The notes: a model not told the origin generated them from the sequence alone. A stretch of DNA of 64,000 nt from Candidatus Hecatella orcuttiae (GCA_002011035.2 MTLY02000001.1:352001-416000); one strand, 5' to 3'. Counted from the first letter of the stretch, positions 1 through 64,000 are shown. Numbers and translations: made by a program.

Positions 1-1141
1 AAAAGCCGGATACAAAACAGTGCTCGTAGACCGGAGAGCCAAGCCACCTGCCTCAACGCTCGTTGACAACTTCAAGAGACTGGACGTGGCGAAGGATAAA
101 GGCAGGTTGAAGAAAGCAGTAGAGGAAAGCGACGCAGTCTTACCAGCTCTAGAGGACGAAGAAGCCTTACGGGTTCTGGAAGAAACTTGCTGCCAGGCAG
201 GGGTTCCCTACCTGCAGGATAACAGCGCCTTCGCCGTCACCTCCAATAAAATCCAGTCTCAGAGCTTCTTCAGGAAAATGGGCCTTCCAACTCCAGAAAT
301 CTGGCCTCGATGCCGGCTGCCCGTGATAGTCAAGCCCGCTCATGCGAGCGGAAGCACCAGCATATACAAGGTGGAAAGGATAGAGGAGCTGAGCCAAGCT
401 GTGGATGCTGTGTTGAAGACAGACCGTGAATACCTGATCCAAGAATACGTGGAAGGCCCATCCTTGTCCTTGGAGGTTTTATCCTGGAACGGCGAAGGGC
501 AGCCTCTTCAGGTCACAGGCCTAGAATTCGACCGAACCTTCGGCTGCAAACGGGTTGTGGCTCCATGCCGGCTTGATAGCTTTCTGGAGGAAGAGATATT
601 CGAAATGGGAAGGAGGATGGCTGAAGGGCTGAACCTATCGGGTTTAACTGATGTTCAATTAATCCTAGGCCCACAGGGGATCAGGGTCATAGAGATGAAC
701 GCTAGGCTGCCAAGTCAAACACCTACGGTGGTATACCATTCAACCGGCGTAAACATGGTTGAATTGCTCTGCTCACTTTTCACCCAAGGCAATCTGCGCC
801 CTGTGAAAATACCCGACCAGAAGGCTGTCATCTACCAGCATGTGAAAATTGAAGGAAAGCAACTGACAGTGACAGGAGAGCACAGCCTCTCGGACGCTGA
901 AGGCTTGAGGTTTGAGAAAAACTTCATGGGAGCGGATGAAGCCGTCACCAACCTCAACCCTGAGGGGGAGGCTGAAGGATGTGTAGCAACATTGATAACC
1001 GTGAGCCGTCGCCTCCGAGACGCGAAAAAGAAAATGGAAAAATCCGTGAACTCCCTTCGACACCGTTATGGGCTCACCGGCTTCTCTGACCCCTCACCAG
1101 AAGGTTTGAGGCAGAAGTTCTATGACGAGATTGACTCCTGA
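1..1141 (+). CDS. pylC: 3-methylornithine--L-lysine ligase PylC (5'-truncated by window)
   Basis: ATP-grasp protein with PylC motifs (EYVEGPSLSLEV, IEMNARLPSQTPTVVYHSTG); frame is open back to position 2 (KAGYKTVLVD); overlaps pylD. Confidence 0.93.
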   Translation, partial: KAGYKTVLVDRRAKPPASTLVDNFKRLDVAKDKGRLKKAVEESDAVLPALEDEEALRVLEETCCQAGVPYLQDNSAFAVTSNKIQSQSFFRKMGLPTPEIWPRCRLPVIVKPAHASGSTSIYKVERIEELSQAVDAVLKTDREYLIQEYVEGPSLSLEVLSWNGEGQPLQVTGLEFDRTFGCKRVVAPCRLDSFLEEEIFEMGRRMAEGLNLSGLTDVQLILGPQGIRVIEMNARLPSQTPTVVYHSTGVNMVELLCSLFTQGNLRPVKIPDQKAVIYQHVKIEGKQLTVTGEHSLSDAEGLRFEKNFMGADEAVTNLNPEGEAEGCVATLITVSRRLRDAKKKMEKSVNSLRHRYGLTGFSDPSPEGLRQKFYDEIDS

Positions 1142-1949
1142 GATTTTAAAGCCCATCCCCGAGACGGTTCCCCGATTTGATGAGGAGTTAAAAGCTAAAA
1201 TCGGCGTCAGCCTTCTGGAAGCAGCCCTCCGCGCAGCCGACTGCGGTGCAGCCGTAGAGAGGGCGTTGAAACGCTGTCGGGCCGCCGTTGTACCCATAAC
1301 TTCCGGGGAAGGCATCATTCCCGGCTTCGCTGAGGCTGTGGCATCCACTCTCCGCCATTTGGGATTGCAGGCTGAGCCAACCCGGAATTCGGACGTTCGG
1401 GGGTTCATCGAGGCTTTGGAGAAAAAATGTCAGCTCCTCTTCGCCGCCGACGACCATGTTTTCGCAGGCATGAACCTTCGAAATTTTAAGGTAGTGGACA
1501 ACGCCCCTGCCACCGGCCGAGGCTATGCGGCGGTTTTGGAATTAAAGCTAAAGGAGAAAAGTAAGTGCGCAGCAGTCATCGGAGTGGGAAAGGTGGGCTC
1601 CGCCGCCGTCGCTTATCTAGCTGGAAGAGGGTTTCCGGTTTATATCTACGATTCAAACCGCGCCAAAGCTGAGCATGTGAAAAACACGAACCCGGGGAGA
1701 AACATTCAGGTATGCAGCTCTGTGGAAGAATGTTTCAGCAAAGCTAGGGGAGTCATCTTGGCAGCTCCAGCCGCCAACTTGGTGACGGAGGCCATGGTGG
1801 ACGAAGACACCGTGATAGCCGCCCCGGGGATTCCTTTGGGACTCACAGCGGAGGCAAGGCGGAAGCTTCCTGAGAGGAATCTTATCCACGAACCTCTCAT
1901 GCTGGGAGTGGCGACTATGGCGGTGGAGCTTCTCAAACCTAAACCCTAA
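1122..1949 (+). CDS. pylD: pyrrolysine synthase PylD
   Basis: MTRLTP start, VVPITSGEGIIPGF, AADDHVF, NAPATGRGY, Rossmann GVGKVG, APGIP, HEPLMLGVATM. Confidence 0.93.
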   Translation: MTRLTPEILKPIPETVPRFDEELKAKIGVSLLEAALRAADCGAAVERALKRCRAAVVPITSGEGIIPGFAEAVASTLRHLGLQAEPTRNSDVRGFIEALEKKCQLLFAADDHVFAGMNLRNFKVVDNAPATGRGYAAVLELKLKEKSKCAAVIGVGKVGSAAVAYLAGRGFPVYIYDSNRAKAEHVKNTNPGRNIQVCSSVEECFSKARGVILAAPAANLVTEAMVDEDTVIAAPGIPLGLTAEARRKLPERNLIHEPLMLGVATMAVELLKPKP

Positions 1950-2084
1950 GCTATCGGTGTCTGAAAAACCAGCAACCCCTCTAAGATTATTACCTTACCC
2001 TTGCTTTTCAGCTTAAGGAAATATGAAAGAGAAAAATACAGAGGGTAGTAGGGGAGACTGGGCGGAAATAAAAGAGAGAGGTGT

Positions 2085-3476
2085 TTAGAAGGTGAACTTC
2101 AACCCTAGTCCTTCCAAGGTCTCCACAGCCTTCCCGTAGACCTCCACGTACTCCGGTGTAGGAGTCACTTTAACCACGTCGTAGCATTGCTGGAATGTCT
2201 TACCCTGAGGCGGGTTCCTGTAGTTTCCCTCGTAAAGGGATATCAGCTTGTCCAAGATCTCGTTCACAGTCTCCACCTTCATCCCAGCCACAGCCTTGGC
2301 AGCTTCACCCATAATCCTCGCCTCCATACCTGTGGTGTAATCCAAGGCCACACCCTTAGCCGCAGCGGACCCAGACATCAGCTCCCGGCCGCTGCCTGTG
2401 TCCGTGATGGCCTGCGCAGCCGTTTCCAGGAGACACATCTCCGTGCAAGGCTGGGCTAGAGGATAGTACTGGTTGGAAGTCAACAGGTGCGTGTTGGCGT
2501 CGATGGCCATGTTGCAGTGCCCAGCCACCGTCAAGGGCTCCCGGGCGGTGGTGATCCCCCACCTGACATGAACAGGCCCGTCTAGGTGGAAGTCGGCGTT
2601 GCAGATGGTGAAGGCGATGAGGTGGGAGGACACGTCCACGATGGTGGTTTCCTCCAAGCCGCCGGCGTAGCCGCCGAAAGTGGGCATCTGCTCGATCATG
2701 ATGATGTCGCCGTTCATGATCCACCCTGCTATCATCTGAAGCCCTCCTAGGTCCACCTTCAACTCGTTGAGCAGGGACATTTCATGGGGGTCAGACGCCC
2801 TCATGCCGCCTTCGAAGTCGGCGGCAATTCGCCCCGCAGGGCTTAGGGGCGTCTCTGGTCCCTATAAGCCCATGCCAGGCCTGCCCACCTTATGGCAGGC
2901 TTGCCTGACTAAAGCGACCTCCATTCTTGTCCCTTTGATTTCCCAAGGCGAGTTGGGGAAGGGCTCGTTTCCTTCCACGGTGTTCATCACTCCGCTGACA
3001 ATACAGTCGACAATGGCTTCCTGAGCGTAGCTTTGCATCATGGGAAGGAAAATTTCCTCCGAAACCGGAGCGCCTGTAGGTCCGCCTTGGACGATAGGCC
3101 ATCGGGAGTCTTGAGGAGACCTGGGAACCATGTCCACGGCGTCCCTTCCTTCGCCGATGACCAGCTTATCAGGGGCTTTCTTGATGGCCTCCTTGACCTC
3201 TTCCTCGGTGACTTTTATAACCCGACCGGTGTTGATGCAGTAGACGCCGTTCTGAACCAGCATCTCCATGCCGGCTAGGAACAGGCTGTTGATGGTGTCC
3301 TTGTCGGTGGGTATGACTTCCTTTTCATTGAACTTTATCCCGTATTTCTTCTTGAGCGCCGACGCGCTTTGAGGGATAATTTTAAAGTCCCATTCTTTTT
3401 CGGAAACCTTAGGCCCTGTCTTAGCTCTGTTGAAAGCTTCAAACACGTCTACCGGTCTTTCCACAACTTTTTTCAA
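2085..3476 (-). CDS. mtmB: monomethylamine:corrinoid methyltransferase MtmB, 463 aa with in-frame TAG (Pyl205) at 2862-2864
   Basis: ORFs 2862..3476 and 2085..2804 share a frame separated by one TAG; context GRPGMGL-[TAG]-GPETPLS matches the MtmB Pyl site; TTG start with GGAGGTGA SD; TAA stop. Confidence 0.96.
2793..2854 (-). promoter_or_regulatory. PYLIS-like RNA structure downstream of the mtmB amber codon
   Basis: 8-bp outer stem AGACGCCC/GGGCGUCU starting 8 nt after UAG, enclosing a 7-bp hairpin UGCCGCC/GGCGGCA and a 4-bp GCCC/GGGC hairpin. Confidence 0.5.
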
Positions 3477-3574
3477 TTTCTCACCTCCTTTCCCTTTGAT
3501 TTTTAACTGTCTCTTTTACCCTTTAGCACACCCTCATGCTCAGTCGGGCATGCGGGTTTGGTAAAAGAGTTGCA

Positions 3575-4225
3575 TCATCTACCAACTAGGTTTTTGGCTA
3601 CCTTAACCGCTTCCGCTGCATCCGCCGCGTAGCCGTCGCCGGCAATCTGCTCCACATACTCCCTTGAAACCGGCGCCCCTCCGTGGAGAGTTTTAACCCT
3701 GTCTCTTAACCCTGCCTCCTTCAGAGCGTCCACTATTTCTTTTTGAGCCGGCCTGGTGGTGGTCATCAAGGTTGAGGCGGCGACGATGTCGGCGTCGATC
3801 TCCTTAACCTTCTTCAGAAACTCTGCGATGGGGACATCTCGGCCTATGTCTACAACCTCAAAACCTGCCCCTCGCAGCATGGTGGCCACGAGGTTTTTGC
3901 CGATTTCATGGATGTCCCCCTCCGGTGTGCCTATGACAACTTTCCCCAGTTTGGCTTTCTCCGCCTGAGCGGTGGTCATTTTTTCCTCCAGTATTTTTGT
4001 GGCTTCGCTCATGGCATCGGCTGCCAGCACTATTTGGGGAAGGTATAGTTCCCCTTTGTCGAAACGGTCTGAAATGGTCTCCATTCCTTTCGCGAGGCCT
4101 TGGGTGATAGCTTCATAGGGGTCAATGCCGGCTTTAAGGGCTTCTTTAGCTCCCTCGACAGCCGCAGACACGTCCATCTCTTCGATAGCCCGCTTTAGTT
4201 TATTAAATATCTCTTCTTTGGACAT
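3575..4225 (-). CDS. mtmC: methylamine corrinoid protein MtmC
   Basis: B12-binding motifs EGDIHEIGKNLV and STLMTTT; directly upstream of mtmB; likely start ATG 4225 (ORF extends to 4234). Confidence 0.9.
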   Translation of the reverse strand: MSKEEIFNKLKRAIEEMDVSAAVEGAKEALKAGIDPYEAITQGLAKGMETISDRFDKGELYLPQIVLAADAMSEATKILEEKMTTAQAEKAKLGKVVIGTPEGDIHEIGKNLVATMLRGAGFEVVDIGRDVPIAEFLKKVKEIDADIVAASTLMTTTRPAQKEIVDALKEAGLRDRVKTLHGGAPVSREYVEQIAGDGYAADAAEAVKVAKNLVGR

Positions 4226-4395
4226 ATAGAACAAATCCTCTTTTCATTCAGCAAGATTTTATAGGCAAATCGCGGGTATTTAAATTTTAGGAACTTGGAG
4301 GATATCGAAGAAAAAGCGTTTTCTGATGGAGATTTTACCGTTAAATGGTAGGCTGCATCTTTACTTCGAAGAAGAAGCTGGTTTCTGTCTCTTCT

Positions 4396-5028
4396 TTATA
4401 TTCTTCCCCTTTTTTCGAGGGTTGTTATGACTTCTTTTATCGTTTTAGGCTCCACATCCAAGCCGTATTTCTCTTTGAATTTTCTGCTGGCTTCCCTGAA
4501 GTTTTTGCAGATGTTAGGGTCGGTTTTAATGGCTCTTTCCATGAGGTTGCAGAGGTCCTCGGTGAGGTTCCACGGGTAAACGAACCACGCCCACCCTCTC
4601 ACCTTGACGGCATAATAATCGGGAATAAACTCGGAGCTAGTGATGTACTGCAGGACGGCTACCTTAAGCTCCTCGGGGTTGAAGCGTTTAATGTACTCGA
4701 CGGAGACCTTCATGCTTTTACCGGTGTCCACGATGTCGTCCACCACCAAGACCTTCCGCCCTCTGAGTTTAAAAGGAACCTTGTAGGGGATGGTTGCCTC
4801 ATCCCTATGCTGCCCTGTGGTGTCCAGCCAATGTTCAACCTTAAGCCCCAAGAGGTTGGTTATGCCTAAGAGGTCGGAGATGATCCTTCCCGGCACAAAG
4901 CCGCTGCGGGCGAGGGCTATGAGCGTATCAGGCCTGTAGCCGGATTTCTCTATCTTGGCCACGAGATTTTTGCACCATCGGTATATTTCATCCCAAGTTA
5001 CTATCCTGCACCGCATCTCCAACGGCAT
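4396..5028 (-). CDS. type I phosphoribosyltransferase (purine PRT-like)
   Basis: PRPP-binding VLVVDDIVDTGKS, ARSG, WFVYPW. Confidence 0.85.
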   Translation of the reverse strand: MPLEMRCRIVTWDEIYRWCKNLVAKIEKSGYRPDTLIALARSGFVPGRIISDLLGITNLLGLKVEHWLDTTGQHRDEATIPYKVPFKLRGRKVLVVDDIVDTGKSMKVSVEYIKRFNPEELKVAVLQYITSSEFIPDYYAVKVRGWAWFVYPWNLTEDLCNLMERAIKTDPNICKNFREASRKFKEKYGLDVEPKTIKEVITTLEKRGRI

Positions 5029-5089
5029 GATCTCCTCAACCCTGCGAGAGAACTTCCGCCATTTAGGTGGATGAACCTTTCCATGGGGT

Positions 5090-5240
5090 TGGTGGGCCCG
5101 TCCGGATTTGAACCGGAGACCATTCCCCGAGGAGGCAGGGCTTGGCCGTTCCTACCTCCCTACAGGTTATGAGCCTGTCGCTCTTTTAGTGGGTATGTCT
5201 CCCTTTGAGGCATACCATAACCTAGCTGAGCTACGGGCCC
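5090..5240 (-). tRNA. tRNA-Ile2(CAU) with two non-canonical introns (D-loop 5185-5218; position 43/44 5123-5161), CCA encoded
   Basis: GGGCCCG acceptor stem, ACAGG-CTCATAA-CCTGT anticodon arm, TTCAAAT T-loop; both inserts form helices with relaxed BHB junctions. Ile2 rather than Met is inferred from the acceptor stem. Confidence 0.85.
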
Positions 5241-5414
5241 TGATCCTAATTGGAGGGATTTACCATTTAAGATTTTTCCGAGAACAACATTAAATCCTGA
5301 CTTACAGCCTACTTCTTCGCCTTTTTCCCCGTTTTCTTTTTACTTCCACACGGCAAACTGTTTCGCCCCCTTTTAATTAACCGATTAAACGAGAGTTAAA
5401 CGTTTCGACTGCCT

Positions 5415-5900
5415 TCAGGTTAAGGCTCGGGTTATCTCTCTTCTAAGCTCTTCCGCAGTTTTACCCTCCGTGGATATCCCCAGCTCCTCAGCTATCTTAA
5501 CGAGCTTATCTCGGCCTACCTTTAGACTCGGAGGGGTAACCGGTAGAGGAGTGGAGGGCGCCTGTTCTCTTTTTTCAACTTTCAAATTTTTTCCGTACAC
5601 GATTCTTTCTTTAGGCCTGCTCAGAGGAGGAGTCTTCCTTACTGTTTCAGGTTTTTTGGCAGTGGCAACGGGGGGATTCGGGGTGGGGGCTTCAGGGTAC
5701 ACTGCCTTTTGTAGCTCCCTCTCCATTTCCATTCTAGCTTTTTCAAATTCCCCTGTGGCCCTGCCGAGGGCTCGGGCTAGTTCCGGAAGCTTGTTGGTGC
5801 CGAAGAGAAGGAAGAGAATGGCGATTAAGATGATGAACCATTCTAGCCCCCGGATTCCGCCGACTTGTAGGATGAAGTCCAGATTCCCTGAGGTGAGCAT
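5415..5900 (-). CDS. tatA: twin-arginine translocase TatA/E family subunit
   Basis: TM helix then LLFGTNKLPELARALGRATGEF; Pro-rich linker; C-terminal LGISTEGKT helix; true start may be downstream. Confidence 0.85.
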   Translation of the reverse strand: MLTSGNLDFILQVGGIRGLEWFIILIAILFLLFGTNKLPELARALGRATGEFEKARMEMERELQKAVYPEAPTPNPPVATAKKPETVRKTPPLSRPKERIVYGKNLKVEKREQAPSTPLPVTPPSLKVGRDKLVKIAEELGISTEGKTAEELRREITRALT

Positions 5901-6062
5901 GCTGCCTACATTTAACTTTAGTCTCCCTTCCAGCTTATCAAGATTTTCCCTCGAATCCGGAATCCGGAAACGCTGCGGGAACGGGAAAACGTATTTTTGG
6001 CACAGCGTCGGTTTAATTTCAGCTGAGGAATAGTATTAACGGCTGCGAAGCAGGCGCTTGGG

Positions 6063-7859
6063 ATGAGGGTTGCAGTCATCGACAGAGACGTCTGCCGTCC
6101 TAAAGACTGCGGAAGGGCATGCTACCGTTTCTGCCCTATGGTTAGGAATAAGGTCTACGCTGTGAGGTTTGAAGAGGGAGAAGAAAAGCCGACCATCGTG
6201 GAGCCTCTATGCACAGGCTGCGGCATTTGCATCAAAAAATGCCCCTTCTCAGCCCTAAGCATCGTAAACCTTCCGGAAGAACTGGAGGGGGAATGCAGCC
6301 ACCGCTACGGCGCCAACGCCTTTAAGCTCTACAGGCTTCCTGTGCCGGCGCCCTCGAAGGTAACCGGGCTCCTGGGGAAAAACGGAATAGGCAAATCCAC
6401 CGCCCTCCGGATTCTTTCAGGGGAGAGTAAACTTAACCTAGGGGAATTCGCTGAGCCCCCGGACTGGAGTCGGATAATAAGGCGTTTCAGGGGGTCGCTC
6501 CTCCAAGAATATTTCACCAAACTCAGCCGGGGGGAGTTAAAAACAGTTCACAAACCCCAGTACATAACCCGCATACCTCAGCTGTTGAAGGGGGAAGTGG
6601 AAGAAGTTTTGGAGAGGCTGGATGAGCGGGGTAAGATGCGCTATGCGGTGGAGGTCTTGGAGCTTCAGGAACTCTTGGACAGGCCTGTGGAAGTCCTTTC
6701 AGGAGGAGAATGCCAAAGGCTGGCCATAGCCGCCGCCCTCTGCAAGGAAGGAGACGTTTACATTTTCGACGAGCCCTCCAGCTATTTGGATGTGAGGCAG
6801 AGGATTAACGCTGCCAAGGCTATCCGAAGCTTGCTAGGCGAAGGTAAGACGGTGCTAATAGCGGAGCACGACCTAGCTGTCTTAGACTACCTCTCCGATC
6901 AAGTGTGCCTTTTCTACGGAAAGCCGGGAGTCTACGGAGTGGTTTCTCCACCCCAAGGAGTTAGGGCGGGAATAAACATCTACCTCGAAGGCTACCTGCC
7001 CAGCGACAATGTCAGGTTCAGGGATGAGCCTATCCGTTTCCACATCAAGCCTCCGACTCCCAGCTGGGTTTCCACGAAGCCGCTCTTCCAGTGGAGCCGC
7101 CTGCAGAAATCCTACGGAGGCTTCAGCCTGAAGGTGGAAGAGGGCGCTGTCCACGAAGGCCAAGTGGTAGGCGTCCTCGGACCCAACGGCATAGGTAAGA
7201 CTACCTTCATGAAAATGTTAAGCGGGTTGGAGAAGCCGGATGAGGGCTCCGTGGCCAACCCTGAGGAAGTTTCCGTCAGCTACAAGCCTCAATACGTTTC
7301 CACAGACTACCCCGGCTCCGTGGAGGAGTTCCTTAGGTCTTCTGCCGGCGAGGAGTTCGATTCCCCGAGGGTCAAGTCCGAGGTCTTAGCCCCTCTGGGG
7401 TTGGAGGAATTTCTGGAAAGGGATTTTTCAAGCCTCAGCGGAGGGGAAGCCCAGAAGGTAGCCATAGCCGCTTGCTTGGCTAAACGGGCTACGCTGTATC
7501 TCCTAGACGAGCCCAGCGCCTTCCTCGACGTGGAGGAAAGGCTGGCGGTGGCTAGAATCATCAGGAAGACAGCGGAGACTTGGGGTGCAGCGGCCCTTGT
7601 GGTGGAGCACGACGTCATCGTCCAAGACTTCACAGCCGACAGGCTGATACCCTTCTCCGGAACACCGGGAAGAAACGGCTACGCGTCTTCTCCCACCGGC
7701 CTGAGGGAGGGAATGAACTCTTTCCTGAAAGGGTTAGGTGTAACCTTCCGGAGAGACCCCTCCAGCGGGAGGCCTAGGGTTAACAAGGAAAACTCCCAGC
7801 TGGACCGCCGTCAAAAGGCGTTGGGCGAGTACTACTATGTTCCCTCTAGCGGAGAATAG
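6063..7859 (+). CDS. rli: ribosome recycling ATPase ABCE1/Rli1
   Basis: N-terminal 2x[4Fe-4S] Cys motifs, two ABC domains, FRRDPSSGRPRVNK C-terminus. Confidence 0.97.
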   Translation: MRVAVIDRDVCRPKDCGRACYRFCPMVRNKVYAVRFEEGEEKPTIVEPLCTGCGICIKKCPFSALSIVNLPEELEGECSHRYGANAFKLYRLPVPAPSKVTGLLGKNGIGKSTALRILSGESKLNLGEFAEPPDWSRIIRRFRGSLLQEYFTKLSRGELKTVHKPQYITRIPQLLKGEVEEVLERLDERGKMRYAVEVLELQELLDRPVEVLSGGECQRLAIAAALCKEGDVYIFDEPSSYLDVRQRINAAKAIRSLLGEGKTVLIAEHDLAVLDYLSDQVCLFYGKPGVYGVVSPPQGVRAGINIYLEGYLPSDNVRFRDEPIRFHIKPPTPSWVSTKPLFQWSRLQKSYGGFSLKVEEGAVHEGQVVGVLGPNGIGKTTFMKMLSGLEKPDEGSVANPEEVSVSYKPQYVSTDYPGSVEEFLRSSAGEEFDSPRVKSEVLAPLGLEEFLERDFSSLSGGEAQKVAIAACLAKRATLYLLDEPSAFLDVEERLAVARIIRKTAETWGAAALVVEHDVIVQDFTADRLIPFSGTPGRNGYASSPTGLREGMNSFLKGLGVTFRRDPSSGRPRVNKENSQLDRRQKALGEYYYVPSSGE

Positions 7860-7991
7860 CCCACCCATGGGAAGGAACTTCCAGAAGCATATACTCCTCC
7901 CGGGGATTTTCTGCCACATAAAAAACCTATCGCCATATATGGCCATATAAGATGAGACTCGCCCGGTCTGCTGCGGCTCGTTAGGCTGTTT

Positions 7992-8339
7992 TTAGAAGGT
8001 CATTATTGTGAATCCTTCACTCAGCCGGTCTGCGATGTAGATGGGGGCGCCCACTATCTTCACACCTTGTTCCTGAACATCCAAGTCTAAGCCCAGTTCT
8101 CTGACGTTGGCGGAGCACGCGGCTATCTCAACCCCTAAGCCCTTCACCTCCTCTAGGAGGTCTTTGACTTCCCCTGAGAGGTCTAGGGCCAGCCACTCCA
8201 CGCCTGAGCCGTAGAAAAGCAGCCTGATTTCTCTGAGGAAGTCAAGCTTCTTCAGGTCTCGGGTGAGGATCAAGCCCTGCCTCACCCTGTCCTCCCCGTT
8301 CCGGCTGCTGAGGATGACCACCAGCAGTTTTTCACTCAA
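7992..8339 (-). CDS. DsrE-family protein
   Basis: LLFYGSGV and IAACSANV motifs, 115 aa; last gene of the sulfite reductase operon. Confidence 0.7.
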   Translation of the reverse strand: MSEKLLVVILSSRNGEDRVRQGLILTRDLKKLDFLREIRLLFYGSGVEWLALDLSGEVKDLLEEVKGLGVEIAACSANVRELGLDLDVQEQGVKIVGAPIYIADRLSEGFTIMTF

Positions 8340-9147
8340 GGCTGATGTCCCCCAACAAGTCTCTGTAGTGAGCTTCCTTCAACCTTTCCACCTGCAGCCC
8401 AGCGGACATTAGATCTTTCCAAGAGCCGGGGTAAAGCTTAACTTTTTGGAAGCCTGCAAGCCTGAAGGCATAGAAAACAAGCGCCGCGGAGGCTCCGTCG
8501 CTGGAGTAGGTTATTATCTCCTTATCCCGGGATATGAAATGCTCGTCGATGAGTCTTTCCATTTCCTCCCGGCCTGCGAGGACTTTTCCCCTTCCAGCAA
8601 ACATCTTCCAAGGCATGGTTTTAGCCCCCTTGAGGTGACCGTCCAGATAGTCAAGCCTGCTCCTCACGTCGACAAGGACCATGTGGGGGGACCCGGCTTT
8701 CTCCCTGATTTCTTCCCCCGTGGCTACTATGTGGATGTTCTCTCGGACGCTGTGCATTTTGGTTTCTTCAAGAGGCTTCTTCAAACTCACGGGGAGGCCT
8801 CTGTCAGCCCAAGAGCGGAACTCCACCTCGAGGACGGCGACCTTGAAATGGCCTGCCCGCTCCAGAGCCCATGCCAGCCTTGAAGCGTGGGTTCCCCCTC
8901 GGTCGTCGTAGGTTACCACCAGTGTTTCATCTTCCACCCCCAGCTTCCCCAGCAAAGCAGCCACCCTCTCCGGCTGTTCATCTTCGAGAATTCTTTGAAG
9001 AGGCAGAGATACAGCTCCCTTTACATGACCCCTGCGAAAGTCTTCCGCATCCCTAGCGTCCACAACTTTCACCCCCGGGTCCTCAAGCCTTGCGCTGAGC
9101 CATTCAGCTCCCACCAGGGGGTGGGGATACCCGGTTTTCCCGCTCAA
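8332..9147 (-). CDS. tandem-domain rhodanese/sulfurtransferase (catalytic Cys replaced by Ser)
   Basis: DAR..GHVKGA, DVR..GHLKGA, YPGSW; active loop reads YSSDG; TTG start overlaps the sir stop. Confidence 0.85.
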   Translation of the reverse strand: MSGKTGYPHPLVGAEWLSARLEDPGVKVVDARDAEDFRRGHVKGAVSLPLQRILEDEQPERVAALLGKLGVEDETLVVTYDDRGGTHASRLAWALERAGHFKVAVLEVEFRSWADRGLPVSLKKPLEETKMHSVRENIHIVATGEEIREKAGSPHMVLVDVRSRLDYLDGHLKGAKTMPWKMFAGRGKVLAGREEMERLIDEHFISRDKEIITYSSDGASAALVFYAFRLAGFQKVKLYPGSWKDLMSAGLQVERLKEAHYRDLLGDISLE

Positions 9148-10946
9148 GCGGCACACTCACCCCGCGCAGTTTTCGCCACAAACTTCTCTTCACTGCCCCA
9201 GTCCATGTAAGCCTTAGGGTCTTCCCGAGGCGAAGGCAGTTTAGCCGCTTTCTCCAGCTCCCTTCTCAGGTCCTCAGCGTTTTTAATGACCGAAGCTCCT
9301 CCCCCTCGGAGGACCCGGTCGATCCAGTTGTGAAAGTCCTCGCCCTCCGCCTTCTCAGCCTTGTAAAGCTCAAACAGCCTCACCAAAACCTCCGGAAGCT
9401 TTTTGGCGGGAACCCTCATGAAGGGCTTCCCTATCCTCGCATCCAAGCCTGTCTTCCCTCCCAACAGCATCAGATAGGCGGGGGTGAGGATGCCCTCAAT
9501 CCTCTGGGTGGACCCCACCAATCCCACCGCCCCTATGGCGTGATGACCGCAGCTGTTGGGGCAGCCGCTGAGCTTCACCGCCAAATTTTTTAGATCCCCG
9601 TCCATGTCAAGGCCAAGCTCAAGAAACTTTTTCCGAACCTCCTTGGCGACTCGATGGGAATTGGTAATGGCCAAGTTGCAGGAGGCAGTCCCCGTGCAGC
9701 CTACTACAGAGGCCACGGAGAGGGCGCCGGGGCTAGCCAAGCCTGCCTCCTTCAGCTTCCAGTAGACTTCAGGCACATTCCTCCCGGGTATCCACCGGAA
9801 AACCAGACCTTGCAGAGGCGTCACCCGAACCAAACGCTCCTCCGAGTGATTTCGAGCAACCTCAGCAACGGCTCTAACCTGCTGGGCGAGCATGTCGCCG
9901 GCGGGGGTGCTGAGGTAAACCGCGTAGTAGCCTTTCTGCTTCTGGGCTGTGACGTTGGTGGTGAACCATCTCAGGTAGGCCTCATCCTTCACCCCCTGAG
10001 CCGGGTTGAAACTTTCTTCAACCTCCTTGAGGGGTGAACTCGCCTGGGGGAGGCTGAGTCTAAAATTCGCCGGCTGGGTTACTTGGACGATGCGGCGTTC
10101 CCTCAGAACCAGTTCCTTAAACTTTTGGAAACCCATTTCCTTGACCAGATACCTCATCCGGTTTTTATGCATCTTCACCCGGTCGCCCAGCCTGTCGAAA
10201 ACTCTTATCACCGACGCCACTGTCTCGAGAAGCCGGTCTTCAGGCGTGAAATCTTCAAGAAGACCCCCCACATAGGAGGCAGGCCCTAAGCCTCCGCCCA
10301 CGTAGACCCTGAAGCCCTTTACCCTTCGACCACCGTCCTCCCGCTCCTCAGCTACAAGGCCTACATCGTTTAGGGGAGCGAGGCTGCACCATCTCCCACA
10401 TCCGGAGAAATTGATCTTGAACTTTCGGGGAAGATCCTGATTCATGGGGTTTCTCAGCAGATAGCGGGCTGTGGCTAAGGCGTAGGGGGTTACGTCGAAA
10501 GCCTCATGGGGGCAGCAGCCGGCCAGGGGACAGCAGGTCACGTTTCTGACAGTGTTCCCGCAGGCTTCCCGAGTGGTCAGACCTGCTTCAGCCAACCTCC
10601 TCAGGATTTCAGGCACATCTTCGAAGAGAAGCCAGTGGAGTTGAATGTTCTGCCTCGTCGTCAGGTGAAGGCTGCCGATGGAGAAGACTTCCGCCAAGTC
10701 GGCGAGGAGCTCCAACTGTTCGGGGGTGATGACTCCGGCTGGAAGTTTAACCCTAAGGAGGCCGAAGTCTGTTTGAAACCTTTCGCTGTAGATTCCATGC
10801 TGAAGCCGAAACCGTCTGAAATCGTCTTCTCCGAGTTTCCCCTCCCTGAAAAGCCTTAGAACGTGAGCAAACCGCTCAGCTTCCTCCGGCATCGCAAACC
10901 CTAAGCCACCCGCGGAGGCTGCATGCTCTTCTTTTCCCGGATTCAA
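9144..10946 (-). CDS. ferredoxin-dependent siroheme sulfite/nitrite reductase
   Basis: RVKLPAG, HLTTRQNIQ, REACGNTVRN, LPRKFK, CTGTASCNLA, SGCPNSCG. Confidence 0.9.
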   Translation of the reverse strand: MNPGKEEHAASAGGLGFAMPEEAERFAHVLRLFREGKLGEDDFRRFRLQHGIYSERFQTDFGLLRVKLPAGVITPEQLELLADLAEVFSIGSLHLTTRQNIQLHWLLFEDVPEILRRLAEAGLTTREACGNTVRNVTCCPLAGCCPHEAFDVTPYALATARYLLRNPMNQDLPRKFKINFSGCGRWCSLAPLNDVGLVAEEREDGGRRVKGFRVYVGGGLGPASYVGGLLEDFTPEDRLLETVASVIRVFDRLGDRVKMHKNRMRYLVKEMGFQKFKELVLRERRIVQVTQPANFRLSLPQASSPLKEVEESFNPAQGVKDEAYLRWFTTNVTAQKQKGYYAVYLSTPAGDMLAQQVRAVAEVARNHSEERLVRVTPLQGLVFRWIPGRNVPEVYWKLKEAGLASPGALSVASVVGCTGTASCNLAITNSHRVAKEVRKKFLELGLDMDGDLKNLAVKLSGCPNSCGHHAIGAVGLVGSTQRIEGILTPAYLMLLGGKTGLDARIGKPFMRVPAKKLPEVLVRLFELYKAEKAEGEDFHNWIDRVLRGGGASVIKNAEDLRRELEKAAKLPSPREDPKAYMDWGSEEKFVAKTARGECAA

Positions 10947-11239
10947 TTCACCCGCACCCCTCCTGCTGGTTGGGTTTTAGAAAGCAAAAGGTTGGACTGC
11001 GGATTTTCCAGTCTCCATCCAAAAAAGAGATTGAGCCAAAGACCCCTTAGCTTGAAGATGAAGCGGTGGTGAGAAATCTTCGTAGCCGGAGCTGGGGAAA
11101 GCAAAAGCACAGGGCTATCCTTGGCCCCGGAGGCAAACAGGGTCCCCTCTTTCCATCCGCTTCACCTATAACACTGTTATTGGTTGATTATTTAAGAATA
11201 TCGCCCAAAAACTCAGCCGGCAAGCTGAAGGCTCCGAAG

Positions 11240-12493
11240 CTAAGCCGCCAGCCTTCGGGCAGCGACCTTTGCAACAGCGTCCTCCACGAGGTCGTAGGTT
11301 TCCACAGGCTCGATTCCCGCTTCCCTCAGATACTGCTTAGGGCCGTAGCCGATCCTCAGGCAGAGTACGGCTTGACAGTCTTTGAGAAGCTCCACCGTCC
11401 GCAGGAGGCTTTCCTCCTTATCTCCGCAGAAAGACTTTCCAAAACAGTATTGGCCTACGTTTCTCTTTTCCAAAAACTCCGTCGACTGAAGAGAAGCTCG
11501 GTAGATCAGAAAGGAGTCGGCGTGGCCGAAATGCTGGTCCACGAGCCTGCCGCTCTTGGTCGCCACAGCCACCTTTATACCTCCGGCGGGAGAAAGCTCC
11601 CAGGGCTTCTTCTCCCTACGCTCCACCAGCTCTACTGTTAGGTTGTTTCCCAGGAAGCCCACAGCGTCCGATCGGCACTGCCGACAGTGGCGCATCTGTT
11701 TGATGTGAACTTCACACTGGTCTCGCAGTCTCTTCAGCTCAACCAAGCTGGGTTTGCGTAGGCCTTGAAAATCGGTTCCCTCCACTGGAATGAGAGGCAT
11801 GACATTCATCATGAAAGCCCCCCATTTCTTCACCTGCTCAGCAACTTGGGGAAGGTGGCTGCTGTTGACTTCGGGGATCATCACGGAGTTAACTTTGACG
11901 AGAATACCCTCTTCAGCCAGCTTCCTGACGCCCTCCTCTTGCTTGGAGAGCAACAGGGAGGATGCTTCCCTTCCCCAGTAGGTTTTCCCCTCGTAATGAA
12001 CCCAAGAGTAAATTTTTTCCCCCACGGAGGGCTCCACAGCGTTTACGGTGACGGTGACATGGCCTACTCCCAGCTGGAGAATCTGGGGAACCCGCTCGGG
12101 CAACAGCAGCCCGTTGGTGCTTAGGCAGAGAATCAGCTCAGGGTACGCCCTGCGCAAAAGCCTGAGAGACTCTAAAGTCTGCTCGTTGGCCAGAGGCTCC
12201 CCCGGCCCTGCCACAGCTACCACGGTAAGCTGAGGCAGAGAACTCCGAACCTCCGCAACCTTCGCTACGACTTCCTCAGGCCTCATAACCCGGCTGGTTA
12301 CGCCGGGTCGACTTTCGTTTACGCAGTCATAACGCCTATTGCAATATTTGCACTGGATGTTGCACCTTGGCGCAACAGGCAGATGCATCCTCGCATAGGT
12401 ATGGCAAGCGTAGGGGCTGTAGCATGGATGAAGCGCTATCCTATCCTCAGCCTCCCAGCCTACTTTAGGGATAGCAATCTCCCTCGAACTCAT
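11240..12493 (-). CDS. nifB: NifB-type radical SAM protein with C-terminal NifX-like domain
   Basis: All six NifB fingerprints: HPC, CNIQCKYC, ESRP, AGPG, TVTVN, CRQCRSDAVG; C-terminal VAVATKSGRLVDQHFGHA NifX-like domain. Confidence 0.9.
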   Translation of the reverse strand: MSSREIAIPKVGWEAEDRIALHPCYSPYACHTYARMHLPVAPRCNIQCKYCNRRYDCVNESRPGVTSRVMRPEEVVAKVAEVRSSLPQLTVVAVAGPGEPLANEQTLESLRLLRRAYPELILCLSTNGLLLPERVPQILQLGVGHVTVTVNAVEPSVGEKIYSWVHYEGKTYWGREASSLLLSKQEEGVRKLAEEGILVKVNSVMIPEVNSSHLPQVAEQVKKWGAFMMNVMPLIPVEGTDFQGLRKPSLVELKRLRDQCEVHIKQMRHCRQCRSDAVGFLGNNLTVELVERREKKPWELSPAGGIKVAVATKSGRLVDQHFGHADSFLIYRASLQSTEFLEKRNVGQYCFGKSFCGDKEESLLRTVELLKDCQAVLCLRIGYGPKQYLREAGIEPVETYDLVEDAVAKVAARRLAA

Positions 12494-12543
12494 GGGGAAT
12501 CAACTCGTATTGTTCCGCTTCGTAAGGCTTATTGTGAGCCTTG

Positions 12544-12588
12544 TTTTAACAAGTGTTAAAAAAGTATTTAAGTTTAACGGACGTTAAA
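12544..12588. promoter_or_regulatory. two palindromic operators TTTAAC-N4-GTTAAA flanking a TATA-like box in the nifB/HTH divergent promoter
   Basis: TTTTAAC-AAGT-GTTAAAA at 12544-12561 and TTTAAC-GGAC-GTTAAA at 12573-12588, with TATTTAAG between them. Confidence 0.7.
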
Positions 12589-12597
12589 TATTAGATC

Positions 12598-12930
12598 ATG
12601 AGACATCCCTCGGCTGACGTTGCCAGGTACCTTCTCCCGGCGGTTAATGCTCTCATAGCCCGGGAGCTTGTTGAAAAATACGGCTTAAAAAGGTCTGAGG
12701 CTGCCAAAGTCATGGAGGTCACTCCGGCGGCTGTGACCCAGTATCTGAAACTATCGCGGGGCGGGAAAATCGTGGAGCAGCTGGAGGGCTCGGAGAAAAT
12801 CATGCGCATTATTTTCTCCTTAGCTAGGCGAATGCGGACTGGAAAGGTGAACTCGGAAGGTTTCAACTTGGCAATTCGGAGGGTTTGTCGGGAGGCAAGG
12901 ACACTGGGCATAATTCCCTGCCAGCCGTAA
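12598..12930 (+). CDS. HTH transcriptional regulator (COG2522-like)
   Basis: LLPAVNALIARELVEKYGL...AAKVMEVTPAAVTQYLK..RG; two C-terminal Cys. Confidence 0.8.
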   Translation: MRHPSADVARYLLPAVNALIARELVEKYGLKRSEAAKVMEVTPAAVTQYLKLSRGGKIVEQLEGSEKIMRIIFSLARRMRTGKVNSEGFNLAIRRVCREARTLGIIPCQP

Positions 12931-13017
12931 GCTCGCAGAGTCAAAAGGCCGGTGAGTAGGTTTAAAGGAAGAACATGGTTTTCCCGCCTGAACGCAGGGT
13001 TGGGGTTGCTTTCTTCG

Positions 13018-13323
13018 CTAACCTTTAGACTGTTCTCCGCCTCTCAGCTTAGAAAGCTCCTTAGCCAAGAGTTTTAAGGTTTCTCCCTTGGAGTTGATTT
13101 TATCCATTACCACGTAGCCGGCTTCCTTCCACCAGCATCGGGGATAGCGGGCTTCATATTTGGGTTGAGGTGAAAGGTTCAGCCTGCTGGCCGCTTCCAC
13201 GATTTCCTTCAAGCTGGGAGAGGCCACGGCCATCCTTTTGGGAATCTTCCGCCCCTCGCTTCGGCTTCGGGCGATGTCAAAGTAGATGCTCCAAACCACA
13301 ACTCGGCGGTTGAGCTTTCTCAG
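13018..13323 (-). CDS. srp19: signal recognition particle protein SRP19
   Basis: WSIYFD..RSRSEGRKIP, YPRCWW; start either GTG 13299 or CTG 13323. Confidence 0.9.
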   Translation of the reverse strand: MRKLNRRVVVWSIYFDIARSRSEGRKIPKRMAVASPSLKEIVEAASRLNLSPQPKYEARYPRCWWKEAGYVVMDKINSKGETLKLLAKELSKLRGGEQSKG

Positions 13324-13369
13324 AGGCTTCTCCGTCTCCTCTGGGGTGAATCTAAGCTGGACTGCCCGT

Positions 13370-13762
13370 CTAAGCCTGCTTGGGCTTCAGCAGCACAGCG
13401 TTAAGGACTCCGTGCTGGCCAGGTCTTGAGGTAACTTTGGCCGTGCCTATCTCCGTCTCCAGAATGGTTCCCTTTGTGATGATTCCCTGCCTGTCATAGG
13501 CGACATTGGAGGGGTTGCTTATAACCCTCAGGATTTGAGCAGTTTGAGTCTTTCCAGTTTTAGGATTGGAAACCTGAACCTTGCCAGCGGCTCTCAGACG
13601 CAGCTTGTAGTTGCCTCCTCGCCCCCTTTTTGGAACCCTCAAATCCTCTCCGACCACCGTCTCAGCGGGGTAGCCGCCGCGTTCAAACTTTCGCCTACCT
13701 CGGTAGGGAGTCTTCGCGCCTCCCGTCCTCTTCCGCTTGTGGAGGTCTGAATGCCAAGCCAT
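13370..13762 (-). CDS. rps8e: 30S ribosomal protein S8e
   Basis: HKRKRTGG, IITKG, VTSRPGQHGVLNAVL. Confidence 0.97.
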   Translation of the reverse strand: MAWHSDLHKRKRTGGAKTPYRGRRKFERGGYPAETVVGEDLRVPKRGRGGNYKLRLRAAGKVQVSNPKTGKTQTAQILRVISNPSNVAYDRQGIITKGTILETEIGTAKVTSRPGQHGVLNAVLLKPKQA

Positions 13763-13968
13763 AGACGTTCCTTCCAGTTTACGGTATAAGCGAAACTACG
13801 CGTTCAGCTTAAATTTAAGCATGACTATGCGCGATGGTAGCACCTGATGCTACTTGAAATATGGCGGAGTATTTAAGCTTAGCATCGGCGGGACCTTAGC
13901 GAAAGGGGGGTAGATAGTTTTATATACGACAATAAGGGAAAAAAAGGTTCTAAGGTGAAACTATAAAA

Positions 13969-15042
13969 TTGGCTAGTGAACCACGTAGGAAGGCCCTGAA
14001 ATACGGCATCGTCGCCATTGTCGCCGCTGTGGTGGCCGGTGTGGGCGGCTACGCCGCCTGGCAGGCCGCGAGGCCAGCTCCAGCCCCAACACCTACTCCT
14101 GCTCCCGTGGAAAAACCCATTAAAGTGGCCGCCATATATGTCACACCGCTTGAAGAGCCGTGGAATACGGTTCTCCATGAATCGTTAACTTGGGCTCAAG
14201 AAAATTTGGGTATCGAATACGTCTATTCGGAAAAAGTTGACACTGCGGATGCGGAGAGGGTGGCAAGAGAATTCATCGATGCGGGTGTCGATGTACTCTT
14301 CACTCACAGCTGGGGGTACCATCCGGTGGCCATTAAGCTCGGAGAGGAGTTCCCCGATCTAGCCCTAGCTCAAGGCTCAGGCCCCACGGACATTGAATGG
14401 CCGCCGAACATTGTGCTCTACGACTATTGGATTCAGGACGCTGCATACCTTGCTGGGATGGCTGCGGGCATGATGACCAAGGGCGACCAGATAGGCGTCG
14501 TAACAGCCTACGCTGTGCCCGACGTGAACAGGCTGGTTAACGGCTACATTGCCGGCGCTAAATCGGTCAACCCCAACGTTAAGGCTTCGGTGGTATACTT
14601 GGAAAGCTGGTTTGACCCTGTCCGCGCAAAAGAAGCTGCACGCGCCATGATCGACGGTGGGGTGGACTTCATATACGCTGAACGATTTGGAGTGTTCGAA
14701 GCGATAAGAGAGGCTGACAAGGTCGGTCAAGTATACGCCTTCGGGAACATTGTGGATCAGTCACCCCTAGACCCAGAGGTTGTCCTAGCCAGCATAGTTT
14801 GGGATCTACACTCGTTCGTGGAACTCCTGGTGGAGATGGCGAAGACGAACACATGGCAAGGCGGAATTTATGATTGGGGGATGAAGGAAGGCTGGGCTAA
14901 GCTGGTGTGGAATGAAGACCTCAAGGCGAAAGTGGTACCGAAAGATGTGCTGGAGGCCATAGAAGCAAAACAGGAGGAAATGCTGAAAGGCGAATTCGCA
15001 GCGCCCATCTACGAAGACTGGGTTCCGGAACGCTGGGAATAA
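13969..15042 (+). CDS. BMP-family (nucleoside-type) ABC substrate-binding protein with Tat signal
   Basis: RRKALK Tat motif plus hydrophobic helix; BMP motifs (YLAGMAAG, SWFDP, GVDFIY). Confidence 0.85.
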   Translation: MASEPRRKALKYGIVAIVAAVVAGVGGYAAWQAARPAPAPTPTPAPVEKPIKVAAIYVTPLEEPWNTVLHESLTWAQENLGIEYVYSEKVDTADAERVAREFIDAGVDVLFTHSWGYHPVAIKLGEEFPDLALAQGSGPTDIEWPPNIVLYDYWIQDAAYLAGMAAGMMTKGDQIGVVTAYAVPDVNRLVNGYIAGAKSVNPNVKASVVYLESWFDPVRAKEAARAMIDGGVDFIYAERFGVFEAIREADKVGQVYAFGNIVDQSPLDPEVVLASIVWDLHSFVELLVEMAKTNTWQGGIYDWGMKEGWAKLVWNEDLKAKVVPKDVLEAIEAKQEEMLKGEFAAPIYEDWVPERWE

Positions 15043-15047
15043 ACCCC

Positions 15048-16574
15048 TTGACGGAGCAGCTGTCTGCCGGTTTAATCGTTTCAATGCAGGGAATAACCAA
15101 AGTCTACGAAGGGCAAGTATTAGCCTTAGAAGACGTGGATTTCGACCTTCGAAAAGGAGAGATCCACGTCCTTCTGGGGGAGAATGGAGCCGGTAAAAGT
15201 ACTTTAATGAAAATTCTAGCCGGGGCCTTAAAGCCTACTGAGGGACGGATATTCGTTAAAGGCCGTGAAGTGAGTTTCTCTTCTCCCAGAGATGCGTATA
15301 GAGAAGGCATAGGCATGGTCCACCAGCATTTCACCCTGATCCCTTCACTCAACGTGGCTGAAAACATACTTCTTGGCGATGAAAAAATGGACTTTCTCCT
15401 GCACATGCCTAAGATAGCAGACACCGTGATGAAGTTTGCAGATAGAGTTAATCTAAGCGTGGACGCGAGGACGCCCCTTCACACTCTTTCGGTTGGAGAG
15501 AAACAGAGGGTTGAGATTCTGAAGCTTCTCTATAGGGGGGCGGACATAATGATATTCGACGAGCCTACATCCGTCTTAGGAGGCCTTGAAGTGGAAAGCT
15601 TTTTTGAAACCCTCAGATCCTTGACGGCTCAAGGCTCCTCCGCCATCTTGGTAACTCACAAGATAAGCGAGGCGATGAACATAGCTGACCGCCTAACGGT
15701 GTTGAGAAAAGGAAAGAAAATTGCAACCCTCACCAAAGATGAAGCAGATGAAAGAAAACTTGTAGAGCTCATGATAGGGCCGGGCGAGGTCATACCTCCT
15801 CCTCCCAGCGCAGAGCGTAAGACAGGCTCCGTGGTCCTTAAAATTAGAGGCCTCCAAGTTTTCGACGACCTAGGAAACCTGGCAGTGAGGGGGGTGAACC
15901 TCGACCTCTTTGAAGGGGAAATCCTCGGCCTCGCAGGCGTGGAGGGTAACGGTCAAGAGGAACTCGTCGAGACGCTGGTAGGACTGAGGAAAGCGCATGG
16001 AGGAACCATAGAATATCAAGGTGCGCGGATCAGAAACCTAAAGCCCAGAGACCTCCTCGACCTAGGATGGGCCTACATTCCAGCGGATAGGTTAGGCCGG
16101 GGGGTGGCACCTGAACTCGATGTTATGCTCAACTGTTGTATGAAAAAACTGGACGAAGTGGCGGATAAATTTAAACTGATTAATCAACGCAATCTTTCTG
16201 AGCTGGCTAAAAAAGTCATTTCCATGCTGGGAGTGAAAGCTCCTTCCCAAAAGGCACCCGTCAAGTATCTTTCAGGAGGCAACATCCAGAAGCTTATTGT
16301 AGGGAGGGAGGCGCACCTGAATCCAAAGCTACTGATAGCCGAGCAGCCTACAGCCGGACTGGATGTGAAGACCACAAACCTGACCCATTCTATCCTGCTG
16401 GAGATGAGAAATAGAGGAGCTTCGGTGCTGCTGGTTTCCACCAACCTCGACGAGATACTTAAGTTGAGCGATAGAATAGCCGTAATCTATAAAGGGGAGA
16501 TCGCGGGAATCTTCTCGCCCAAGGACGATGTAGGTCTTATTGGAACATGCATGCTAAGGGGAAAACAAGGCTAA
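15048..16574 (+). CDS. ABC transporter ATP-binding protein (NupA/CUT2 type)
   Basis: GENGAGKS, GIGMVHQHF, LSGGNIQK, QPTAGLD. Confidence 0.92.
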   Translation: MTEQLSAGLIVSMQGITKVYEGQVLALEDVDFDLRKGEIHVLLGENGAGKSTLMKILAGALKPTEGRIFVKGREVSFSSPRDAYREGIGMVHQHFTLIPSLNVAENILLGDEKMDFLLHMPKIADTVMKFADRVNLSVDARTPLHTLSVGEKQRVEILKLLYRGADIMIFDEPTSVLGGLEVESFFETLRSLTAQGSSAILVTHKISEAMNIADRLTVLRKGKKIATLTKDEADERKLVELMIGPGEVIPPPPSAERKTGSVVLKIRGLQVFDDLGNLAVRGVNLDLFEGEILGLAGVEGNGQEELVETLVGLRKAHGGTIEYQGARIRNLKPRDLLDLGWAYIPADRLGRGVAPELDVMLNCCMKKLDEVADKFKLINQRNLSELAKKVISMLGVKAPSQKAPVKYLSGGNIQKLIVGREAHLNPKLLIAEQPTAGLDVKTTNLTHSILLEMRNRGASVLLVSTNLDEILKLSDRIAVIYKGEIAGIFSPKDDVGLIGTCMLRGKQG

Positions 16575-17626
16575 GTCTAAGGCAGAAACTCCTTCTGCTT
16601 AGACTGGGAACCGCCTTCATAGCAATAGTCGCAGCCCTTCTCATAGCCTCCATCCTAATAGTTTCCGCGGGAGCTAACCCCCTCAGCGCCTTCTACCACA
16701 TGTACGTCGGATCCATAGGCAGCTTTCCAGCTCTCGTTGAAACTCTTGTTCGCGCCACCCCAATAATGTTGGTAAGTCAAGGTTTGGCGGTGGCATTCAG
16801 GGCGAGGCTCTGGAACATCGGCGCCGAAGGTCAGCTTCTCATCGGCGGCACAGTGGCCGGCGCCTTGGGTCTTTACCTCCACGCTCTACCTCAACCTTTG
16901 GCGGTTCCCCTCATTCTTTTGGCTTCCGGGCTGGGGGGCGCTGTTTGGATAGTTATCCCCGCCCTCTTGAGGGCGTATTATGAGGTTAACGAAATATTCA
17001 CAACTCTCATGAGCTACTACATTGCCCTTTACTTCGTCAGTTTTCTGCTCTCAGGACCCCTGCGGGACCCTGTTGGTCTTTTTCCGGAAACGACAACCCT
17101 CCCCAAGGAGATGATGCTTCCCATCATCATCAAAGAAACTAGGTTTCACGCGGGAATACTTATTCCACTGATGATCTTCGGCCCTCTTCTCTACATGGTC
17201 ATCGGAAGGTCCACTGTAGGCGTGAAGCTTTCGATGGTAGGATGCAACCCCACCGCGGCGCAATATGCAGGAGTGGATTTAAAGAGGGTGACCGTTTTCA
17301 GCTTGCTCTTCAGCGGTTTTCTGGCAGGACTTGCCGGCGGCGTCGAAGTCCTCGGCATCCAGTCGAAGATGAGGCTTGACATTTCACCAGGCTATGGGTT
17401 TACAGGCATAGTGGTGGCTTTGCTGGGATACATGGACCCCATCGGAGTTATGGTTGCTTCGATGATCATGGGAGGCTTGATCAACGGAAGCACCACCATG
17501 CATCGGCTTGACAGGGTTCCTGTGGGAATGGCGTTCATGATCCAAGCCATGGTCGTCATCTTCGTCATGGTAGGCTATCTTCTCTACGATAGATTTTCAA
17601 GGAAGGTTGTGGGCAGAGTTGAGTGA
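16547..17626 (+). CDS. ABC permease (nucleoside type)
   Basis: WNIGAEGQ, VNEIFTTLM, GYGFTGIVVALLG. Confidence 0.9.
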   Translation: MHAKGKTRLSLRQKLLLLRLGTAFIAIVAALLIASILIVSAGANPLSAFYHMYVGSIGSFPALVETLVRATPIMLVSQGLAVAFRARLWNIGAEGQLLIGGTVAGALGLYLHALPQPLAVPLILLASGLGGAVWIVIPALLRAYYEVNEIFTTLMSYYIALYFVSFLLSGPLRDPVGLFPETTTLPKEMMLPIIIKETRFHAGILIPLMIFGPLLYMVIGRSTVGVKLSMVGCNPTAAQYAGVDLKRVTVFSLLFSGFLAGLAGGVEVLGIQSKMRLDISPGYGFTGIVVALLGYMDPIGVMVASMIMGGLINGSTTMHRLDRVPVGMAFMIQAMVVIFVMVGYLLYDRFSRKVVGRVE

Positions 17627-18566
17627 GTTCATAGACTTGCTGATTTCCGTCGGCATAGCATCCGCCATGATCAGGTTAATGACGCCTCTTTTGCTCGCAG
17701 GGGTCGGAGAACTCTTCGTTCAGAAGAGCGGTGTTTTGAATTTAGGTGTTGAAGGCATAATGCTCTTCGGAGCTTTCTTCGCTTTCATAGGCACGTTTTT
17801 CACAGGCAATGTAGGCTACGGGCTTGCGTTAGCCATAGTTGTGGGGGTGGCCATCAACCTTCTTTTCGCCTTCCTCACGGTCTCCATGGCAGTGGACCAG
17901 GTGGTGACAGGGCTTGCCATAAACATCGCTGCGATAGGGACCACCTCCTACCTTTACAGGGCTACCTTCCCTTATGCTACAGCCATCCCTGCAAAGACCG
18001 AAACCATCATAGAGGTGGAACCTATTCCGTTTCTGTCTTCCATTCCCTACATCGGCCCTGCCTTGTTCTCGCATACCGTGTTCACCTACGCTGCGCTGCT
18101 TCTTGTCCCTGTAGCTGCATTTATGATATCTCGCACCAGCTGGGGGCTGAGGGTCAAGGCGATAGGGGAAGACCCCCACGTAGCCGATCTTCTGGGCTTG
18201 AATGTGGTGAGAACCAGGTATTTTATTCTCATCATGGAAGGGGTGCTAGCCGCCCTAGCAGGCTCCATGCTTTCCATTTCACAGTATAACATGTTTCTGG
18301 ACAATATGACGCAGGGGCGGGGATACATAGTCGTAGCCCTCATAATCTTGGGAAGATGGTCCCCCATCAACTTCTTAGCTGGCTCACTTTTCTTCGCTTA
18401 CATCGACGCGCTTCAGCTGAGAATCCAAGCCGCCGGCATCACCATCATACCCTACCAGTTTGCACTCATGCTCCCCTATCTCGCATCCTTCGCCGCTTTG
18501 GCGTTGGTGGGCAGAAGGGTAAAGGGCCCAGCAAGTCTGGCAAAACCGTATAAAAAGGTTAAATGA
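17607..18566 (+). CDS. ABC permease (nucleoside type)
   Basis: KSGVLNLGVEGIM, GRGYIVVALIILGRW, MLPY. Confidence 0.9.
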   Translation: MWAELSEFIDLLISVGIASAMIRLMTPLLLAGVGELFVQKSGVLNLGVEGIMLFGAFFAFIGTFFTGNVGYGLALAIVVGVAINLLFAFLTVSMAVDQVVTGLAINIAAIGTTSYLYRATFPYATAIPAKTETIIEVEPIPFLSSIPYIGPALFSHTVFTYAALLLVPVAAFMISRTSWGLRVKAIGEDPHVADLLGLNVVRTRYFILIMEGVLAALAGSMLSISQYNMFLDNMTQGRGYIVVALIILGRWSPINFLAGSLFFAYIDALQLRIQAAGITIIPYQFALMLPYLASFAALALVGRRVKGPASLAKPYKKVK

Positions 18567-18661
18567 ACACCCGTAATCCGGGTTGAAGCTTCAGCCTGAA
18601 GAATTGCAGAAACCCTGCGCGGCATTCAGGCTTTGAATTAAAATTAAATTTGAACGGAGTT

Positions 18662-19303
18662 TCACGCCGTCTGGCTCTCCGCCTTCTCCAAGTCTCTCAG
18701 GGGGATTGTCGGCAGCTTCTTTTTAAGCAACACAGCTACCAGCTGGATGGCAGCGGCCTCCTCCAGAATTTCCACCCTCATCCTCGCCTCCGAGAGGCTT
18801 CGACCCACACCCACCACCCCGTGGTTTTGAAGGATCACAGCCTCCGCTTTTTCCAGTCTTTCAGCCGCCAGCTCCGCCAACCTCCGGGTTCCCGGGAAAA
18901 CGTAGGGTATCATCCGGGTCTTCCGTAGGTGGAGTCCTGTTTCCACCGTGAGAGGTTTAAGCTCCCCACCGGTTAAGGTAAGTCCCACGGTCAGGGGGTT
19001 GTGGGCGTGGACAACAGCGTTTACATCAGCCCTCCTTCGATAGATGGCCGCGTGCAAGAGAGTTTCATGGGACGGCTGGCCTGCGCCTTTCACAGTCCTT
19101 CCCTGCAAGTTCACCTTGATCAAGTCTTTTGGCTTCAGCTCAGTTTTGAAGAGGCCGCGGGGCGTAATCCAAAACTCTTCCGCCCCGGGAAGTCTGGCGC
19201 TGGCGTTCCCTCCCACCGAGGAGATCAGCCTCCTTTCAAAAAGGACTCTCATGACATTGCAGATCTCTCTCTTCAAAGTTTTCTCCGAAATTTTTTTCTT
19301 CAA
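18662..19303 (-). CDS. class II aldolase/adducin family protein
   Basis: GGNASAR, ITPRG, PSHETLLH, VVHAH, LQNHG. Confidence 0.88.
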   Translation of the reverse strand: MKKKISEKTLKREICNVMRVLFERRLISSVGGNASARLPGAEEFWITPRGLFKTELKPKDLIKVNLQGRTVKGAGQPSHETLLHAAIYRRRADVNAVVHAHNPLTVGLTLTGGELKPLTVETGLHLRKTRMIPYVFPGTRRLAELAAERLEKAEAVILQNHGVVGVGRSLSEARMRVEILEEAAAIQLVAVLLKKKLPTIPLRDLEKAESQTA

Positions 19304-19478
19304 TTCAGCCGCCTCTTTCCGGGAGCTACACGTCTTGTTTTCACTCTGATTCTTAAGTCTTGGTGTCTAGGAAAACTTCCGACGTCCTCTGTTGGCTGTG
19401 GCGTGCGGTGGGCGAGGTTCCGATGTCCGACAAGTATAAAAGCTTGGCTTTTTCCACCTCCTTTGAAGGCGGAATTAA

Positions 19479-20765
19479 ATGACGGTTATGGATGAGGCTA
19501 GACGGGGTAGGATCACGGAGGAAGTCAAAGCCGCTGCGAAGGAGGAAGGCCTTGAGCCTGAGAAGCTGAGGAGAGGCATAGCTTCAGGGAAAATAATTCT
19601 AACAGGATATGCCCGCGGGGAACGCTGCAAAATCGTAGCGGTTGGGGAGGGGCTGAGGACCAAGGTAAACGCCAACGTGGGCGCTTCCTCAGAATTCAGC
19701 AACATCAAAATCGAGCTGGAAAAAGCCTTGACCGCCGTCAGATACGGCGCGGACACCCTCATGGACCTCAGCACCTCTGAAGACCTGAACGAGATCAGGC
19801 GCCTGATCCTCAAGGAGACCCCTCTGCCCGTTGGCACCGTTCCCATCTACCAAGCAGGTGTGGAGGCCATTCGGAAACACGGCGCCATCGTCGACATGGG
19901 TGAAGACGAAGTCCTCCGGGTGGTTGAAAACCACGCGAAGGAAGGTGTAGACTTCATGACAATTCACGCCGGCATCACGCAAGGGATAACCGCCCAGCTC
20001 GCTGAGCATCCTCGGGTTGCAGGCGTGGTGAGCCGGGGAGGCGTCTTCCTGGCTAGCTGGATACTTCACCATAAGGCTGAGAATCCCTTTTACAAGAACT
20101 TCGACTACCTTCTCGAGATAGCTAGGTCCTATGATTTTTGCATAAGTCTAGGCGACTCTCTGCGGCCCGGAAGCCTAGCTGACGCCTCAGATTGGTTTCA
20201 GATCCAGGAGTTGCTCACCGTTCAAAAACTGGTGGAGAGATGCTGGAGAGCGGGAGTTCAGGTGATGGTGGAAGGCCCGGGGCATCTTCCCCTAAACCAA
20301 GTGGAGGCCAACGTCGTCCTTCATAAATCCCTCTGCAAAGGGGCGCCTCTCTACCTTCTCGGTCCCATAGTTACAGATATCGGAGCAGGCTACGACCACA
20401 TCGTAGGAGCTGTGGGGGGAGCCGTCGCAGCCATGGCGGGAGCGGACTTCCTATGCTACGTCACCCCTTCGGAGCATCTAGCCCTACCGACGGTGGAAGA
20501 TGTCCGCGAGGGGGTTATCGCAGCCCGGCTGGCTGCTCACTGCGCGGACGTGGTCAAATTGGGGGAGAGAGCAAGCCGCCATGACTTGGAGATGGCGCAG
20601 GCCAGAGCCAAGCTGGACTGGGAGACCATGTACAAACTGTCCTTGGACCCTGTGCGGGCTAGGGAGGTCAGGGAGAAGGGTAAGACCAAAACCGACGCCT
20701 GTACCATGTGCGGGCAATACTGCGTCTATAGGATTCTGCCCGCCAAGCAGACTGGGTGCATTTAG
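19479..20765 (+). CDS. thiC: phosphomethylpyrimidine synthase ThiC (ThiC/Bza family)
   Basis: TKVNANVG, MDLST, SRGG, GDSLRPG, EGPGH, CYVTPSEH, CTMCGQYC. Confidence 0.9.
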   Translation: MTVMDEARRGRITEEVKAAAKEEGLEPEKLRRGIASGKIILTGYARGERCKIVAVGEGLRTKVNANVGASSEFSNIKIELEKALTAVRYGADTLMDLSTSEDLNEIRRLILKETPLPVGTVPIYQAGVEAIRKHGAIVDMGEDEVLRVVENHAKEGVDFMTIHAGITQGITAQLAEHPRVAGVVSRGGVFLASWILHHKAENPFYKNFDYLLEIARSYDFCISLGDSLRPGSLADASDWFQIQELLTVQKLVERCWRAGVQVMVEGPGHLPLNQVEANVVLHKSLCKGAPLYLLGPIVTDIGAGYDHIVGAVGGAVAAMAGADFLCYVTPSEHLALPTVEDVREGVIAARLAAHCADVVKLGERASRHDLEMAQARAKLDWETMYKLSLDPVRAREVREKGKTKTDACTMCGQYCVYRILPAKQTGCI

Positions 20766-22009
20766 CCTTTCAGTTTCCCGTAGCCGATGAGCCGCCATTT
20801 GCCAGCTATTCTTCTGCTTAAGGCTATTCTAGCCCCATGCTTGGCGCAGACAGGTTTCTTGAGGGCTATTTCTACGTGGTTTTTGCGGGCTAGGGTGACC
20901 ACACCCACGCTGACGGCAGTGCCCACGTTTACGACGAGGCTCTCCTTAAGCTTCACCGACTCCACGTTTGTCAGCTCCGGGGTTCCCACCACATGCTGGA
21001 AGAGGGTGGGTTCGAAGCTGAGGGTTTTCTCAGCTTCAGGAAGCTGCCCTGGTCTGCCTACGACGTTGCCTATGAGGCCGTCGGCCTTGGTTAGGGAGGG
21101 GTCGAGTTTTGAGCCTAAGCCGATAAGCCCCCCGCAGCCGGCTTCCTCAACTTTTTTACCCCCCGCATGAAGACTGGTTACCTCAGTGAACAGGGTTCGG
21201 TAGTTCTGGCTTTCAGCCCATTTTATTCCAGGCCTTATCTCGATCTCCTCTCCAACCCTCAGCTTACCCTCCACCATGGTTCCTCCGAGGACACCGCCTT
21301 GAAGGTCCTCTATCTTCGTCCCCGGCTTGTTGATGTCGAAGGACCTTACTACATGCATGAAGAGAGAGCTTTTGGGATCCCGCTTCGGGGTTGGAATGCA
21401 TCTCTCCAGCGCCTCGATCAAAAGATCTAAGTTAACCATGTGCTGGGCTGAAACGGGAATGATGGGCGCCTCTTCGGCCACGGTTCCTTCAAGAAACGCC
21501 CGAATAGCCTTGTAGTTTTCCAGAGCCTTTTCTTTAGAAACTAGGTCAACCTTGTTCTGAACCACCACTATCTTGTTGGCTCCGACGATTTCCAAGGCGG
21601 CCATGTGCTCGCGGGTTTGAGGCTGAGGAACAGGCTCGTCGGCCGCTATGACCAAGATTGCCCCGTCCATCACCGCTGCCCCCGAGAGCATGGTTGTCAT
21701 CAGGACCTCGTGGCCGGGGCAGTCAACAAAGCTCACAGCCCTCAAAAAATCTGTTTTACCTCCGCAGTTGGGGCATGTTGGCTGGGTAGTATAACAGGTG
21801 GGCGGAGGGCAGCTGGGGCATTTGTAGAAGGCGCAGTCAGCGTAGCCAAGCCGGATGGTGATGCCGCGGCGGAGCTCCTCCGAGTGTTTACTAGCCCAGA
21901 CTCCGGTTAGGCCTTTTATCAGAGTGGTCTTCCCATGGTCCACATGGCCGGCTGTTCCGATGTTAACCTCAGGCTGGGCTGGAAGAGGAGAAGTCAACTG
22001 CCATTTCAC
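20762..22009 (-). CDS. eif2g: translation initiation factor 2 gamma
   Basis: QPEVNIGTAGHVDHGKTT, zinc knuckle, DCPGH, WRLIGYG. Confidence 0.97.
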   Translation of the reverse strand: MKWQLTSPLPAQPEVNIGTAGHVDHGKTTLIKGLTGVWASKHSEELRRGITIRLGYADCAFYKCPSCPPPTCYTTQPTCPNCGGKTDFLRAVSFVDCPGHEVLMTTMLSGAAVMDGAILVIAADEPVPQPQTREHMAALEIVGANKIVVVQNKVDLVSKEKALENYKAIRAFLEGTVAEEAPIIPVSAQHMVNLDLLIEALERCIPTPKRDPKSSLFMHVVRSFDINKPGTKIEDLQGGVLGGTMVEGKLRVGEEIEIRPGIKWAESQNYRTLFTEVTSLHAGGKKVEEAGCGGLIGLGSKLDPSLTKADGLIGNVVGRPGQLPEAEKTLSFEPTLFQHVVGTPELTNVESVKLKESLVVNVGTAVSVGVVTLARKNHVEIALKKPVCAKHGARIALSRRIAGKWRLIGYGKLKG

Positions 22010-22094
22010 CTAAGTTTCGTCTCATGAGCATAGGATGCATGTCGATTAAAAACATTACTAACCGGGTAAGGGTAAGTCTTAAGACGTCCTTGCA

Positions 22095-23105
22095 TTAACG
22101 TCTCCAAGGGATGGGCACAGAATCCAGCCGCCAACGAGGTTTAACGAGACTCCGCTCTATGCTTACCTTCACTCCTTGAAGGTGGGCGAGGAGGCCGGTC
22201 CAAGCTATCTGGGCTCCGCAGTCTCCGCTGTACTCGCGGGGGACAACGTAAAACTTGGCTTTATGCTCCTCAGCCACCTGTTTCAGCATGGTTTGAAGAC
22301 GCTTGTTCGCTGCAACGCCTCCCGTCAGCAGCAGTTCCTTTTTCTCAAGAAACGCCAGAGCCCTCTCGGCAGCCTCAGCCAAAGCGGTGAAGGCAGTTTC
22401 CTGGAGGGAGTAGCAGAGGTCTTCCAGTTTATCTCCCCCCTTCTTCAGCCTCCTAACCGCCGCTGTGAGCAGGCCTGAATAGGAGACATTGTTGCCTTTG
22501 ACAACCAAGGGTAGGTCGACGAGTTTTTTCCCTTCCGAAGCTTTAGCTTCAACCGCGGGGCCGCTGGGAGAAGGCAGGCGAGCCTCCCTTCCAAAGACGT
22601 CTAAGAGGTTCCCTAGGGTGATGTCTTCCGTCTCCCCGAAAACCCTCCACCGCCCCCCGGCAAAGGAAGTCACCGTGGTATGTCCTCCAGAAACCAGAAC
22701 CGTCAAAGGGTCTGAAGCTCCCGTCTTTAAGGCAGCTAACTCGATGTGGCCTACTGCGTGGTGAACCGGCACCAAGGGAACATCCAAGTAGGCGGCCAGC
22801 GCCCTTGCCACCGTGGCTCCTGTTCTCAGACAGGGTCCGAGGCCGGGTCCTTGAGAGAAGGCCACAGCGCTCAATTCCTCCGGGGTCTTTCCAGCTTTCC
22901 TCAGCGCCTCCCTAACGACCAGGGGGGACGCTTGGGAGTGATGTTGAGCGCTTTCTCGGGGGTGAATTCCCTTCCCAACGGGAGGGGCGTAAACTTTTTT
23001 TTCATCGGAAAGGATTCTTCCCCGGCTGTCCACTAGGCTGACGCCGAAAGTGTGAGCCGTGCTCTCGATGCCTAAGCAGATTATCTCGCCTCTGTTCAGC
23101 TTCAC
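22095..23105 (-). CDS. kae1: KEOPS t6A synthase Kae1
   Basis: GIESTAHT, GIHPRE, GPGLGPCL, HHAVGHIE, GAQIAW. Confidence 0.95.
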   Translation of the reverse strand: MKLNRGEIICLGIESTAHTFGVSLVDSRGRILSDEKKVYAPPVGKGIHPRESAQHHSQASPLVVREALRKAGKTPEELSAVAFSQGPGLGPCLRTGATVARALAAYLDVPLVPVHHAVGHIELAALKTGASDPLTVLVSGGHTTVTSFAGGRWRVFGETEDITLGNLLDVFGREARLPSPSGPAVEAKASEGKKLVDLPLVVKGNNVSYSGLLTAAVRRLKKGGDKLEDLCYSLQETAFTALAEAAERALAFLEKKELLLTGGVAANKRLQTMLKQVAEEHKAKFYVVPREYSGDCGAQIAWTGLLAHLQGVKVSIERSLVKPRWRLDSVPIPWRR

Positions 23106-23268
23106 CGGCCATCAACCAACAATAGAACTTAGAATCGGTAAAAGCTTTAATGTGCCGGTAGGCTGATTTTCATGTTTACAATTTTCCTTTTACTTTACAT
23201 TACGAAAAACCTTAAATCTTTAATAGAGGTAAACTAAAAAGATTAAGTAATTCCAGTTCGGTGTTCGT

Positions 23269-24141
23269 ATGCCTGTTTTCAGACCTTCTGAGTATCTTGT
23301 GCCTGAAACAGTGGATGAGGCAGTAGCCCTTCTACGGGATTACAAGGATAGGGCGAAGATAATAGCCGGGGGAACCCAAGTCTACGAAACCGCCATGAAA
23401 GGCATGATCCCAAAAGTTGAAAAGCTACTGGACATCAGGAAGCTCGGGCTCAATTACATCAAAGAAGAAGGGGGCCATGTGAAGATAGGCGCCATGACCA
23501 CCTTCACAGATATGCTGGAGTCAGAACTGCTGAAGAAGGCGCTTCCCATCATAGTCGAGGCGGTTTCCCTCATTCGCCCCGTGCAAATAAGAAACGTAGC
23601 CACCATGGGAGGAAGTATTTGCAGCGGGCTTCCCTTCTTCGACATACCCTCAGCGCTGCTTACCTTAGACGCGACGGTGAAAGCCGTCAGTTCCAGCGGG
23701 GAAAGGGTTTTGAATGTAGACGGGTTTTTCATAGACTATTTTCTGACAGCATTGAAGCCGAATGAGCTGATTACAGAGATAGCGATACCGAAACCGCCAG
23801 CCAATACGGGGTCGGCGTTTCTGAAGATGGAAAGGACCCTTGTCGACCTCCCCACAGTAAACACAGCAGTAAGGCTGACTATGGATAATGGGCGATGTAA
23901 AGTTGCGAGAATAGCCGTGGGGGCGGTAGCTCAGGTTCCCCTAAGGCTCAAGAAAGCTGAGAAAAGATTGGAAGGAAAGGAACTAACAGAAGCAGCCATC
24001 GCTGAAGCCGCTGAGGAAGCATACAGAGAAGTTAAACCGGTCAGAGGTGTTCATGCCTCTGCCGAATACAAAAGACACGTGTGCAGAGTCCTAGTTAAGC
24101 GCGCTCTAACTCAGGTGAAAGAAAAGCTGAAAGGAGGCTGA
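23269..24141 (+). CDS. xanthine-dehydrogenase-family Mo-hydroxylase, FAD subunit
   Basis: IIAGGT, IGAMTT, QIRNVATMGG, ASAEYK. Confidence 0.9.
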   Translation: MPVFRPSEYLVPETVDEAVALLRDYKDRAKIIAGGTQVYETAMKGMIPKVEKLLDIRKLGLNYIKEEGGHVKIGAMTTFTDMLESELLKKALPIIVEAVSLIRPVQIRNVATMGGSICSGLPFFDIPSALLTLDATVKAVSSSGERVLNVDGFFIDYFLTALKPNELITEIAIPKPPANTGSAFLKMERTLVDLPTVNTAVRLTMDNGRCKVARIAVGAVAQVPLRLKKAEKRLEGKELTEAAIAEAAEEAYREVKPVRGVHASAEYKRHVCRVLVKRALTQVKEKLKGG

Positions 24142-24148
24142 GTGAGCG

Positions 24149-24622
24149 TTGAAAAAAACCATAAGATTAACCGTGAACGGGGAAGACTACACCGTATCCA
24201 TTGAGCCTTTTGACACTTTAAACAAAGTTTTGAGAGAATACCTTGGCCTAACAGGAACCAAAAAAGGCTGCGATTACGGAGGCTGCGGGTCGTGCACGGT
24301 GATCGTGGACGGGAGAGCCGTTTACTCCTGCATGTTTTGGGCAGGTCAAGCCGATGGGAGGAAGATAACGACGATAGAAGGGTTGGTGAAAAACGGCGAA
24401 CTGGACCCAATTCAGGAGGCGTTCATTCAGCATGGGGCAGTTCAATGCGGCTACTGCACTCCCGGCATGATCATGAGCACAAAAGCCCTGCTGGATAAAA
24501 AGTCGAACTTCACCGAAATGGAAGCCAGGGAAGCCATCGCCGGCAACCTTTGCAGGTGCACTGGCTACGTGAAGATCGTGTCGGCGATGATGTCCTTGGC
24601 TAAAAAATCTTCGGAGGGATAA
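24149..24622 (+). CDS. Mo-hydroxylase 2x[2Fe-2S] subunit
   Basis: GCDYGGCGSCTV, QCGYCTPG, NLCRCTGY. Confidence 0.93.
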   Translation: MKKTIRLTVNGEDYTVSIEPFDTLNKVLREYLGLTGTKKGCDYGGCGSCTVIVDGRAVYSCMFWAGQADGRKITTIEGLVKNGELDPIQEAFIQHGAVQCGYCTPGMIMSTKALLDKKSNFTEMEAREAIAGNLCRCTGYVKIVSAMMSLAKKSSEG

Positions 24623-24627
24623 GAACC

Positions 24628-24741
24628 GTGTCTGGGCTGGGTTATCAGAAATGCCCCAAGTGCGGCTATGAGTTAAACCCGCCTATGGCTAGGTTTTGTG
24701 TAAAATGTAAGGCAGTTCTGCCTAGAAAGGTTCCAATGTAA
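24628..24741 (+). CDS. 37-aa zinc-ribbon microprotein (not in ORF track)
   Basis: GTG start; MSGLGYQKCPKCGYELNPPMARFCVKCKAVLPRKVPM; CxxC...CxxC; fills the gap between the S and L subunit genes. Confidence 0.7.
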   Translation: MSGLGYQKCPKCGYELNPPMARFCVKCKAVLPRKVPM

Positions 24742-24755
24742 GAAAGGGGATATGT

Positions 24756-27065
24756 ATGACTGAACTGTCGGTTGTTGGGAAAAGGATTCCGAGAGTTGAT
24801 GCCAAATCTAAAGTTTCAGGAAGAGCCGTATATTTCGGAGACACCGTCCTACCTAGGATGGTCTACGGGAAAATACTTCGAAGCCCCTATCCCCATGCAC
24901 GGATAACAAAAATAGACACCAGCGAAGCGGAAAAGCTACCTGGAGTCAGAGCCACCCTCACCTACAAGGACGTCCCCCGGGTTATAACCTACATAGGGCA
25001 CCTGCATCCTCCAGACACCCCGCTCGACCGATACATTCTGGATAATGTTGTGCGCTACGTAGGCGACGAAGTGGCGGCGGTGGCGGCGGACAGCCCGGAA
25101 ACAGCGGCGGAAGCTGTTGAGAGAATCCATGTGGAATATGAACGTCTACCAACCGTCTTCGACCCCGAGGAGGCGATGGAACCTGGGGCTCCGAAGCTCC
25201 ATGATGAAGGAGAATTCATCTTCGATATGGATCGAAACATTGCGTCCCACATAAAACTGGCTTTCGGCGACGTGGAAAAGGGCTTTAAGGAGTCAGCGGT
25301 GGTCGTCGGCCCTGAAAAATTCAAGGTTTCAGCAGCCCACACGAACCCCATAGAACTGTACGGCTGCATAGCCCAATGGGACCCCCTAGAGAACAGGGTG
25401 ACATTCTGGGCTCCCAGCCAGATGATCTTCAGATTCCGCACCGTCCTAGCCCACCAGTTGGGCTTGCCGGAAAACAAGGTGCGGGTTATATCACCCTACG
25501 TGGGCGGAGCCTTTGGAAGCCGATGCCACGTTTACCCGTTTCACGCCATCGCCGCTTTTCTCTCCAAGAAAACAGGCGGCAGACCTGTGAAGATCACGCT
25601 TTCAAGGGAGGAAACCTACGTAGGCGGCACCAGCAACAGGCATCCAGGGACCCTTACGTTGAAAATGGGCGCAGCGAAGGACGGGCTGTTTAAAGCCTTC
25701 GATGCGAGGATAGTCTTCAGCGCCGGGGGATACGCCTATGTGAGCAGCGGCCCCATAGGCTTCTGCTGCTCCATCATCACCTCCCTCTACAGGTTCGGCG
25801 CCTACAACGTCGAAGGCTACAACGTGTACACCAACACTCCGCCGAGCGGAGCCTTCAGAGGATTCGGAGGCCCTCAAGCGCATTTCGCCCTTGAGCAGAT
25901 CGTCGACATGGTGGCTGAGGAGCTGAAACTTGACCCCATAGAGTTGAGGAAGAAAAACCATGTCCGCGTCGGAGATGTTATCCACTGGAGCGGAGTGGAG
26001 GTCAGAACCTGCGGCTTGGACGAATGCCTCGACAAAGGGGCGGAGGCCGTAGGCTGGAAGCGGAGATACGACTCAGCCTACCGGGGAACAGGCGTCAAGA
26101 GGCGAGGCATCGGTGTTGCTATGATGGAGCATGTCAGCGGAACAAAGTATATTCCCGGGGAAGCGGAGATAACCAGCGCGATAATCAAGCTGGATGAAAG
26201 CGGAAAGATTACTCTGCTCTCCCCCGCCCACGAGCTTGGACAAGGCTCGAGAACGGTTGCCACACAGATAGTGGCTGAGGAGTTGGAGGTAGACCCTGAA
26301 GACGTCGTCATACCGGAGCTGGACACGGACTATCTACCTTATGGGCTGGGTAGTTTCGGAAGCCGATACACCTACGTCGACGGCACCTTGATCAGGGCCG
26401 CGGCGGCTGATACCAAGAGGCAGGTCTTGGAATGGGCTGCTAAGAAATTCGACACAACGGTGGCGAACCTAGAATACAAAAAGGGGAAAGTCACCGTGAA
26501 AGGAGCTCCTGAAAACACGGCTACACTGGCTGAGATTGTCAAATTTGCTCAATGGTACAATCCCGACGACGTGGGAGCCATCATAGGGAAGGCCACAGGT
26601 CCCCCGCTCTACAACGCCCCGCCCTTCGGAGTTCAGTTCGCAGAGGTGGAAGTGGACGTGGAAACAGGGGTGGTGAAAGTTCTGAAGCTGGTGGCGGCTC
26701 ACGACGTAGGGAAAGCTATCAACCCCACAACAGCGGAGGGACAATTGGAGGGAGGCTTGACCCAAGGGCTAGGCTACGCGTTGACAGAAGGCGTGATAGT
26801 GGACCCTGAGACCGGAAAAGTCCTCAACAGCGACCTTATGGACTACAAAATCTTCACAGCCTTGGACATGCCGGAAACCAGGGTTTTCCTCATCGAACCC
26901 ATCGACCCCACCGGGCCTTTCGGCGTTAAAGGCATAGGGGAGCCTGCGCTGGTTCCCACCGCTCCAGCCATAGCCAACGCCATATATAATGCAATAGGTG
27001 TAAGAGTTAAAGAGCTCCCCCTTCTCCCAGAGAAAATTTTGAAAGCTCTTGAAGAAAAACAGTAA
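24756..27065 (+). CDS. Mo-hydroxylase large (molybdopterin) subunit, not aerobic CODH
   Basis: VGGAFG, AFRGFGGPQ (not VAYRCSFR), ELGQG, SFGSR, QLEGG, catalytic KGIGE. Confidence 0.92.
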   Translation: MTELSVVGKRIPRVDAKSKVSGRAVYFGDTVLPRMVYGKILRSPYPHARITKIDTSEAEKLPGVRATLTYKDVPRVITYIGHLHPPDTPLDRYILDNVVRYVGDEVAAVAADSPETAAEAVERIHVEYERLPTVFDPEEAMEPGAPKLHDEGEFIFDMDRNIASHIKLAFGDVEKGFKESAVVVGPEKFKVSAAHTNPIELYGCIAQWDPLENRVTFWAPSQMIFRFRTVLAHQLGLPENKVRVISPYVGGAFGSRCHVYPFHAIAAFLSKKTGGRPVKITLSREETYVGGTSNRHPGTLTLKMGAAKDGLFKAFDARIVFSAGGYAYVSSGPIGFCCSIITSLYRFGAYNVEGYNVYTNTPPSGAFRGFGGPQAHFALEQIVDMVAEELKLDPIELRKKNHVRVGDVIHWSGVEVRTCGLDECLDKGAEAVGWKRRYDSAYRGTGVKRRGIGVAMMEHVSGTKYIPGEAEITSAIIKLDESGKITLLSPAHELGQGSRTVATQIVAEELEVDPEDVVIPELDTDYLPYGLGSFGSRYTYVDGTLIRAAAADTKRQVLEWAAKKFDTTVANLEYKKGKVTVKGAPENTATLAEIVKFAQWYNPDDVGAIIGKATGPPLYNAPPFGVQFAEVEVDVETGVVKVLKLVAAHDVGKAINPTTAEGQLEGGLTQGLGYALTEGVIVDPETGKVLNSDLMDYKIFTALDMPETRVFLIEPIDPTGPFGVKGIGEPALVPTAPAIANAIYNAIGVRVKELPLLPEKILKALEEKQ

Positions 27066-27134
27066 AGGCGGCCGACCTCACCCAGCCCTAAGCTGGAGTT
27101 TCAGGGGAAAGGTGAAGCCGCGCTTTTCTCTTTT

Positions 27135-29165
27135 TTAGCTGTGTATTTCTAAGTCCACCGGCTTCAGTTCTTCTGTGTCCGTGAGGCCGAACTCGGTTAT
27201 CTTGTAGGTTGGGATGAGGGGGTAGGCCATGAACGCTAGGGTGAGGAAGGGCGCCCTTATGGTGCAGCCTAAGGTCCTAGTGGCTTCCACCGTCTTCTCC
27301 ATCTCCACGGCTACCTCTTCAATGGGTTTTTCCGAAAGGATGCCCAATATCGGCAGTTGCATTTCGCTGAGGATTTTGCCTCCGTCCACGACCACAAATC
27401 CTCCGTTCATTTCCTTTATCCTGTTAACGGCTCTTGCCATGTCTGCGTCGTTGGTTCCCACCACGATGATGTTCTCAGGGACTGGAGCGTAGGATTCGCC
27501 TATGGCACCCCTCTTAAGGTTGAAGCCTTTGATGAAGGCTTTCCCCATCAACCCAGACCCTTTATGCCTCTCGACCAAAGCCACCTTCAGAACATCGTTG
27601 TCGACATCGGGCATGATGAGCCCATTGCTGACCTTCAGTTTAGCGGTTTTCCTCTCGGAAATAAGCGAGCCGTCCACAACACCTATTACTCTCACTTCAA
27701 CTTCACCTGAGGATTTTGTCTTTATTTCAAAATCCTCCGGGCGGAAGTCTCGGGGGAGGTTGAAGGTTTTCCTCATGAAATCCGGGTAAACCGGAGTTTT
27801 AATCTCGCCTGTGAAGCGCCCTTTCTCAGCCACGACCTTCCCGTTGGCTATGACCAACTCCGCCCTGAAATCGGAGAGGTCGTTGACGATGACTATGTCG
27901 GCGATCTTACCTTGGGCAATGCTCCCTATCTCCTTGTCTACCTTAAAGTACTCCGCAGCGTTTATTGTAGCCATTTGGACAGCGACAACGGGGTCTAGCC
28001 CCAGCTTCACCGATTTCCTGATCTTATAGTCCAAGTGCCCGTACTTCGTGAGGTCCACAGGGTCCTCTTCGTCGGTGCAGAACATGAAATGCCGCGGATC
28101 CACCTTATGCTCTGTCACGGCCTTGATCACATTAGCCAAGTCCGTGGCCGCAGACCCTTCCCTCACCATGATCTTTAAGCCAAGCCTCACTTTCTCCAAC
28201 GCCTCCTCCGCAGCCACGGATTCATGGTCTGAAGAGGGGCCGAAGGCCATGTAGGAGGCTAGGTTTCTCCCCGAAAGCTCGCAGGCGTGACCTACCACTA
28301 TCTTATTCTCCCGCAGAGTTTTTCGTATCAAATCCCTGACAGCTGGGTCAGAGAGGGTGGGCGCTTGAACCTCGCACAAGGCGACGGTGGGCCCCCATCC
28401 GATCATGATGGACAACTCATCCGGGGTAACTTTGTCCGTGTTTCCCAAGGGGTTGTTCTGCAGATACGCCAACAGCGGCACATTGAAGAGGATTTTGAGA
28501 GGAGTACCCTGAGACTCGGCTAAGGCAAACTTGATAGCTTCCACCCCAGCCACAGCGCCGTATTCGTAAAAGTCGCTGGCAGTGGCGGTTGTGCCTCTGG
28601 GCAGCAAGGCCTTGGCAAGGTTTGACATGGTCAAATGCGTTCCAGCCACATGGTAATGAGTGTCAATCAGCCCCGGCACCAGATATTTACCTTTGGCGTC
28701 GATGATCCTTGTTTTCTCGCCTACGAGGTCATCCAGTTTTTCGTCGATCATGGCTATTCTTTCCCCGTAAACAGCTACGCTGGTTTCGTAGATTTCAGCC
28801 GTGTGAACGTTCACCAGTTTTCCGTTCTTAACTACGATGTCCGCCTTCAAACCCTTGTCCAGCAACAGATCCGACAGCTTAGACCTTGCATCGTAGACCT
28901 CTTCCCCGGTCTCCGGCCAGACTTCAAACCACACGGGATTTCGGCCGTCGGGGCACACCAGCAGATACTTGCCCTTCTTGTCGAAGGTAAAGGGAGCCTT
29001 CCACCCCAACCCGAAGATAATGTTCCAGAAAGCCACCAGAGCGCTGGGGCATAAGCCTCCGTGGATTTTTTCATCCTCATCGATCAGGAACTCGTGGCCT
29101 ACTTCATGCCCTGCATGACAGTAGCCTTGTTTCTTAACAACCTTCAGTCTGACTTTCCGAAGCAA
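27135..29165 (-). CDS. divergent adenine-deaminase-family amidohydrolase fused to an N-terminal TIGR04076-like Cys domain
   Basis: N-terminal GYCHAGH..LCPSA..CPDG domain; PGLIDTHYH, GHA, SDHE, REGSAA, FCTDE; Ade-type C-terminal domain. Confidence 0.8.
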   Translation of the reverse strand: MLRKVRLKVVKKQGYCHAGHEVGHEFLIDEDEKIHGGLCPSALVAFWNIIFGLGWKAPFTFDKKGKYLLVCPDGRNPVWFEVWPETGEEVYDARSKLSDLLLDKGLKADIVVKNGKLVNVHTAEIYETSVAVYGERIAMIDEKLDDLVGEKTRIIDAKGKYLVPGLIDTHYHVAGTHLTMSNLAKALLPRGTTATASDFYEYGAVAGVEAIKFALAESQGTPLKILFNVPLLAYLQNNPLGNTDKVTPDELSIMIGWGPTVALCEVQAPTLSDPAVRDLIRKTLRENKIVVGHACELSGRNLASYMAFGPSSDHESVAAEEALEKVRLGLKIMVREGSAATDLANVIKAVTEHKVDPRHFMFCTDEEDPVDLTKYGHLDYKIRKSVKLGLDPVVAVQMATINAAEYFKVDKEIGSIAQGKIADIVIVNDLSDFRAELVIANGKVVAEKGRFTGEIKTPVYPDFMRKTFNLPRDFRPEDFEIKTKSSGEVEVRVIGVVDGSLISERKTAKLKVSNGLIMPDVDNDVLKVALVERHKGSGLMGKAFIKGFNLKRGAIGESYAPVPENIIVVGTNDADMARAVNRIKEMNGGFVVVDGGKILSEMQLPILGILSEKPIEEVAVEMEKTVEATRTLGCTIRAPFLTLAFMAYPLIPTYKITEFGLTDTEELKPVDLEIHS

Positions 29166-29339
29166 TTTAAACCCTCCTTAATTAAGCTGATTTTTGACTT
29201 TTTAAAATTTATGCATTTAATTTCTCAACTGCCAGTTGGTTCGCTCCACAGCCCCTCCTTTCCGCTAAAAAGAAAAATAGCCTAAAACAATTCTGTCACA
29301 AGGCAAGACTTCCCAGCTTCCCTTGGGCGGGCAGATGTT

Positions 29340-29615
29340 ATGGAATGCATCTTCAAGCATGATGACAGTTGCATGATCTGCGAGGCTCATAGGCTACACG
29401 GCAGACCCATCGCCTATGTAAGGGATGAAACTCATAAAGCCGAGTTCTGCCGTAAGGGACGGTTCCGCGAATGCCCAGTGTACATTGAGGCTAGGGAGAA
29501 CCCGCTTGCCTGCAGTTTCACCCCATGCCATCACCATATCTACTACCCACACTACCTTTGCGTCTCGAAATATCTGAAATTAGTGAAAACCGAGCTACGC
29601 CACAATAGAGTTTAG
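29340..29615 (+). CDS. small Cys/His-rich hypothetical protein
   Basis: 91 aa, CxxC and FC..FRECPVY; occupies intergenic space with no overlapping gene. Confidence 0.55.
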   Translation: MECIFKHDDSCMICEAHRLHGRPIAYVRDETHKAEFCRKGRFRECPVYIEARENPLACSFTPCHHHIYYPHYLCVSKYLKLVKTELRHNRV

Positions 29616-29641
29616 GAGGCCTAAGTCCTTTACCCGTGCTC

Positions 29642-31105
29642 CTAGCTATGTTTTCGCTCTGCGGCTTTCACTATTTCCCTTATTTTGGCTTGAGCTTCTT
29701 TGTCCAAAGGTTCAGGTTGATGGACGGACAGAATTTCTTTGACTTTTTCCTTCGCCACTTGGAAGAGGTCTTTGCCTCCGCCCTGTTCCCATTCTTCTCT
29801 GGTGGTTCTGTCGCTGAGCTGGGGCATCCATTGTTCCTGTCGGAAGTATTTTTTGGTGTGCTTGTGCTTTATGAAGTTCCCTCCGATGCCGATTTCTTTG
29901 ATGATGTCTACGGCGAGCGTATCCTCGTTTACCTCGATGCCTTGCAGTATTCTTCCCGCCAGTTCACATATTTCATGGTTTAACAGTATCTGCGGATAGC
30001 TTGAAGCCAAGAGGCTGTCCACCCACCCGGATAACGCTCCATGGACGACATCAGCTCCGGACAGGGTTGAAAAGAGGATGCTGGCAGCTTTCTCAAAGCC
30101 GGCTTGAATGTCGGAGATTTTAGATTCAGTGGCTCCCGCGGTTCCTATGTAGGGTACATCGTAGTAGCGGGCTAGTTGCGCCGACGCAGCCACCATCAGA
30201 GGCATCTCAGGCCCTCCGGAGGCAAAGCAAGCGTATCTCTGGTCGAGAACAGCGGCGAAGGAGCCTATCAGCGTACGTGTCCCCGCCCGAGTTGCCTGAG
30301 CCAACGTCAACCCGGCTAGAAGCTCAGCGTTCTGCACGACAAGCGTACCCGCCAAGGTAGCCGGCGCTGTCCCTCCGGCTTGGGGCAGCGTCCAAACGGT
30401 TACCGGGAGGCCTTCTTTGCTGAATTCCACGATGCCGCCTGCTACGCCATCCCCTATTATCAGGGGAGAGGTGAGGGATTCCTGACAGCTTAAGATAGGC
30501 TTTTTCCGAAGCTCGGCTTCACCGCCGACGACAGCCTCGCACATCTTGATGATGTCCCTCGCCCCTTCCGCATCGTAGGTGTCGGCTATGAGGTGTTTTC
30601 CCGTATTATTCAGCAGCGTCTCCACGATGTATCGGTCTGCAATTATCCCCGGTATATCTTGGGGAATAGCCTCGGTCATGACCATGTGAGGGTATTTTAG
30701 GGCGTCGAGAATCCTGATGATGTTGGCCAGGTCTTCCCGGCTGGTGGGCCTGCGTCTCCCCGTGTCCATGTCTAAAATGTTGGGGGCTCCGTAACCGTTC
30801 ACCAAGTAAACCTGACGGGTTCCAAGCGTTACCTCGTTCTTCGGACTTCTTCCATAGAGGGTAAACCGGTGAGGCGCCTTCTTTACCATCTCCTTAACAA
30901 TGTGGGAGGAAATCCTCACCACTTGCTTTTGAAAGTCAACTTCAGCGCCCACGCCGCTCATGATCTTAAGAGCTTCTTCATTTTCTATTCTCATGCCAAC
31001 TGTTTCAAGAACCTCCAAAGTGGCTTGGTGAATGTCGTAGACCTCTTCGCTGCTCAGAGGCTCGACCACCCGTCCATACAGAGGTCTTATTCCCTGCATC
31101 TTCAC
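29642..31105 (-). CDS. non-pyrrolysine MttB-superfamily (COG5598/MtgB-like) methyltransferase
   Basis: IHQATLEVLETVG, GGTAPATLAGTLV, GGPE, SKISDIQAGFEK; Ala at the Pyl-equivalent site and no internal TAG. Confidence 0.9.
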   Translation of the reverse strand: MKMQGIRPLYGRVVEPLSSEEVYDIHQATLEVLETVGMRIENEEALKIMSGVGAEVDFQKQVVRISSHIVKEMVKKAPHRFTLYGRSPKNEVTLGTRQVYLVNGYGAPNILDMDTGRRRPTSREDLANIIRILDALKYPHMVMTEAIPQDIPGIIADRYIVETLLNNTGKHLIADTYDAEGARDIIKMCEAVVGGEAELRKKPILSCQESLTSPLIIGDGVAGGIVEFSKEGLPVTVWTLPQAGGTAPATLAGTLVVQNAELLAGLTLAQATRAGTRTLIGSFAAVLDQRYACFASGGPEMPLMVAASAQLARYYDVPYIGTAGATESKISDIQAGFEKAASILFSTLSGADVVHGALSGWVDSLLASSYPQILLNHEICELAGRILQGIEVNEDTLAVDIIKEIGIGGNFIKHKHTKKYFRQEQWMPQLSDRTTREEWEQGGGKDLFQVAKEKVKEILSVHQPEPLDKEAQAKIREIVKAAERKHS

Positions 31106-31111
31106 TCCTCC

Positions 31112-31786
31112 TTACTCAGCGCCTAAAAGACGTTTAGCAACCTCCACTGCATGCACAGCGTCTCTTCCATAGCCGTCTGCGCCTGCTTCTTCTGTCCATT
31201 CCGGTGTGATGGGGGCTCCGCCTAGAATAACCTTGACCTTGTCGCGGAGTCCAGCTTTTTTCAGCTCTTCGACGACTTCCCGTTGCTTCGGCTTGGTGGT
31301 GGTCATGAGGGCGGAGAGCCCTAAAATGTCAGGTTTAATCTCGCCCACTTTCTGAACGATGACGCTGCTGGGGATGTCTATTCCTAAATCAACAACTTCA
31401 AACCCCGAGGCTGCAAGCATGGTCGCCACAATGCTTTTGCCAATGTCGTGAATGTCGCCTTCCACCGTGGCTATGAGCAGTTTTCCTTTTTTGGCAACAG
31501 CTTCCCCGGCGAGAAGATGAGGTGTAACCACTTCGGTGCCAGCCTTCATGGCCTCACCGGCCATCGCCAAATCCGTGAGAAACATTTCCCTCCTTCCAAA
31601 AGCATCCCCCACATATCTGACGCCTTTAGCCAAGCCTTCTTCCAGTATTTTTAAGGGGTCTATTTTCTGTTCAAGGGCCTTCTTCACTAGGTCGACGGTT
31701 TTTTCCGCGTCGCCTTCCACAACAGTTTGGCTGATTTCTTCCAGAATTTCTTTCTCACCCAATGATAGCCACCTCATGTTTTTCAA
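31112..31786 (-). CDS. cognate corrinoid protein
   Basis: EGDIHDIGK, GLSALMTTT, GGAP; probable start TTG 31762 after a GAGGTG SD. Confidence 0.92.
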   Translation of the reverse strand: MKNMRWLSLGEKEILEEISQTVVEGDAEKTVDLVKKALEQKIDPLKILEEGLAKGVRYVGDAFGRREMFLTDLAMAGEAMKAGTEVVTPHLLAGEAVAKKGKLLIATVEGDIHDIGKSIVATMLAASGFEVVDLGIDIPSSVIVQKVGEIKPDILGLSALMTTTKPKQREVVEELKKAGLRDKVKVILGGAPITPEWTEEAGADGYGRDAVHAVEVAKRLLGAE

Positions 31787-32016
31787 ATGTTGCGGGTTTT
31801 TTATATATGTGGACTGTTAGGAATATTTAACATAATCGGTAACAGCGCCTCGCTTCGCCCATTGTGCGCCTTCAAGCCGAAGATTTTCTTCAAATAATTG
31901 AAAAACGGATGATTTCTCGGTCGAGCATTGTTATTATGAAGAGGACATTACAATATGTGGTGGCCTTAAGACTTTTTAGGCTGGGGATGATAGCGTTTAC
32001 GAAGTAAACTCCGCGG

Positions 32017-32499
32017 TCAAGTGGTGTAAGTTCTGAAAAGCCGGCTTATGGGAAGGTTGAGGGATATAGCTGATAGAAAGTACCAAATCCAGAAGGTTAG
32101 CTCAGTCTTATCAGGTCCCACTGCCCCGTAGGGAATGGGGACAGGAGAATAAGCAACCACGGTAGTTCCGATAAAGCGGAGTAACACCCAGTAGATAACT
32201 AAGAAGGGTATGGTTGTGAGAAGCATGACTTTAGACTGCTGGCCCATGACTTGGGAGGAGTCCTTCATCATCAGCCTCTGTTTTCTCTGAAGCTTCGCCA
32301 AAGTCCTTTTATCTCCTTTTTTCCTAGCTTCAGCCATCTGCTTCCTGAGCTCGCTCATCTGCGACCTCATTTCCCTTACTTTTTCAAAGTCTACAAATTT
32401 CCTCTGAACCAGCGAAGACGTAAGGGCTAAGGTTAGCGATAAACCCATGATGGCGAAGGTCAACAGAGGTATGGGGTAGAGGTCTCCTCCAAAGCCCAC
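32017..32499 (-). CDS. DUF106/EMC3-TMCO1 (Oxa1 superfamily) membrane protein
   Basis: TM-coiled coil-TM layout, WYFLS motif, conserved position after secY-adk. Confidence 0.85.
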   Translation of the reverse strand: MGFGGDLYPIPLLTFAIMGLSLTLALTSSLVQRKFVDFEKVREMRSQMSELRKQMAEARKKGDKRTLAKLQRKQRLMMKDSSQVMGQQSKVMLLTTIPFLVIYWVLLRFIGTTVVAYSPVPIPYGAVGPDKTELTFWIWYFLSAISLNLPISRLFRTYTT

Positions 32500-32501
32500 G
32501 G

Positions 32502-33101
32502 CTATCCCCCCAGTGCTTCGATCATATTCAAAATTTTTTCAGCCGCCTTCGCGGCTTCCCCGGGTGGATTTTCTACTATTCCCAAGGGGGCTCCGGAGAG
32601 GAGGGAGCATCCGGAGGCTAATGTTCTGGACAAGTGAATTTCGAACTCCACCTCCTCGGCCACAGCTTTATCCCTCATCCTTCCGGAAGAATCTCTCATC
32701 CTCCTAGCTTTAATCTCTTCTGGAGAGGCTTCAATCAAAACTATAAGGGAAGGTTGGAGGATGGAGATAATATGGCTTGGAACGCCGGGAAGATAGCCTG
32801 AAGGCGTTTTAACCATCATGTGAGTGTCGACGACGAGGACACCGTTCTCCATGGATGAGCTTCTCCGCAGAATTTCTTCAGCCGCCATTTTTTGAAGCTT
32901 ATGCTGGAAGGCTAGAGAGCTTTTTCTCATATCGTCCCTGTGCATACTGGCTTTCTCCTTTTCAGCCATCTCCACCATGACGGTTCCGTAGTTCACAACT
33001 TTCAAGGGAAGGCCTCGCCGGCCAGCTTGTTTTTCTAACTCGTTTAGCACCGTGGTCTTTCCTACTCCCGGCAGTCCGACGGCGATGATTCTGCTTCCCA
33101 C
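32502..33101 (-). CDS. adkA: archaeal adenylate kinase
   Basis: GLPGVGKTT, VNYG, RDDMRK, VDTH, GYLPG. Confidence 0.93.
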   Translation of the reverse strand: MGSRIIAVGLPGVGKTTVLNELEKQAGRRGLPLKVVNYGTVMVEMAEKEKASMHRDDMRKSSLAFQHKLQKMAAEEILRRSSSMENGVLVVDTHMMVKTPSGYLPGVPSHIISILQPSLIVLIEASPEEIKARRMRDSSGRMRDKAVAEEVEFEIHLSRTLASGCSLLSGAPLGIVENPPGEAAKAAEKILNMIEALGG

Positions 33102-33134
33102 GGCTTTTTCACCCTATTTAGATTGGCCCTGTTT

Positions 33135-34538
33135 TTAACCTCTTCCCAGAAGCCGGCTTAATCCTGGGTACATTTCCTCGATCCTCTCTTTCGCCAGCAG
33201 CTGATAATACTGCCATATGATGCTTGTAGTCAGCAATATGCCTATGCCGGTTCCGAAGGGGTTGAAAAAGTTGGCTACAGCGGCTATCAACCCGACGCTC
33301 AGCCCGCTTAACACCGTCATGACAGGGATATACCTGTCGAGAACCTCCCTGATAGGTTGTTCACTCCGCCTGAAGCCGGGAATCTGCACCCCTGAACCTA
33401 TGAGCTGCTTCGCCACATCCCTTGAAGTCATTCCGGTAAGTTCAACCCACAGTTTGGCGAAAACAACGCATATTCCCGCAAATAAAACTGTGTAGACCAA
33501 GGCTCTTAAAGGGTCCAGCATTACAGCTTGCAGGTTTCCGGGAGGAGTTAGAAAGTAGACGATACCCCCGGTGGGCTGCCCGGTTACTGCGTCGACTCTC
33601 CCCAAGATCTCTGCGAGGAAACTGTTGGGGAAGCGGCTTGATAAGATAGAGGATATAAAATATACATTGGCGAAGAGAGCGGAAGCTAAGATCACGGGTA
33701 TGACGGAGACGTAGAAGAACTTGATGGGGTAGCTCCCCCGGAAGCCTCGGAACCGCGCGTGGGAAATGGGCACATCAACCCGGATGCCTTCTGCGTATAT
33801 CAAAATGACGAAGATGACGAGCATGGAGATGAAGCCTACCATGTCCGGAAGCCCCATGGGCCGGATGAGCGTGGCTTGAACGTTGTTAGCCATAATGGAC
33901 TGAAAGAACGCCAAGATCGCCCCCACAAGATACCCGTCTCCAGCAGGACCTATGGGGGCGAAAGAACTCCAGTAGATCGATTTGGTGACACCTGCCACGA
34001 TGAAGAGGCTGATTCCGCTCCCGAGCCCCCAGCCCTTTTGGACAAGCTCGTCTAAGAGGATCAATATTATGCCGGCGACCAGCAGTTGGAAGAAGACAAG
34101 AAGGGCTATTGAAGTCGAGAGGGGACCGTACATTCCTCCGAGGATGAAGACTGCCGCCTGAAAGCCGAACATGATGATGGCTAGAACCTTGTTCGCAGCT
34201 GCGAACACCGCTCTATCTCGGGCCTTGGAACGGTCGATCTGGATTATTTTTGACCCTGCGAGCAATTGAAGGATTAAGCCGGCGGTGACAATGGGGCCTA
34301 TTCCAAGCTCCATGAGGGTGCCTCTTTCAGACGCGAAGATCACCCTCATCATAGCGAAGGGGTCGCCTTCAAGCCCCGCAATGCCGTATAAGGGGATCTC
34401 AGCCATGATCAGATAGATTATGACTGCGGAGGCAGTCCAGAATATTTTCTCTTTAAACTGTACTTTGCGCGTAGGTTTTTCTACTTCAGGAATTACCCGA
34501 GCCAGACTGGCAAAAGCTTCAAGCCCTCTTCCAGCCAT
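33135..34538 (-). CDS. secY: preprotein translocase SecY
   Basis: GTLMELGIGPIVTAGLILQLL, GSGISLFI, IPGFR, GTGIGILL. Confidence 0.97.
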   Translation of the reverse strand: MAGRGLEAFASLARVIPEVEKPTRKVQFKEKIFWTASAVIIYLIMAEIPLYGIAGLEGDPFAMMRVIFASERGTLMELGIGPIVTAGLILQLLAGSKIIQIDRSKARDRAVFAAANKVLAIIMFGFQAAVFILGGMYGPLSTSIALLVFFQLLVAGIILILLDELVQKGWGLGSGISLFIVAGVTKSIYWSSFAPIGPAGDGYLVGAILAFFQSIMANNVQATLIRPMGLPDMVGFISMLVIFVILIYAEGIRVDVPISHARFRGFRGSYPIKFFYVSVIPVILASALFANVYFISSILSSRFPNSFLAEILGRVDAVTGQPTGGIVYFLTPPGNLQAVMLDPLRALVYTVLFAGICVVFAKLWVELTGMTSRDVAKQLIGSGVQIPGFRRSEQPIREVLDRYIPVMTVLSGLSVGLIAAVANFFNPFGTGIGILLTTSIIWQYYQLLAKERIEEMYPGLSRLLGRG

Positions 34539-34554
34539 CTTCCCTGTGCCTCTT

Positions 34555-35010
34555 CTATCCCTTGACCTTTATGAGAGCTCCTCCAGCATCGACGATCTTC
34601 TTCTCAGCGGCCTTGGACCAGTAGGGTGCCTTCACCACGAGAGGCCGGTTAACCTTGCCTTCTCCCAAGATTTTCTCATAGCCTAGATTTAAAAGGTCCA
34701 CCTCAACCTTTTCTCCGTCGGCCTTCAGCTTCCCTTCAGCCAGCAGGTCTTCCACCATCAGCCCCAGTTCCCCCACGTTTAAAGCCCTCAGCTGGCCGCG
34801 GCCTGTGGGGCAGCGGAAGCCCTTTTTACTGAAATATTCAGGCTCATATTTGACCACGTAAGTCCAACCATGCTTGTGGAGACCCGCCTTACCGCGCCCT
34901 CCTTTCATGCCGTGTTTTCGATGTTGACCTACTTGTCCCCATCCGTGGGTTCTTGACCCTCGAAGCTTTCTGGTTTTCCTGAGCTTATGCGGCATGTTTT
35001 CCACACCCAT
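34555..35010 (-). CDS. rpl15: 50S ribosomal protein uL15
   Basis: RGSRTHGWG..QHR..GGRGKAG; start may be ATG 34995. Confidence 0.95.
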   Translation of the reverse strand: MGVENMPHKLRKTRKLRGSRTHGWGQVGQHRKHGMKGGRGKAGLHKHGWTYVVKYEPEYFSKKGFRCPTGRGQLRALNVGELGLMVEDLLAEGKLKADGEKVEVDLLNLGYEKILGEGKVNRPLVVKAPYWSKAAEKKIVDAGGALIKVKG

Positions 35011-35036
35011 TGAAGCCTAGACTATATAGGAGGTGA

Positions 35037-35528
35037 TCAGATCATCCTCGCTATGAGCTTGTTTATCAACTCACCCCGGTAGCCGAGTTCACCGCCTTCC
35101 GCAAAAGCCTTCTTCAGGGATTTTTTAAAACCTTTGGAGGGCGGATGAAGGCGGAAAACAGGTTTAACGCCCTTGAGGTCTTTAAGCTTTAACCTGCCTA
35201 AAGAAAGTTCTTCGGCAGCCTTTTTGAAGGACGAGAAGCCGATTTTTTTCAAGTATGCTTCAGTCAGTTTTCGGCCTCCTTCGATTTCTCCCCGCTTTTT
35301 CAGGAGGTGGAGAATAGTCTGTGGAGAGGCTTCGCCCCACGTTAGATGGTCTTTTGCTTTCTTAAGCATTCCCAGATAGGTCGGCGTGGAGGGGACCAGT
35401 GTGGCATGATTCGGCCTGAGCAGGTGGAGCATGGATAGGGTATCTTTGACGTCGCCCCGCACGTTGACAGTTCCTCTTACCCTGACCACAGCTAAGCATT
35501 TTTTCTCCGCTTCCTCCTTAGCCGGCAT
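35037..35528 (-). CDS. rpl30: 50S ribosomal protein uL30
   Basis: VVRVRG, FRLHPP..GF, GELGYRG. Confidence 0.95.
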   Translation of the reverse strand: MPAKEEAEKKCLAVVRVRGTVNVRGDVKDTLSMLHLLRPNHATLVPSTPTYLGMLKKAKDHLTWGEASPQTILHLLKKRGEIEGGRKLTEAYLKKIGFSSFKKAAEELSLGRLKLKDLKGVKPVFRLHPPSKGFKKSLKKAFAEGGELGYRGELINKLIARMI

Positions 35529-35534
35529 CTTCCG

Positions 35535-36155
35535 TCACCTAGTCCAGTCTTGGGGGGCCACCGTCTTGTAGGTGTTCCGCAAAGCATAGTATACAGCATA
35601 AGCTAGGGAGGAGGTAGTCTTGGTGGAGCCGAAGCTTCTGGACCAGCAGTCTTTTATTCCGCTGAGGCGAAGGATGGTGGCGGTGGTTTCATTGGCCACT
35701 ATTCCCAGCCCTCGAGGGCCGGGTATCAGTTCAACCCTGACACTTCCACACTTACCCACGGTTTTGAAGGGAAGGGAGTGGGGTTGATGGCAGGCGCATT
35801 CCCAGCTTCCACAGCCCCTTCTCACGGGGGTGATGTTCAACTTGGCGTACATGGTTGCTTTTTCAATGGCTCCCCTGATCTGCTTAGCTTTACCAGAGTC
35901 GACGCCTATATAGCCGTCTTCGTTCCCCACAGCTACAACGACTTTAAACCTAGACTGCTCCCCTGCGTCGGTCTGCTTTTGAACGATGCTCATGGACAAA
36001 ACCTCTTGGCGGAGGTTGGGCATAAGCCTGTCTACGATTTCAGTTTCCTGAATCCTCAGGCCTTGGGCGAAGATCTCATCTAATGAGACGATCTTTCCTT
36101 CGAGGACCATTCTACCCAGTTTCGTCTTAGGAACCCACTCAACCTCAGCTGACAA
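35535..36155 (-). CDS. rps5: 30S ribosomal protein uS5
   Basis: WVPKTKLG, QKQTDAG, RGCGSWEC. Confidence 0.96.
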   Translation of the reverse strand: MSAEVEWVPKTKLGRMVLEGKIVSLDEIFAQGLRIQETEIVDRLMPNLRQEVLSMSIVQKQTDAGEQSRFKVVVAVGNEDGYIGVDSGKAKQIRGAIEKATMYAKLNITPVRRGCGSWECACHQPHSLPFKTVGKCGSVRVELIPGPRGLGIVANETTATILRLSGIKDCWSRSFGSTKTTSSLAYAVYYALRNTYKTVAPQDWTR

Positions 36156-36280
36156 GCCTATTCTTCCTCGACAGCTCCTCGATTCTCGGCTGAATTACAG
36201 CTCCTCCGGGTTTTCCAACGGAGCTGATGCAGATGGTAAAAAATGAAGGGATATAAAGCTTCCGTGAAGAAACCCTCTTT

Positions 36281-36874
36281 CTAGCCTTGACTAAAAGCTT
36301 TTCGAATGTTCTCTTTTACATCCTGAAAATGTTTCGCCAAGTCTTCAGGCGTTAACCCCTTAGCCAGATATTGGGAAAAAAACCGGCTCCGTTGCTCCGG
36401 GTCCGTTAGGCTCCGCCAGTGTTCGGCCACATGCTCTCCGGTAATTCGCTCCTCGCTGGGCAGTACATCCGAGTCGCAGCTGACTTCTACTCCTGCATCC
36501 AGCAAGCCTTTGAGGCCTGCGTAGATCTTAGACCCTTTCACCGGCTTCTTCACCCCCGCGTCCAGCACAGCCTTCTCGATTCCTTTTCTTTTAGCTTTTA
36601 ACCCCGCCAGAAACCCTGTGAGGTAGGCTGCGGGCATGTTTCCGCAGGGAGCCTTCCATCCGTAGTCCCTGACCAGCTCTTGGGAGGCAGCGGAGACGAG
36701 AACCCGGTCCCCATTCATTGCAGCCTCAACAAACTGAGCTAAAGAATTGGAGAGAGAACATCGGAATACGAACCTCGTCAAACCGGAGGCAATAAGCTCC
36801 TTCCTTCGACGGTAGTCTGTTTTCGCTTCCCTGCGTCTGCGGAAAGCCACCTGGTAAGCCGGTCCCCGAGCCAT
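36281..36874 (-). CDS. rpl18: 50S ribosomal protein uL18
   Basis: FRRRREAKTDY, NMPAAYLTG. Confidence 0.96.
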   Translation of the reverse strand: MARGPAYQVAFRRRREAKTDYRRRKELIASGLTRFVFRCSLSNSLAQFVEAAMNGDRVLVSAASQELVRDYGWKAPCGNMPAAYLTGFLAGLKAKRKGIEKAVLDAGVKKPVKGSKIYAGLKGLLDAGVEVSCDSDVLPSEERITGEHVAEHWRSLTDPEQRSRFFSQYLAKGLTPEDLAKHFQDVKENIRKAFSQG

Positions 36875-37332
36875 TATCTAAGCTTCCTCCTCAAAAGCCC
36901 TGAGGACTCCAAGTAGCGCATGAGGTGAGACGAATTTTTGAAGGCACCGCCCTTGGCCATCATGTACACTTTGCGATAATGGGCCCCTGTCAAAACCTTA
37001 GCCTCTTTCAGGGCCTTAAGCCGACGCCTTATAGCCCTGATGGTATTGATCCACCGACGCTTACTGGGAAGCCGGCTTCCCTTGGAGCCTTCGCGGCTTC
37101 CGGGGCCTTTCCTTCTCCCAAGCCGCCTTTTCCTACGGAGGGCAACAGCCCGACCTCGGCTTACACCTTTTTCCGGGCGGGCTCGAATGACACCCCGTCG
37201 AATAAGCCTCTCTATTTCCCTTCTGGTTATAGCTGTCTGAACAGCGTCCACTTTTTCCGGGTCTATCCAAACCCTGTTTTCTCCGACCTTAAGGACTTTG
37301 GCAGCGAGCATTCTCTGACTTTTAAGGTTCAC
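36874..37332 (-). CDS. rpl19e: 50S ribosomal protein L19e
   Basis: QRMLAA..G.NRVWIDP, GPGSREG, AKGGAF. Confidence 0.96.
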   Translation of the reverse strand: MNLKSQRMLAAKVLKVGENRVWIDPEKVDAVQTAITRREIERLIRRGVIRARPEKGVSRGRAVALRRKRRLGRRKGPGSREGSKGSRLPSKRRWINTIRAIRRRLKALKEAKVLTGAHYRKVYMMAKGGAFKNSSHLMRYLESSGLLRRKLR

Positions 37333-37778
37333 GGGGAAGCCTCCTCTTCGCTCTGACTTTTTTCTTTGATGGACTGAGCCTTTTTAGGTAAGGAGGGATT
37401 CAGCACCTTCAAACCTAATTTTTCCGCTTCCTTAATTATCTCCGCTCTTTTTCTCCCGCCGACTCCTCGGGCTATTCTCACAGTCTGACTTTCAGCATCC
37501 AACCTTTTGAGGCCCTCAACCCTGTGAACCAAGACCTCTGAAAGCCCTGAAGGGTGAAGGCCTCGGATGGATTTCGGCACTCTGAATCCCGCGGTGGGCG
37601 AGGTAGGTCTGCCCTTTTTTTTAAGCCTCATCTTACTGTCTATGCCTTTGGGTTTCCTCCAGCCTGTCTCGATGCGTTTATACCTCCAACTTTCCTCCCT
37701 GCGGAAGACAGGCTTGTTTCCTCTGAACTTTTTTATCATCTTAACTTTTTGAGCGATGCTTTCAGACTTTTTCATCAA
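37329..37778 (-). CDS. rpl32e: 50S ribosomal protein L32e
   Basis: WRKPKGIDSKMR, RGLHPSG. Confidence 0.95.
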   Translation of the reverse strand: MMKKSESIAQKVKMIKKFRGNKPVFRREESWRYKRIETGWRKPKGIDSKMRLKKKGRPTSPTAGFRVPKSIRGLHPSGLSEVLVHRVEGLKRLDAESQTVRIARGVGGRKRAEIIKEAEKLGLKVLNPSLPKKAQSIKEKSQSEEEASP

Positions 37779-37782
37779 CCGT

Positions 37783-38328
37783 TCAGCTTCCTTTCTTTTT
37801 CTCGTAGATGTAGATGCCGTCGAGGAAGACTCTTGGGTCTTTCTTCCTTATCTTGGTGGCTTGCTGAATGTTGGCGGCTGTTTGACTTACATCCTCCAAG
37901 CTTAAGCCCTGAATTTCAATGTCATCTCCTTTTATGGAGATTTTGACGTCTCCAACGATCTTCGCCACCCGAGCGCTTCTTTCTCCGATGAAGTTTTCAA
38001 TCAAAACCTTTTTCCCGGAAACTTTGATGGTCATGGGGAAGTGGGAGGAAACCAGTTTAAGCTTGTAAGTGAAACCTTTGGTAACACCTTCCACCATGTT
38101 TTTCACACTGGATGCCACTGTTCCAACCAAAGCCTTTTCAGTTTTCCCAGCCCAGAAGCAGCGAACCGCCAGCTTATTGTCGAAGATTTCCAACTGAACC
38201 GGGGTATGGGAGAAGTCTTTTTTCAGCTCTCCAAGCGGCCCTTTTACGAAGAGGAGTTTTCCTTCAAGACTGGCGGTTACCCCTTCAGGGAATTCGACGA
38301 TTCTTTCCTCCAGCGGAACGCGAACCAT
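37783..38328 (-). CDS. rpl6: 50S ribosomal protein uL6
   Basis: VKGPLG, SHFPM, DPRVFLDGIYI. Confidence 0.96.
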   Translation of the reverse strand: MVRVPLEERIVEFPEGVTASLEGKLLFVKGPLGELKKDFSHTPVQLEIFDNKLAVRCFWAGKTEKALVGTVASSVKNMVEGVTKGFTYKLKLVSSHFPMTIKVSGKKVLIENFIGERSARVAKIVGDVKISIKGDDIEIQGLSLEDVSQTAANIQQATKIRKKDPRVFLDGIYIYEKKKGS

Positions 38329-38341
38329 GGAATCAACCTTC

Positions 38342-38734
38342 CTAGTAGACGTAAGCGAGCAGTTTGCCTCCTACATGTTTTTCCAGCATTTCCTTATGAG
38401 AGAGAATTCCTTGAGGCGTGGAGACGATGAGGATGCCGATGTCCCGGGAAGGCAGATACCTCTCCTCAAAGCGCTCTAAGTCCTTTACCTTAACCGGGTG
38501 CCGGGGCTTTATAACCCCGCACTTGTTTATCCTGCCAAGAAGCTGAACTCTGAACTTACCTCCCCGGCCGTCGTCGATGAATTCGAATTCACCGATGTAG
38601 CCATGCTGCTGCATCACCTTCAGAATTCCACCTATGAGTTTTGAAGCTGGCTTAAGGAGGCATTCCCGCTTGTTACGAATTTCGTTGTTGTAGATGCTTG
38701 AAAGACTGTCCGCCAGAGGGTCTTGAAGAGTCAA
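38342..38734 (-). CDS. rps8: 30S ribosomal protein uS8
   Basis: [24 protein letters not shown]. Confidence 0.97.
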
Positions 38735-38749
38735 CTTCAGCTGTCTCCT

Positions 38750-38911
38750 TCAGCAATATTTTTTGAAGCCAAGTTTAGGGGCTATCTCCCTGAAGCATTG
38801 CCGGCAGAGATAAAGTCCCAACGTTCGGACGGTAGGCCCGTAGGCTCCGCATCGATGGCAGGGCCGGCTTCCTTTCCCGAATTTTCTCTCTTTTTTAGGC
38901 TTAATCTTCAA
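38750..38911 (-). CDS. rps14: 30S ribosomal protein uS14
   Basis: [19 protein letters not shown]; TTG start overlaps the rpl5 stop. Confidence 0.95.
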
Positions 38912-39462
38912 GCAGGACCACCTTTCACAACTTCCACTCCGTAAGCTTCTCTGATGAAACACATGGCTTCTTCGGGTGTAACTCTATGCTTAGATCCGAC
39001 TTGGGACCTGGCTCTTTTCTTGACTTTAACCCTATAGCCCGGCTTGCTGAGGGTGGCGCAGACGTTCATGCCCACCACGCCCAATTCGGGATCATATCTT
39101 ACGCCGGGAATTTCGATATGTTCCTTTATGCCAAAGGCAAAGTTTCCATCCTCATCAAAAGCAGACGCCGGTAGCTTGTTTCCTATTGCTGAGAAGGCTT
39201 TAGTCAGAAACTCTACAGCTTTCTGTTTTCGAAGCGTGACCACAGCAGCTATGGGCTCGCCTCTTCTAATCCCAAAGTCTTTGATGGTTTTTCTAGCCGG
39301 TCGAAGAATGGGTTTTTGACCTGTGAGCTGCTCTAGAATTTTGCTGGCCTTCTCCAAGGGTTCGCCGGATTTCCCAGTGCAAATGTTCACCGTTACTTTC
39401 TCAATCCTAGGCTTCGTCATAGGATTTCTCGACCATTTTTCGAAGAAAACTTCGCAGGGCAT
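38908..39462 (-). CDS. rpl5: 50S ribosomal protein uL5
   Basis: [32 protein letters not shown]. Confidence 0.96.
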
Positions 39463-39467
39463 AAGGG

Positions 39468-40217
39468 TCAGCTTCCTCCTAGGGTTATCAAAGGCTTATC
39501 TTCCCCAACCACCATGACATACTGGGCGGGGGAACTGAACTCACCTTCGCTCCCCTTCACCTTCACCATGCTTGGAATGGTGGGGGAGGGTTTTTCCACA
39601 GCGGCTATGACTCCATGTTTTCCGATGTTTTTCCCTCCGACGATAAGCCCGTACATTCCTTTTCCAAATTTCAAATGAGCTAGAATCTCTCTTTTGGCCA
39701 AGCTTAGTTGAAGGACATCCCAGACTTTGTAAACGTCCTCTTCAGGGTTATTCGGGTTTTCCACCTTCACAAGTAAGGTGCGGCCGTCGTGAAGTGCCAG
39801 CTGAATATGTCCTCCTTTGACCGTGACTTTATCCTCAATCCTGCAAAGTTTGAAGGCTTTCTCCTCCTCCGGTATTTCTTGAAGCCTTAAAATCTTGTGG
39901 GGGTCTGGAACTACCCTGTAGGCCTTGCGAATGTCAGGAATTTCCAAAAGGTCCATTAAGCCTAGGTGAAAGCCTTTATCCCTTCTTATTTTGCCGTCCA
40001 CCTTCACTTTACCCTCTGCCAGTATGACCTCCGCCTCTCGGCTTGTCTTGGCAAGTTTCAGAATGTCTCGCACAGCTATGAGGAGAGGTATGCTTCGACT
40101 CCCAGGGTGAGGGCCAGGAATAGGCCTCACAGTCCAAACTTTCTCCTTCTTGGGAATAGGCCAGAAGGCAGGTGAAGCAAGCCTTTTCAGATGCACATCA
40201 GCGCCTTTTTTAGCCAC
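39468..40217 (-). CDS. rps4e: 30S ribosomal protein S4e
   Basis: HLKRLASP, PGPH, VDGKIRRD, LHDGR. Confidence 0.96.
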   Translation of the reverse strand: MAKKGADVHLKRLASPAFWPIPKKEKVWTVRPIPGPHPGSRSIPLLIAVRDILKLAKTSREAEVILAEGKVKVDGKIRRDKGFHLGLMDLLEIPDIRKAYRVVPDPHKILRLQEIPEEEKAFKLCRIEDKVTVKGGHIQLALHDGRTLLVKVENPNNPEEDVYKVWDVLQLSLAKREILAHLKFGKGMYGLIVGGKNIGKHGVIAAVEKPSPTIPSMVKVKGSEGEFSSPAQYVMVVGEDKPLITLGGS

Positions 40218-40644
40218 TCTCTCCGCCTCCCTGCTTTTTTTTCTCTTCCATTTCCTCAGCCTCTAATCCAGCCTCTTTTAGACTCGCTCCCAAGCTAAGC
40301 CTCTGGCTTCTCCATTTGTCCTCGAGGTTAAGCTTGGTGATTAGGAGATTGGAGGGGGCGATGGGAACATGCACCGTTGTGCCGTCGGCTTTTTCCTTCG
40401 TCACCCCGTCCACCGTTACCCTTAACCTTTTGAGGTCAACTTTTGTAACCTTTCCTTCCATCCCCTTGTAGTCTCCTCGAAGAATCTTGACGGTGTCTCC
40501 TTTCCGAAGAGGGAGGGCTCTCTTTCCATATTTCTCCATCAGGCTTAGGCTTAGGTGCGCCGACATAAGCTTGCGTCTTTTGTGTAAGGGCGCAGTCCAC
40601 ATGGCCTTTCTCTGCTTGGACGGCTTCGCTGAAACCAAGGTCAT
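40210..40644 (-). CDS. rpl24: 50S ribosomal protein uL24
   Basis: KPSKQRK, APLH.RRK, RKGDTVKILRG; ATG 40644. Confidence 0.95.
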   Translation of the reverse strand: MTLVSAKPSKQRKAMWTAPLHKRRKLMSAHLSLSLMEKYGKRALPLRKGDTVKILRGDYKGMEGKVTKVDLKRLRVTVDGVTKEKADGTTVHVPIAPSNLLITKLNLEDKWRSQRLSLGASLKEAGLEAEEMEEKKKQGGGESG

Positions 40645-40658
40645 TCTAGGCACTCCTT

Positions 40659-41096
40659 CTAGATCACCATGCTGGAAAGACTGGCTATTCGAGGCCACCT
40701 TTCAGCTGCCTCTTTGGCAACAGGCCCCCGGATCTCTGTTCCCTTCAACTCTCCTTCAGGAGTCATGACCACGGCGGCGTTGTCCTCAAACTGAACCACC
40801 AACCCGTCGCTGCGACGGAAAGGCATCCGCTGCCTTATGACCACCGCGGGGAAAATCTGCTTCCTCATTTCAGGCGACCCTTTTCTGACTGAGACGTAGA
40901 TCATGTCACCTACTTTGGCAGAGGGAGACCTTCGAAGTCTGCCCTTGTATCCTACTACTTGGACTATTCTCAACTCCTTAGCCCCTGTGTTGTCGGCGCA
41001 TCGGATGATAGCCCCGGTGGGTAGTCCGCGGGAGATTCTAGGACGATACTCTATGACTCCTCTGGCGCTTACAGCCCTTGTCCTAGGAACCGGCAT
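40659..41096 (-). CDS. rpl14: 50S ribosomal protein uL14
   Basis: [26 protein letters not shown]. Confidence 0.97.
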
Positions 41097-41428
41097 TACC
41101 CTTCAGCCTCCGACCTTTTCTCCACCACCACAAAGGAAACAGTCTTACTCAAAGAGCGGCATTCAGCGATCTTCACCAAGTCTCCCGCCTTGGCTAAGAT
41201 GCAGGGCGGATTGTGAGCGGGTATCTTACTTCGCCTCCTTTCAAACCTCATATATTTTGGAACATAGTGAGAATAATCCCGCTGGATCACCACGGTTTTG
41301 TTCATCTTAGAGCTTACTACCCTTCCTTCCAAAATCCTCTGTCTCACGGAAAGCGTCCCATGGAAGGGGCAGTTGCGGTCGTCGCATTTTTGCTTTGGAG
41401 CCTTAACAGGAAGCCCTATGTTTCTCAT
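41096..41428 (-). CDS. rps17: 30S ribosomal protein uS17
   Basis: [24 protein letters not shown]. Confidence 0.96.
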
Positions 41429-41429
41429 C

Positions 41430-41717
41430 CTACCACCTTCCCGGAACTGCCTTCTTCACCCTGTCCTCAGGCCTCCCTACCAGCTGCCGGCCTTCCACTT
41501 CCACCTTTCTCCCGTCCGGTAGCTGAATTTGAAAGCGGGAATTTTTTTTGGGAGCCTTCTTCAACTTGCCCTCCGAGTTTATGATCAGCATGTTCATGGT
41601 TTCGTCAACTATTCTCCCCGAGACGCCTGCAAGCGTTTTGCTTGAGCTTTCTACTATTTTCACTTCTAATCCTATCAGCTCATGTCTGGTTATGTTTTTG
41701 GGAGTTATAGGGGTCAC
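41430..41717 (-). CDS. rnp1: RNase P protein Rpp29
   Basis: [22 protein letters not shown]. Confidence 0.93.
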
Positions 41718-41917
41718 CGAATTTCTTCCTCCCTCTGAACTGTGAGGATGCGGGCTATGGTTCTTCTCAGTTCTCTTACAGCGGAGGGGTTCTCCACCTT
41801 CCCACGGGCCTTGAGGGTGCTTCGAAGCTTCATCAACTCAACCCTGAGCTCTGCAAGTTTTTTCTCCCTCTCAGCTTTGCTCATGCTTCTGATGTCCTTC
41901 ATCCTCAGAATGGGCAT
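41714..41917 (-). CDS. rpl29: 50S ribosomal protein uL29
   Basis: ELRRTIARILT. Confidence 0.93.
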   Translation of the reverse strand: MPILRMKDIRSMSKAEREKKLAELRVELMKLRSTLKARGKVENPSAVRELRRTIARILTVQREEEIR

Positions 41918-42657
41918 CAGGCTTCACCCTCCTTCCTAGTTTCCTCAGCTTTGGGCTCTTTTTCCGTTTCCTCTCCGACTGTTTCTTCCTCTTTTGCCTC
42001 TTCCATTTTTTCAGCGGCGGCAGCGGCTTCCTCTGAAGGTGGAGCGGCAACAGTAGCTGGCGGGCTTTCTTTAATTTCTATCTGGTCTGGAGACTTGTAG
42101 TCAGGGGGGACGATGGTTACCTGAACTCCGAAGAGGCCTTGTTTGAGCAGTGTATACACCACAGCCCTAGGGATTTTCTTCAACACTGAGTCGCCTACTT
42201 TGGGGAGGTATCCGGCTTTAAACTTCTCATGCCTAGCCCTTTCGGTTGTAAGCTTCCCTCCGATGACGATTTCCGCCCCCAAGGCTCCGGCGTCCATGAT
42301 GTTGGTGAGGGCCCAGTAGCAGGCTCTCCTGAAATGAACTCCTCTCTCCAACGCAGCAGCGATCTTGGAGGCCATGATGTGGGGGTTAAGCTCGGGGACG
42401 GGTACCTCCGCCACGGCTATTTGGGGGTTGGAGAGCCCAAATTTTTCCTCCAGATTTCTAGCTAAGTTTTTGATGCTTTCTCCACCTCGGCCGATTACCA
42501 GTCCCGGCTTAACCACGTAGAGGGTGACTCTAGTGCCGAGGGGGGTTTTGGCTATCTCCACTCCTCCATAGCCGGCTCTAGCTAAGGCTTTGCGCAGGAA
42601 CTCGTCTACGTCAACCCGCTTCTTGGACTCTGTTATTATCTGCTTTATCGCTGACAT
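41917..42657 (-). CDS. rps3: 30S ribosomal protein uS3
   Basis: KPGLVIGRGG KH motif, LERGVHFRR, GKLTTERA. Confidence 0.96.
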   Translation of the reverse strand: MSAIKQIITESKKRVDVDEFLRKALARAGYGGVEIAKTPLGTRVTLYVVKPGLVIGRGGESIKNLARNLEEKFGLSNPQIAVAEVPVPELNPHIMASKIAAALERGVHFRRACYWALTNIMDAGALGAEIVIGGKLTTERARHEKFKAGYLPKVGDSVLKKIPRAVVYTLLKQGLFGVQVTIVPPDYKSPDQIEIKESPPATVAAPPSEEAAAAAEKMEEAKEEETVGEETEKEPKAEETRKEGEA

Positions 42658-42791
42658 TGTTACACCTAGGGTGACCCCTTATCTCAGCCTCATCCAGTCC
42701 TGACGAATTGTTTATTAACGTGCTTTAAACAATAAGAACAGGAGAGCTTTAAGTTTTACTTTTAAACCTCCAAAAGCTGGGTAAAAGAAAA

Positions 42792-43868
42792 ATGGCAGAA
42801 AAACCCACCGCCGTGATATACAGCGGCCGTTTTCTCGACCATAAGACAGGCGTCCACTGTGAAGCGCCCTCTAGGCTTAAAATAGCCATGGAAACCCTTC
42901 AAAACCCTGAGTTGAAGGCATCAGGCAAGTTTACCGTGATAGAGCCGCGGCTGGCTTCCAAGGAGGAAATAGCCCTAGTCCATAGCGTTGACTATATTGA
43001 AGAGGTGAGAAGCTTCTGCGCCCGGGGAGGCGGCTACTACGACGGCGACACTCCTCTGTCTCCGGAAAGCTTCGAGGTTGCTTCCCTAGCCGTGGGAGGC
43101 CTCCTAGAGGCTTGTGAAAAAGTTTTTTCAGGAGACATATCCAACGCCTTCGCCCTCGTACGGCCGCCCGGCCACCATGCGGGGATCCACGGGCGGGCTT
43201 TAGGGGCTTTGACCAATGGGTTCTGCGTCTTCAACAACGTAGCTGCAGCTACAGCCTACGCGGCGAAGAAAGGATGGGCGAGGAGATCCCTAATCTTCGA
43301 TTTTGACACTCACCACGGAAACGGAACTCAAGAGATCTTCAACTCCGACGCTCAAGTTCTCTACCTCAGCCTTCACCAGAGGGGAATATATCCGGGAACA
43401 GGCTACGAGGATGAAATCGGAGTAGGTGCGGGGAGAGGGTTTAAAGTTAACGTGCCGCTGCCAGCCCGCTCTGATGACGAGGTATACCTTAAAGTCCTGG
43501 GGGAAATCGTGGAGCCTGTGGCGGAACAGTTCAAACCAGAACTGATCCTACTCTCCGCAGGATACGACGCTCACCACTCAGACATCGTAGGGGGCATGTT
43601 CCTCTCCGCGGAAGGCTTCGCCAAAATGGTGGAAAGCATGGTGAAGTTGGCTCGAAAAAGTTGCGGTGGAAAGCTTCTAGCCTGTTTGGAGGGAGGATAT
43701 TCCGCTCAAGCTCTTTCTCAGGGGATAGCCTCAAGCTTGGCGGCCATGGCCGGGATTTCCCTGAGCCTCCGAGACCACGCCCCTCGGTCGCCCTCCCACG
43801 TGCAGTCTGCAGCAGCTCAAGTCATTCGGAAGGTTAAGGATAACCTAGGAAGCTACTGGAGTTTATAG
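42792..43868 (+). CDS. histone deacetylase family protein
   Basis: RPPGHHA, GFCVFNN, DFDTHHGNGTQ, SAGYDAH, LEGGY. Confidence 0.93.
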   Translation: MAEKPTAVIYSGRFLDHKTGVHCEAPSRLKIAMETLQNPELKASGKFTVIEPRLASKEEIALVHSVDYIEEVRSFCARGGGYYDGDTPLSPESFEVASLAVGGLLEACEKVFSGDISNAFALVRPPGHHAGIHGRALGALTNGFCVFNNVAAATAYAAKKGWARRSLIFDFDTHHGNGTQEIFNSDAQVLYLSLHQRGIYPGTGYEDEIGVGAGRGFKVNVPLPARSDDEVYLKVLGEIVEPVAEQFKPELILLSAGYDAHHSDIVGGMFLSAEGFAKMVESMVKLARKSCGGKLLACLEGGYSAQALSQGIASSLAAMAGISLSLRDHAPRSPSHVQSAAAQVIRKVKDNLGSYWSL

Positions 43869-43915
43869 TCTGCAGCAAGTTAACAGAAAGCCGGCTGTCT
43901 TCCCACCAGTTACAC

Positions 43916-44740
43916 TTACTCTAGGAGGGTGAGAAGTTCCTCCGGGTTCTTGACAACAAGGTCAGGGAGGATTCCCCAAGATAATTTTGGCCCAAGGCTT
44001 TCTCTGGTGAGGTAGATGGAGAAAATCTTAGAGATCTTAGCACCCAGCACATCTGTTTCCAGTTTATCTCCCACCATGGCAGCGCCATCCGGCTTGGTTC
44101 CGTAGCGTTCCAGCACTTGCTCAAAAACCTCAGGATAGGGTTTTCCCACATATTTAGGAGGCGTTCCGGAGGCTACAGCTATGGCCTCGCAGAGAGCTTT
44201 CCCGCCGAGGAAGTAGCCCTCTTCACCTTCGAAGACCCCTCTGAAAACAGGGTTAGGCCCTGCGCAGACAAGTCTAGCGCCGGATTTCACCAACTTCATG
44301 GCATGGTTAAGCCGCTGGTAGGTTACCTTTCTATCCACAGCCACTACCACAGCGTCAGCCGGTCCCTCCTCCACCAATTCCAGCCCTGCCGCGCTGAGTT
44401 CTTCGACTAAGCCCTCTTCCCCTATGAGGAAGCATCGGGCTTGAGGTTTCCATGCCCTGAGATAGGAGGCGGTGGCTGAGGAAGCCGTAGTGATGTTATC
44501 TGAAGCCACCTTGAAGCCTTGTTGGCGGAGGATTTCAACTATCCAGCGCCTAGATTTTCTTGAAACATTGGACAGGATGTGAAGCTTTTTGCCCATGGCC
44601 TCCAGCCTATCCAGAAGCTTTAAAGCACCAGCCACAGGTCTAGGGCGGTCCACACTGTCCATCAGCACGCCTTCCACGTCGAAGATGAAAAGGCTCTTAA
44701 GTTTGAGCTTGTTTTCCAAATTCTTCCCAGCCTCCCACAC
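43916..44740 (-). CDS. HAD-IIA (NagD-like) phosphatase
   Basis: FDVEGV, LSN, VGKP, MVGDKLETD. Confidence 0.88.
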   Translation of the reverse strand: MWEAGKNLENKLKLKSLFIFDVEGVLMDSVDRPRPVAGALKLLDRLEAMGKKLHILSNVSRKSRRWIVEILRQQGFKVASDNITTASSATASYLRAWKPQARCFLIGEEGLVEELSAAGLELVEEGPADAVVVAVDRKVTYQRLNHAMKLVKSGARLVCAGPNPVFRGVFEGEEGYFLGGKALCEAIAVASGTPPKYVGKPYPEVFEQVLERYGTKPDGAAMVGDKLETDVLGAKISKIFSIYLTRESLGPKLSWGILPDLVVKNPEELLTLLE

Positions 44741-44834
44741 AGAACCCTAGAAGAAAAACATTTAAGCCTTTGCCGTGCCAATTTCATGGTTGCTTAAAAT
44801 CCAGTGGAAGGAGCATTCCGTCAGAGAGCATGCT

Positions 44835-44931
44835 GGCCGCCGTAACGTAGCCGGGTAGCGTACAGACACTCGAATGTGGGTGGTGCAGGCCTGTGGAGCC
44901 TGGAGGCCGGGTTCAAATCCCGGCGGCGGCC
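44835..44931 (+). tRNA. tRNA-His(GUG) with encoded G-1 and a 23-nt intron at 29/30 (44866-44888)
   Basis: GCCGCCG/CGGCGGC acceptor, CAGGC-CTGTGGA-GCCTG arm after splicing, clean BHB (GTAC/GTGC with AGA and AGG bulges), C73. Confidence 0.9.
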
Positions 44932-45020
44932 TTCCCTTAAAGCGTAGGCGAAGCTTGTTGAGGCCGGTGAAAACTTAAAGTTTAAGTGTTGAATCATAGT
45001 ACATTTAGCGGCGGGAAACC

Positions 45021-45770
45021 ATGTTCAGGCTAGTTATCTCCGATTCTAGGGCTTGGAAGAATCTGATGGCGGCCATCTCTACGCTGGTGGAGGAAGCCAG
45101 CTTCGACGTTAAACCTGAGGGGTTGGCTTTGAGGGCTATGGACCCCAGCCACGTGGCCATGGTGGACTTCGAGTACCCTAAAGAGTCCTTTCAGGAATAC
45201 GAGTGCACGGAGCCTTCGAAGCTCTGTTTGGACATAGGTGACATGTTGAAGTTAATGAGGAGAGTGGAAGCGGGGGAAACCTTGGAGCTCACCCTAGACC
45301 CTCAAACCAACCATCTGAACATGAAGCTAACAGGAAAGTACAAGCGCCGGTTTTCGCTTCCCCTCCTCCAGCCCTCCGTCTCCGAGGTTCCGACCCCTAA
45401 GCTTACCTTCGACGCTCAGATTAAGATGGATGCAGACTGCCTAAACGACGCCATCACTGACATATCCAACGTCAGCGACCAAGTTAAAATCGAAGCCGAT
45501 GAAGAAAAGCTGGTTCTCACCGGGCTGAGTGAAACTGGAAACGTGGTGGTGGAGTTCGAAAGAGCGAACCAAGCTGTCTTGGATTTTCAAGTTAAGGGAG
45601 AGGCGAAAGCCCTCTACGGAGTAAGCTTTCTTCAAGACATGGTGAAGGCAGGGGCAGCCTCCTCAAAAGTAGTGTCTGTGGAGTTCTCCACGGATAAACC
45701 TGTCAAGATAGATTTCGAACTACCCCTTCAAGGAAAGCTAACCTATTATCTGGCACCCCGGCTGGAATAA
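45021..45770 (+). CDS. pcn: PCNA sliding clamp
   Basis: AMDPSHVAMV, YYLAPR. Confidence 0.97.
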   Translation: MFRLVISDSRAWKNLMAAISTLVEEASFDVKPEGLALRAMDPSHVAMVDFEYPKESFQEYECTEPSKLCLDIGDMLKLMRRVEAGETLELTLDPQTNHLNMKLTGKYKRRFSLPLLQPSVSEVPTPKLTFDAQIKMDADCLNDAITDISNVSDQVKIEADEEKLVLTGLSETGNVVVEFERANQAVLDFQVKGEAKALYGVSFLQDMVKAGAASSKVVSVEFSTDKPVKIDFELPLQGKLTYYLAPRLE

Positions 45771-46856
45771 ATGGAAACCGCTTTCCCTCAAAGCAGCGAA
45801 ACGGAGGAAAGCTGTCCCTTAACAAAACTTGACCACGCCAAATATCCCTTCACGAGGGAAGCTGCAGAATACGTAGGTAGACTTGGGTTCAGTTTGGAGG
45901 AAGTATCCAGCCCTGACTATAACACGGTGATCAGGAAAGCGGCTGAAAGGATCCTGAGGTCTGCCAAAAGCGTAAGAGGCCTCCCCTACGAAGTTTCCCC
46001 GCACTGGGATGACGAGCTCTTATCTTTTCCTCTATCTTTGATCATGATTAAAGAAGTCGGCGACGCCTACTTTCAGCAAAGATTTACCTTGCAAGAGGCG
46101 AAACTGGCTTCCGCCCGCCTGAGAGAAGAGGAGCTGAAAAAAGTCCTCTGGATTGCTAGGAAAACTTTCAAATGGAAAATATCCGAAGTCAGGGAACCAA
46201 GCTCCGTCCCCTATTTTAAGCTACATTTCGTCAACTACCTGAAAAACGCCATCAGATTCAGGGGAGAGGACAAATGGAAATTAACCAACAGAAAAATGGA
46301 ATACGGCGAGATTTACCTAAACAAAGCCGAGGTCGTCCGGCTGCTGGAGGAGGAGATAAGATCCCACATTCAAGAAAGAATAGAGAAAACCCCTCGCCCA
46401 GAGTTGCCTCCATCCCTGAAAGAGGCAGTAGGTAAACTGGAAGATGAACTTAAAAGCCTGAAGAAGACTCTCCCCTCGGAAGAGGTCCTAGGAGCCACAG
46501 ACAGTAGGGCTTTCCCTCCTTGTATGGCTGAGCTTTACACAGCCGTTTTGGGGGGAAAGAACGTGCCTCACGCAGGGAGGTTTACTTTAACGGCGTTTCT
46601 TCTCAGCACAGGCATGGAAGCTCAGGAAGTGGCTAGGCTTTACACCGCAGTCACAGACTTTGATGAAAGACTGACCCAATATCAGGTAGAGCATATAGCT
46701 GGACTGACGGGGGGAAGGACCAAGTATAAGCCTCTCAACTGCGCCAACATGCAAACCCACCGGCTGTGCGTGAACAAGGATGAAATATGCTCCCGGATCA
46801 AAAACCCCCTCCAATATTATAGAATAAAACTTAAACGCCTTCGGCTTTCTCGGTGA
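45771..46856 (+). CDS. priL: DNA primase large subunit
   Basis: AKYPF, FPPCM, H.GRF, YQVEHIAG, NPLQYY. Confidence 0.93.
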   Translation: METAFPQSSETEESCPLTKLDHAKYPFTREAAEYVGRLGFSLEEVSSPDYNTVIRKAAERILRSAKSVRGLPYEVSPHWDDELLSFPLSLIMIKEVGDAYFQQRFTLQEAKLASARLREEELKKVLWIARKTFKWKISEVREPSSVPYFKLHFVNYLKNAIRFRGEDKWKLTNRKMEYGEIYLNKAEVVRLLEEEIRSHIQERIEKTPRPELPPSLKEAVGKLEDELKSLKKTLPSEEVLGATDSRAFPPCMAELYTAVLGGKNVPHAGRFTLTAFLLSTGMEAQEVARLYTAVTDFDERLTQYQVEHIAGLTGGRTKYKPLNCANMQTHRLCVNKDEICSRIKNPLQYYRIKLKRLRLSR

Positions 46857-46921
46857 AGCCTCAAAGACAGCTATTCAGCCCTTATTCTTTGCACTTCTAG
46901 GTTCAGTTTTCCATCTTTTCT

Positions 46922-48472
46922 ATGAACGTTTTATATTTAAGAAAATCCTTCAAGATGGGTAGTGTATCAGGTTTGGACACAGGTATCTACAGGTCTAGAC
47001 TGAATAAGCGCTTGGAAAAGAAAGCCGCCGGCTTCCTTTCCTCCATCGACGTGGATGAAGAAATCTTTGAAGAAGACATCGACGGCACTCAAGCCCACAA
47101 CATCATGCTCTACGAGCAAGGCATCATCAAAAAGGAGGACCTGAAAAAGATCCTAGCCGCTTTGGAGAACATTCGAAACTTAAAAAGAGCGGGAAAACTC
47201 AAACTGGACATGAACTACGAGGATGTTCACGAATTCTTGGAGGCCCAAGTTCTCAGAGAGCTAGGCTACGAAGTGGGAGGAAAGCTTCACACCGGCAGGT
47301 CGAGGAACGACCAGGTAGCTTTGGACGTTCGGATGAAACTGCGGTCTAAACTAAACAGCCTGTCTTCAGCCCTCCTCAGCCTAGTTAGGGAGCTGCAAAT
47401 CTGCGCCAAGGCTAACCTCGACACCTTGATGGTCCTCTACACGCATACTCAACATGCTCAGATAGGGCTTTTTTCCCATTATCTTCTAGCTTATGGAGAT
47501 GTTCTGCTCCGAGACTTCGAAAGGATTGAAGACTGCTATCGGAGGGTAAACTTAAGCCCCTTGGGCGCTTCAGCCATCGGAGGGTCCACCTTCAACCTCA
47601 ACAGGCTTAGGACAGCTGAGCTTCTCGGCTTCGACGGCATCGTGGAAAACTCCATCGACGCTGTGAGCTCTAGGGACTTCGCCCAAGAAGCTGCGGGAGC
47701 GGTAGCTCTCTTGATGGTTAATTTGAGCAGAATCGCTGAAGACTTTGTCATCTGGTCCAGCAGCGAATTTAACTATCTGGAACTGCATGACGCCTACGCA
47801 TCCCCTTCCAGCGTTATGCCTCACAAGAAAAACCCTTGCAGCCTAGAGCTGATAAAAGCCAAGGCCGGCTTAACCCTGGGCACTTTGACCAACATGCTGG
47901 CAACAGTAAAGGGAGTACCCACCGGCTACAGCCGAGACCTTCAAGAAACCAAGGCTCCCCTTTGGCTTTGCCTAAGAGAGGCTGAATCCGCTCTAGAAGT
48001 TTTAACCGGCATTGTCCGCAGTCTCAAAGTGAATAGAAAGCGAATGCGGGAAGTGGCGATGGAAAGCCATGCTTCAGCCGTGAACTTGGCTGAGGGTCTC
48101 GTTAAGGAAACAGGCTTATCCTTCAGGCAAGCGCACATGCTGGTTGGCAGGCTGGTGAAGGAAACGGTGAACAAAGGACTTAAGTTGACTGACCTAAATC
48201 CTAAGGCTTTAGCGAAGCTGTCGAAGGAAATTCTGGGGAAAAAGATAGAAATTTCTGAAAACCTTTTCACGAAACTTGTCAACCCGAAGCTTTTCCCCAA
48301 ACGCCTTTCCACCTTGGGGAGTTCGAACCCAGAAGAAATTAAAAGAATGCTCAAATCTCAAGAAGCAAAGCTTGTCGAGCTTAAAAAAAGGTTGATGCTC
48401 CGTCTGAAAAAAATTGAAAAAGCTGAGGAAAGGCTGAGGAAAACAGTTAAGGCCTACCTAGCCGCGGATTAA
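46922..48472 (+). CDS. argH: argininosuccinate lyase
   Basis: EDVH, HTGRSRNDQV, SSVMPHKKNP, GYSRDLQE; start may be a downstream ATG. Confidence 0.93.
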   Translation: MNVLYLRKSFKMGSVSGLDTGIYRSRLNKRLEKKAAGFLSSIDVDEEIFEEDIDGTQAHNIMLYEQGIIKKEDLKKILAALENIRNLKRAGKLKLDMNYEDVHEFLEAQVLRELGYEVGGKLHTGRSRNDQVALDVRMKLRSKLNSLSSALLSLVRELQICAKANLDTLMVLYTHTQHAQIGLFSHYLLAYGDVLLRDFERIEDCYRRVNLSPLGASAIGGSTFNLNRLRTAELLGFDGIVENSIDAVSSRDFAQEAAGAVALLMVNLSRIAEDFVIWSSSEFNYLELHDAYASPSSVMPHKKNPCSLELIKAKAGLTLGTLTNMLATVKGVPTGYSRDLQETKAPLWLCLREAESALEVLTGIVRSLKVNRKRMREVAMESHASAVNLAEGLVKETGLSFRQAHMLVGRLVKETVNKGLKLTDLNPKALAKLSKEILGKKIEISENLFTKLVNPKLFPKRLSTLGSSNPEEIKRMLKSQEAKLVELKKRLMLRLKKIEKAEERLRKTVKAYLAAD

Positions 48473-48564
48473 GTTACGGTGTTGGTGGGTGACTTTTTCC
48501 CTCTCATCAGCCGCTAGGAAACTTTAAGTCTGACTGCGCACCCATCCCATCGAGATGAGTTAAG

Positions 48565-49779
48565 ACGGAAAGCCGAACCATAAGTTTCCTCCGGGAAAAA
48601 TTTAGAGAATATTATTCGAAAAACTCCGATAAAATCAAGCCTCCCAAGGCTTTGGGGCAGAGAGAATTCGGGTTCATCCTTTTTGGAAGAGAAAAGTCCA
48701 TGGTTCGCCATCGAAGATTCGAAAGCCGCCATCAACTGGTCGATTTTTTGATAAACTTAACCCCCTCCGATGTCTATTACTCCTCAGCCTACTACGAGAA
48801 ACCAGACGAAGAAAAAATGAAGGAGAAAGGATGGCTGGGAGCTGACTTGGTGTTCGACATAGACTGCGACGACCTTCGAACTCCTTGCAAAAAAACCCAT
48901 GACGCTTGGAAATGTTTAGACTGTGGAAAGACGGATGTGGGATTTGAGCCTGAACACTGCCCTAGATGTGAGAGTAGGAGAATCGACGTAGACCGCTGGG
49001 TTTGCGACTTATGCCTAGAAGCCGCCAAACAGGAATGTTTAAAGCTTCTATCCTTTTTGGAAGAAGACTTCGGCTTCCCCAGCCAGAGCATATCCATAGC
49101 CTTCTCCGGACACCGAGGCTACCACATTCATGTGGAAGAAGACACGGTGAAAAAGCTGGGTTCAGAAGAGCGAAAGGAAATCATCGACTACGTGACAGCC
49201 ACAGGACTGAAACTCCAATATCCGGAAAAAAATAGGATGCCGAAGCCTCTTCTATCCGAGAAGGGGTGGGAAGGCCGACTAGCCCGGACGCTCTATACCA
49301 TGTTCCAAAAAAGAGAAAGTCAACTCTTAGAAAACGGCCTGAGAAAAAGCATCGTGGCAATTATCTCTGAACAAAGAGATAAACTTCTCGAATGGCTTCA
49401 CTCAGAAACCGAGACTGAACCGTTGCCTTTAAAGAAGAAGGTATGGGAGGAACTCTTGGCAAAAGCTGTTGACGATGCAACCGCAGCCGTAGACACGGTT
49501 GTTACCACGGATATCCACCGCCTCATCCGAATGCCCACCACCCTCCATGGAAAAACAGGTTTAAAAGTAGCAGAAGTAGACGCAAACAGCCTACCCAGCT
49601 TCAAGCCTTTGACCGATTCCCTAGTGTTGAAGGGAGAAAATGTCAAAATAAAAATTTTACACTCAAAACCTCTAACCTTAGGGGAGAAAGTTTACCAGCT
49701 ACCAGCCGGAGAATCGGTAAAACTTCCTTTAGCTGAGGCCGTGTTCTTAGTTGGCACGGGAAAAGCTGTTTTGGCGTGA
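48565..49779 (+). CDS. priS: DNA primase small subunit (conserved N-terminus lies upstream of the first canonical start at 48652)
   Basis: FREYY, REFGF, ADLVFDID, SGHRGYH, DIHRLIR.P.TLHGK. Confidence 0.92.
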   Translation, partial: TESRTISFLREKFREYYSKNSDKIKPPKALGQREFGFILFGREKSMVRHRRFESRHQLVDFLINLTPSDVYYSSAYYEKPDEEKMKEKGWLGADLVFDIDCDDLRTPCKKTHDAWKCLDCGKTDVGFEPEHCPRCESRRIDVDRWVCDLCLEAAKQECLKLLSFLEEDFGFPSQSISIAFSGHRGYHIHVEEDTVKKLGSEERKEIIDYVTATGLKLQYPEKNRMPKPLLSEKGWEGRLARTLYTMFQKRESQLLENGLRKSIVAIISEQRDKLLEWLHSETETEPLPLKKKVWEELLAKAVDDATAAVDTVVTTDIHRLIRMPTTLHGKTGLKVAEVDANSLPSFKPLTDSLVLKGENVKIKILHSKPLTLGEKVYQLPAGESVKLPLAEAVFLVGTGKAVLA

Positions 49780-49891
49780 AGCCGGCTCTTTCTGCAGGTT
49801 TGTTCCTCCAAGATTAGAACACTCCTGACTATCGAAACACTTAAATTAACATTCGACTTATCGAGAGAAAGTACGCTAAAGGTGATGAAAT

Positions 49892-51193
49892 CTGAGTAAA
49901 ACGGAAGAAATTCTCAACAAGTATAAAACTTACGTGCAACAATGTTACCCGCCGGGGGACACCATAGTTTTTGTAGAAGGAAAAAACGTTATCCTCCAAG
50001 ACATTGAAGGCCGAACGTATCTTGATTGCTTTTCAGGCGTTGCAGTTAACAACGTGGGTCAATGCCATCCGAAGGTTGTTAAGGCGATCCAAGAGCAAGC
50101 CGCAAAAATGCTCCATGTGGCGTTTCTCTACCATAATGTTCCCATGATTACACTTGCCGAGAAACTGGTACAGGTCTCGCCTAAAGGTTTAACTAAATGC
50201 TTTTTTGCAGGAGGAGGCGCTGAAGCCGTGGAGGGCGCTGTAAAACTAGCTAAAAAATATGCGGTAGTCAACGGTAAAGCTGGGCTTCAAATAATATCCT
50301 TAGAGCATTCTTTCCATGGCAGAACAGCTTTAGCGCTAACACTTACCGGGCAGTCAAAATATAAAGTGAATCAGGGAGCCTTTGCGAATGTTCCCGGCGT
50401 GATCTATGCGCCTGCACCCTACTGTTATAGGTGTGTTTTGGAATATCCAGACTGCGGCCTATGGTGCGCTAAGTTCATTGAAGAGGTGATTGAGCTTAAA
50501 ACAACCAAACAGGTTGCAGCCTTCATCATGGAAACAGTGCTCGGAGAAGGGGGAATAATAGTTCCTCCAAAAGAATACTTGACAGCTGTTAGAAAAATCT
50601 GCGACGAATATGGAATACTGTTGATTCTAGATGAAATCCAGTCCGGCTGCGGACGGGTGGGGAAAATGTTCGCCTGCGAACATTACGAAGTTACACCAGA
50701 CATAATGGTTGTCGGGAAGGGGGTCGGCGGAGGTATGCCGCTTAGCGCAGTCGTTGCAAAGGAGAAAGTTGCCGCAGCATGGACTGCCGGGGACCATACA
50801 CATACATTTAGCGGTCACCCGGTTGTTTGCGCAGCAGGCATTGCCGCTCTTGAGGTTTTAGCTGAAGAGAAACTTCCAGAAAACGCTGAGAAAGTAGGAA
50901 GTCATATCCTCCAAGGACTGCATTCCCTGAAAGAAAAACATGCGTTAATAGGGGATGTACGGGGACTTGGTCTGATGATAGGAGTGGAACTTGTAAAAGA
51001 TAGGAAAAAGAAAACGCCAGCAACAGAGGAGGCTTCGAAGATTAAAAGCGCAATGGTTAAGCGCGGTATACTGATAGGCGTAGGCGGATTAAAGAAAAAC
51101 GTTTTAAGAATTCAGCCACCGTTAACACTGACGGTAGAACACGCGGACATGTTAATCGACGCATTAGACAAATCGTTCACGGAACTCAGCTAA
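49892..51193 (+). CDS. class III PLP aminotransferase
   Basis: GAEAVEGA, SFHGRT, DEIQSGCGR, GKGVGGG; start CTG 49892 or GTG 49934. Confidence 0.9.
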   Translation: MSKTEEILNKYKTYVQQCYPPGDTIVFVEGKNVILQDIEGRTYLDCFSGVAVNNVGQCHPKVVKAIQEQAAKMLHVAFLYHNVPMITLAEKLVQVSPKGLTKCFFAGGGAEAVEGAVKLAKKYAVVNGKAGLQIISLEHSFHGRTALALTLTGQSKYKVNQGAFANVPGVIYAPAPYCYRCVLEYPDCGLWCAKFIEEVIELKTTKQVAAFIMETVLGEGGIIVPPKEYLTAVRKICDEYGILLILDEIQSGCGRVGKMFACEHYEVTPDIMVVGKGVGGGMPLSAVVAKEKVAAAWTAGDHTHTFSGHPVVCAAGIAALEVLAEEKLPENAEKVGSHILQGLHSLKEKHALIGDVRGLGLMIGVELVKDRKKKTPATEEASKIKSAMVKRGILIGVGGLKKNVLRIQPPLTLTVEHADMLIDALDKSFTELS

Positions 51194-51208
51194 TCGGATT
51201 GTAACTTT

Positions 51209-52216
51209 TCATCTGACGACAACATAATCTTCGCTTATTTTTTCCTCAACCTCTTCCGTCGCTTTTAAGGCTTCGTCTACTGAAACGGGTACAAATCTAT
51301 GCACATCTCCAGCAAAGGATTGCCCGAGTTTTGAAATGTCAATACCAACAACCGTCGCTGGTTTAGCGAATCCTCCCAATGTTATCGCGTCAACAACCAA
51401 GCATATCAGTTGTGTGGAACACCATTGAAGACTACCGGGAATCGTTGGGTCGTCAACGATATTAGAAGGATCTTTACCTACAACTTTTTGTAGGTATTCA
51501 GGTACAGGTTTGAAATCTAGCTTCGGCCCAACGTACCTATAGCCAACCCTGTCAGCTTTGAGTGAAACTTCCCATTCTGTTTTAAGAAAGAGGTCTATGC
51601 TTTCCTCCGTAAACAGATAATCTTGAGGCCCGAGTATTACCCGGATTTCCTGCCGATGAGGGTAGACTGGAATCTCTCTTTTCTTAAATTCTCTTCCTTC
51701 AAGCTCCTTGAGGGGTCTTTTGGGTTCACCTACTTCTATTATATCGCCGCTTTTCAGGGGTCTTCCCCCTAGGCCTCCAATTCTCCCCCGAACGTAAGTA
51801 GACCTACTCCCAAAGTATTGCGGGACATTTATCCCTCCTGCGACACAGAGGTAAGCTCTGCAACCACTCCTCGGAAAATTGAAGGATAGAATCTCCCCTT
51901 TCCTAAAGGTTATAGCTTTCCACATAGGTACGAATTCATTGTTTAATATGGGAGTTAAATCTGCGCCAGTTATGCTTATGACCATGTCTTTTAGCGCCCT
52001 AACTTTGAATCTAGCCGACATAATCTCTATTCCAGCGTCGCCTGGTTTTCTACCGAGCAGCGGGCCTCCAGTATCGTTTCCTACAAGTAGGTTTCCAATT
52101 CTGAAGGCGAAATTGTCGAAGGCTCCAGAGGGGGGAATACCTATAGCTTGGTACCCAGCTCGTCCACAATCTTGAATGGTTGTTTGAATCCCCCCGTCGA
52201 GGATTTCAAGCATCAA
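51209..52216 (-). CDS. PxpC/KipA-like (allophanate hydrolase subunit 2) protein
   Basis: TTIQD.GR.G, GAFD..A..N.LVGN, GCRAYL.V.GG, GSRST, ADRVGYR. Confidence 0.85.
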   Translation of the reverse strand: MMLEILDGGIQTTIQDCGRAGYQAIGIPPSGAFDNFAFRIGNLLVGNDTGGPLLGRKPGDAGIEIMSARFKVRALKDMVISITGADLTPILNNEFVPMWKAITFRKGEILSFNFPRSGCRAYLCVAGGINVPQYFGSRSTYVRGRIGGLGGRPLKSGDIIEVGEPKRPLKELEGREFKKREIPVYPHRQEIRVILGPQDYLFTEESIDLFLKTEWEVSLKADRVGYRYVGPKLDFKPVPEYLQKVVGKDPSNIVDDPTIPGSLQWCSTQLICLVVDAITLGGFAKPATVVGIDISKLGQSFAGDVHRFVPVSVDEALKATEEVEEKISEDYVVVR

Positions 52217-53085
52217 ATTTTCCCTCCATACTTCTCCAGATATTCTTTTACGTTAAAGGTTTCAGATTTGATGTTAGCCTCATAGTCACAGGTTCCTTCC
52301 TCAACTTTTCTCCTTATTTCCCGGTACTCATCTTCACCTATGGGAATAAACCTCACACGATCGCCTACTTTGATGAAGACAGGGGAATCTTTGAAGATCC
52401 TGTTTTTCTGTTCAGGTTCATAGGTATTCCAAGGAGATATACCGATCAGGGGGATGCCTCCCGCCCCCCGGATGGAGTACATGCAGAAAAATATTCCAGC
52501 TGTACCTATGGCGCCTGCATTGGGAGGAGTCCATGTTCTCGGAATCTTGTATTTCGGCCCAACGATTCTCACACTTGGATCTAGAGGAGCCGCCGTCCAG
52601 AAACCCGGCGTGAAACCTACAGCCACAACCCACCAATCAGTACCTGAATGCTTCTTTATCAGTTCATCGACGGTCATTCCGTTGTATTTCGCCAAAAACT
52701 CTATGTTTGTTTCGCACCCTCCCCCATAATCATGAGGCCAATTGTCCCAGTGAGCTTTCGCGCATTCCCGGGTGTAAGGGTCATCGTACCAGAAAGGCCA
52801 TTTGATAAGCCTTGAAGGCAGTTCTTTAAGCTCTTTCATTTCCGATTCTACTTTTTTTAACTCTTTAACAAGTTTTTCTCTGCTTATTACCTTTGGGTCG
52901 TAGATAACAGCTAGAGACCTGATAACAGGGTTAACTTCTACAATTCCAGGTATGTCGCTTTCCTTTATGGCTAAATTGAAAGCTACGACACGAAAGTTTA
53001 AGAGGAGACTTGGCTCGTCTCCAAATTCGATAAGAACACTTTTTTCGCCAAGAGGCCTATAGGCTGTTTTCTTGTAGACAACCAT
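52213..53085 (-). CDS. PxpB/KipI-like (allophanate hydrolase subunit 1) protein
   Basis: GEKSVLIEFG, VGFTPG, PKY..PRTWTP, GGIPLIG, GDRVRF. Confidence 0.85.
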   Translation of the reverse strand: MVVYKKTAYRPLGEKSVLIEFGDEPSLLLNFRVVAFNLAIKESDIPGIVEVNPVIRSLAVIYDPKVISREKLVKELKKVESEMKELKELPSRLIKWPFWYDDPYTRECAKAHWDNWPHDYGGGCETNIEFLAKYNGMTVDELIKKHSGTDWWVVAVGFTPGFWTAAPLDPSVRIVGPKYKIPRTWTPPNAGAIGTAGIFFCMYSIRGAGGIPLIGISPWNTYEPEQKNRIFKDSPVFIKVGDRVRFIPIGEDEYREIRRKVEEGTCDYEANIKSETFNVKEYLEKYGGKI

Positions 53086-53130
53086 ACTGGCACCTTCAAT
53101 TTATGGTGAAGAAAAAATTTGAAGGGAGCT

Positions 53131-54093
53131 TCAAGGCTTGCCCTTCTTTTCGTACTCTATACAGAGTTTAAACCCTTCGGTAGGCTGGTATTTTGGCTCG
53201 TATCCCAGTTCTCGACGGGCTCTTTCGATACTTATATGCCCAGTTGCGCAATCCCATTCAGGAACCAATCCCGGCCCAATTTCTATGACGGCGTCCGGTA
53301 TGAGCTTCTTGATTATCTCCGCAACTTCACCCACAGTATGGGGTTTACCCAAAGCAATGTTGAAAACTCTGTGTTCAAGCTTATCCGGTTCAACGTCAAG
53401 AGCCTTTAAAACTCCTTGAACAACGTCAAAAACACATACCGGGTCGAACCTTAGATCCCGTCCCCTAGGCAGCTTAGTTGGGATACCGTGGATTGCGTTT
53501 ACCAAGATCGATAGAGGTTCTTCGCCGGGCGGCTGCCCTGGACCGTAGACTGCTGAGGGTCGGATGGATATCACATCTAACCCGTAGAGGGCATAATATA
53601 GAGCGCCCCACCTTTCAGCCAAGTATTTTGTCACGTTGTAGACACCTTCAAGGGGGTTGCACGGATGGTCTTCATCTACAGGCTCATATTGAGTTTTTCC
53701 ATAAACCCAGTAAGAACTGAAGTTTACCACCCTTTTAATTCCTGTGAGCCTCGCAGCTTCAAATATATTCGCTGAGCCTATCACGTTAACGTTTATGGTC
53801 CTCATCGGCTGTAGATGGGTTCCAGCTCTCCAACCAATGGCCGCCGTGTGAACTATTTTTTCAACCTTGTTTTCTCTTAGAGTGGAGATTATGTAAGCGA
53901 GGTCTAATAGGTCTCCTCTCACGATTTTCAGGCTGTCTTCCTTAAGCCCAGCGAATCTTCGCATGTCCGGGGCTACATCGTAGACTACAACCTTATCTCC
54001 CCGTTCAACCAGAGCTCTGACTACCTGGGAACCTATGAATCCTCCACCTGTTAACAAAACTGTTGTCACAGCTTTATTCCTCCGAACCGACAT
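53131..54093 (-). CDS. NAD-dependent epimerase/dehydratase (extended SDR)
   Basis: TGGGFIG, YNVTK, VYGPG, ARRELGYEP. Confidence 0.88.
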   Translation of the reverse strand: MSVRRNKAVTTVLLTGGGFIGSQVVRALVERGDKVVVYDVAPDMRRFAGLKEDSLKIVRGDLLDLAYIISTLRENKVEKIVHTAAIGWRAGTHLQPMRTINVNVIGSANIFEAARLTGIKRVVNFSSYWVYGKTQYEPVDEDHPCNPLEGVYNVTKYLAERWGALYYALYGLDVISIRPSAVYGPGQPPGEEPLSILVNAIHGIPTKLPRGRDLRFDPVCVFDVVQGVLKALDVEPDKLEHRVFNIALGKPHTVGEVAEIIKKLIPDAVIEIGPGLVPEWDCATGHISIERARRELGYEPKYQPTEGFKLCIEYEKKGKP

Positions 54094-54334
54094 TTCTCTA
54101 TATGAATAGTGAAAGAGTTAGCTTTTTAACTCTTATGCCATTTTTTATTATAAAAAACCGGCTACAGTTCTTCCAGCAAATTGTTCGCCTTCGAGCTTCT
54201 AAAAGGCTCTTTCACGGTGAAAGTTATCCGGTAAGTTGGAACATAGCTGAGAACCTTGCCCTTCTGACGGAGGTGTTCGGAAAGGTTCCGTTTAAAACTT
54301 TCGCCTCTAGGGCTACCAGCGGCTGTTTGTTACT

Positions 54335-54712
54335 TTAAGCTCGCTGAGTAGGAGATGGCGCTTCTTTCGACTCTATTATCTTTAAATTTATTTGCGCCGT
54401 GTCCTCGGTTATCATATTACCTCTGATGGTCTTTCTCCTTCTCTCCCCTTCCCTTTTGGGCTTAAATCCCGTTCCTCCGCTTAAAATCACTTTCGCCTTG
54501 ACTCCGCCGTGAACGTCTTCTCTTAGGGGGAAGCCGTCTTTGTCGGTTCCTCCGGTGATCCGCAGTTTAACGCCGCTAAGCCCTACTACTGAGCCGTCTA
54601 GTTCTTCCCCCAGCCGTCTCCCCAACAGAGGGACGGCTTTGGCTCCTTCCAGCTCTACTGAGTTGGATTTTCCTGTTTTAGGGTCGGATATCGCTAGCTT
54701 AAATTTGGCCAT
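54335..54712 (-). CDS. rps6e: 30S ribosomal protein S6e
   Basis: ITGGTDKDGFP, GERRRKTIRGN. Confidence 0.96.
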   Translation of the reverse strand: MAKFKLAISDPKTGKSNSVELEGAKAVPLLGRRLGEELDGSVVGLSGVKLRITGGTDKDGFPLREDVHGGVKAKVILSGGTGFKPKREGERRRKTIRGNMITEDTAQINLKIIESKEAPSPTQRA

Positions 54713-54849
54713 AGGGCTTCTCCTAGGGGCTTTTACATGTTTCGAGTGAAGTGTAGCATTATGGGTGCAGAAGTATATTAGTTTTCTTGAAAAGTTCGGA
54801 GAAACTTTAGAAGAGGCGGCTGCTTAGGTAAAGGTGGAGAGTAAGCTGT

Positions 54850-55989
54850 ATGAAAGAAAGCATCATGCACATGAGTGTAGATGATCTCAGAACTGAACCT
54901 TTGCTGGTTTCTTCTACGGACCCTCTCACCCGGGTGGTGGGTTTTCTCAAGAAAATGAAATCCTATGAGGCTTTAGTAGTCTCAGAAGGGAAAGTGGGTT
55001 TAATTACTACTAGGGATATCATCACCGCCATATATGCGCCGAACATGAAGGTGAAAAGCTTGGTAAAGATCGTCCCTAGGCTTTCCCGGAAAGATACGGT
55101 GGCTAAGGCTGCGAAAATGATGTCTCAACACAGGATTAGGGTCTTACCTGTCATGGAGCGGGGAGAAATTTTAGGTCAAGTTACAGCTCAGACCATCATC
55201 CGCCAGATGCACCAAGCTGGAGCTTGGAAGCTTAAGGCTAAAGCTGTTATGACCGATAGGCCTGTGACCGTGAAGGCTGAGGACCCCATTGCCAAGGCTC
55301 GAAGCCTCATGGTTAAGATGCAGATAGATCATCTTCCAGTTTTGGAGAACGGTAAGCTTGTGGGAATGCTTACTTCCAGCGATATTGTTTCCAGCCTTTA
55401 CCCGGTTAAGGCTACTGAGATGGGGGCGTGGGTCATGGAGAAACAGAAACGGCTGAAGATGCCTGTGAAGGAACTTGCCAGCTCCCAGATGGCGGTCTGT
55501 GGGTTGGATGAGAGCCTTTCCTCCCTCATGGAAAAACTTCTGAACCAAAACTTCACCTACGTCATGGTCACGCTTTGGGATGAACCTCAGGGGATCATTA
55601 CCTATAGAGATGTCGTAAACCTTGTGGCTGAACCGGCGGCTACTCAGGATATCCCCCTCTACATCATCGGACTTCCAGAGGACCCTTTCGAGGCGGAAGC
55701 GGCTAAAACTAAGTTTATCAGAACGGTAAGTTTACTGAGCCGGAGTTATCCGAGGATTATGGAGGCTCGGTCCACCATCAAAACTTCAGCTTCTGGGGAA
55801 AACAGGCAAAGGCGCCGATATGAGGTGAAGGTGAAGATAAAGACTGATAAGAGAGCTTTTGCCTTCACAGAAAGCGGCTGGGAGCTGCCTCAGATTTTCG
55901 ACCTCGTATCTGGCAGAATTAAAAAGCTTATGGGAAGAAAAACCGTCAGAAGGCCTTCCGTCAGATATGATGAAAAAACCGGGGAATAA
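54850..55989 (+). CDS. four-CBS-domain protein with C-terminal HPF/RaiA-like domain (putative ribosome hibernation factor)
   Basis: Repeated CBS motifs (GLITTRDI, IDHLPV, GIITYRD); C-terminal YEVKVKI..ESGWELPQIFD. Confidence 0.7.
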   Translation: MKESIMHMSVDDLRTEPLLVSSTDPLTRVVGFLKKMKSYEALVVSEGKVGLITTRDIITAIYAPNMKVKSLVKIVPRLSRKDTVAKAAKMMSQHRIRVLPVMERGEILGQVTAQTIIRQMHQAGAWKLKAKAVMTDRPVTVKAEDPIAKARSLMVKMQIDHLPVLENGKLVGMLTSSDIVSSLYPVKATEMGAWVMEKQKRLKMPVKELASSQMAVCGLDESLSSLMEKLLNQNFTYVMVTLWDEPQGIITYRDVVNLVAEPAATQDIPLYIIGLPEDPFEAEAAKTKFIRTVSLLSRSYPRIMEARSTIKTSASGENRQRRRYEVKVKIKTDKRAFAFTESGWELPQIFDLVSGRIKKLMGRKTVRRPSVRYDEKTGE

Positions 55990-56076
55990 GCTCTCATCTC
56001 CTAAGTGCCGGTAGAAAACTTTTTCAACCAGACTTTCTAATGCGTGCTTAGAGCAGCCAGCTTCGGGGTAGGAGCT

Positions 56077-56295
56077 ATGGTGAGATGCGCAAGTTGTGGT
56101 TTGGAAATAAAGGAGCCTATAAAGACGTGGACGGTTACCCTTGGGAAAGTGAAGAGAACGAAGATAACCTACGGCACCTTCCAATGTGATAAATGCCGCA
56201 GAAAATTTAAAGCTACGATTAAGAAGGAGGAAACCTCCCCTGAGCCGAGGCAGACATCAGCCTTTCCACCGCCCTACGTGACCATGATAGTATAA
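56077..56295 (+). CDS. Cren7-like small basic zinc-binding protein
   Basis: CASCG..PIKTW..YGTFQCDKCRRKF; GGAG SD before ATG 56077. Confidence 0.6.
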   Translation: MVRCASCGLEIKEPIKTWTVTLGKVKRTKITYGTFQCDKCRRKFKATIKKEETSPEPRQTSAFPPPYVTMIV

Positions 56296-56463
56296 TCCGC
56301 AGCCAGATCTAGATTCGCCGAAAAAGTTCAACGAGGCCGGACTGTTTTCTGTCTTCGGTCTCCCAACCGGCAAAACTAGCTTGAGTGAATACAGTCTTTA
56401 AGCTTCGTTTTTTGGAGTCTAAAGTTCAAAAGATATAAGCAGAGGAAACATAATTTTTTAGAA

Positions 56464-56576
56464 GGGCCCGTGGCGCAGCTGGATAGAAAGCCCCCCATAA
56501 AGCGCATCGGCCCTCTATGCGTAACAAGCTCGGGGGAAGCCGGGGGTCAGGGGTTCGAATCCCCTCGGGCCCGCCA
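56464..56576 (+). tRNA. tRNA-Arg(UCU) with a D-loop intron (56485-56500) and a canonical 37/38 intron (56518-56537); C at position 33
   Basis: GGGCCCG/CGGGCCC acceptor, G73+CCA, A20, TCGGC/GCCGG anticodon stem, TTCGAAT T-loop, BHB CCTC/GGGG. Confidence 0.82.
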
Positions 56577-56689
56577 CTTTTTGATGAGGAATCGACTTTA
56601 GTTATCTTGATTTTTGGTGTTGCTTGTCGTGGACTTTTATTCGAGTCATCTTGCTCGTTGCGCTGTGATCTACTGTATGCCCGGATGTT

Positions 56690-57856
56690 TCATGCTAAAC
56701 CTTTTTCTTTGAGTTCGCCGTAGGCCTTGTCGAAGAGGTCCACCGCGCCCCACCTGTTTTGGGAAGCCCACTGTATTAGTTCTTTCAACCCCTCTGTCAA
56801 GCTTACTTTTGCTGTAAAATCCAGTAGTTCTTTTGCGCGGGTTACATTCGCGTAGCAGTGGCGGATATCGCCTTTCCGGTAGGTGTTGGAAATTTTTGGG
56901 ATAAGATGGGAGCCGGTTGCGGTGATCAGGTTCTCCGCCAGTTCGTAAATAGTTCGGGGTTGACCTGAGCCGATGTTGACTGCTTGATGGTCGGCGCGGC
57001 TGGTTTCCAAGGCTTTCAGGTTGGCTTCAGCTACATCTCTTACGTGGATGAAGTCCCGGGTTTGGTTTCCGTCTTCGAATATGTAGGGTTCCCTGTTGTT
57101 GAGGATGCGGCTTGTGAAGATGGCGGCGCATCCTGTGTAGGGGTTTGAAAGGGACTGCCTTGAACCATAGACGTTGAAGTATCGGAGGGCGATGGTGGAG
57201 ATTCCGTAGGTTTTACCTATCAGGAGGCACATTTCCTCTTGATGTCTCTTGGACATGGCGTAGATGGAGGCTGGCATGAGAGGCTTATCTTCGGGGGTGG
57301 GTATGGGTTTTAAAGGCGAGCCGCAGGCGGGGCATGGGTGTTCCCACAGGCTCTTCTTCAACTGGCTTTCGCTGCGCAGGCCTGGATGGGCTTTTGATTC
57401 GCATCTTTCGCAGAAGTATTCTCCCTCCCCGTAGATGCTCATGGAGCTTGCTACGACGACCTTCTTCACTTCATGCTCCTCGTTGACTAGGACGTCTAAC
57501 AGTGTGGCTGTGCTCTTGGTGTTGGAGTCTACGTATTTTTCTATCTGGTACATGGACTGGCCTATCCCCACTGCCGAGGCTAGATGGATTACTGCATCCG
57601 CTTCTTTGACCAGGGGCTTTAGGGTTTCTCTGTTCCCCACGTCGCCTTGGAGAAATTTCGCTTCCTTATTTAGGTAGCTGGGTTTTTTTCCTCGGTGAAC
57701 TTGGGGTTCAAGGTTGTCGAGGATGGTAATTTGGTAGCCGCGCTCAGCTAGGAGGTCGGTGGTGTGGGAGCCTATGAAGCCCGCGCCCCCTGTCACCAGA
57801 ACCTTTTCTATGCCTCTGCTTTTCATGCCGTCCGACCAGCTTTCCGGATGTCTCAA
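56690..57856 (-). CDS. NDP-sugar epimerase/dehydratase
   Basis: VTGGAGFIGSH, YAMSK, LRYFNVYG, RDFIHV; CxxC insertion. Confidence 0.9.
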   Translation of the reverse strand: MRHPESWSDGMKSRGIEKVLVTGGAGFIGSHTTDLLAERGYQITILDNLEPQVHRGKKPSYLNKEAKFLQGDVGNRETLKPLVKEADAVIHLASAVGIGQSMYQIEKYVDSNTKSTATLLDVLVNEEHEVKKVVVASSMSIYGEGEYFCERCESKAHPGLRSESQLKKSLWEHPCPACGSPLKPIPTPEDKPLMPASIYAMSKRHQEEMCLLIGKTYGISTIALRYFNVYGSRQSLSNPYTGCAAIFTSRILNNREPYIFEDGNQTRDFIHVRDVAEANLKALETSRADHQAVNIGSGQPRTIYELAENLITATGSHLIPKISNTYRKGDIRHCYANVTRAKELLDFTAKVSLTEGLKELIQWASQNRWGAVDLFDKAYGELKEKGLA

Positions 57857-57870
57857 TCCTAGATATTTTT

Positions 57871-58218
57871 TTATCTTTGTTTGAAAAGGAGCTTGTTTTC
57901 GTCAACCCATTTTATAAGGCGGGTAACGCCTTCTTTGGGGCCTACCTTAGGTTTCCAGCCCAGTTTGGCTTTGGCTTTGGATATGTTGGAAACGTAAACT
58001 TTCTGGTCTGCGAGGTCTCCTTTTACCAGTTTGATGTTAGGGTAGTTTGTTTTCAAATAGTTCCAGTTATACGGCTGGTTACCTGTACTTCCGACTAGTA
58101 GGTTGTTCCTTGAGAGGTTGTCTAAGACCACCACTACATCTTGCTGTCGGATGTAGTGTTCGGCGGCATGGGAGCCTATGAATCCGCCTCCGCCTGTGAC
58201 TAGGATCATTTTAACCAC
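57871..58218 (-). pseudogene. internally deleted NDP-sugar epimerase (CDP-tyvelose epimerase-like)
   Basis: Rossmann N-terminus (VTGGGGFIGSH, DNLSR) joined directly to the C-terminal ADQKVYVSNISKAK; YxxxK core absent. Confidence 0.8.
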
Positions 58219-58376
58219 GCGGAGAGTTTGGGAAGACGTTTTGGCTGAGTTTTTGTGTTGTTTTTAGATTGGGGGGTTCTTTATTTAAAAGTTGTTTTTA
58301 TTTTGGATTTTTTTGGTTTTGGGTAATGTTTAAATTTGGTTGTTTTTTGTTATTTTTTGTGAGATTTGGTGAGGCT

Positions 58377-58562
58377 GTGTTGGGGGAGTTGTTTGTGGGG
58401 AGGGTTTTGAGGGATGGGAAGGTGACCATTCCTAAGCGTATCAGGGAGTTGGTGGGGGTGGTTGAGGGGGATTATGTGCGGTTGGAGTTGGTGGGGGTGG
58501 TTAAGGCTAAGGTTGCGAGGAGAGGCCGGGGTAGAGTTGGGAGGGGGCGGGGTCGGGTTTGA
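58377..58562 (+). CDS. AbrB/MazE/SpoVT-family DNA-binding protein
   Basis: GKVTIPKRIRELVGVVEGDYV; GGTGAGG SD. Confidence 0.75.
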   Translation: MLGELFVGRVLRDGKVTIPKRIRELVGVVEGDYVRLELVGVVKAKVARRGRGRVGRGRGRV

Positions 58563-59155
58563 GTGCTTTGAAGCATGGGCTCTACCGGTTGGGGTTTATG
58601 CTCTGCGACCGCTGTGTTGTGAATGCCACGTGTGGTAGGTTTCAGCCTGGGGGTGAGTGTGGGTATGAGAAGGAAACCTTCTCCTCCACGGTGGAGAGGC
58701 TGGTGGAGGACTACGGCCTCGAAGGGGTGGCGGATAGGATAATGGCTGAGAGGGCGGCCATGTACTTGATTCGCATTGCTAGGGCGGAAAACTATGAGGC
58801 TAAGGTGGGTGTTTCCGACAGGTCTGCCCTCTGGGGCGGCTACATCGCCACCTTGGACCGGATGCTTCAGGCTATCCTGGGCGAGTTGGCTGTTACCAGG
58901 AGGCAGCGTATTAAGCTTGAGGGGGAGGAGGCGTTGATGGTTAACGTTGAAAGCCTGCTCAAGAGGCTTAAAAGCAGCAGGGGGGTGAAGGTGCCCAAGA
59001 CGGTTTTCAGGCCTGTTGCCCCCTTGGTTGTGTCGAGGATGAGGGAACGGGAAGCCTTGGAGGTGAGGAATAAGATCCTCGGGAGGCTGTTGGAGGGATG
59101 GCTGAGGGAGAAGTCCAGGTTGAAAAGGCTGAGAAAAGCCTCAAAGGCAGAGTGA
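58559..59155 (+). CDS. hypothetical protein with ALKHGLY motif and Cys4 cluster
   Basis: Translationally coupled (TTGA) to the AbrB gene; CDRC..C..C. Confidence 0.6.
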   Translation: MSALKHGLYRLGFMLCDRCVVNATCGRFQPGGECGYEKETFSSTVERLVEDYGLEGVADRIMAERAAMYLIRIARAENYEAKVGVSDRSALWGGYIATLDRMLQAILGELAVTRRQRIKLEGEEALMVNVESLLKRLKSSRGVKVPKTVFRPVAPLVVSRMREREALEVRNKILGRLLEGWLREKSRLKRLRKASKAE

Positions 59156-60006
59156 AGATACCTCGAAAAGCCTTGGCGGGGCTTTGGGAGATATGCGAGG
59201 GGAAGGTGGAGAGGTTTGAAGAACTTTTAAGTCTGATGGTTAAATATGCTGACTACTTCCTGGATAGGCCTTGGCCTGAAAAGATGGAAAAAGAGCTGAG
59301 GTATGAAGAAGATTTTGGACTTGGTGATGAAGACGTAGAATTTCTTGACGAAAGCAAAAACTATGAAGAGAAGGTTCAACGGTTCACCCTGGTATGTTTA
59401 AAGAGAAACATCAGCTTGGAAGGCTTCGACGTGGAAGGTTTCAAGGGAGACTTCAACTCGTATGGAGGCTCTTGGTGTTGGGATTGCACTGTTACAAGGG
59501 CTATGGAGCTGAGGAAGGAGGTGGAAAGGCAGGAGCAGTTTAGAAGGAAAATCGAGAAGGAAATGAAAAGTGAAAAACCGGCTTGGACAACCTTAGAATT
59601 GTATAAACACATCAACAAACCTGAAATTGTAAGGGAGGATAAAATGCGGCAGGTGGAGCTGAGGTTCTACGAGGAGCTGGGATATGCCAAGGATAAAAGC
59701 TGCGAGGTGAGAAACTTTTACAGATGCCCCTACGGAGGGGAGTCTGAGAAGCTAATCCTTCGCGGCATGGCGATCAAGGAGATATGGCAGCACATAGAAT
59801 GGTACCACCGCCACTGGCACCCCTCCCGGATCACCAGGCCGCTTGAAAACGAGATGAAATGGTACCACTACGGTGAGCCGGACATCATCGATGTGACAAG
59901 CTACGAGGACCTTGAAAAGGCTTCTGAAGATGGAAGGCTGGACAAGGTAATAGAGGAGCATGAGAAATACATGAAAGAAACGGGACGCAAAGCTTGGGAG
60001 ACTTGA
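59152..60006 (+). CDS. hypothetical protein
   Basis: Long ORF; GTGA overlap with the upstream stop; CWDC and His-rich segment. Confidence 0.6.
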   Translation: MKIPRKALAGLWEICEGKVERFEELLSLMVKYADYFLDRPWPEKMEKELRYEEDFGLGDEDVEFLDESKNYEEKVQRFTLVCLKRNISLEGFDVEGFKGDFNSYGGSWCWDCTVTRAMELRKEVERQEQFRRKIEKEMKSEKPAWTTLELYKHINKPEIVREDKMRQVELRFYEELGYAKDKSCEVRNFYRCPYGGESEKLILRGMAIKEIWQHIEWYHRHWHPSRITRPLENEMKWYHYGEPDIIDVTSYEDLEKASEDGRLDKVIEEHEKYMKETGRKAWET

Positions 60007-60081
60007 GGTACTCGGAGGCCGACGGCGTTAGGACAGAGTATATGCGGATGGAATGATTTTTATTGAGCTGTGGGATAACTG

Positions 60082-60369
60082 TTGGCTGTTGACGTTGTTG
60101 GGGTATTGTTTCTAGCCTACTTTCTAGTGGCTTTGTTCCTCAGCCTTGATGCCAGATACCCTATAGGGGCGGCGCTGGTGTTGCTGGGGGTTTCCGCGGT
60201 TATCTTGGCTTTCGAGCCTCCATGGGAGTTTTCAGCGGAAGATACAGCGGTTTACGCGTATTATTTTTTGGTCATCGGCGTCGCTTTGAGGGTTGTAGAG
60301 TTTGCGCGGAAAAGCGACAAACCGTTGGCAGTTGTCATTTGGAGGAAGATTAAGCGGAGAATGTTTTAG
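60082..60369 (+). CDS. small three-TM membrane protein
   Basis: Hydrophobic helices, AVYAYYFLVIGV. Confidence 0.6.
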   Translation: MAVDVVGVLFLAYFLVALFLSLDARYPIGAALVLLGVSAVILAFEPPWEFSAEDTAVYAYYFLVIGVALRVVEFARKSDKPLAVVIWRKIKRRMF

Positions 60370-60487
60370 GTTTATGCGCAATTCATTTTTATTTTGTGGA
60401 AGCCAGATGAGGGTTAAAACTACGCTATGGATGTTATGGCGGAGGAAGCCTCAAAAAGGGGCCCTTTAGGCTTGTTTGTCGGTTTTG

Positions 60488-63013
60488 CTATTCTTCTATT
60501 TCCATTTTTATTTTTCCGGCCAACTCCTTCAGTATGGTCACTGCTTTTTCCGGGTTTTTTCTCGCTATTTCTCTCAGAGTGTTTCCCGCTTTCTTTGGGT
60601 CTTCGTCGGCTAGGACTCTTAAAGTTTCTACGGCTTTTTCCGGTGCTGTTCGGTCTAGGATTTCAGCTATGGCAGTGGCCGGGGTTTTTCTGAGTTTTTC
60701 TGCAATCTGTTCCGGGGGAAGCGTTTGGATGTCAGCGGGTGTTGGCGGCGGAGTTGAGGTTGTTGCTCCTCTACGCTGGTAGACGGTGAGGCCTATGCTG
60801 GCAACCGTCAGTCCCAGGATTATTCCAACTGCTAGAGATGCTAGAGGGCTTAAGGTTACCTTGGACTTTGGGGGGACCTCTTCCGGAGTGAGGGGGGTTT
60901 CTGGCTCTGTTACGGTAAACAGGAGGGGGGACGTCGTGATGCCGGTGCCTTTGATGGATGCTTGAAGCATCCAAGTGTCCGGGTTGGTGAAGGTTTGGCT
61001 GTCTGTGAAGGAGCCGTCTGGTGCTGTTGTGACGGTGCTCTGGATTGTTTGGCCTTGGGTGTTGGTGTAGCTTAGGGTAATTTCTACGCCTTCCTTTGGT
61101 GGTTGGATGCTGCCGTATACCTTGGTTTCCTCTCCGAGTTCTACTGTTTTGGAGGATATGGTCAAAGTTAGGGATGTGGCTGGAGGCTGGGTGGTTACCG
61201 TCAGTAGGGCTTCGTTGGAGTATATGGCTTGCTCAGGGTTGTCGGCGAAGGCGATGGCGCGGAGGCTGTAGGTGCCTGTTCGGTTTGGCGCCGCCCATAG
61301 GTAGGTGTATTCGCCTGCGAGCGTGGTGTTCACCGTCGTTATCGGTGTGTACTCTATTTTTTCGCTGTTTCCTATGAAGGCGTACTCCAGCGTTATGGGC
61401 GCGCTTGTGCCTTTCCAGTCTAATGTTCCGCCTATGGTTACTTCAAGGCTTGGCGTCGCCGTTGATGGAGTCACGTGTAGGGTTAATGTGGGTATTTCTT
61501 TAACCGTAAAGGTTACCGGAATACTGGTAGCTGGGGCGCGATGGTCGTCGCCTTTGAAACCAGCTTCAACCCGCCATTCACCCACCATCAAGGGTGTGAA
61601 GGTGTCGTTGAAATAGCCCTCCGAGTCTGTGAGAACCGAGTGTTGCACTGTACTCTCGGAGTGCATGTAGGTTATTGTGAGCGGTGTGTTTGGAAGGTTT
61701 GAGGTCCCATGAACGGTCAGCGGGAAGCTGACTGGTAAGCTATGTTGAGTGAGTGTTAAAGTTATTTTGGAGACGAGTTTTTCAACCTTAACCTGAATAG
61801 GGATGCTTTGAGAGCCTTCATAATTTGCGTTACCTTCCCACGTGGAGGCTATGGACCAAACGCCTGTGGTGTCAGGTATGAACACGTCCCTGTAACGTCC
61901 GTCAGGAGCTGTTGTTACAGTGCGGCTGGTCGACGTGTTGTTTGGTGAAGAGTAGGTTATCGTTATGGTTGCGTTTTCCTGCCTAGGCGACAGAGAACCT
62001 GTGATTTCTATGGGTTCACCGAAAAACGCGGCTTCAGGCGACATATCAAGAGTTAGGATGGAGGACGCCCTTTTCACCGTAAATAATACAGGTTCGCTTG
62101 CTGCCTCGGCATAGAGGGGATCTCCTTCCCAAGAAGCAGCTACACTCCAGACGCCAACCCTATCCGGAGTAAACGTGTCGGTGAAAACGCCTCTGAAAGC
62201 TTGGACAGCCTGTTCGCGGACTGTCAGGTCCGGGGCCACATAGGTAAGGAATACGGGTGCATCGGAGTGCTTAGGCTCTAGCACTCCGGAAACGGTGATG
62301 CTGTTTCCGTAGGTGATTTCCTCCGGAATCTCTGTTATTGAAACCGTGCTGGGAGACTTCTCATAGGTTATAACCAGCCTAGGCCAGTAGGGAGGCATAC
62401 CTCCGCCGGTGTGGTCTTTTGAAACAAACCGCACGTATGCATGGGTACTGGGATGCAACACCGTGTCCGGCTCTTTCAAGATGAGTGTTAGGCGTTTGTC
62501 CGCTAGGTTGATGGCGCTTATTACAGGGCCGGCGACCTTCCATTCGTACCAGTCTGGTTTGGTTACTGTAACGGTGTCGGTTGGGACGGGGTTATAGCTG
62601 ATTGTTAGGTGCTGCCTGTAGGTTAGAGTTGACTCCTCCCACCTATTGTTGAAGGATTGATGAACTCCAACCTCATGGACGTCAAACACGTAATGAGCAT
62701 ACAACTGGAGAGAGGCTTCCGTTATTCTGCTTGTTGGGATGGAGGATAGATTGAACATCAGATAAACGATGTTTTGTTCGTTGACACGCCGCGCTACATA
62801 AAGCCACGCATCAGGGCCGTAGTTTTTATCTATAGAAGAAGCCATAACACTCACATCCGCTATCGGATATAATGTGACAGTCACATATCGTTCATGGGTT
62901 TGCGCAAAACCTACTGAAATTCCAAGAAGCAAGGGGGTTGAGAGTAACATAAGAAACATAAAGAGGGTTAACTTAAGTTTCATGCACGTCATCAACATAT
63001 CAGTAGTTTTCAT
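60488..63013 (-). CDS. cell-surface protein: signal peptide, DNRLRE-like domain, about 5 Ig-like repeats, TM anchor, cytoplasmic helical tail
   Basis: YLMFNLSSIP..ASLQLY..WEESTLTY..PRLVITY; repeated ~95-aa units such as G.F.D.FTP...G.W...A.W.G. Confidence 0.8.
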   Translation of the reverse strand: MKTTDMLMTCMKLKLTLFMFLMLLSTPLLLGISVGFAQTHERYVTVTLYPIADVSVMASSIDKNYGPDAWLYVARRVNEQNIVYLMFNLSSIPTSRITEASLQLYAHYVFDVHEVGVHQSFNNRWEESTLTYRQHLTISYNPVPTDTVTVTKPDWYEWKVAGPVISAINLADKRLTLILKEPDTVLHPSTHAYVRFVSKDHTGGGMPPYWPRLVITYEKSPSTVSITEIPEEITYGNSITVSGVLEPKHSDAPVFLTYVAPDLTVREQAVQAFRGVFTDTFTPDRVGVWSVAASWEGDPLYAEAASEPVLFTVKRASSILTLDMSPEAAFFGEPIEITGSLSPRQENATITITYSSPNNTSTSRTVTTAPDGRYRDVFIPDTTGVWSIASTWEGNANYEGSQSIPIQVKVEKLVSKITLTLTQHSLPVSFPLTVHGTSNLPNTPLTITYMHSESTVQHSVLTDSEGYFNDTFTPLMVGEWRVEAGFKGDDHRAPATSIPVTFTVKEIPTLTLHVTPSTATPSLEVTIGGTLDWKGTSAPITLEYAFIGNSEKIEYTPITTVNTTLAGEYTYLWAAPNRTGTYSLRAIAFADNPEQAIYSNEALLTVTTQPPATSLTLTISSKTVELGEETKVYGSIQPPKEGVEITLSYTNTQGQTIQSTVTTAPDGSFTDSQTFTNPDTWMLQASIKGTGITTSPLLFTVTEPETPLTPEEVPPKSKVTLSPLASLAVGIILGLTVASIGLTVYQRRGATTSTPPPTPADIQTLPPEQIAEKLRKTPATAIAEILDRTAPEKAVETLRVLADEDPKKAGNTLREIARKNPEKAVTILKELAGKIKMEIEE

Positions 63014-63143
63014 GTAAGATAGTTAAGCTTTATTTATAAATAGAAGGTTAAATTTTGTAAAAATCGATCCGGCATTATCTTCCCTTATCCCGTATGATTT
63101 TTTAGCTGTGGACATACACTTTAACGATCAGAGCGATTTGAAG

Positions 63144-64000
63144 ATGTCTAAATCCTGGGAGTATTATATCAGGAAAATATACGTTTGGCGTGGCCTGCCG
63201 TGGATAGTGTATTCTTGTGTAAGCCTGATAGTTTTATGGGATCTGCTCTTACCCGGCTATATTTTAACGCTAGACATGCAGTTTGCGCGGCATATCAGAT
63301 TTGAGCACTTTTTTTACGGTTTTGCGACTCCCCTAAGAGGTACGCTTCCTTTTATCATGATTCTTAAGGCTTTAAACTACATTTTTCCCACATGGATTAT
63401 TCAAAAAGCTTTGCTTTTTTTGATTTTTGTATTGGCTGGGCTGTCGGCGCATAGACTATGCCCTACAGACAATTTAGCCGGTAAGTATTATGCTGGGTTG
63501 TTTTACGCTTTAAATCCCTTCGTTTTTGTCAGGTTTATGGTTGGTCACTTGCTGATCTTGATGGCTTACGCCATTATGCCTCTAGCAGCTAAGGCAGGAA
63601 TAGACTTCCTTAAGCAGACCAGTTTCCATACAGCTACCCGGTTGGTAATATTACTAACTCTTGTGGGAATGTTCAGTGCTGAAATTCTACTTTTAACTCT
63701 ATTTCTTATTTTCGCCATTTTAGCCTTCAGGGCGATAAGGAAGAGAACCGAGATCACTCATCTCCTAAAGTGGACGGGTATAGTAGCTGTCATGTTCCTT
63801 GGAGTTAATTTTTATTGGCTGGGTCCGGCGGCTTTGGGGGTAAAGGAAACAAGTCTCAGCCTAGTGAGCTATGAGGACCTCCTAGTCTTCACAGCCAAGA
63901 TGTGGGGTGTGGGTCCAAACTTATTCTTTAGCCTTGCCACCCTTCACGGTTTTTGGAGGCCGCCTGAAGGTTATGTCTATATCTCCGATATGCTCCCCGG
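63144..64000 (+). CDS. polytopic membrane protein, GT-C/AftD-like (3'-truncated by window)
   Basis: Translated by hand from ATG 63144: PGYILTLDM, AGLFYALNPFVFVRF, GH; appears open to the window end. Confidence 0.6.
   Translation, partial: MSKSWEYYIRKIYVWRGLPWIVYSCVSLIVLWDLLLPGYILTLDMQFARHIRFEHFFYGFATPLRGTLPFIMILKALNYIFPTWIIQKALLFLIFVLAGLSAHRLCPTDNLAGKYYAGLFYALNPFVFVRFMVGHLLILMAYAIMPLAAKAGIDFLKQTSFHTATRLVILLTLVGMFSAEILLLTLFLIFAILAFRAIRKRTEITHLLKWTGIVAVMFLGVNFYWLGPAALGVKETSLSLVSYEDLLVFTAKMWGVGPNLFFSLATLHGFWRPPEGYVYISDMLP

Follow-up and report, generated by a model that had tools for sequence, protein, structure and literature searches.

What does an intact nifB do in an archaeal genome that holds neither a recognizable nitrogenase nor an enzyme of methane metabolism? 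The gene lies in a 64-kb stretch of DNA from Candidatus Hecatella orcuttiae, which was analyzed as a whole and is called the window here. Until 2025 the carbide cluster of NifB was known only from nitrogenases and related enzymes; after that it was also described for the complex that activates methyl-coenzyme M reductase (MCR; PMC12176620), and a 2026 review counts "archaeal proteins of unknown identity" among the open targets of NifB homologues (PMC13474568). We found no report in the literature of an archaeon that is neither methanogenic nor diazotrophic and has an orphan NifB, and the supplements and NifB tree of PMC12176620 may include this lineage. Because nifB is intact and regulated here and yet neither nitrogenase nor a methane enzyme is present, its cluster may have an undescribed user.

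The nifB-nifX gene (11240-12493, minus strand) encodes a 417-aa fusion of an intact radical-SAM NifB core (residues ~15-290; PF04055 at 39-220) with a NifX-like domain (residues ~306-411; PF02579 at 315-411). The whole protein scores 500.7 bits with the NifB equivalog TIGR01290 (cut-off 343.65), and the solved NifB chains 6y1x_A and 7bi7_A match it at 332 and 267 bits. All six motifs recognized in the first-pass annotation, as well as the NifX-like domain, are present in the translation: HPC (22-24), CNIQCKYC (44-51), ESRPG (60-64), AGPGE (95-99), TVTVN (147-151) and CRQCRSDAVG (270-279). These motifs (HPC, CX3CX2C, ExRP, AGPG, TxTxN and CX2CRxDAxG), which we take to carry the ligands of the K1 and K2 clusters, are invariant columns of alignment A2, and they also match 6y1x and 7bi7 at each residue in a separate alignment. 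The four other open reading frames of the locus likewise lie where they had been placed. The closest relatives of NifB-NifX are P0002 (67% identity), P0003 (63%), P0004 (53%) and P0008 (48%); scans of genome and metagenome contigs gave at best 48% for a fused NifB and 55% for the core. Both P0002 and P0003 retain every motif and the NifX domain in alignment A2, which argues for selection on the protein. The gene is intact, and conversion of K-clusters to the [8Fe-9S-C] L-cluster is its predicted activity. It is also native to the chromosome: in run X6, which carries no flag as a potential source, one contig links nifB to the adjacent HTH gene, SRP19 and S8e with no differences.

The first-pass annotation saw no nifH, D, K, E or N in the window, and this absence extends to the whole genome (1.75 Mb in three contigs, 97.1% complete, not closed). 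Profile PF00148, which covers NifD, NifK, NifE, NifN, Nfl and CfbD-type proteins, has no match anywhere in it. PF00142 finds only four weak P-loop matches genome-wide, the best of which (34.4 bits) is at the level of a generic P-loop ATPase; this search gives such matches in 14 of 14 control genomes, and a genuine Bathyarchaeial NifH scores 394.7 bits. Bathyarchaeial NifH, NifD-like and NifK-like proteins used as tblastn queries find nothing in the genome at 1e-5. These searches give no nif, Nfl or Cfb-type cluster elsewhere that would explain the gene. NifB is even more of an orphan than was first proposed, since McrA, McrC (PF04609, MCR_C) and Mmp7 (TIGR03274) also have no match in the whole genome, and tblastn with the proteins of genome G002 does not find the marker proteins DUF2117 and DUF2124. 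G002 belongs to the same family and serves as a positive control; its nifB lies amid mcrC, mcrA, mcrB, DUF2124, DUF2117, an AIRS-like gene and mmp7. A second control is provided by six Bathyarchaeia of family f8 that have a nifH-nifB-nifD-nifK-homocitrate synthase operon. Acceptors are recovered in both, so the searches do detect them where they are present. By these searches, the genome has no L-cluster user of any kind known so far, of which there are three, namely NifDK/NifEN, the Nfl/Mar enzymes and the McrC/Mmp7 complex.

A role of this NifB in MCR activation, the one published for archaeal NifB (PMC12176620), cannot apply to a genome with no McrA, McrC or Mmp7, and it is ruled out.

The region upstream of nifB suggests that the gene has its own control. 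A 104-bp intergenic region (12494-12597) separates it from a divergent gene for a 110-aa protein (12598-12930, plus strand). Two TTTAAC-N4-GTTAAA palindromes (12545-12560 and 12573-12588) flank an AT-rich, TATA-like stretch at ~12560-12573. The core pattern TTAAC-N4-GTTAA is expected 0.03 times in the window and occurs twice, both times in this intergenic region; these are also its only two copies in the whole 1.75-Mb genome. As a single sequence the divergent protein has no Pfam match at E 0.01, and its AF2 model has no PDB match at E<=0.001 in a fold search. The assignment as an HTH regulator nevertheless stands, because all seven members of its alignment touch HTH_3 weakly (best E 2e-5) and the model is all-helical (pLDDT 84.5). 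Relatives of this regulator occur in 313 of 401 Bathyarchaeial genomes. Nine of its 11 closest homologue loci, which are kin, mostly from family f14, and amount to about four independent contexts, have one to three TTAAC-N3-GTTAA palindromes immediately ahead of the regulator gene, with a spacer of 3 nt instead of the 4 nt found here.

It is most likely that the HTH protein represses itself and nifB through the two candidate palindromes, and its designation as a dedicated regulator is plausible. Genes beside the closest homologues encode Cys_Met_Meta_PP, LuxS, PALP, ThiI, and DsrE_2 with a class-V aminotransferase. Given these cysteine, methionine and persulfide neighbors and the shared half-sites, nifB is probably tuned by sulfur, cysteine or Fe-S status. 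This Cys-rich family is represented here by a truncated protein, in which C97 and C108 are the only conserved cysteines left and the C-terminal CxC tail is absent (alignment A1); its signal may differ from that of its relatives. HTH homologues also occur 4-5 kb from nifB in four of 160 loci (L074, L098, L178 and L195), which we treat as chance.

Downstream of nifB, three genes on the same strand encode sulfur proteins. The first, sir (9144-10946, minus strand), specifies a 600-aa monomeric NirA/Sir siroheme-type sulfite/nitrite reductase with two copies each of PF01077 and PF03460. Its CTGTASC and CPNSC motifs correspond to the CX5C...CX3C siroheme/[4Fe-4S] cysteines, and it falls below every NCBIfam equivalog cut-off (best, the NirA family at 258.6 bits versus 523). 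Its closest named relatives are annotated as nitrite/sulfite reductases of Nitrososphaerales and Nitrosocaldus (52-55% identity). Genes for ATP sulfurylase and PAPS reductase are present on other contigs, which suggests that sulfite is the substrate and explains Sir by ordinary sulfate assimilation. A relative of Sir, P0123 (85% identical), lies on a 3597-nt contig, and no NifB match comes from a contig of that length. The sir gene overlaps by 13 nt a gene for a two-domain rhodanese-like protein (8332-9156, minus strand; PF00581 twice). Alignments of this protein with 1uar and 1e0c show serine in the column of the catalytic cysteine, and the protein's sole cysteine is residue 2. An 8-nt overlap then leads into a DsrE/DsrF-like gene of the MTH1491 type (7992-8339, minus strand; PF02635 at 27.3 bits versus 22.7), the product of which matches 1l1s_A (E 4.9e-5) with its "ACS" cysteine aligned.

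NifB is patchy in this archaeal class, occurring in 23 of 401 sampled genomes. Among these 23 the match extends into a NifX domain only in the present genome, so the fusion is unusual for this class. The gene may or may not have been acquired from bacteria, as had been suggested. The full-length protein groups with fused, mostly bacterial NifBs, whereas a clade of its radical-SAM core with the other Bathyarchaeial NifBs is not rejected (AU test, p = 0.616). The composition of nifB is typical of the genome (GC z-scores <1; tetranucleotide ranks 0.1-0.66), and neither measure gives a signal of recent transfer. Gene order offers no help: ABCE1 is present in 12 of the 13 other genomes of the family (the order consists of the same 14 genomes), and no other gene of the window's first 24 kb is near it in seven loci. 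With gene order so scrambled, synteny is not usable to recognize an inserted island. NifB has three settings within this one class, with MCR, with nifHDK and homocitrate synthase, and as an orphan.

The first-pass annotation had nifB head the sulfur gene string, and proposed that nifB, sir, the rhodanese gene and dsrE form one pathway that channels sulfite or persulfide into carbide-cluster synthesis for a non-nitrogenase client. The genes are indeed co-oriented and adjacent, sulfite is a documented source of the ninth sulfur of NifB-co (PMC10701300), the divergent regulator comes from a family linked to sulfur genes, and a related half-palindrome, TAACA-N1-TGTTA, one of six in the genome, occurs between nifB and sir. 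However, nifB and sir are not contiguous. They are 293 nt apart, and the spacer (10947-11239, minus strand) carries a terminator-like hairpin (11229-11212) and a run of five T residues just past the nifB stop; TATA-like AT boxes further on may mark a promoter. The Rfam matches of the window at the gathering threshold are two tRNAs, neither of them in this spacer. Conservation of the linkage in related genomes, on which the proposal had been staked, is absent as judged from gene neighborhoods: homologues of Sir, the rhodanese or DsrE flank none of 175 other nifB loci in the flanks examined, a set that does not include P0002 and P0003, and Sir is missing from all 13 other family members. In addition, the nearest named relatives of Sir are Nitrososphaeria and those of NifB are not, the rhodanese is without its catalytic cysteine, and ATP sulfurylase and PAPS reductase are encoded on other contigs. 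We consider a single pathway quite unlikely; the sulfur link of nifB survives at the regulatory level, not as a conserved gene unit. It is still more improbable, in our estimate very much so, that a known acceptor is present and was overlooked. One could lie in the ~3% of the genome that is unassembled (completeness is 97.12% in three contigs) or be too divergent for the profiles, but five independent family profiles and the lineage-matched protein queries all came up empty, the same searches recover acceptors in relatives, and nif, nfl and mcr sets comprise several genes over many kilobases.

If there is no known acceptor, then nifB might be an idle leftover of an ancestor equipped with MCR or a nitrogenase-like enzyme, or of a partial transfer, and now without acceptor or role. 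The patchy distribution of NifB, the MCR-bearing G002 with its nifB in the same family and the lack of an acceptor in the searches with PF00148, PF00142, McrA, MCR_C and Mmp7 all agree with such a history. Decay of this kind is hard to reconcile with an intact frame that keeps every cluster ligand, with a three-member clade (63-67% identity) that retains both domains, and with a gene under a regulator of its own and a unique pair of operators; moreover, the NifB of G002 is of the core-only type and only 49% identical. We therefore regard a leftover as unlikely. Delivery of the product to NifX-fold carriers in a general iron-sulfur island of the same contig (C1:478-488 kb of the genome) appears distinctly improbable. 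This island encodes an IssA-like NifX-DUF5320 protein and further PF02579 matches, two MinD-type ATPases with ferredoxin domains, a radical-SAM protein, a DUF364/DUF4213 protein, a molybdate-type binding protein and a DtxR-type repressor. Apart from NifB, PF02579 occurs at three places in the genome, all within ~12 kb (two are Pfam-confirmed as proteins), and in G012, of the same family, nifB adjoins a 39%-identical homologue of the island's 217-aa membrane protein. On the other side, the island is ~115 kb from nifB, L-cluster binding by its proteins is a supposition, and iron-sulfur gene clusters of such content are common in anaerobes without NifB.

The explanation that we propose instead is that nifB-nifX is a native, intact and probably monocistronic gene under likely repression by the HTH protein, that the acceptor of its product is probably of a new kind, and that the sir operon is a mere neighbor. 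Taken as a whole it seems evenly poised between right and wrong. By homology, NifB-NifX would fuse two [4Fe-4S] units into an [8Fe-9S-C] cluster with a carbide derived from SAM, and the fused NifX domain could retain this product for hand-over. Transcription of nifB would begin in the 104-bp divergent region, at the TATA-like box between the palindromes; the HTH protein would bind these and shut down its own gene and nifB, and expression could then follow sulfur, cysteine or Fe-S status. Assimilatory sulfate reduction would have its last step in the sir-rhodanese-dsrE operon, which neighbors nifB but is no conserved partner of it. The cluster would finally pass to an acceptor of an undescribed kind. 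Since the searches gave no acceptor, the case for this supply role, and with it for a new L-cluster acceptor, is the integrity of the gene. More generally, though this is a doubtful extension, some non-methanogenic, non-diazotrophic archaea might carry [8Fe-9S-C] in a third, undescribed class of protein, with this locus as its dedicated supply gene under a sulfur/cysteine-responsive TTAAC-box repressor.

An intact, separately regulated nifB-nifX without known acceptors is a clean place to seek a further user of the cluster; alternatively, the genome could show that NifB can be retained without any acceptor. Two by-products can be tested directly: a family of regulators across Bathyarchaeia with a clear palindromic operator and sulfur amino-acid neighbors, and the map of three NifB settings within one archaeal class.

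Each known system shares part of this arrangement. MarB, IsrB and NflB are NifB homologues of nitrogenase-like sulfur-acquisition enzymes, and IsrB consists of the radical-SAM domain only (PMC13474568). The likeness lies in a NifB homologue in a sulfur-related setting, but these proteins accompany nflHDK-type genes, which the present genome lacks. The core-only NifB of methanogens and alkanotrophs, with solved structures 6Y1X and 7BI7, is most similar in the radical-SAM core (332 bits with 6y1x_A; 50-55% identity to Methanotrichaceae) and, like NifB-NifX, occurs in archaea without nitrogenase. It provides the L-clusters for the McrC/Mmp7 complex that activates MCR (PMC12176620), whereas McrA, McrC and Mmp7 are all missing here. 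Methanogen NifBs are also said to be without the NifX domain that is present in NifB-NifX; one exception is the Methanomethylophilaceae genome L037, whose NifB is fused. Bacterial two-domain NifB of diazotrophs (for example Frankia, Thermincola and Sporomusa, as named in the sources) serves NifEN and NifDK, and differs in this respect from a protein whose genome encodes no NifH, D, K, E or N; nevertheless, it has the same architecture, 45-49% identity over 93-100% of the length, and all of the cluster-ligand motifs.

The nifB-nifX gene (11240-12493, minus strand) encodes a 417-residue protein that is a genuine and intact NifB. On the NifB equivalog model it reaches 500.7 bits (cut-off 343.65), and it matches the solved NifB chains 6y1x_A and 7bi7_A at 332 and 267 bits, with near-identical ligand-bearing stretches. 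The first-pass annotation had credited it with all six NifB fingerprints and a NifX-like domain. All six motifs are present and do not vary across an alignment with the nearest relatives, and the C-terminal domain is of the NifX type (PF02579, 64.5 bits). Such a protein should synthesize NifB-co, the [8Fe-9S-C] L-cluster, and would hold it on the NifX domain. Some public gene calls place the nifB start 69 codons late (protein P0001, 348 residues), which would remove the HPC and radical-SAM cysteine motifs; the 417-residue form is also on record (P0121).

Four consecutive genes occupy the minus strand at this locus: a DsrE-like gene (7992-8339), a two-domain rhodanese-like gene (8332-9156), a gene for a 600-residue siroheme-type sulfite/nitrite reductase, Sir (9144-10946), and nifB-nifX, which a 293-nt spacer separates from sir. 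A 110-codon ORF (12598-12930) diverges from nifB on the plus strand. The flanks are archaeal housekeeping genes: on one side Pfam identifies SRP19 and ribosomal protein S8e, and on the other is a 598-residue protein that reads as ABCE1 from its two ABC ATPase cassettes and Cys-rich N-terminal stretch. The locus is real and not an assembly artefact. Sequencing run X6 is not flagged as a possible source; one of its contigs links nifB, the divergent HTH gene, SRP19 and S8e, and a second links the ABCE1-like ATPase gene with the dsrE and rhodanese genes, both with zero differences from the window. Run X2, a possible source, has one contig that covers 5500-14058. Neither the individual genes nor the block as a whole stand out from the genome in GC content or tetranucleotide composition. 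Elsewhere in the window, GC skew is strongly positive at 57900-60500 (0.36 over 58-60 kb). G-rich ORFs that match no Pfam family lie there, as does a peptide stretch, read from the DNA, that resembles an AbrB/SpoVT-type motif. No tandem repeats were found in this region, and it is preceded by a 110-nt tRNA match (56464-56573) that exceeds the 71-position model.

The nifB gene was originally proposed to be an orphan from the lack of nif genes within 64 kb, and this absence extends to the whole genome (1.75 Mb in three contigs, 97.1% complete). The PF00148 family, which spans NifD, K, E, N, Nfl, Chl/Bch and CfbD, has zero matches there. The NifH family search returns four weak P-loop matches alone (best 34.4 bits), a search that also rings in 14 of 14 control genomes, and tblastn with Bathyarchaeial NifH, NifD-like and NifK-like proteins finds none at 1e-5. 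PMC12176620 ties archaeal NifB without nitrogenase to the MCR (methyl-coenzyme M reductase) activation complex, whose McrC and Mmp7 carry L-clusters, and for this reason McrA, MCR_C and Mmp7 were searched as well. Each gave 0 matches in the genome, and DUF2117 and DUF2124 marker proteins from a relative gave none by tblastn at 1e-5; activation of MCR thus does not explain this NifB. The absences are informative, since these searches do detect acceptors in relatives. In another genome of the family (G002), nifB lies among a McrC-like gene, mcrA, mcrB, DUF2124, DUF2117, an AIRS-like gene and mmp7, and in six genomes of a second family (f8) nifB shares an operon with nifH, a pair of PF00148 genes and a gene resembling homocitrate synthase.

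Bathyarchaeia hold further nifB settings. The f8 operon (L233-L235 and L237-L239 in G346, G307, G367, G323, G228 and G345; for example L233:8109-13861), with a nifH of 394.7 bits and no nifEN seen within it, constitutes a minimal set of nitrogenase type within a TACK lineage. In both G346 and G307, another NifB-like gene, a divergent one, is found 5-11 kb away. Another kind of orphan setting occurs in two genomes that are 98-100% complete and have no PF00148 and no McrA (L015:8620-13341 in G022 and L016:7973-12698 in G015), where a core-only nifB is directly upstream of genes for an MTHFR C-terminal domain, MTHFR, and the small and large subunits of a NiFe-hydrogenase. In G012 (L017:4096-6510), nifB has as neighbours genes for a 217-residue membrane protein without a name, a regulator of NikR type and an exporter of the TauE/SafE family, together with one whose product resembles an ArsR-type HTH protein by sequence reading.

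Hits to the NifB model occur in 7 of 61 relatives, and a search with the window protein itself hits 23 of the 401 genomes sampled in the class; both counts include the window's genome. That genome is the only one of the 23 with a match that reaches the NifX domain; the remaining matches stop by residue 292. The nearest sequences in a large protein collection, P0002 (67%), P0003 (63%) and P0004 (53%), are on 4-5 kb contigs, and beyond them is a broad field of mostly bacterial two-domain NifBs at 45-49%, one of which is labelled Bathyarchaeia (P0008). A full-length tree (94 rows, NifX columns included) joins the window protein with P0002 and P0003 (support 100) and places this trio within the fused group, apart from 23 core-only Bathyarchaeial rows. 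The same clade appears in a tree of the radical-SAM core (69 rows, support 99). On the core, joining the trio to Bathyarchaeial NifBs is not rejected by the AU test (p = 0.616), and the constrained tree even outscores the quick free tree by 7 log-likelihood units. These trees therefore neither support nor refute the earlier suggestion that nifB was possibly acquired from bacteria.

Overlaps of 13 and 8 nt connect sir, the rhodanese gene and dsrE, which have the look of a single operon. The nifB gene does not look like part of it: directly 3' of its stop codon is a 7-pair hairpin followed by TTTTT, with AT-rich TATA-like boxes beyond. The proposed nifB-sir-rhodanese-dsrE neighbourhood is not conserved. 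Within flanks of up to 10 kb, Sir, rhodanese or DsrE homologues occur near nifB in 0 of 15 Bathyarchaeial, 0 of 80 species-genome and 0 of 80 metagenome loci (0/175), and Sir was not found in 13 of 13 other genomes of the family. Sir matches 5 of 61 relatives, including the window's genome, and these matches are distant (34-41% identity); its nearest named relatives are 'nitrite/sulfite reductases' of Nitrososphaerales and Nitrosocaldus (52-55%). Because the genome has ATP sulfurylase and PAPS-reductase-type genes on other contigs, Sir is accounted for as the last step of ordinary sulfate assimilation. In the rhodanese-like protein (8332-9156, minus strand), co-operonic with sir and the DsrE-like gene, a serine aligns with the catalytic cysteine of the rhodanese structures 1uar and 1e0c. 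It has no other usable cysteine, and a thiosulfate or persulfide relay through this protein is unlikely.

The divergent 110-residue protein has no Pfam match at E 0.01. Its model is an all-helical HTH protein (pLDDT 84.5), for which a fold search against solved structures finds none at E<=0.001. The small Cys-rich HTH family to which it belongs is not represented in Pfam and lacks a structural relative among solved folds. Its members are spread over 313 of 401 genomes in the class, with four matches in the window's genome. The closest relatives (42-57% identical, from families f14 and f8) are longer and share cysteines in PPC and LCxxC motifs, at one further position and in a C-terminal CxC; of these the window copy retains C97 and C108 alone. 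Eleven regulator loci (L220-L230) were compared. A Cys/Met-metabolism PLP enzyme (Cys_Met_Meta_PP) is near the regulator in three (L220, L224, L226), a LuxS-like gene in five (the same three with L229 and L230) and the same small protein, one without a name, in six (these five with L222, where a DHDPS-family gene is also alongside). L221 has a PALP enzyme of cysteine-synthase type, encoded divergently, and a ThiI-like protein; in L227 the neighbours are a class-V aminotransferase and a divergent DsrE_2 gene. NifX-like and TrmO-domain proteins occur in L225 and L228, and L223 has no recognised neighbour. Since these genomes are kin, the loci count as about four independent contexts, three of them sulfur-related. 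The window regulator is probably sulfur-linked.

In 9 of the 11 loci, an AT-rich box ahead of the regulator gene is flanked by one to three TTAAC-N3-GTTAA palindromes, which lie no farther than about 90 nt upstream. In the window, nifB and the regulator gene are separated by 104 bp, in which two TTTAAC-N4-GTTAAA palindromes (12545-12560 and 12573-12588) surround a TATA-like stretch; their N4 spacer differs by one base from the N3 of the relatives. They are the only matches in the window, where shuffles give 0.03, and the only ones in the whole genome. This layout points to a putative autoregulated repressor whose operators would also cover the divergent nifB promoter.

The sulfite-fed route to the cluster proposed in the first-pass annotation is an alternative that these results reduce to a probable sulfur-linked regulator, with sir as a neighbour that is not conserved. 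Another possibility is that nifB is a leftover gene without a user. The genome-wide lack of acceptor families would agree with this reading, and the intact, invariant motifs would argue against it. The remaining alternative, that an acceptor is present but was missed, has to be set against the success of the searches in relatives. Apart from these alternatives, a candidate set for the acceptor lies in an iron/Fe-S island about 115 kb from nifB on the same contig (G000:C1:477951-488455, locus L242), as a lead only. Pfam confirms two NifX-like proteins in the island, one of them an IssA-like NifX-DUF5320 protein, and a third, weaker PF02579 match scores 37 bits. The island further encodes two ATPases of MinD type, one of them confirmed to carry ferredoxin domains, a radical-SAM protein, a molybdate-type binding protein, DUF134 proteins, a DtxR-type repressor, two DUF364-type proteins (DUF364/DUF4213) and, by sequence reading, an MBL-like protein. 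In G012, nifB adjoins a homologue of the island's membrane protein.

Literature searches turned up no description of an archaeon that has an intact NifB-NifX but none of nitrogenase, Nfl and MCR; the supplements and NifB tree of PMC12176620 may include this lineage. NifB homologues have been noted in archaea without nitrogenase or Nfl, with 'archaeal proteins of unknown identity' as their targets (PMC13474568). The first-pass observation is confirmed and made sharper: the nifB gene described here is real and occurs in a setting explained by no known acceptor system, whether NifEN/NifDK, Nfl, McrC or Mmp7.
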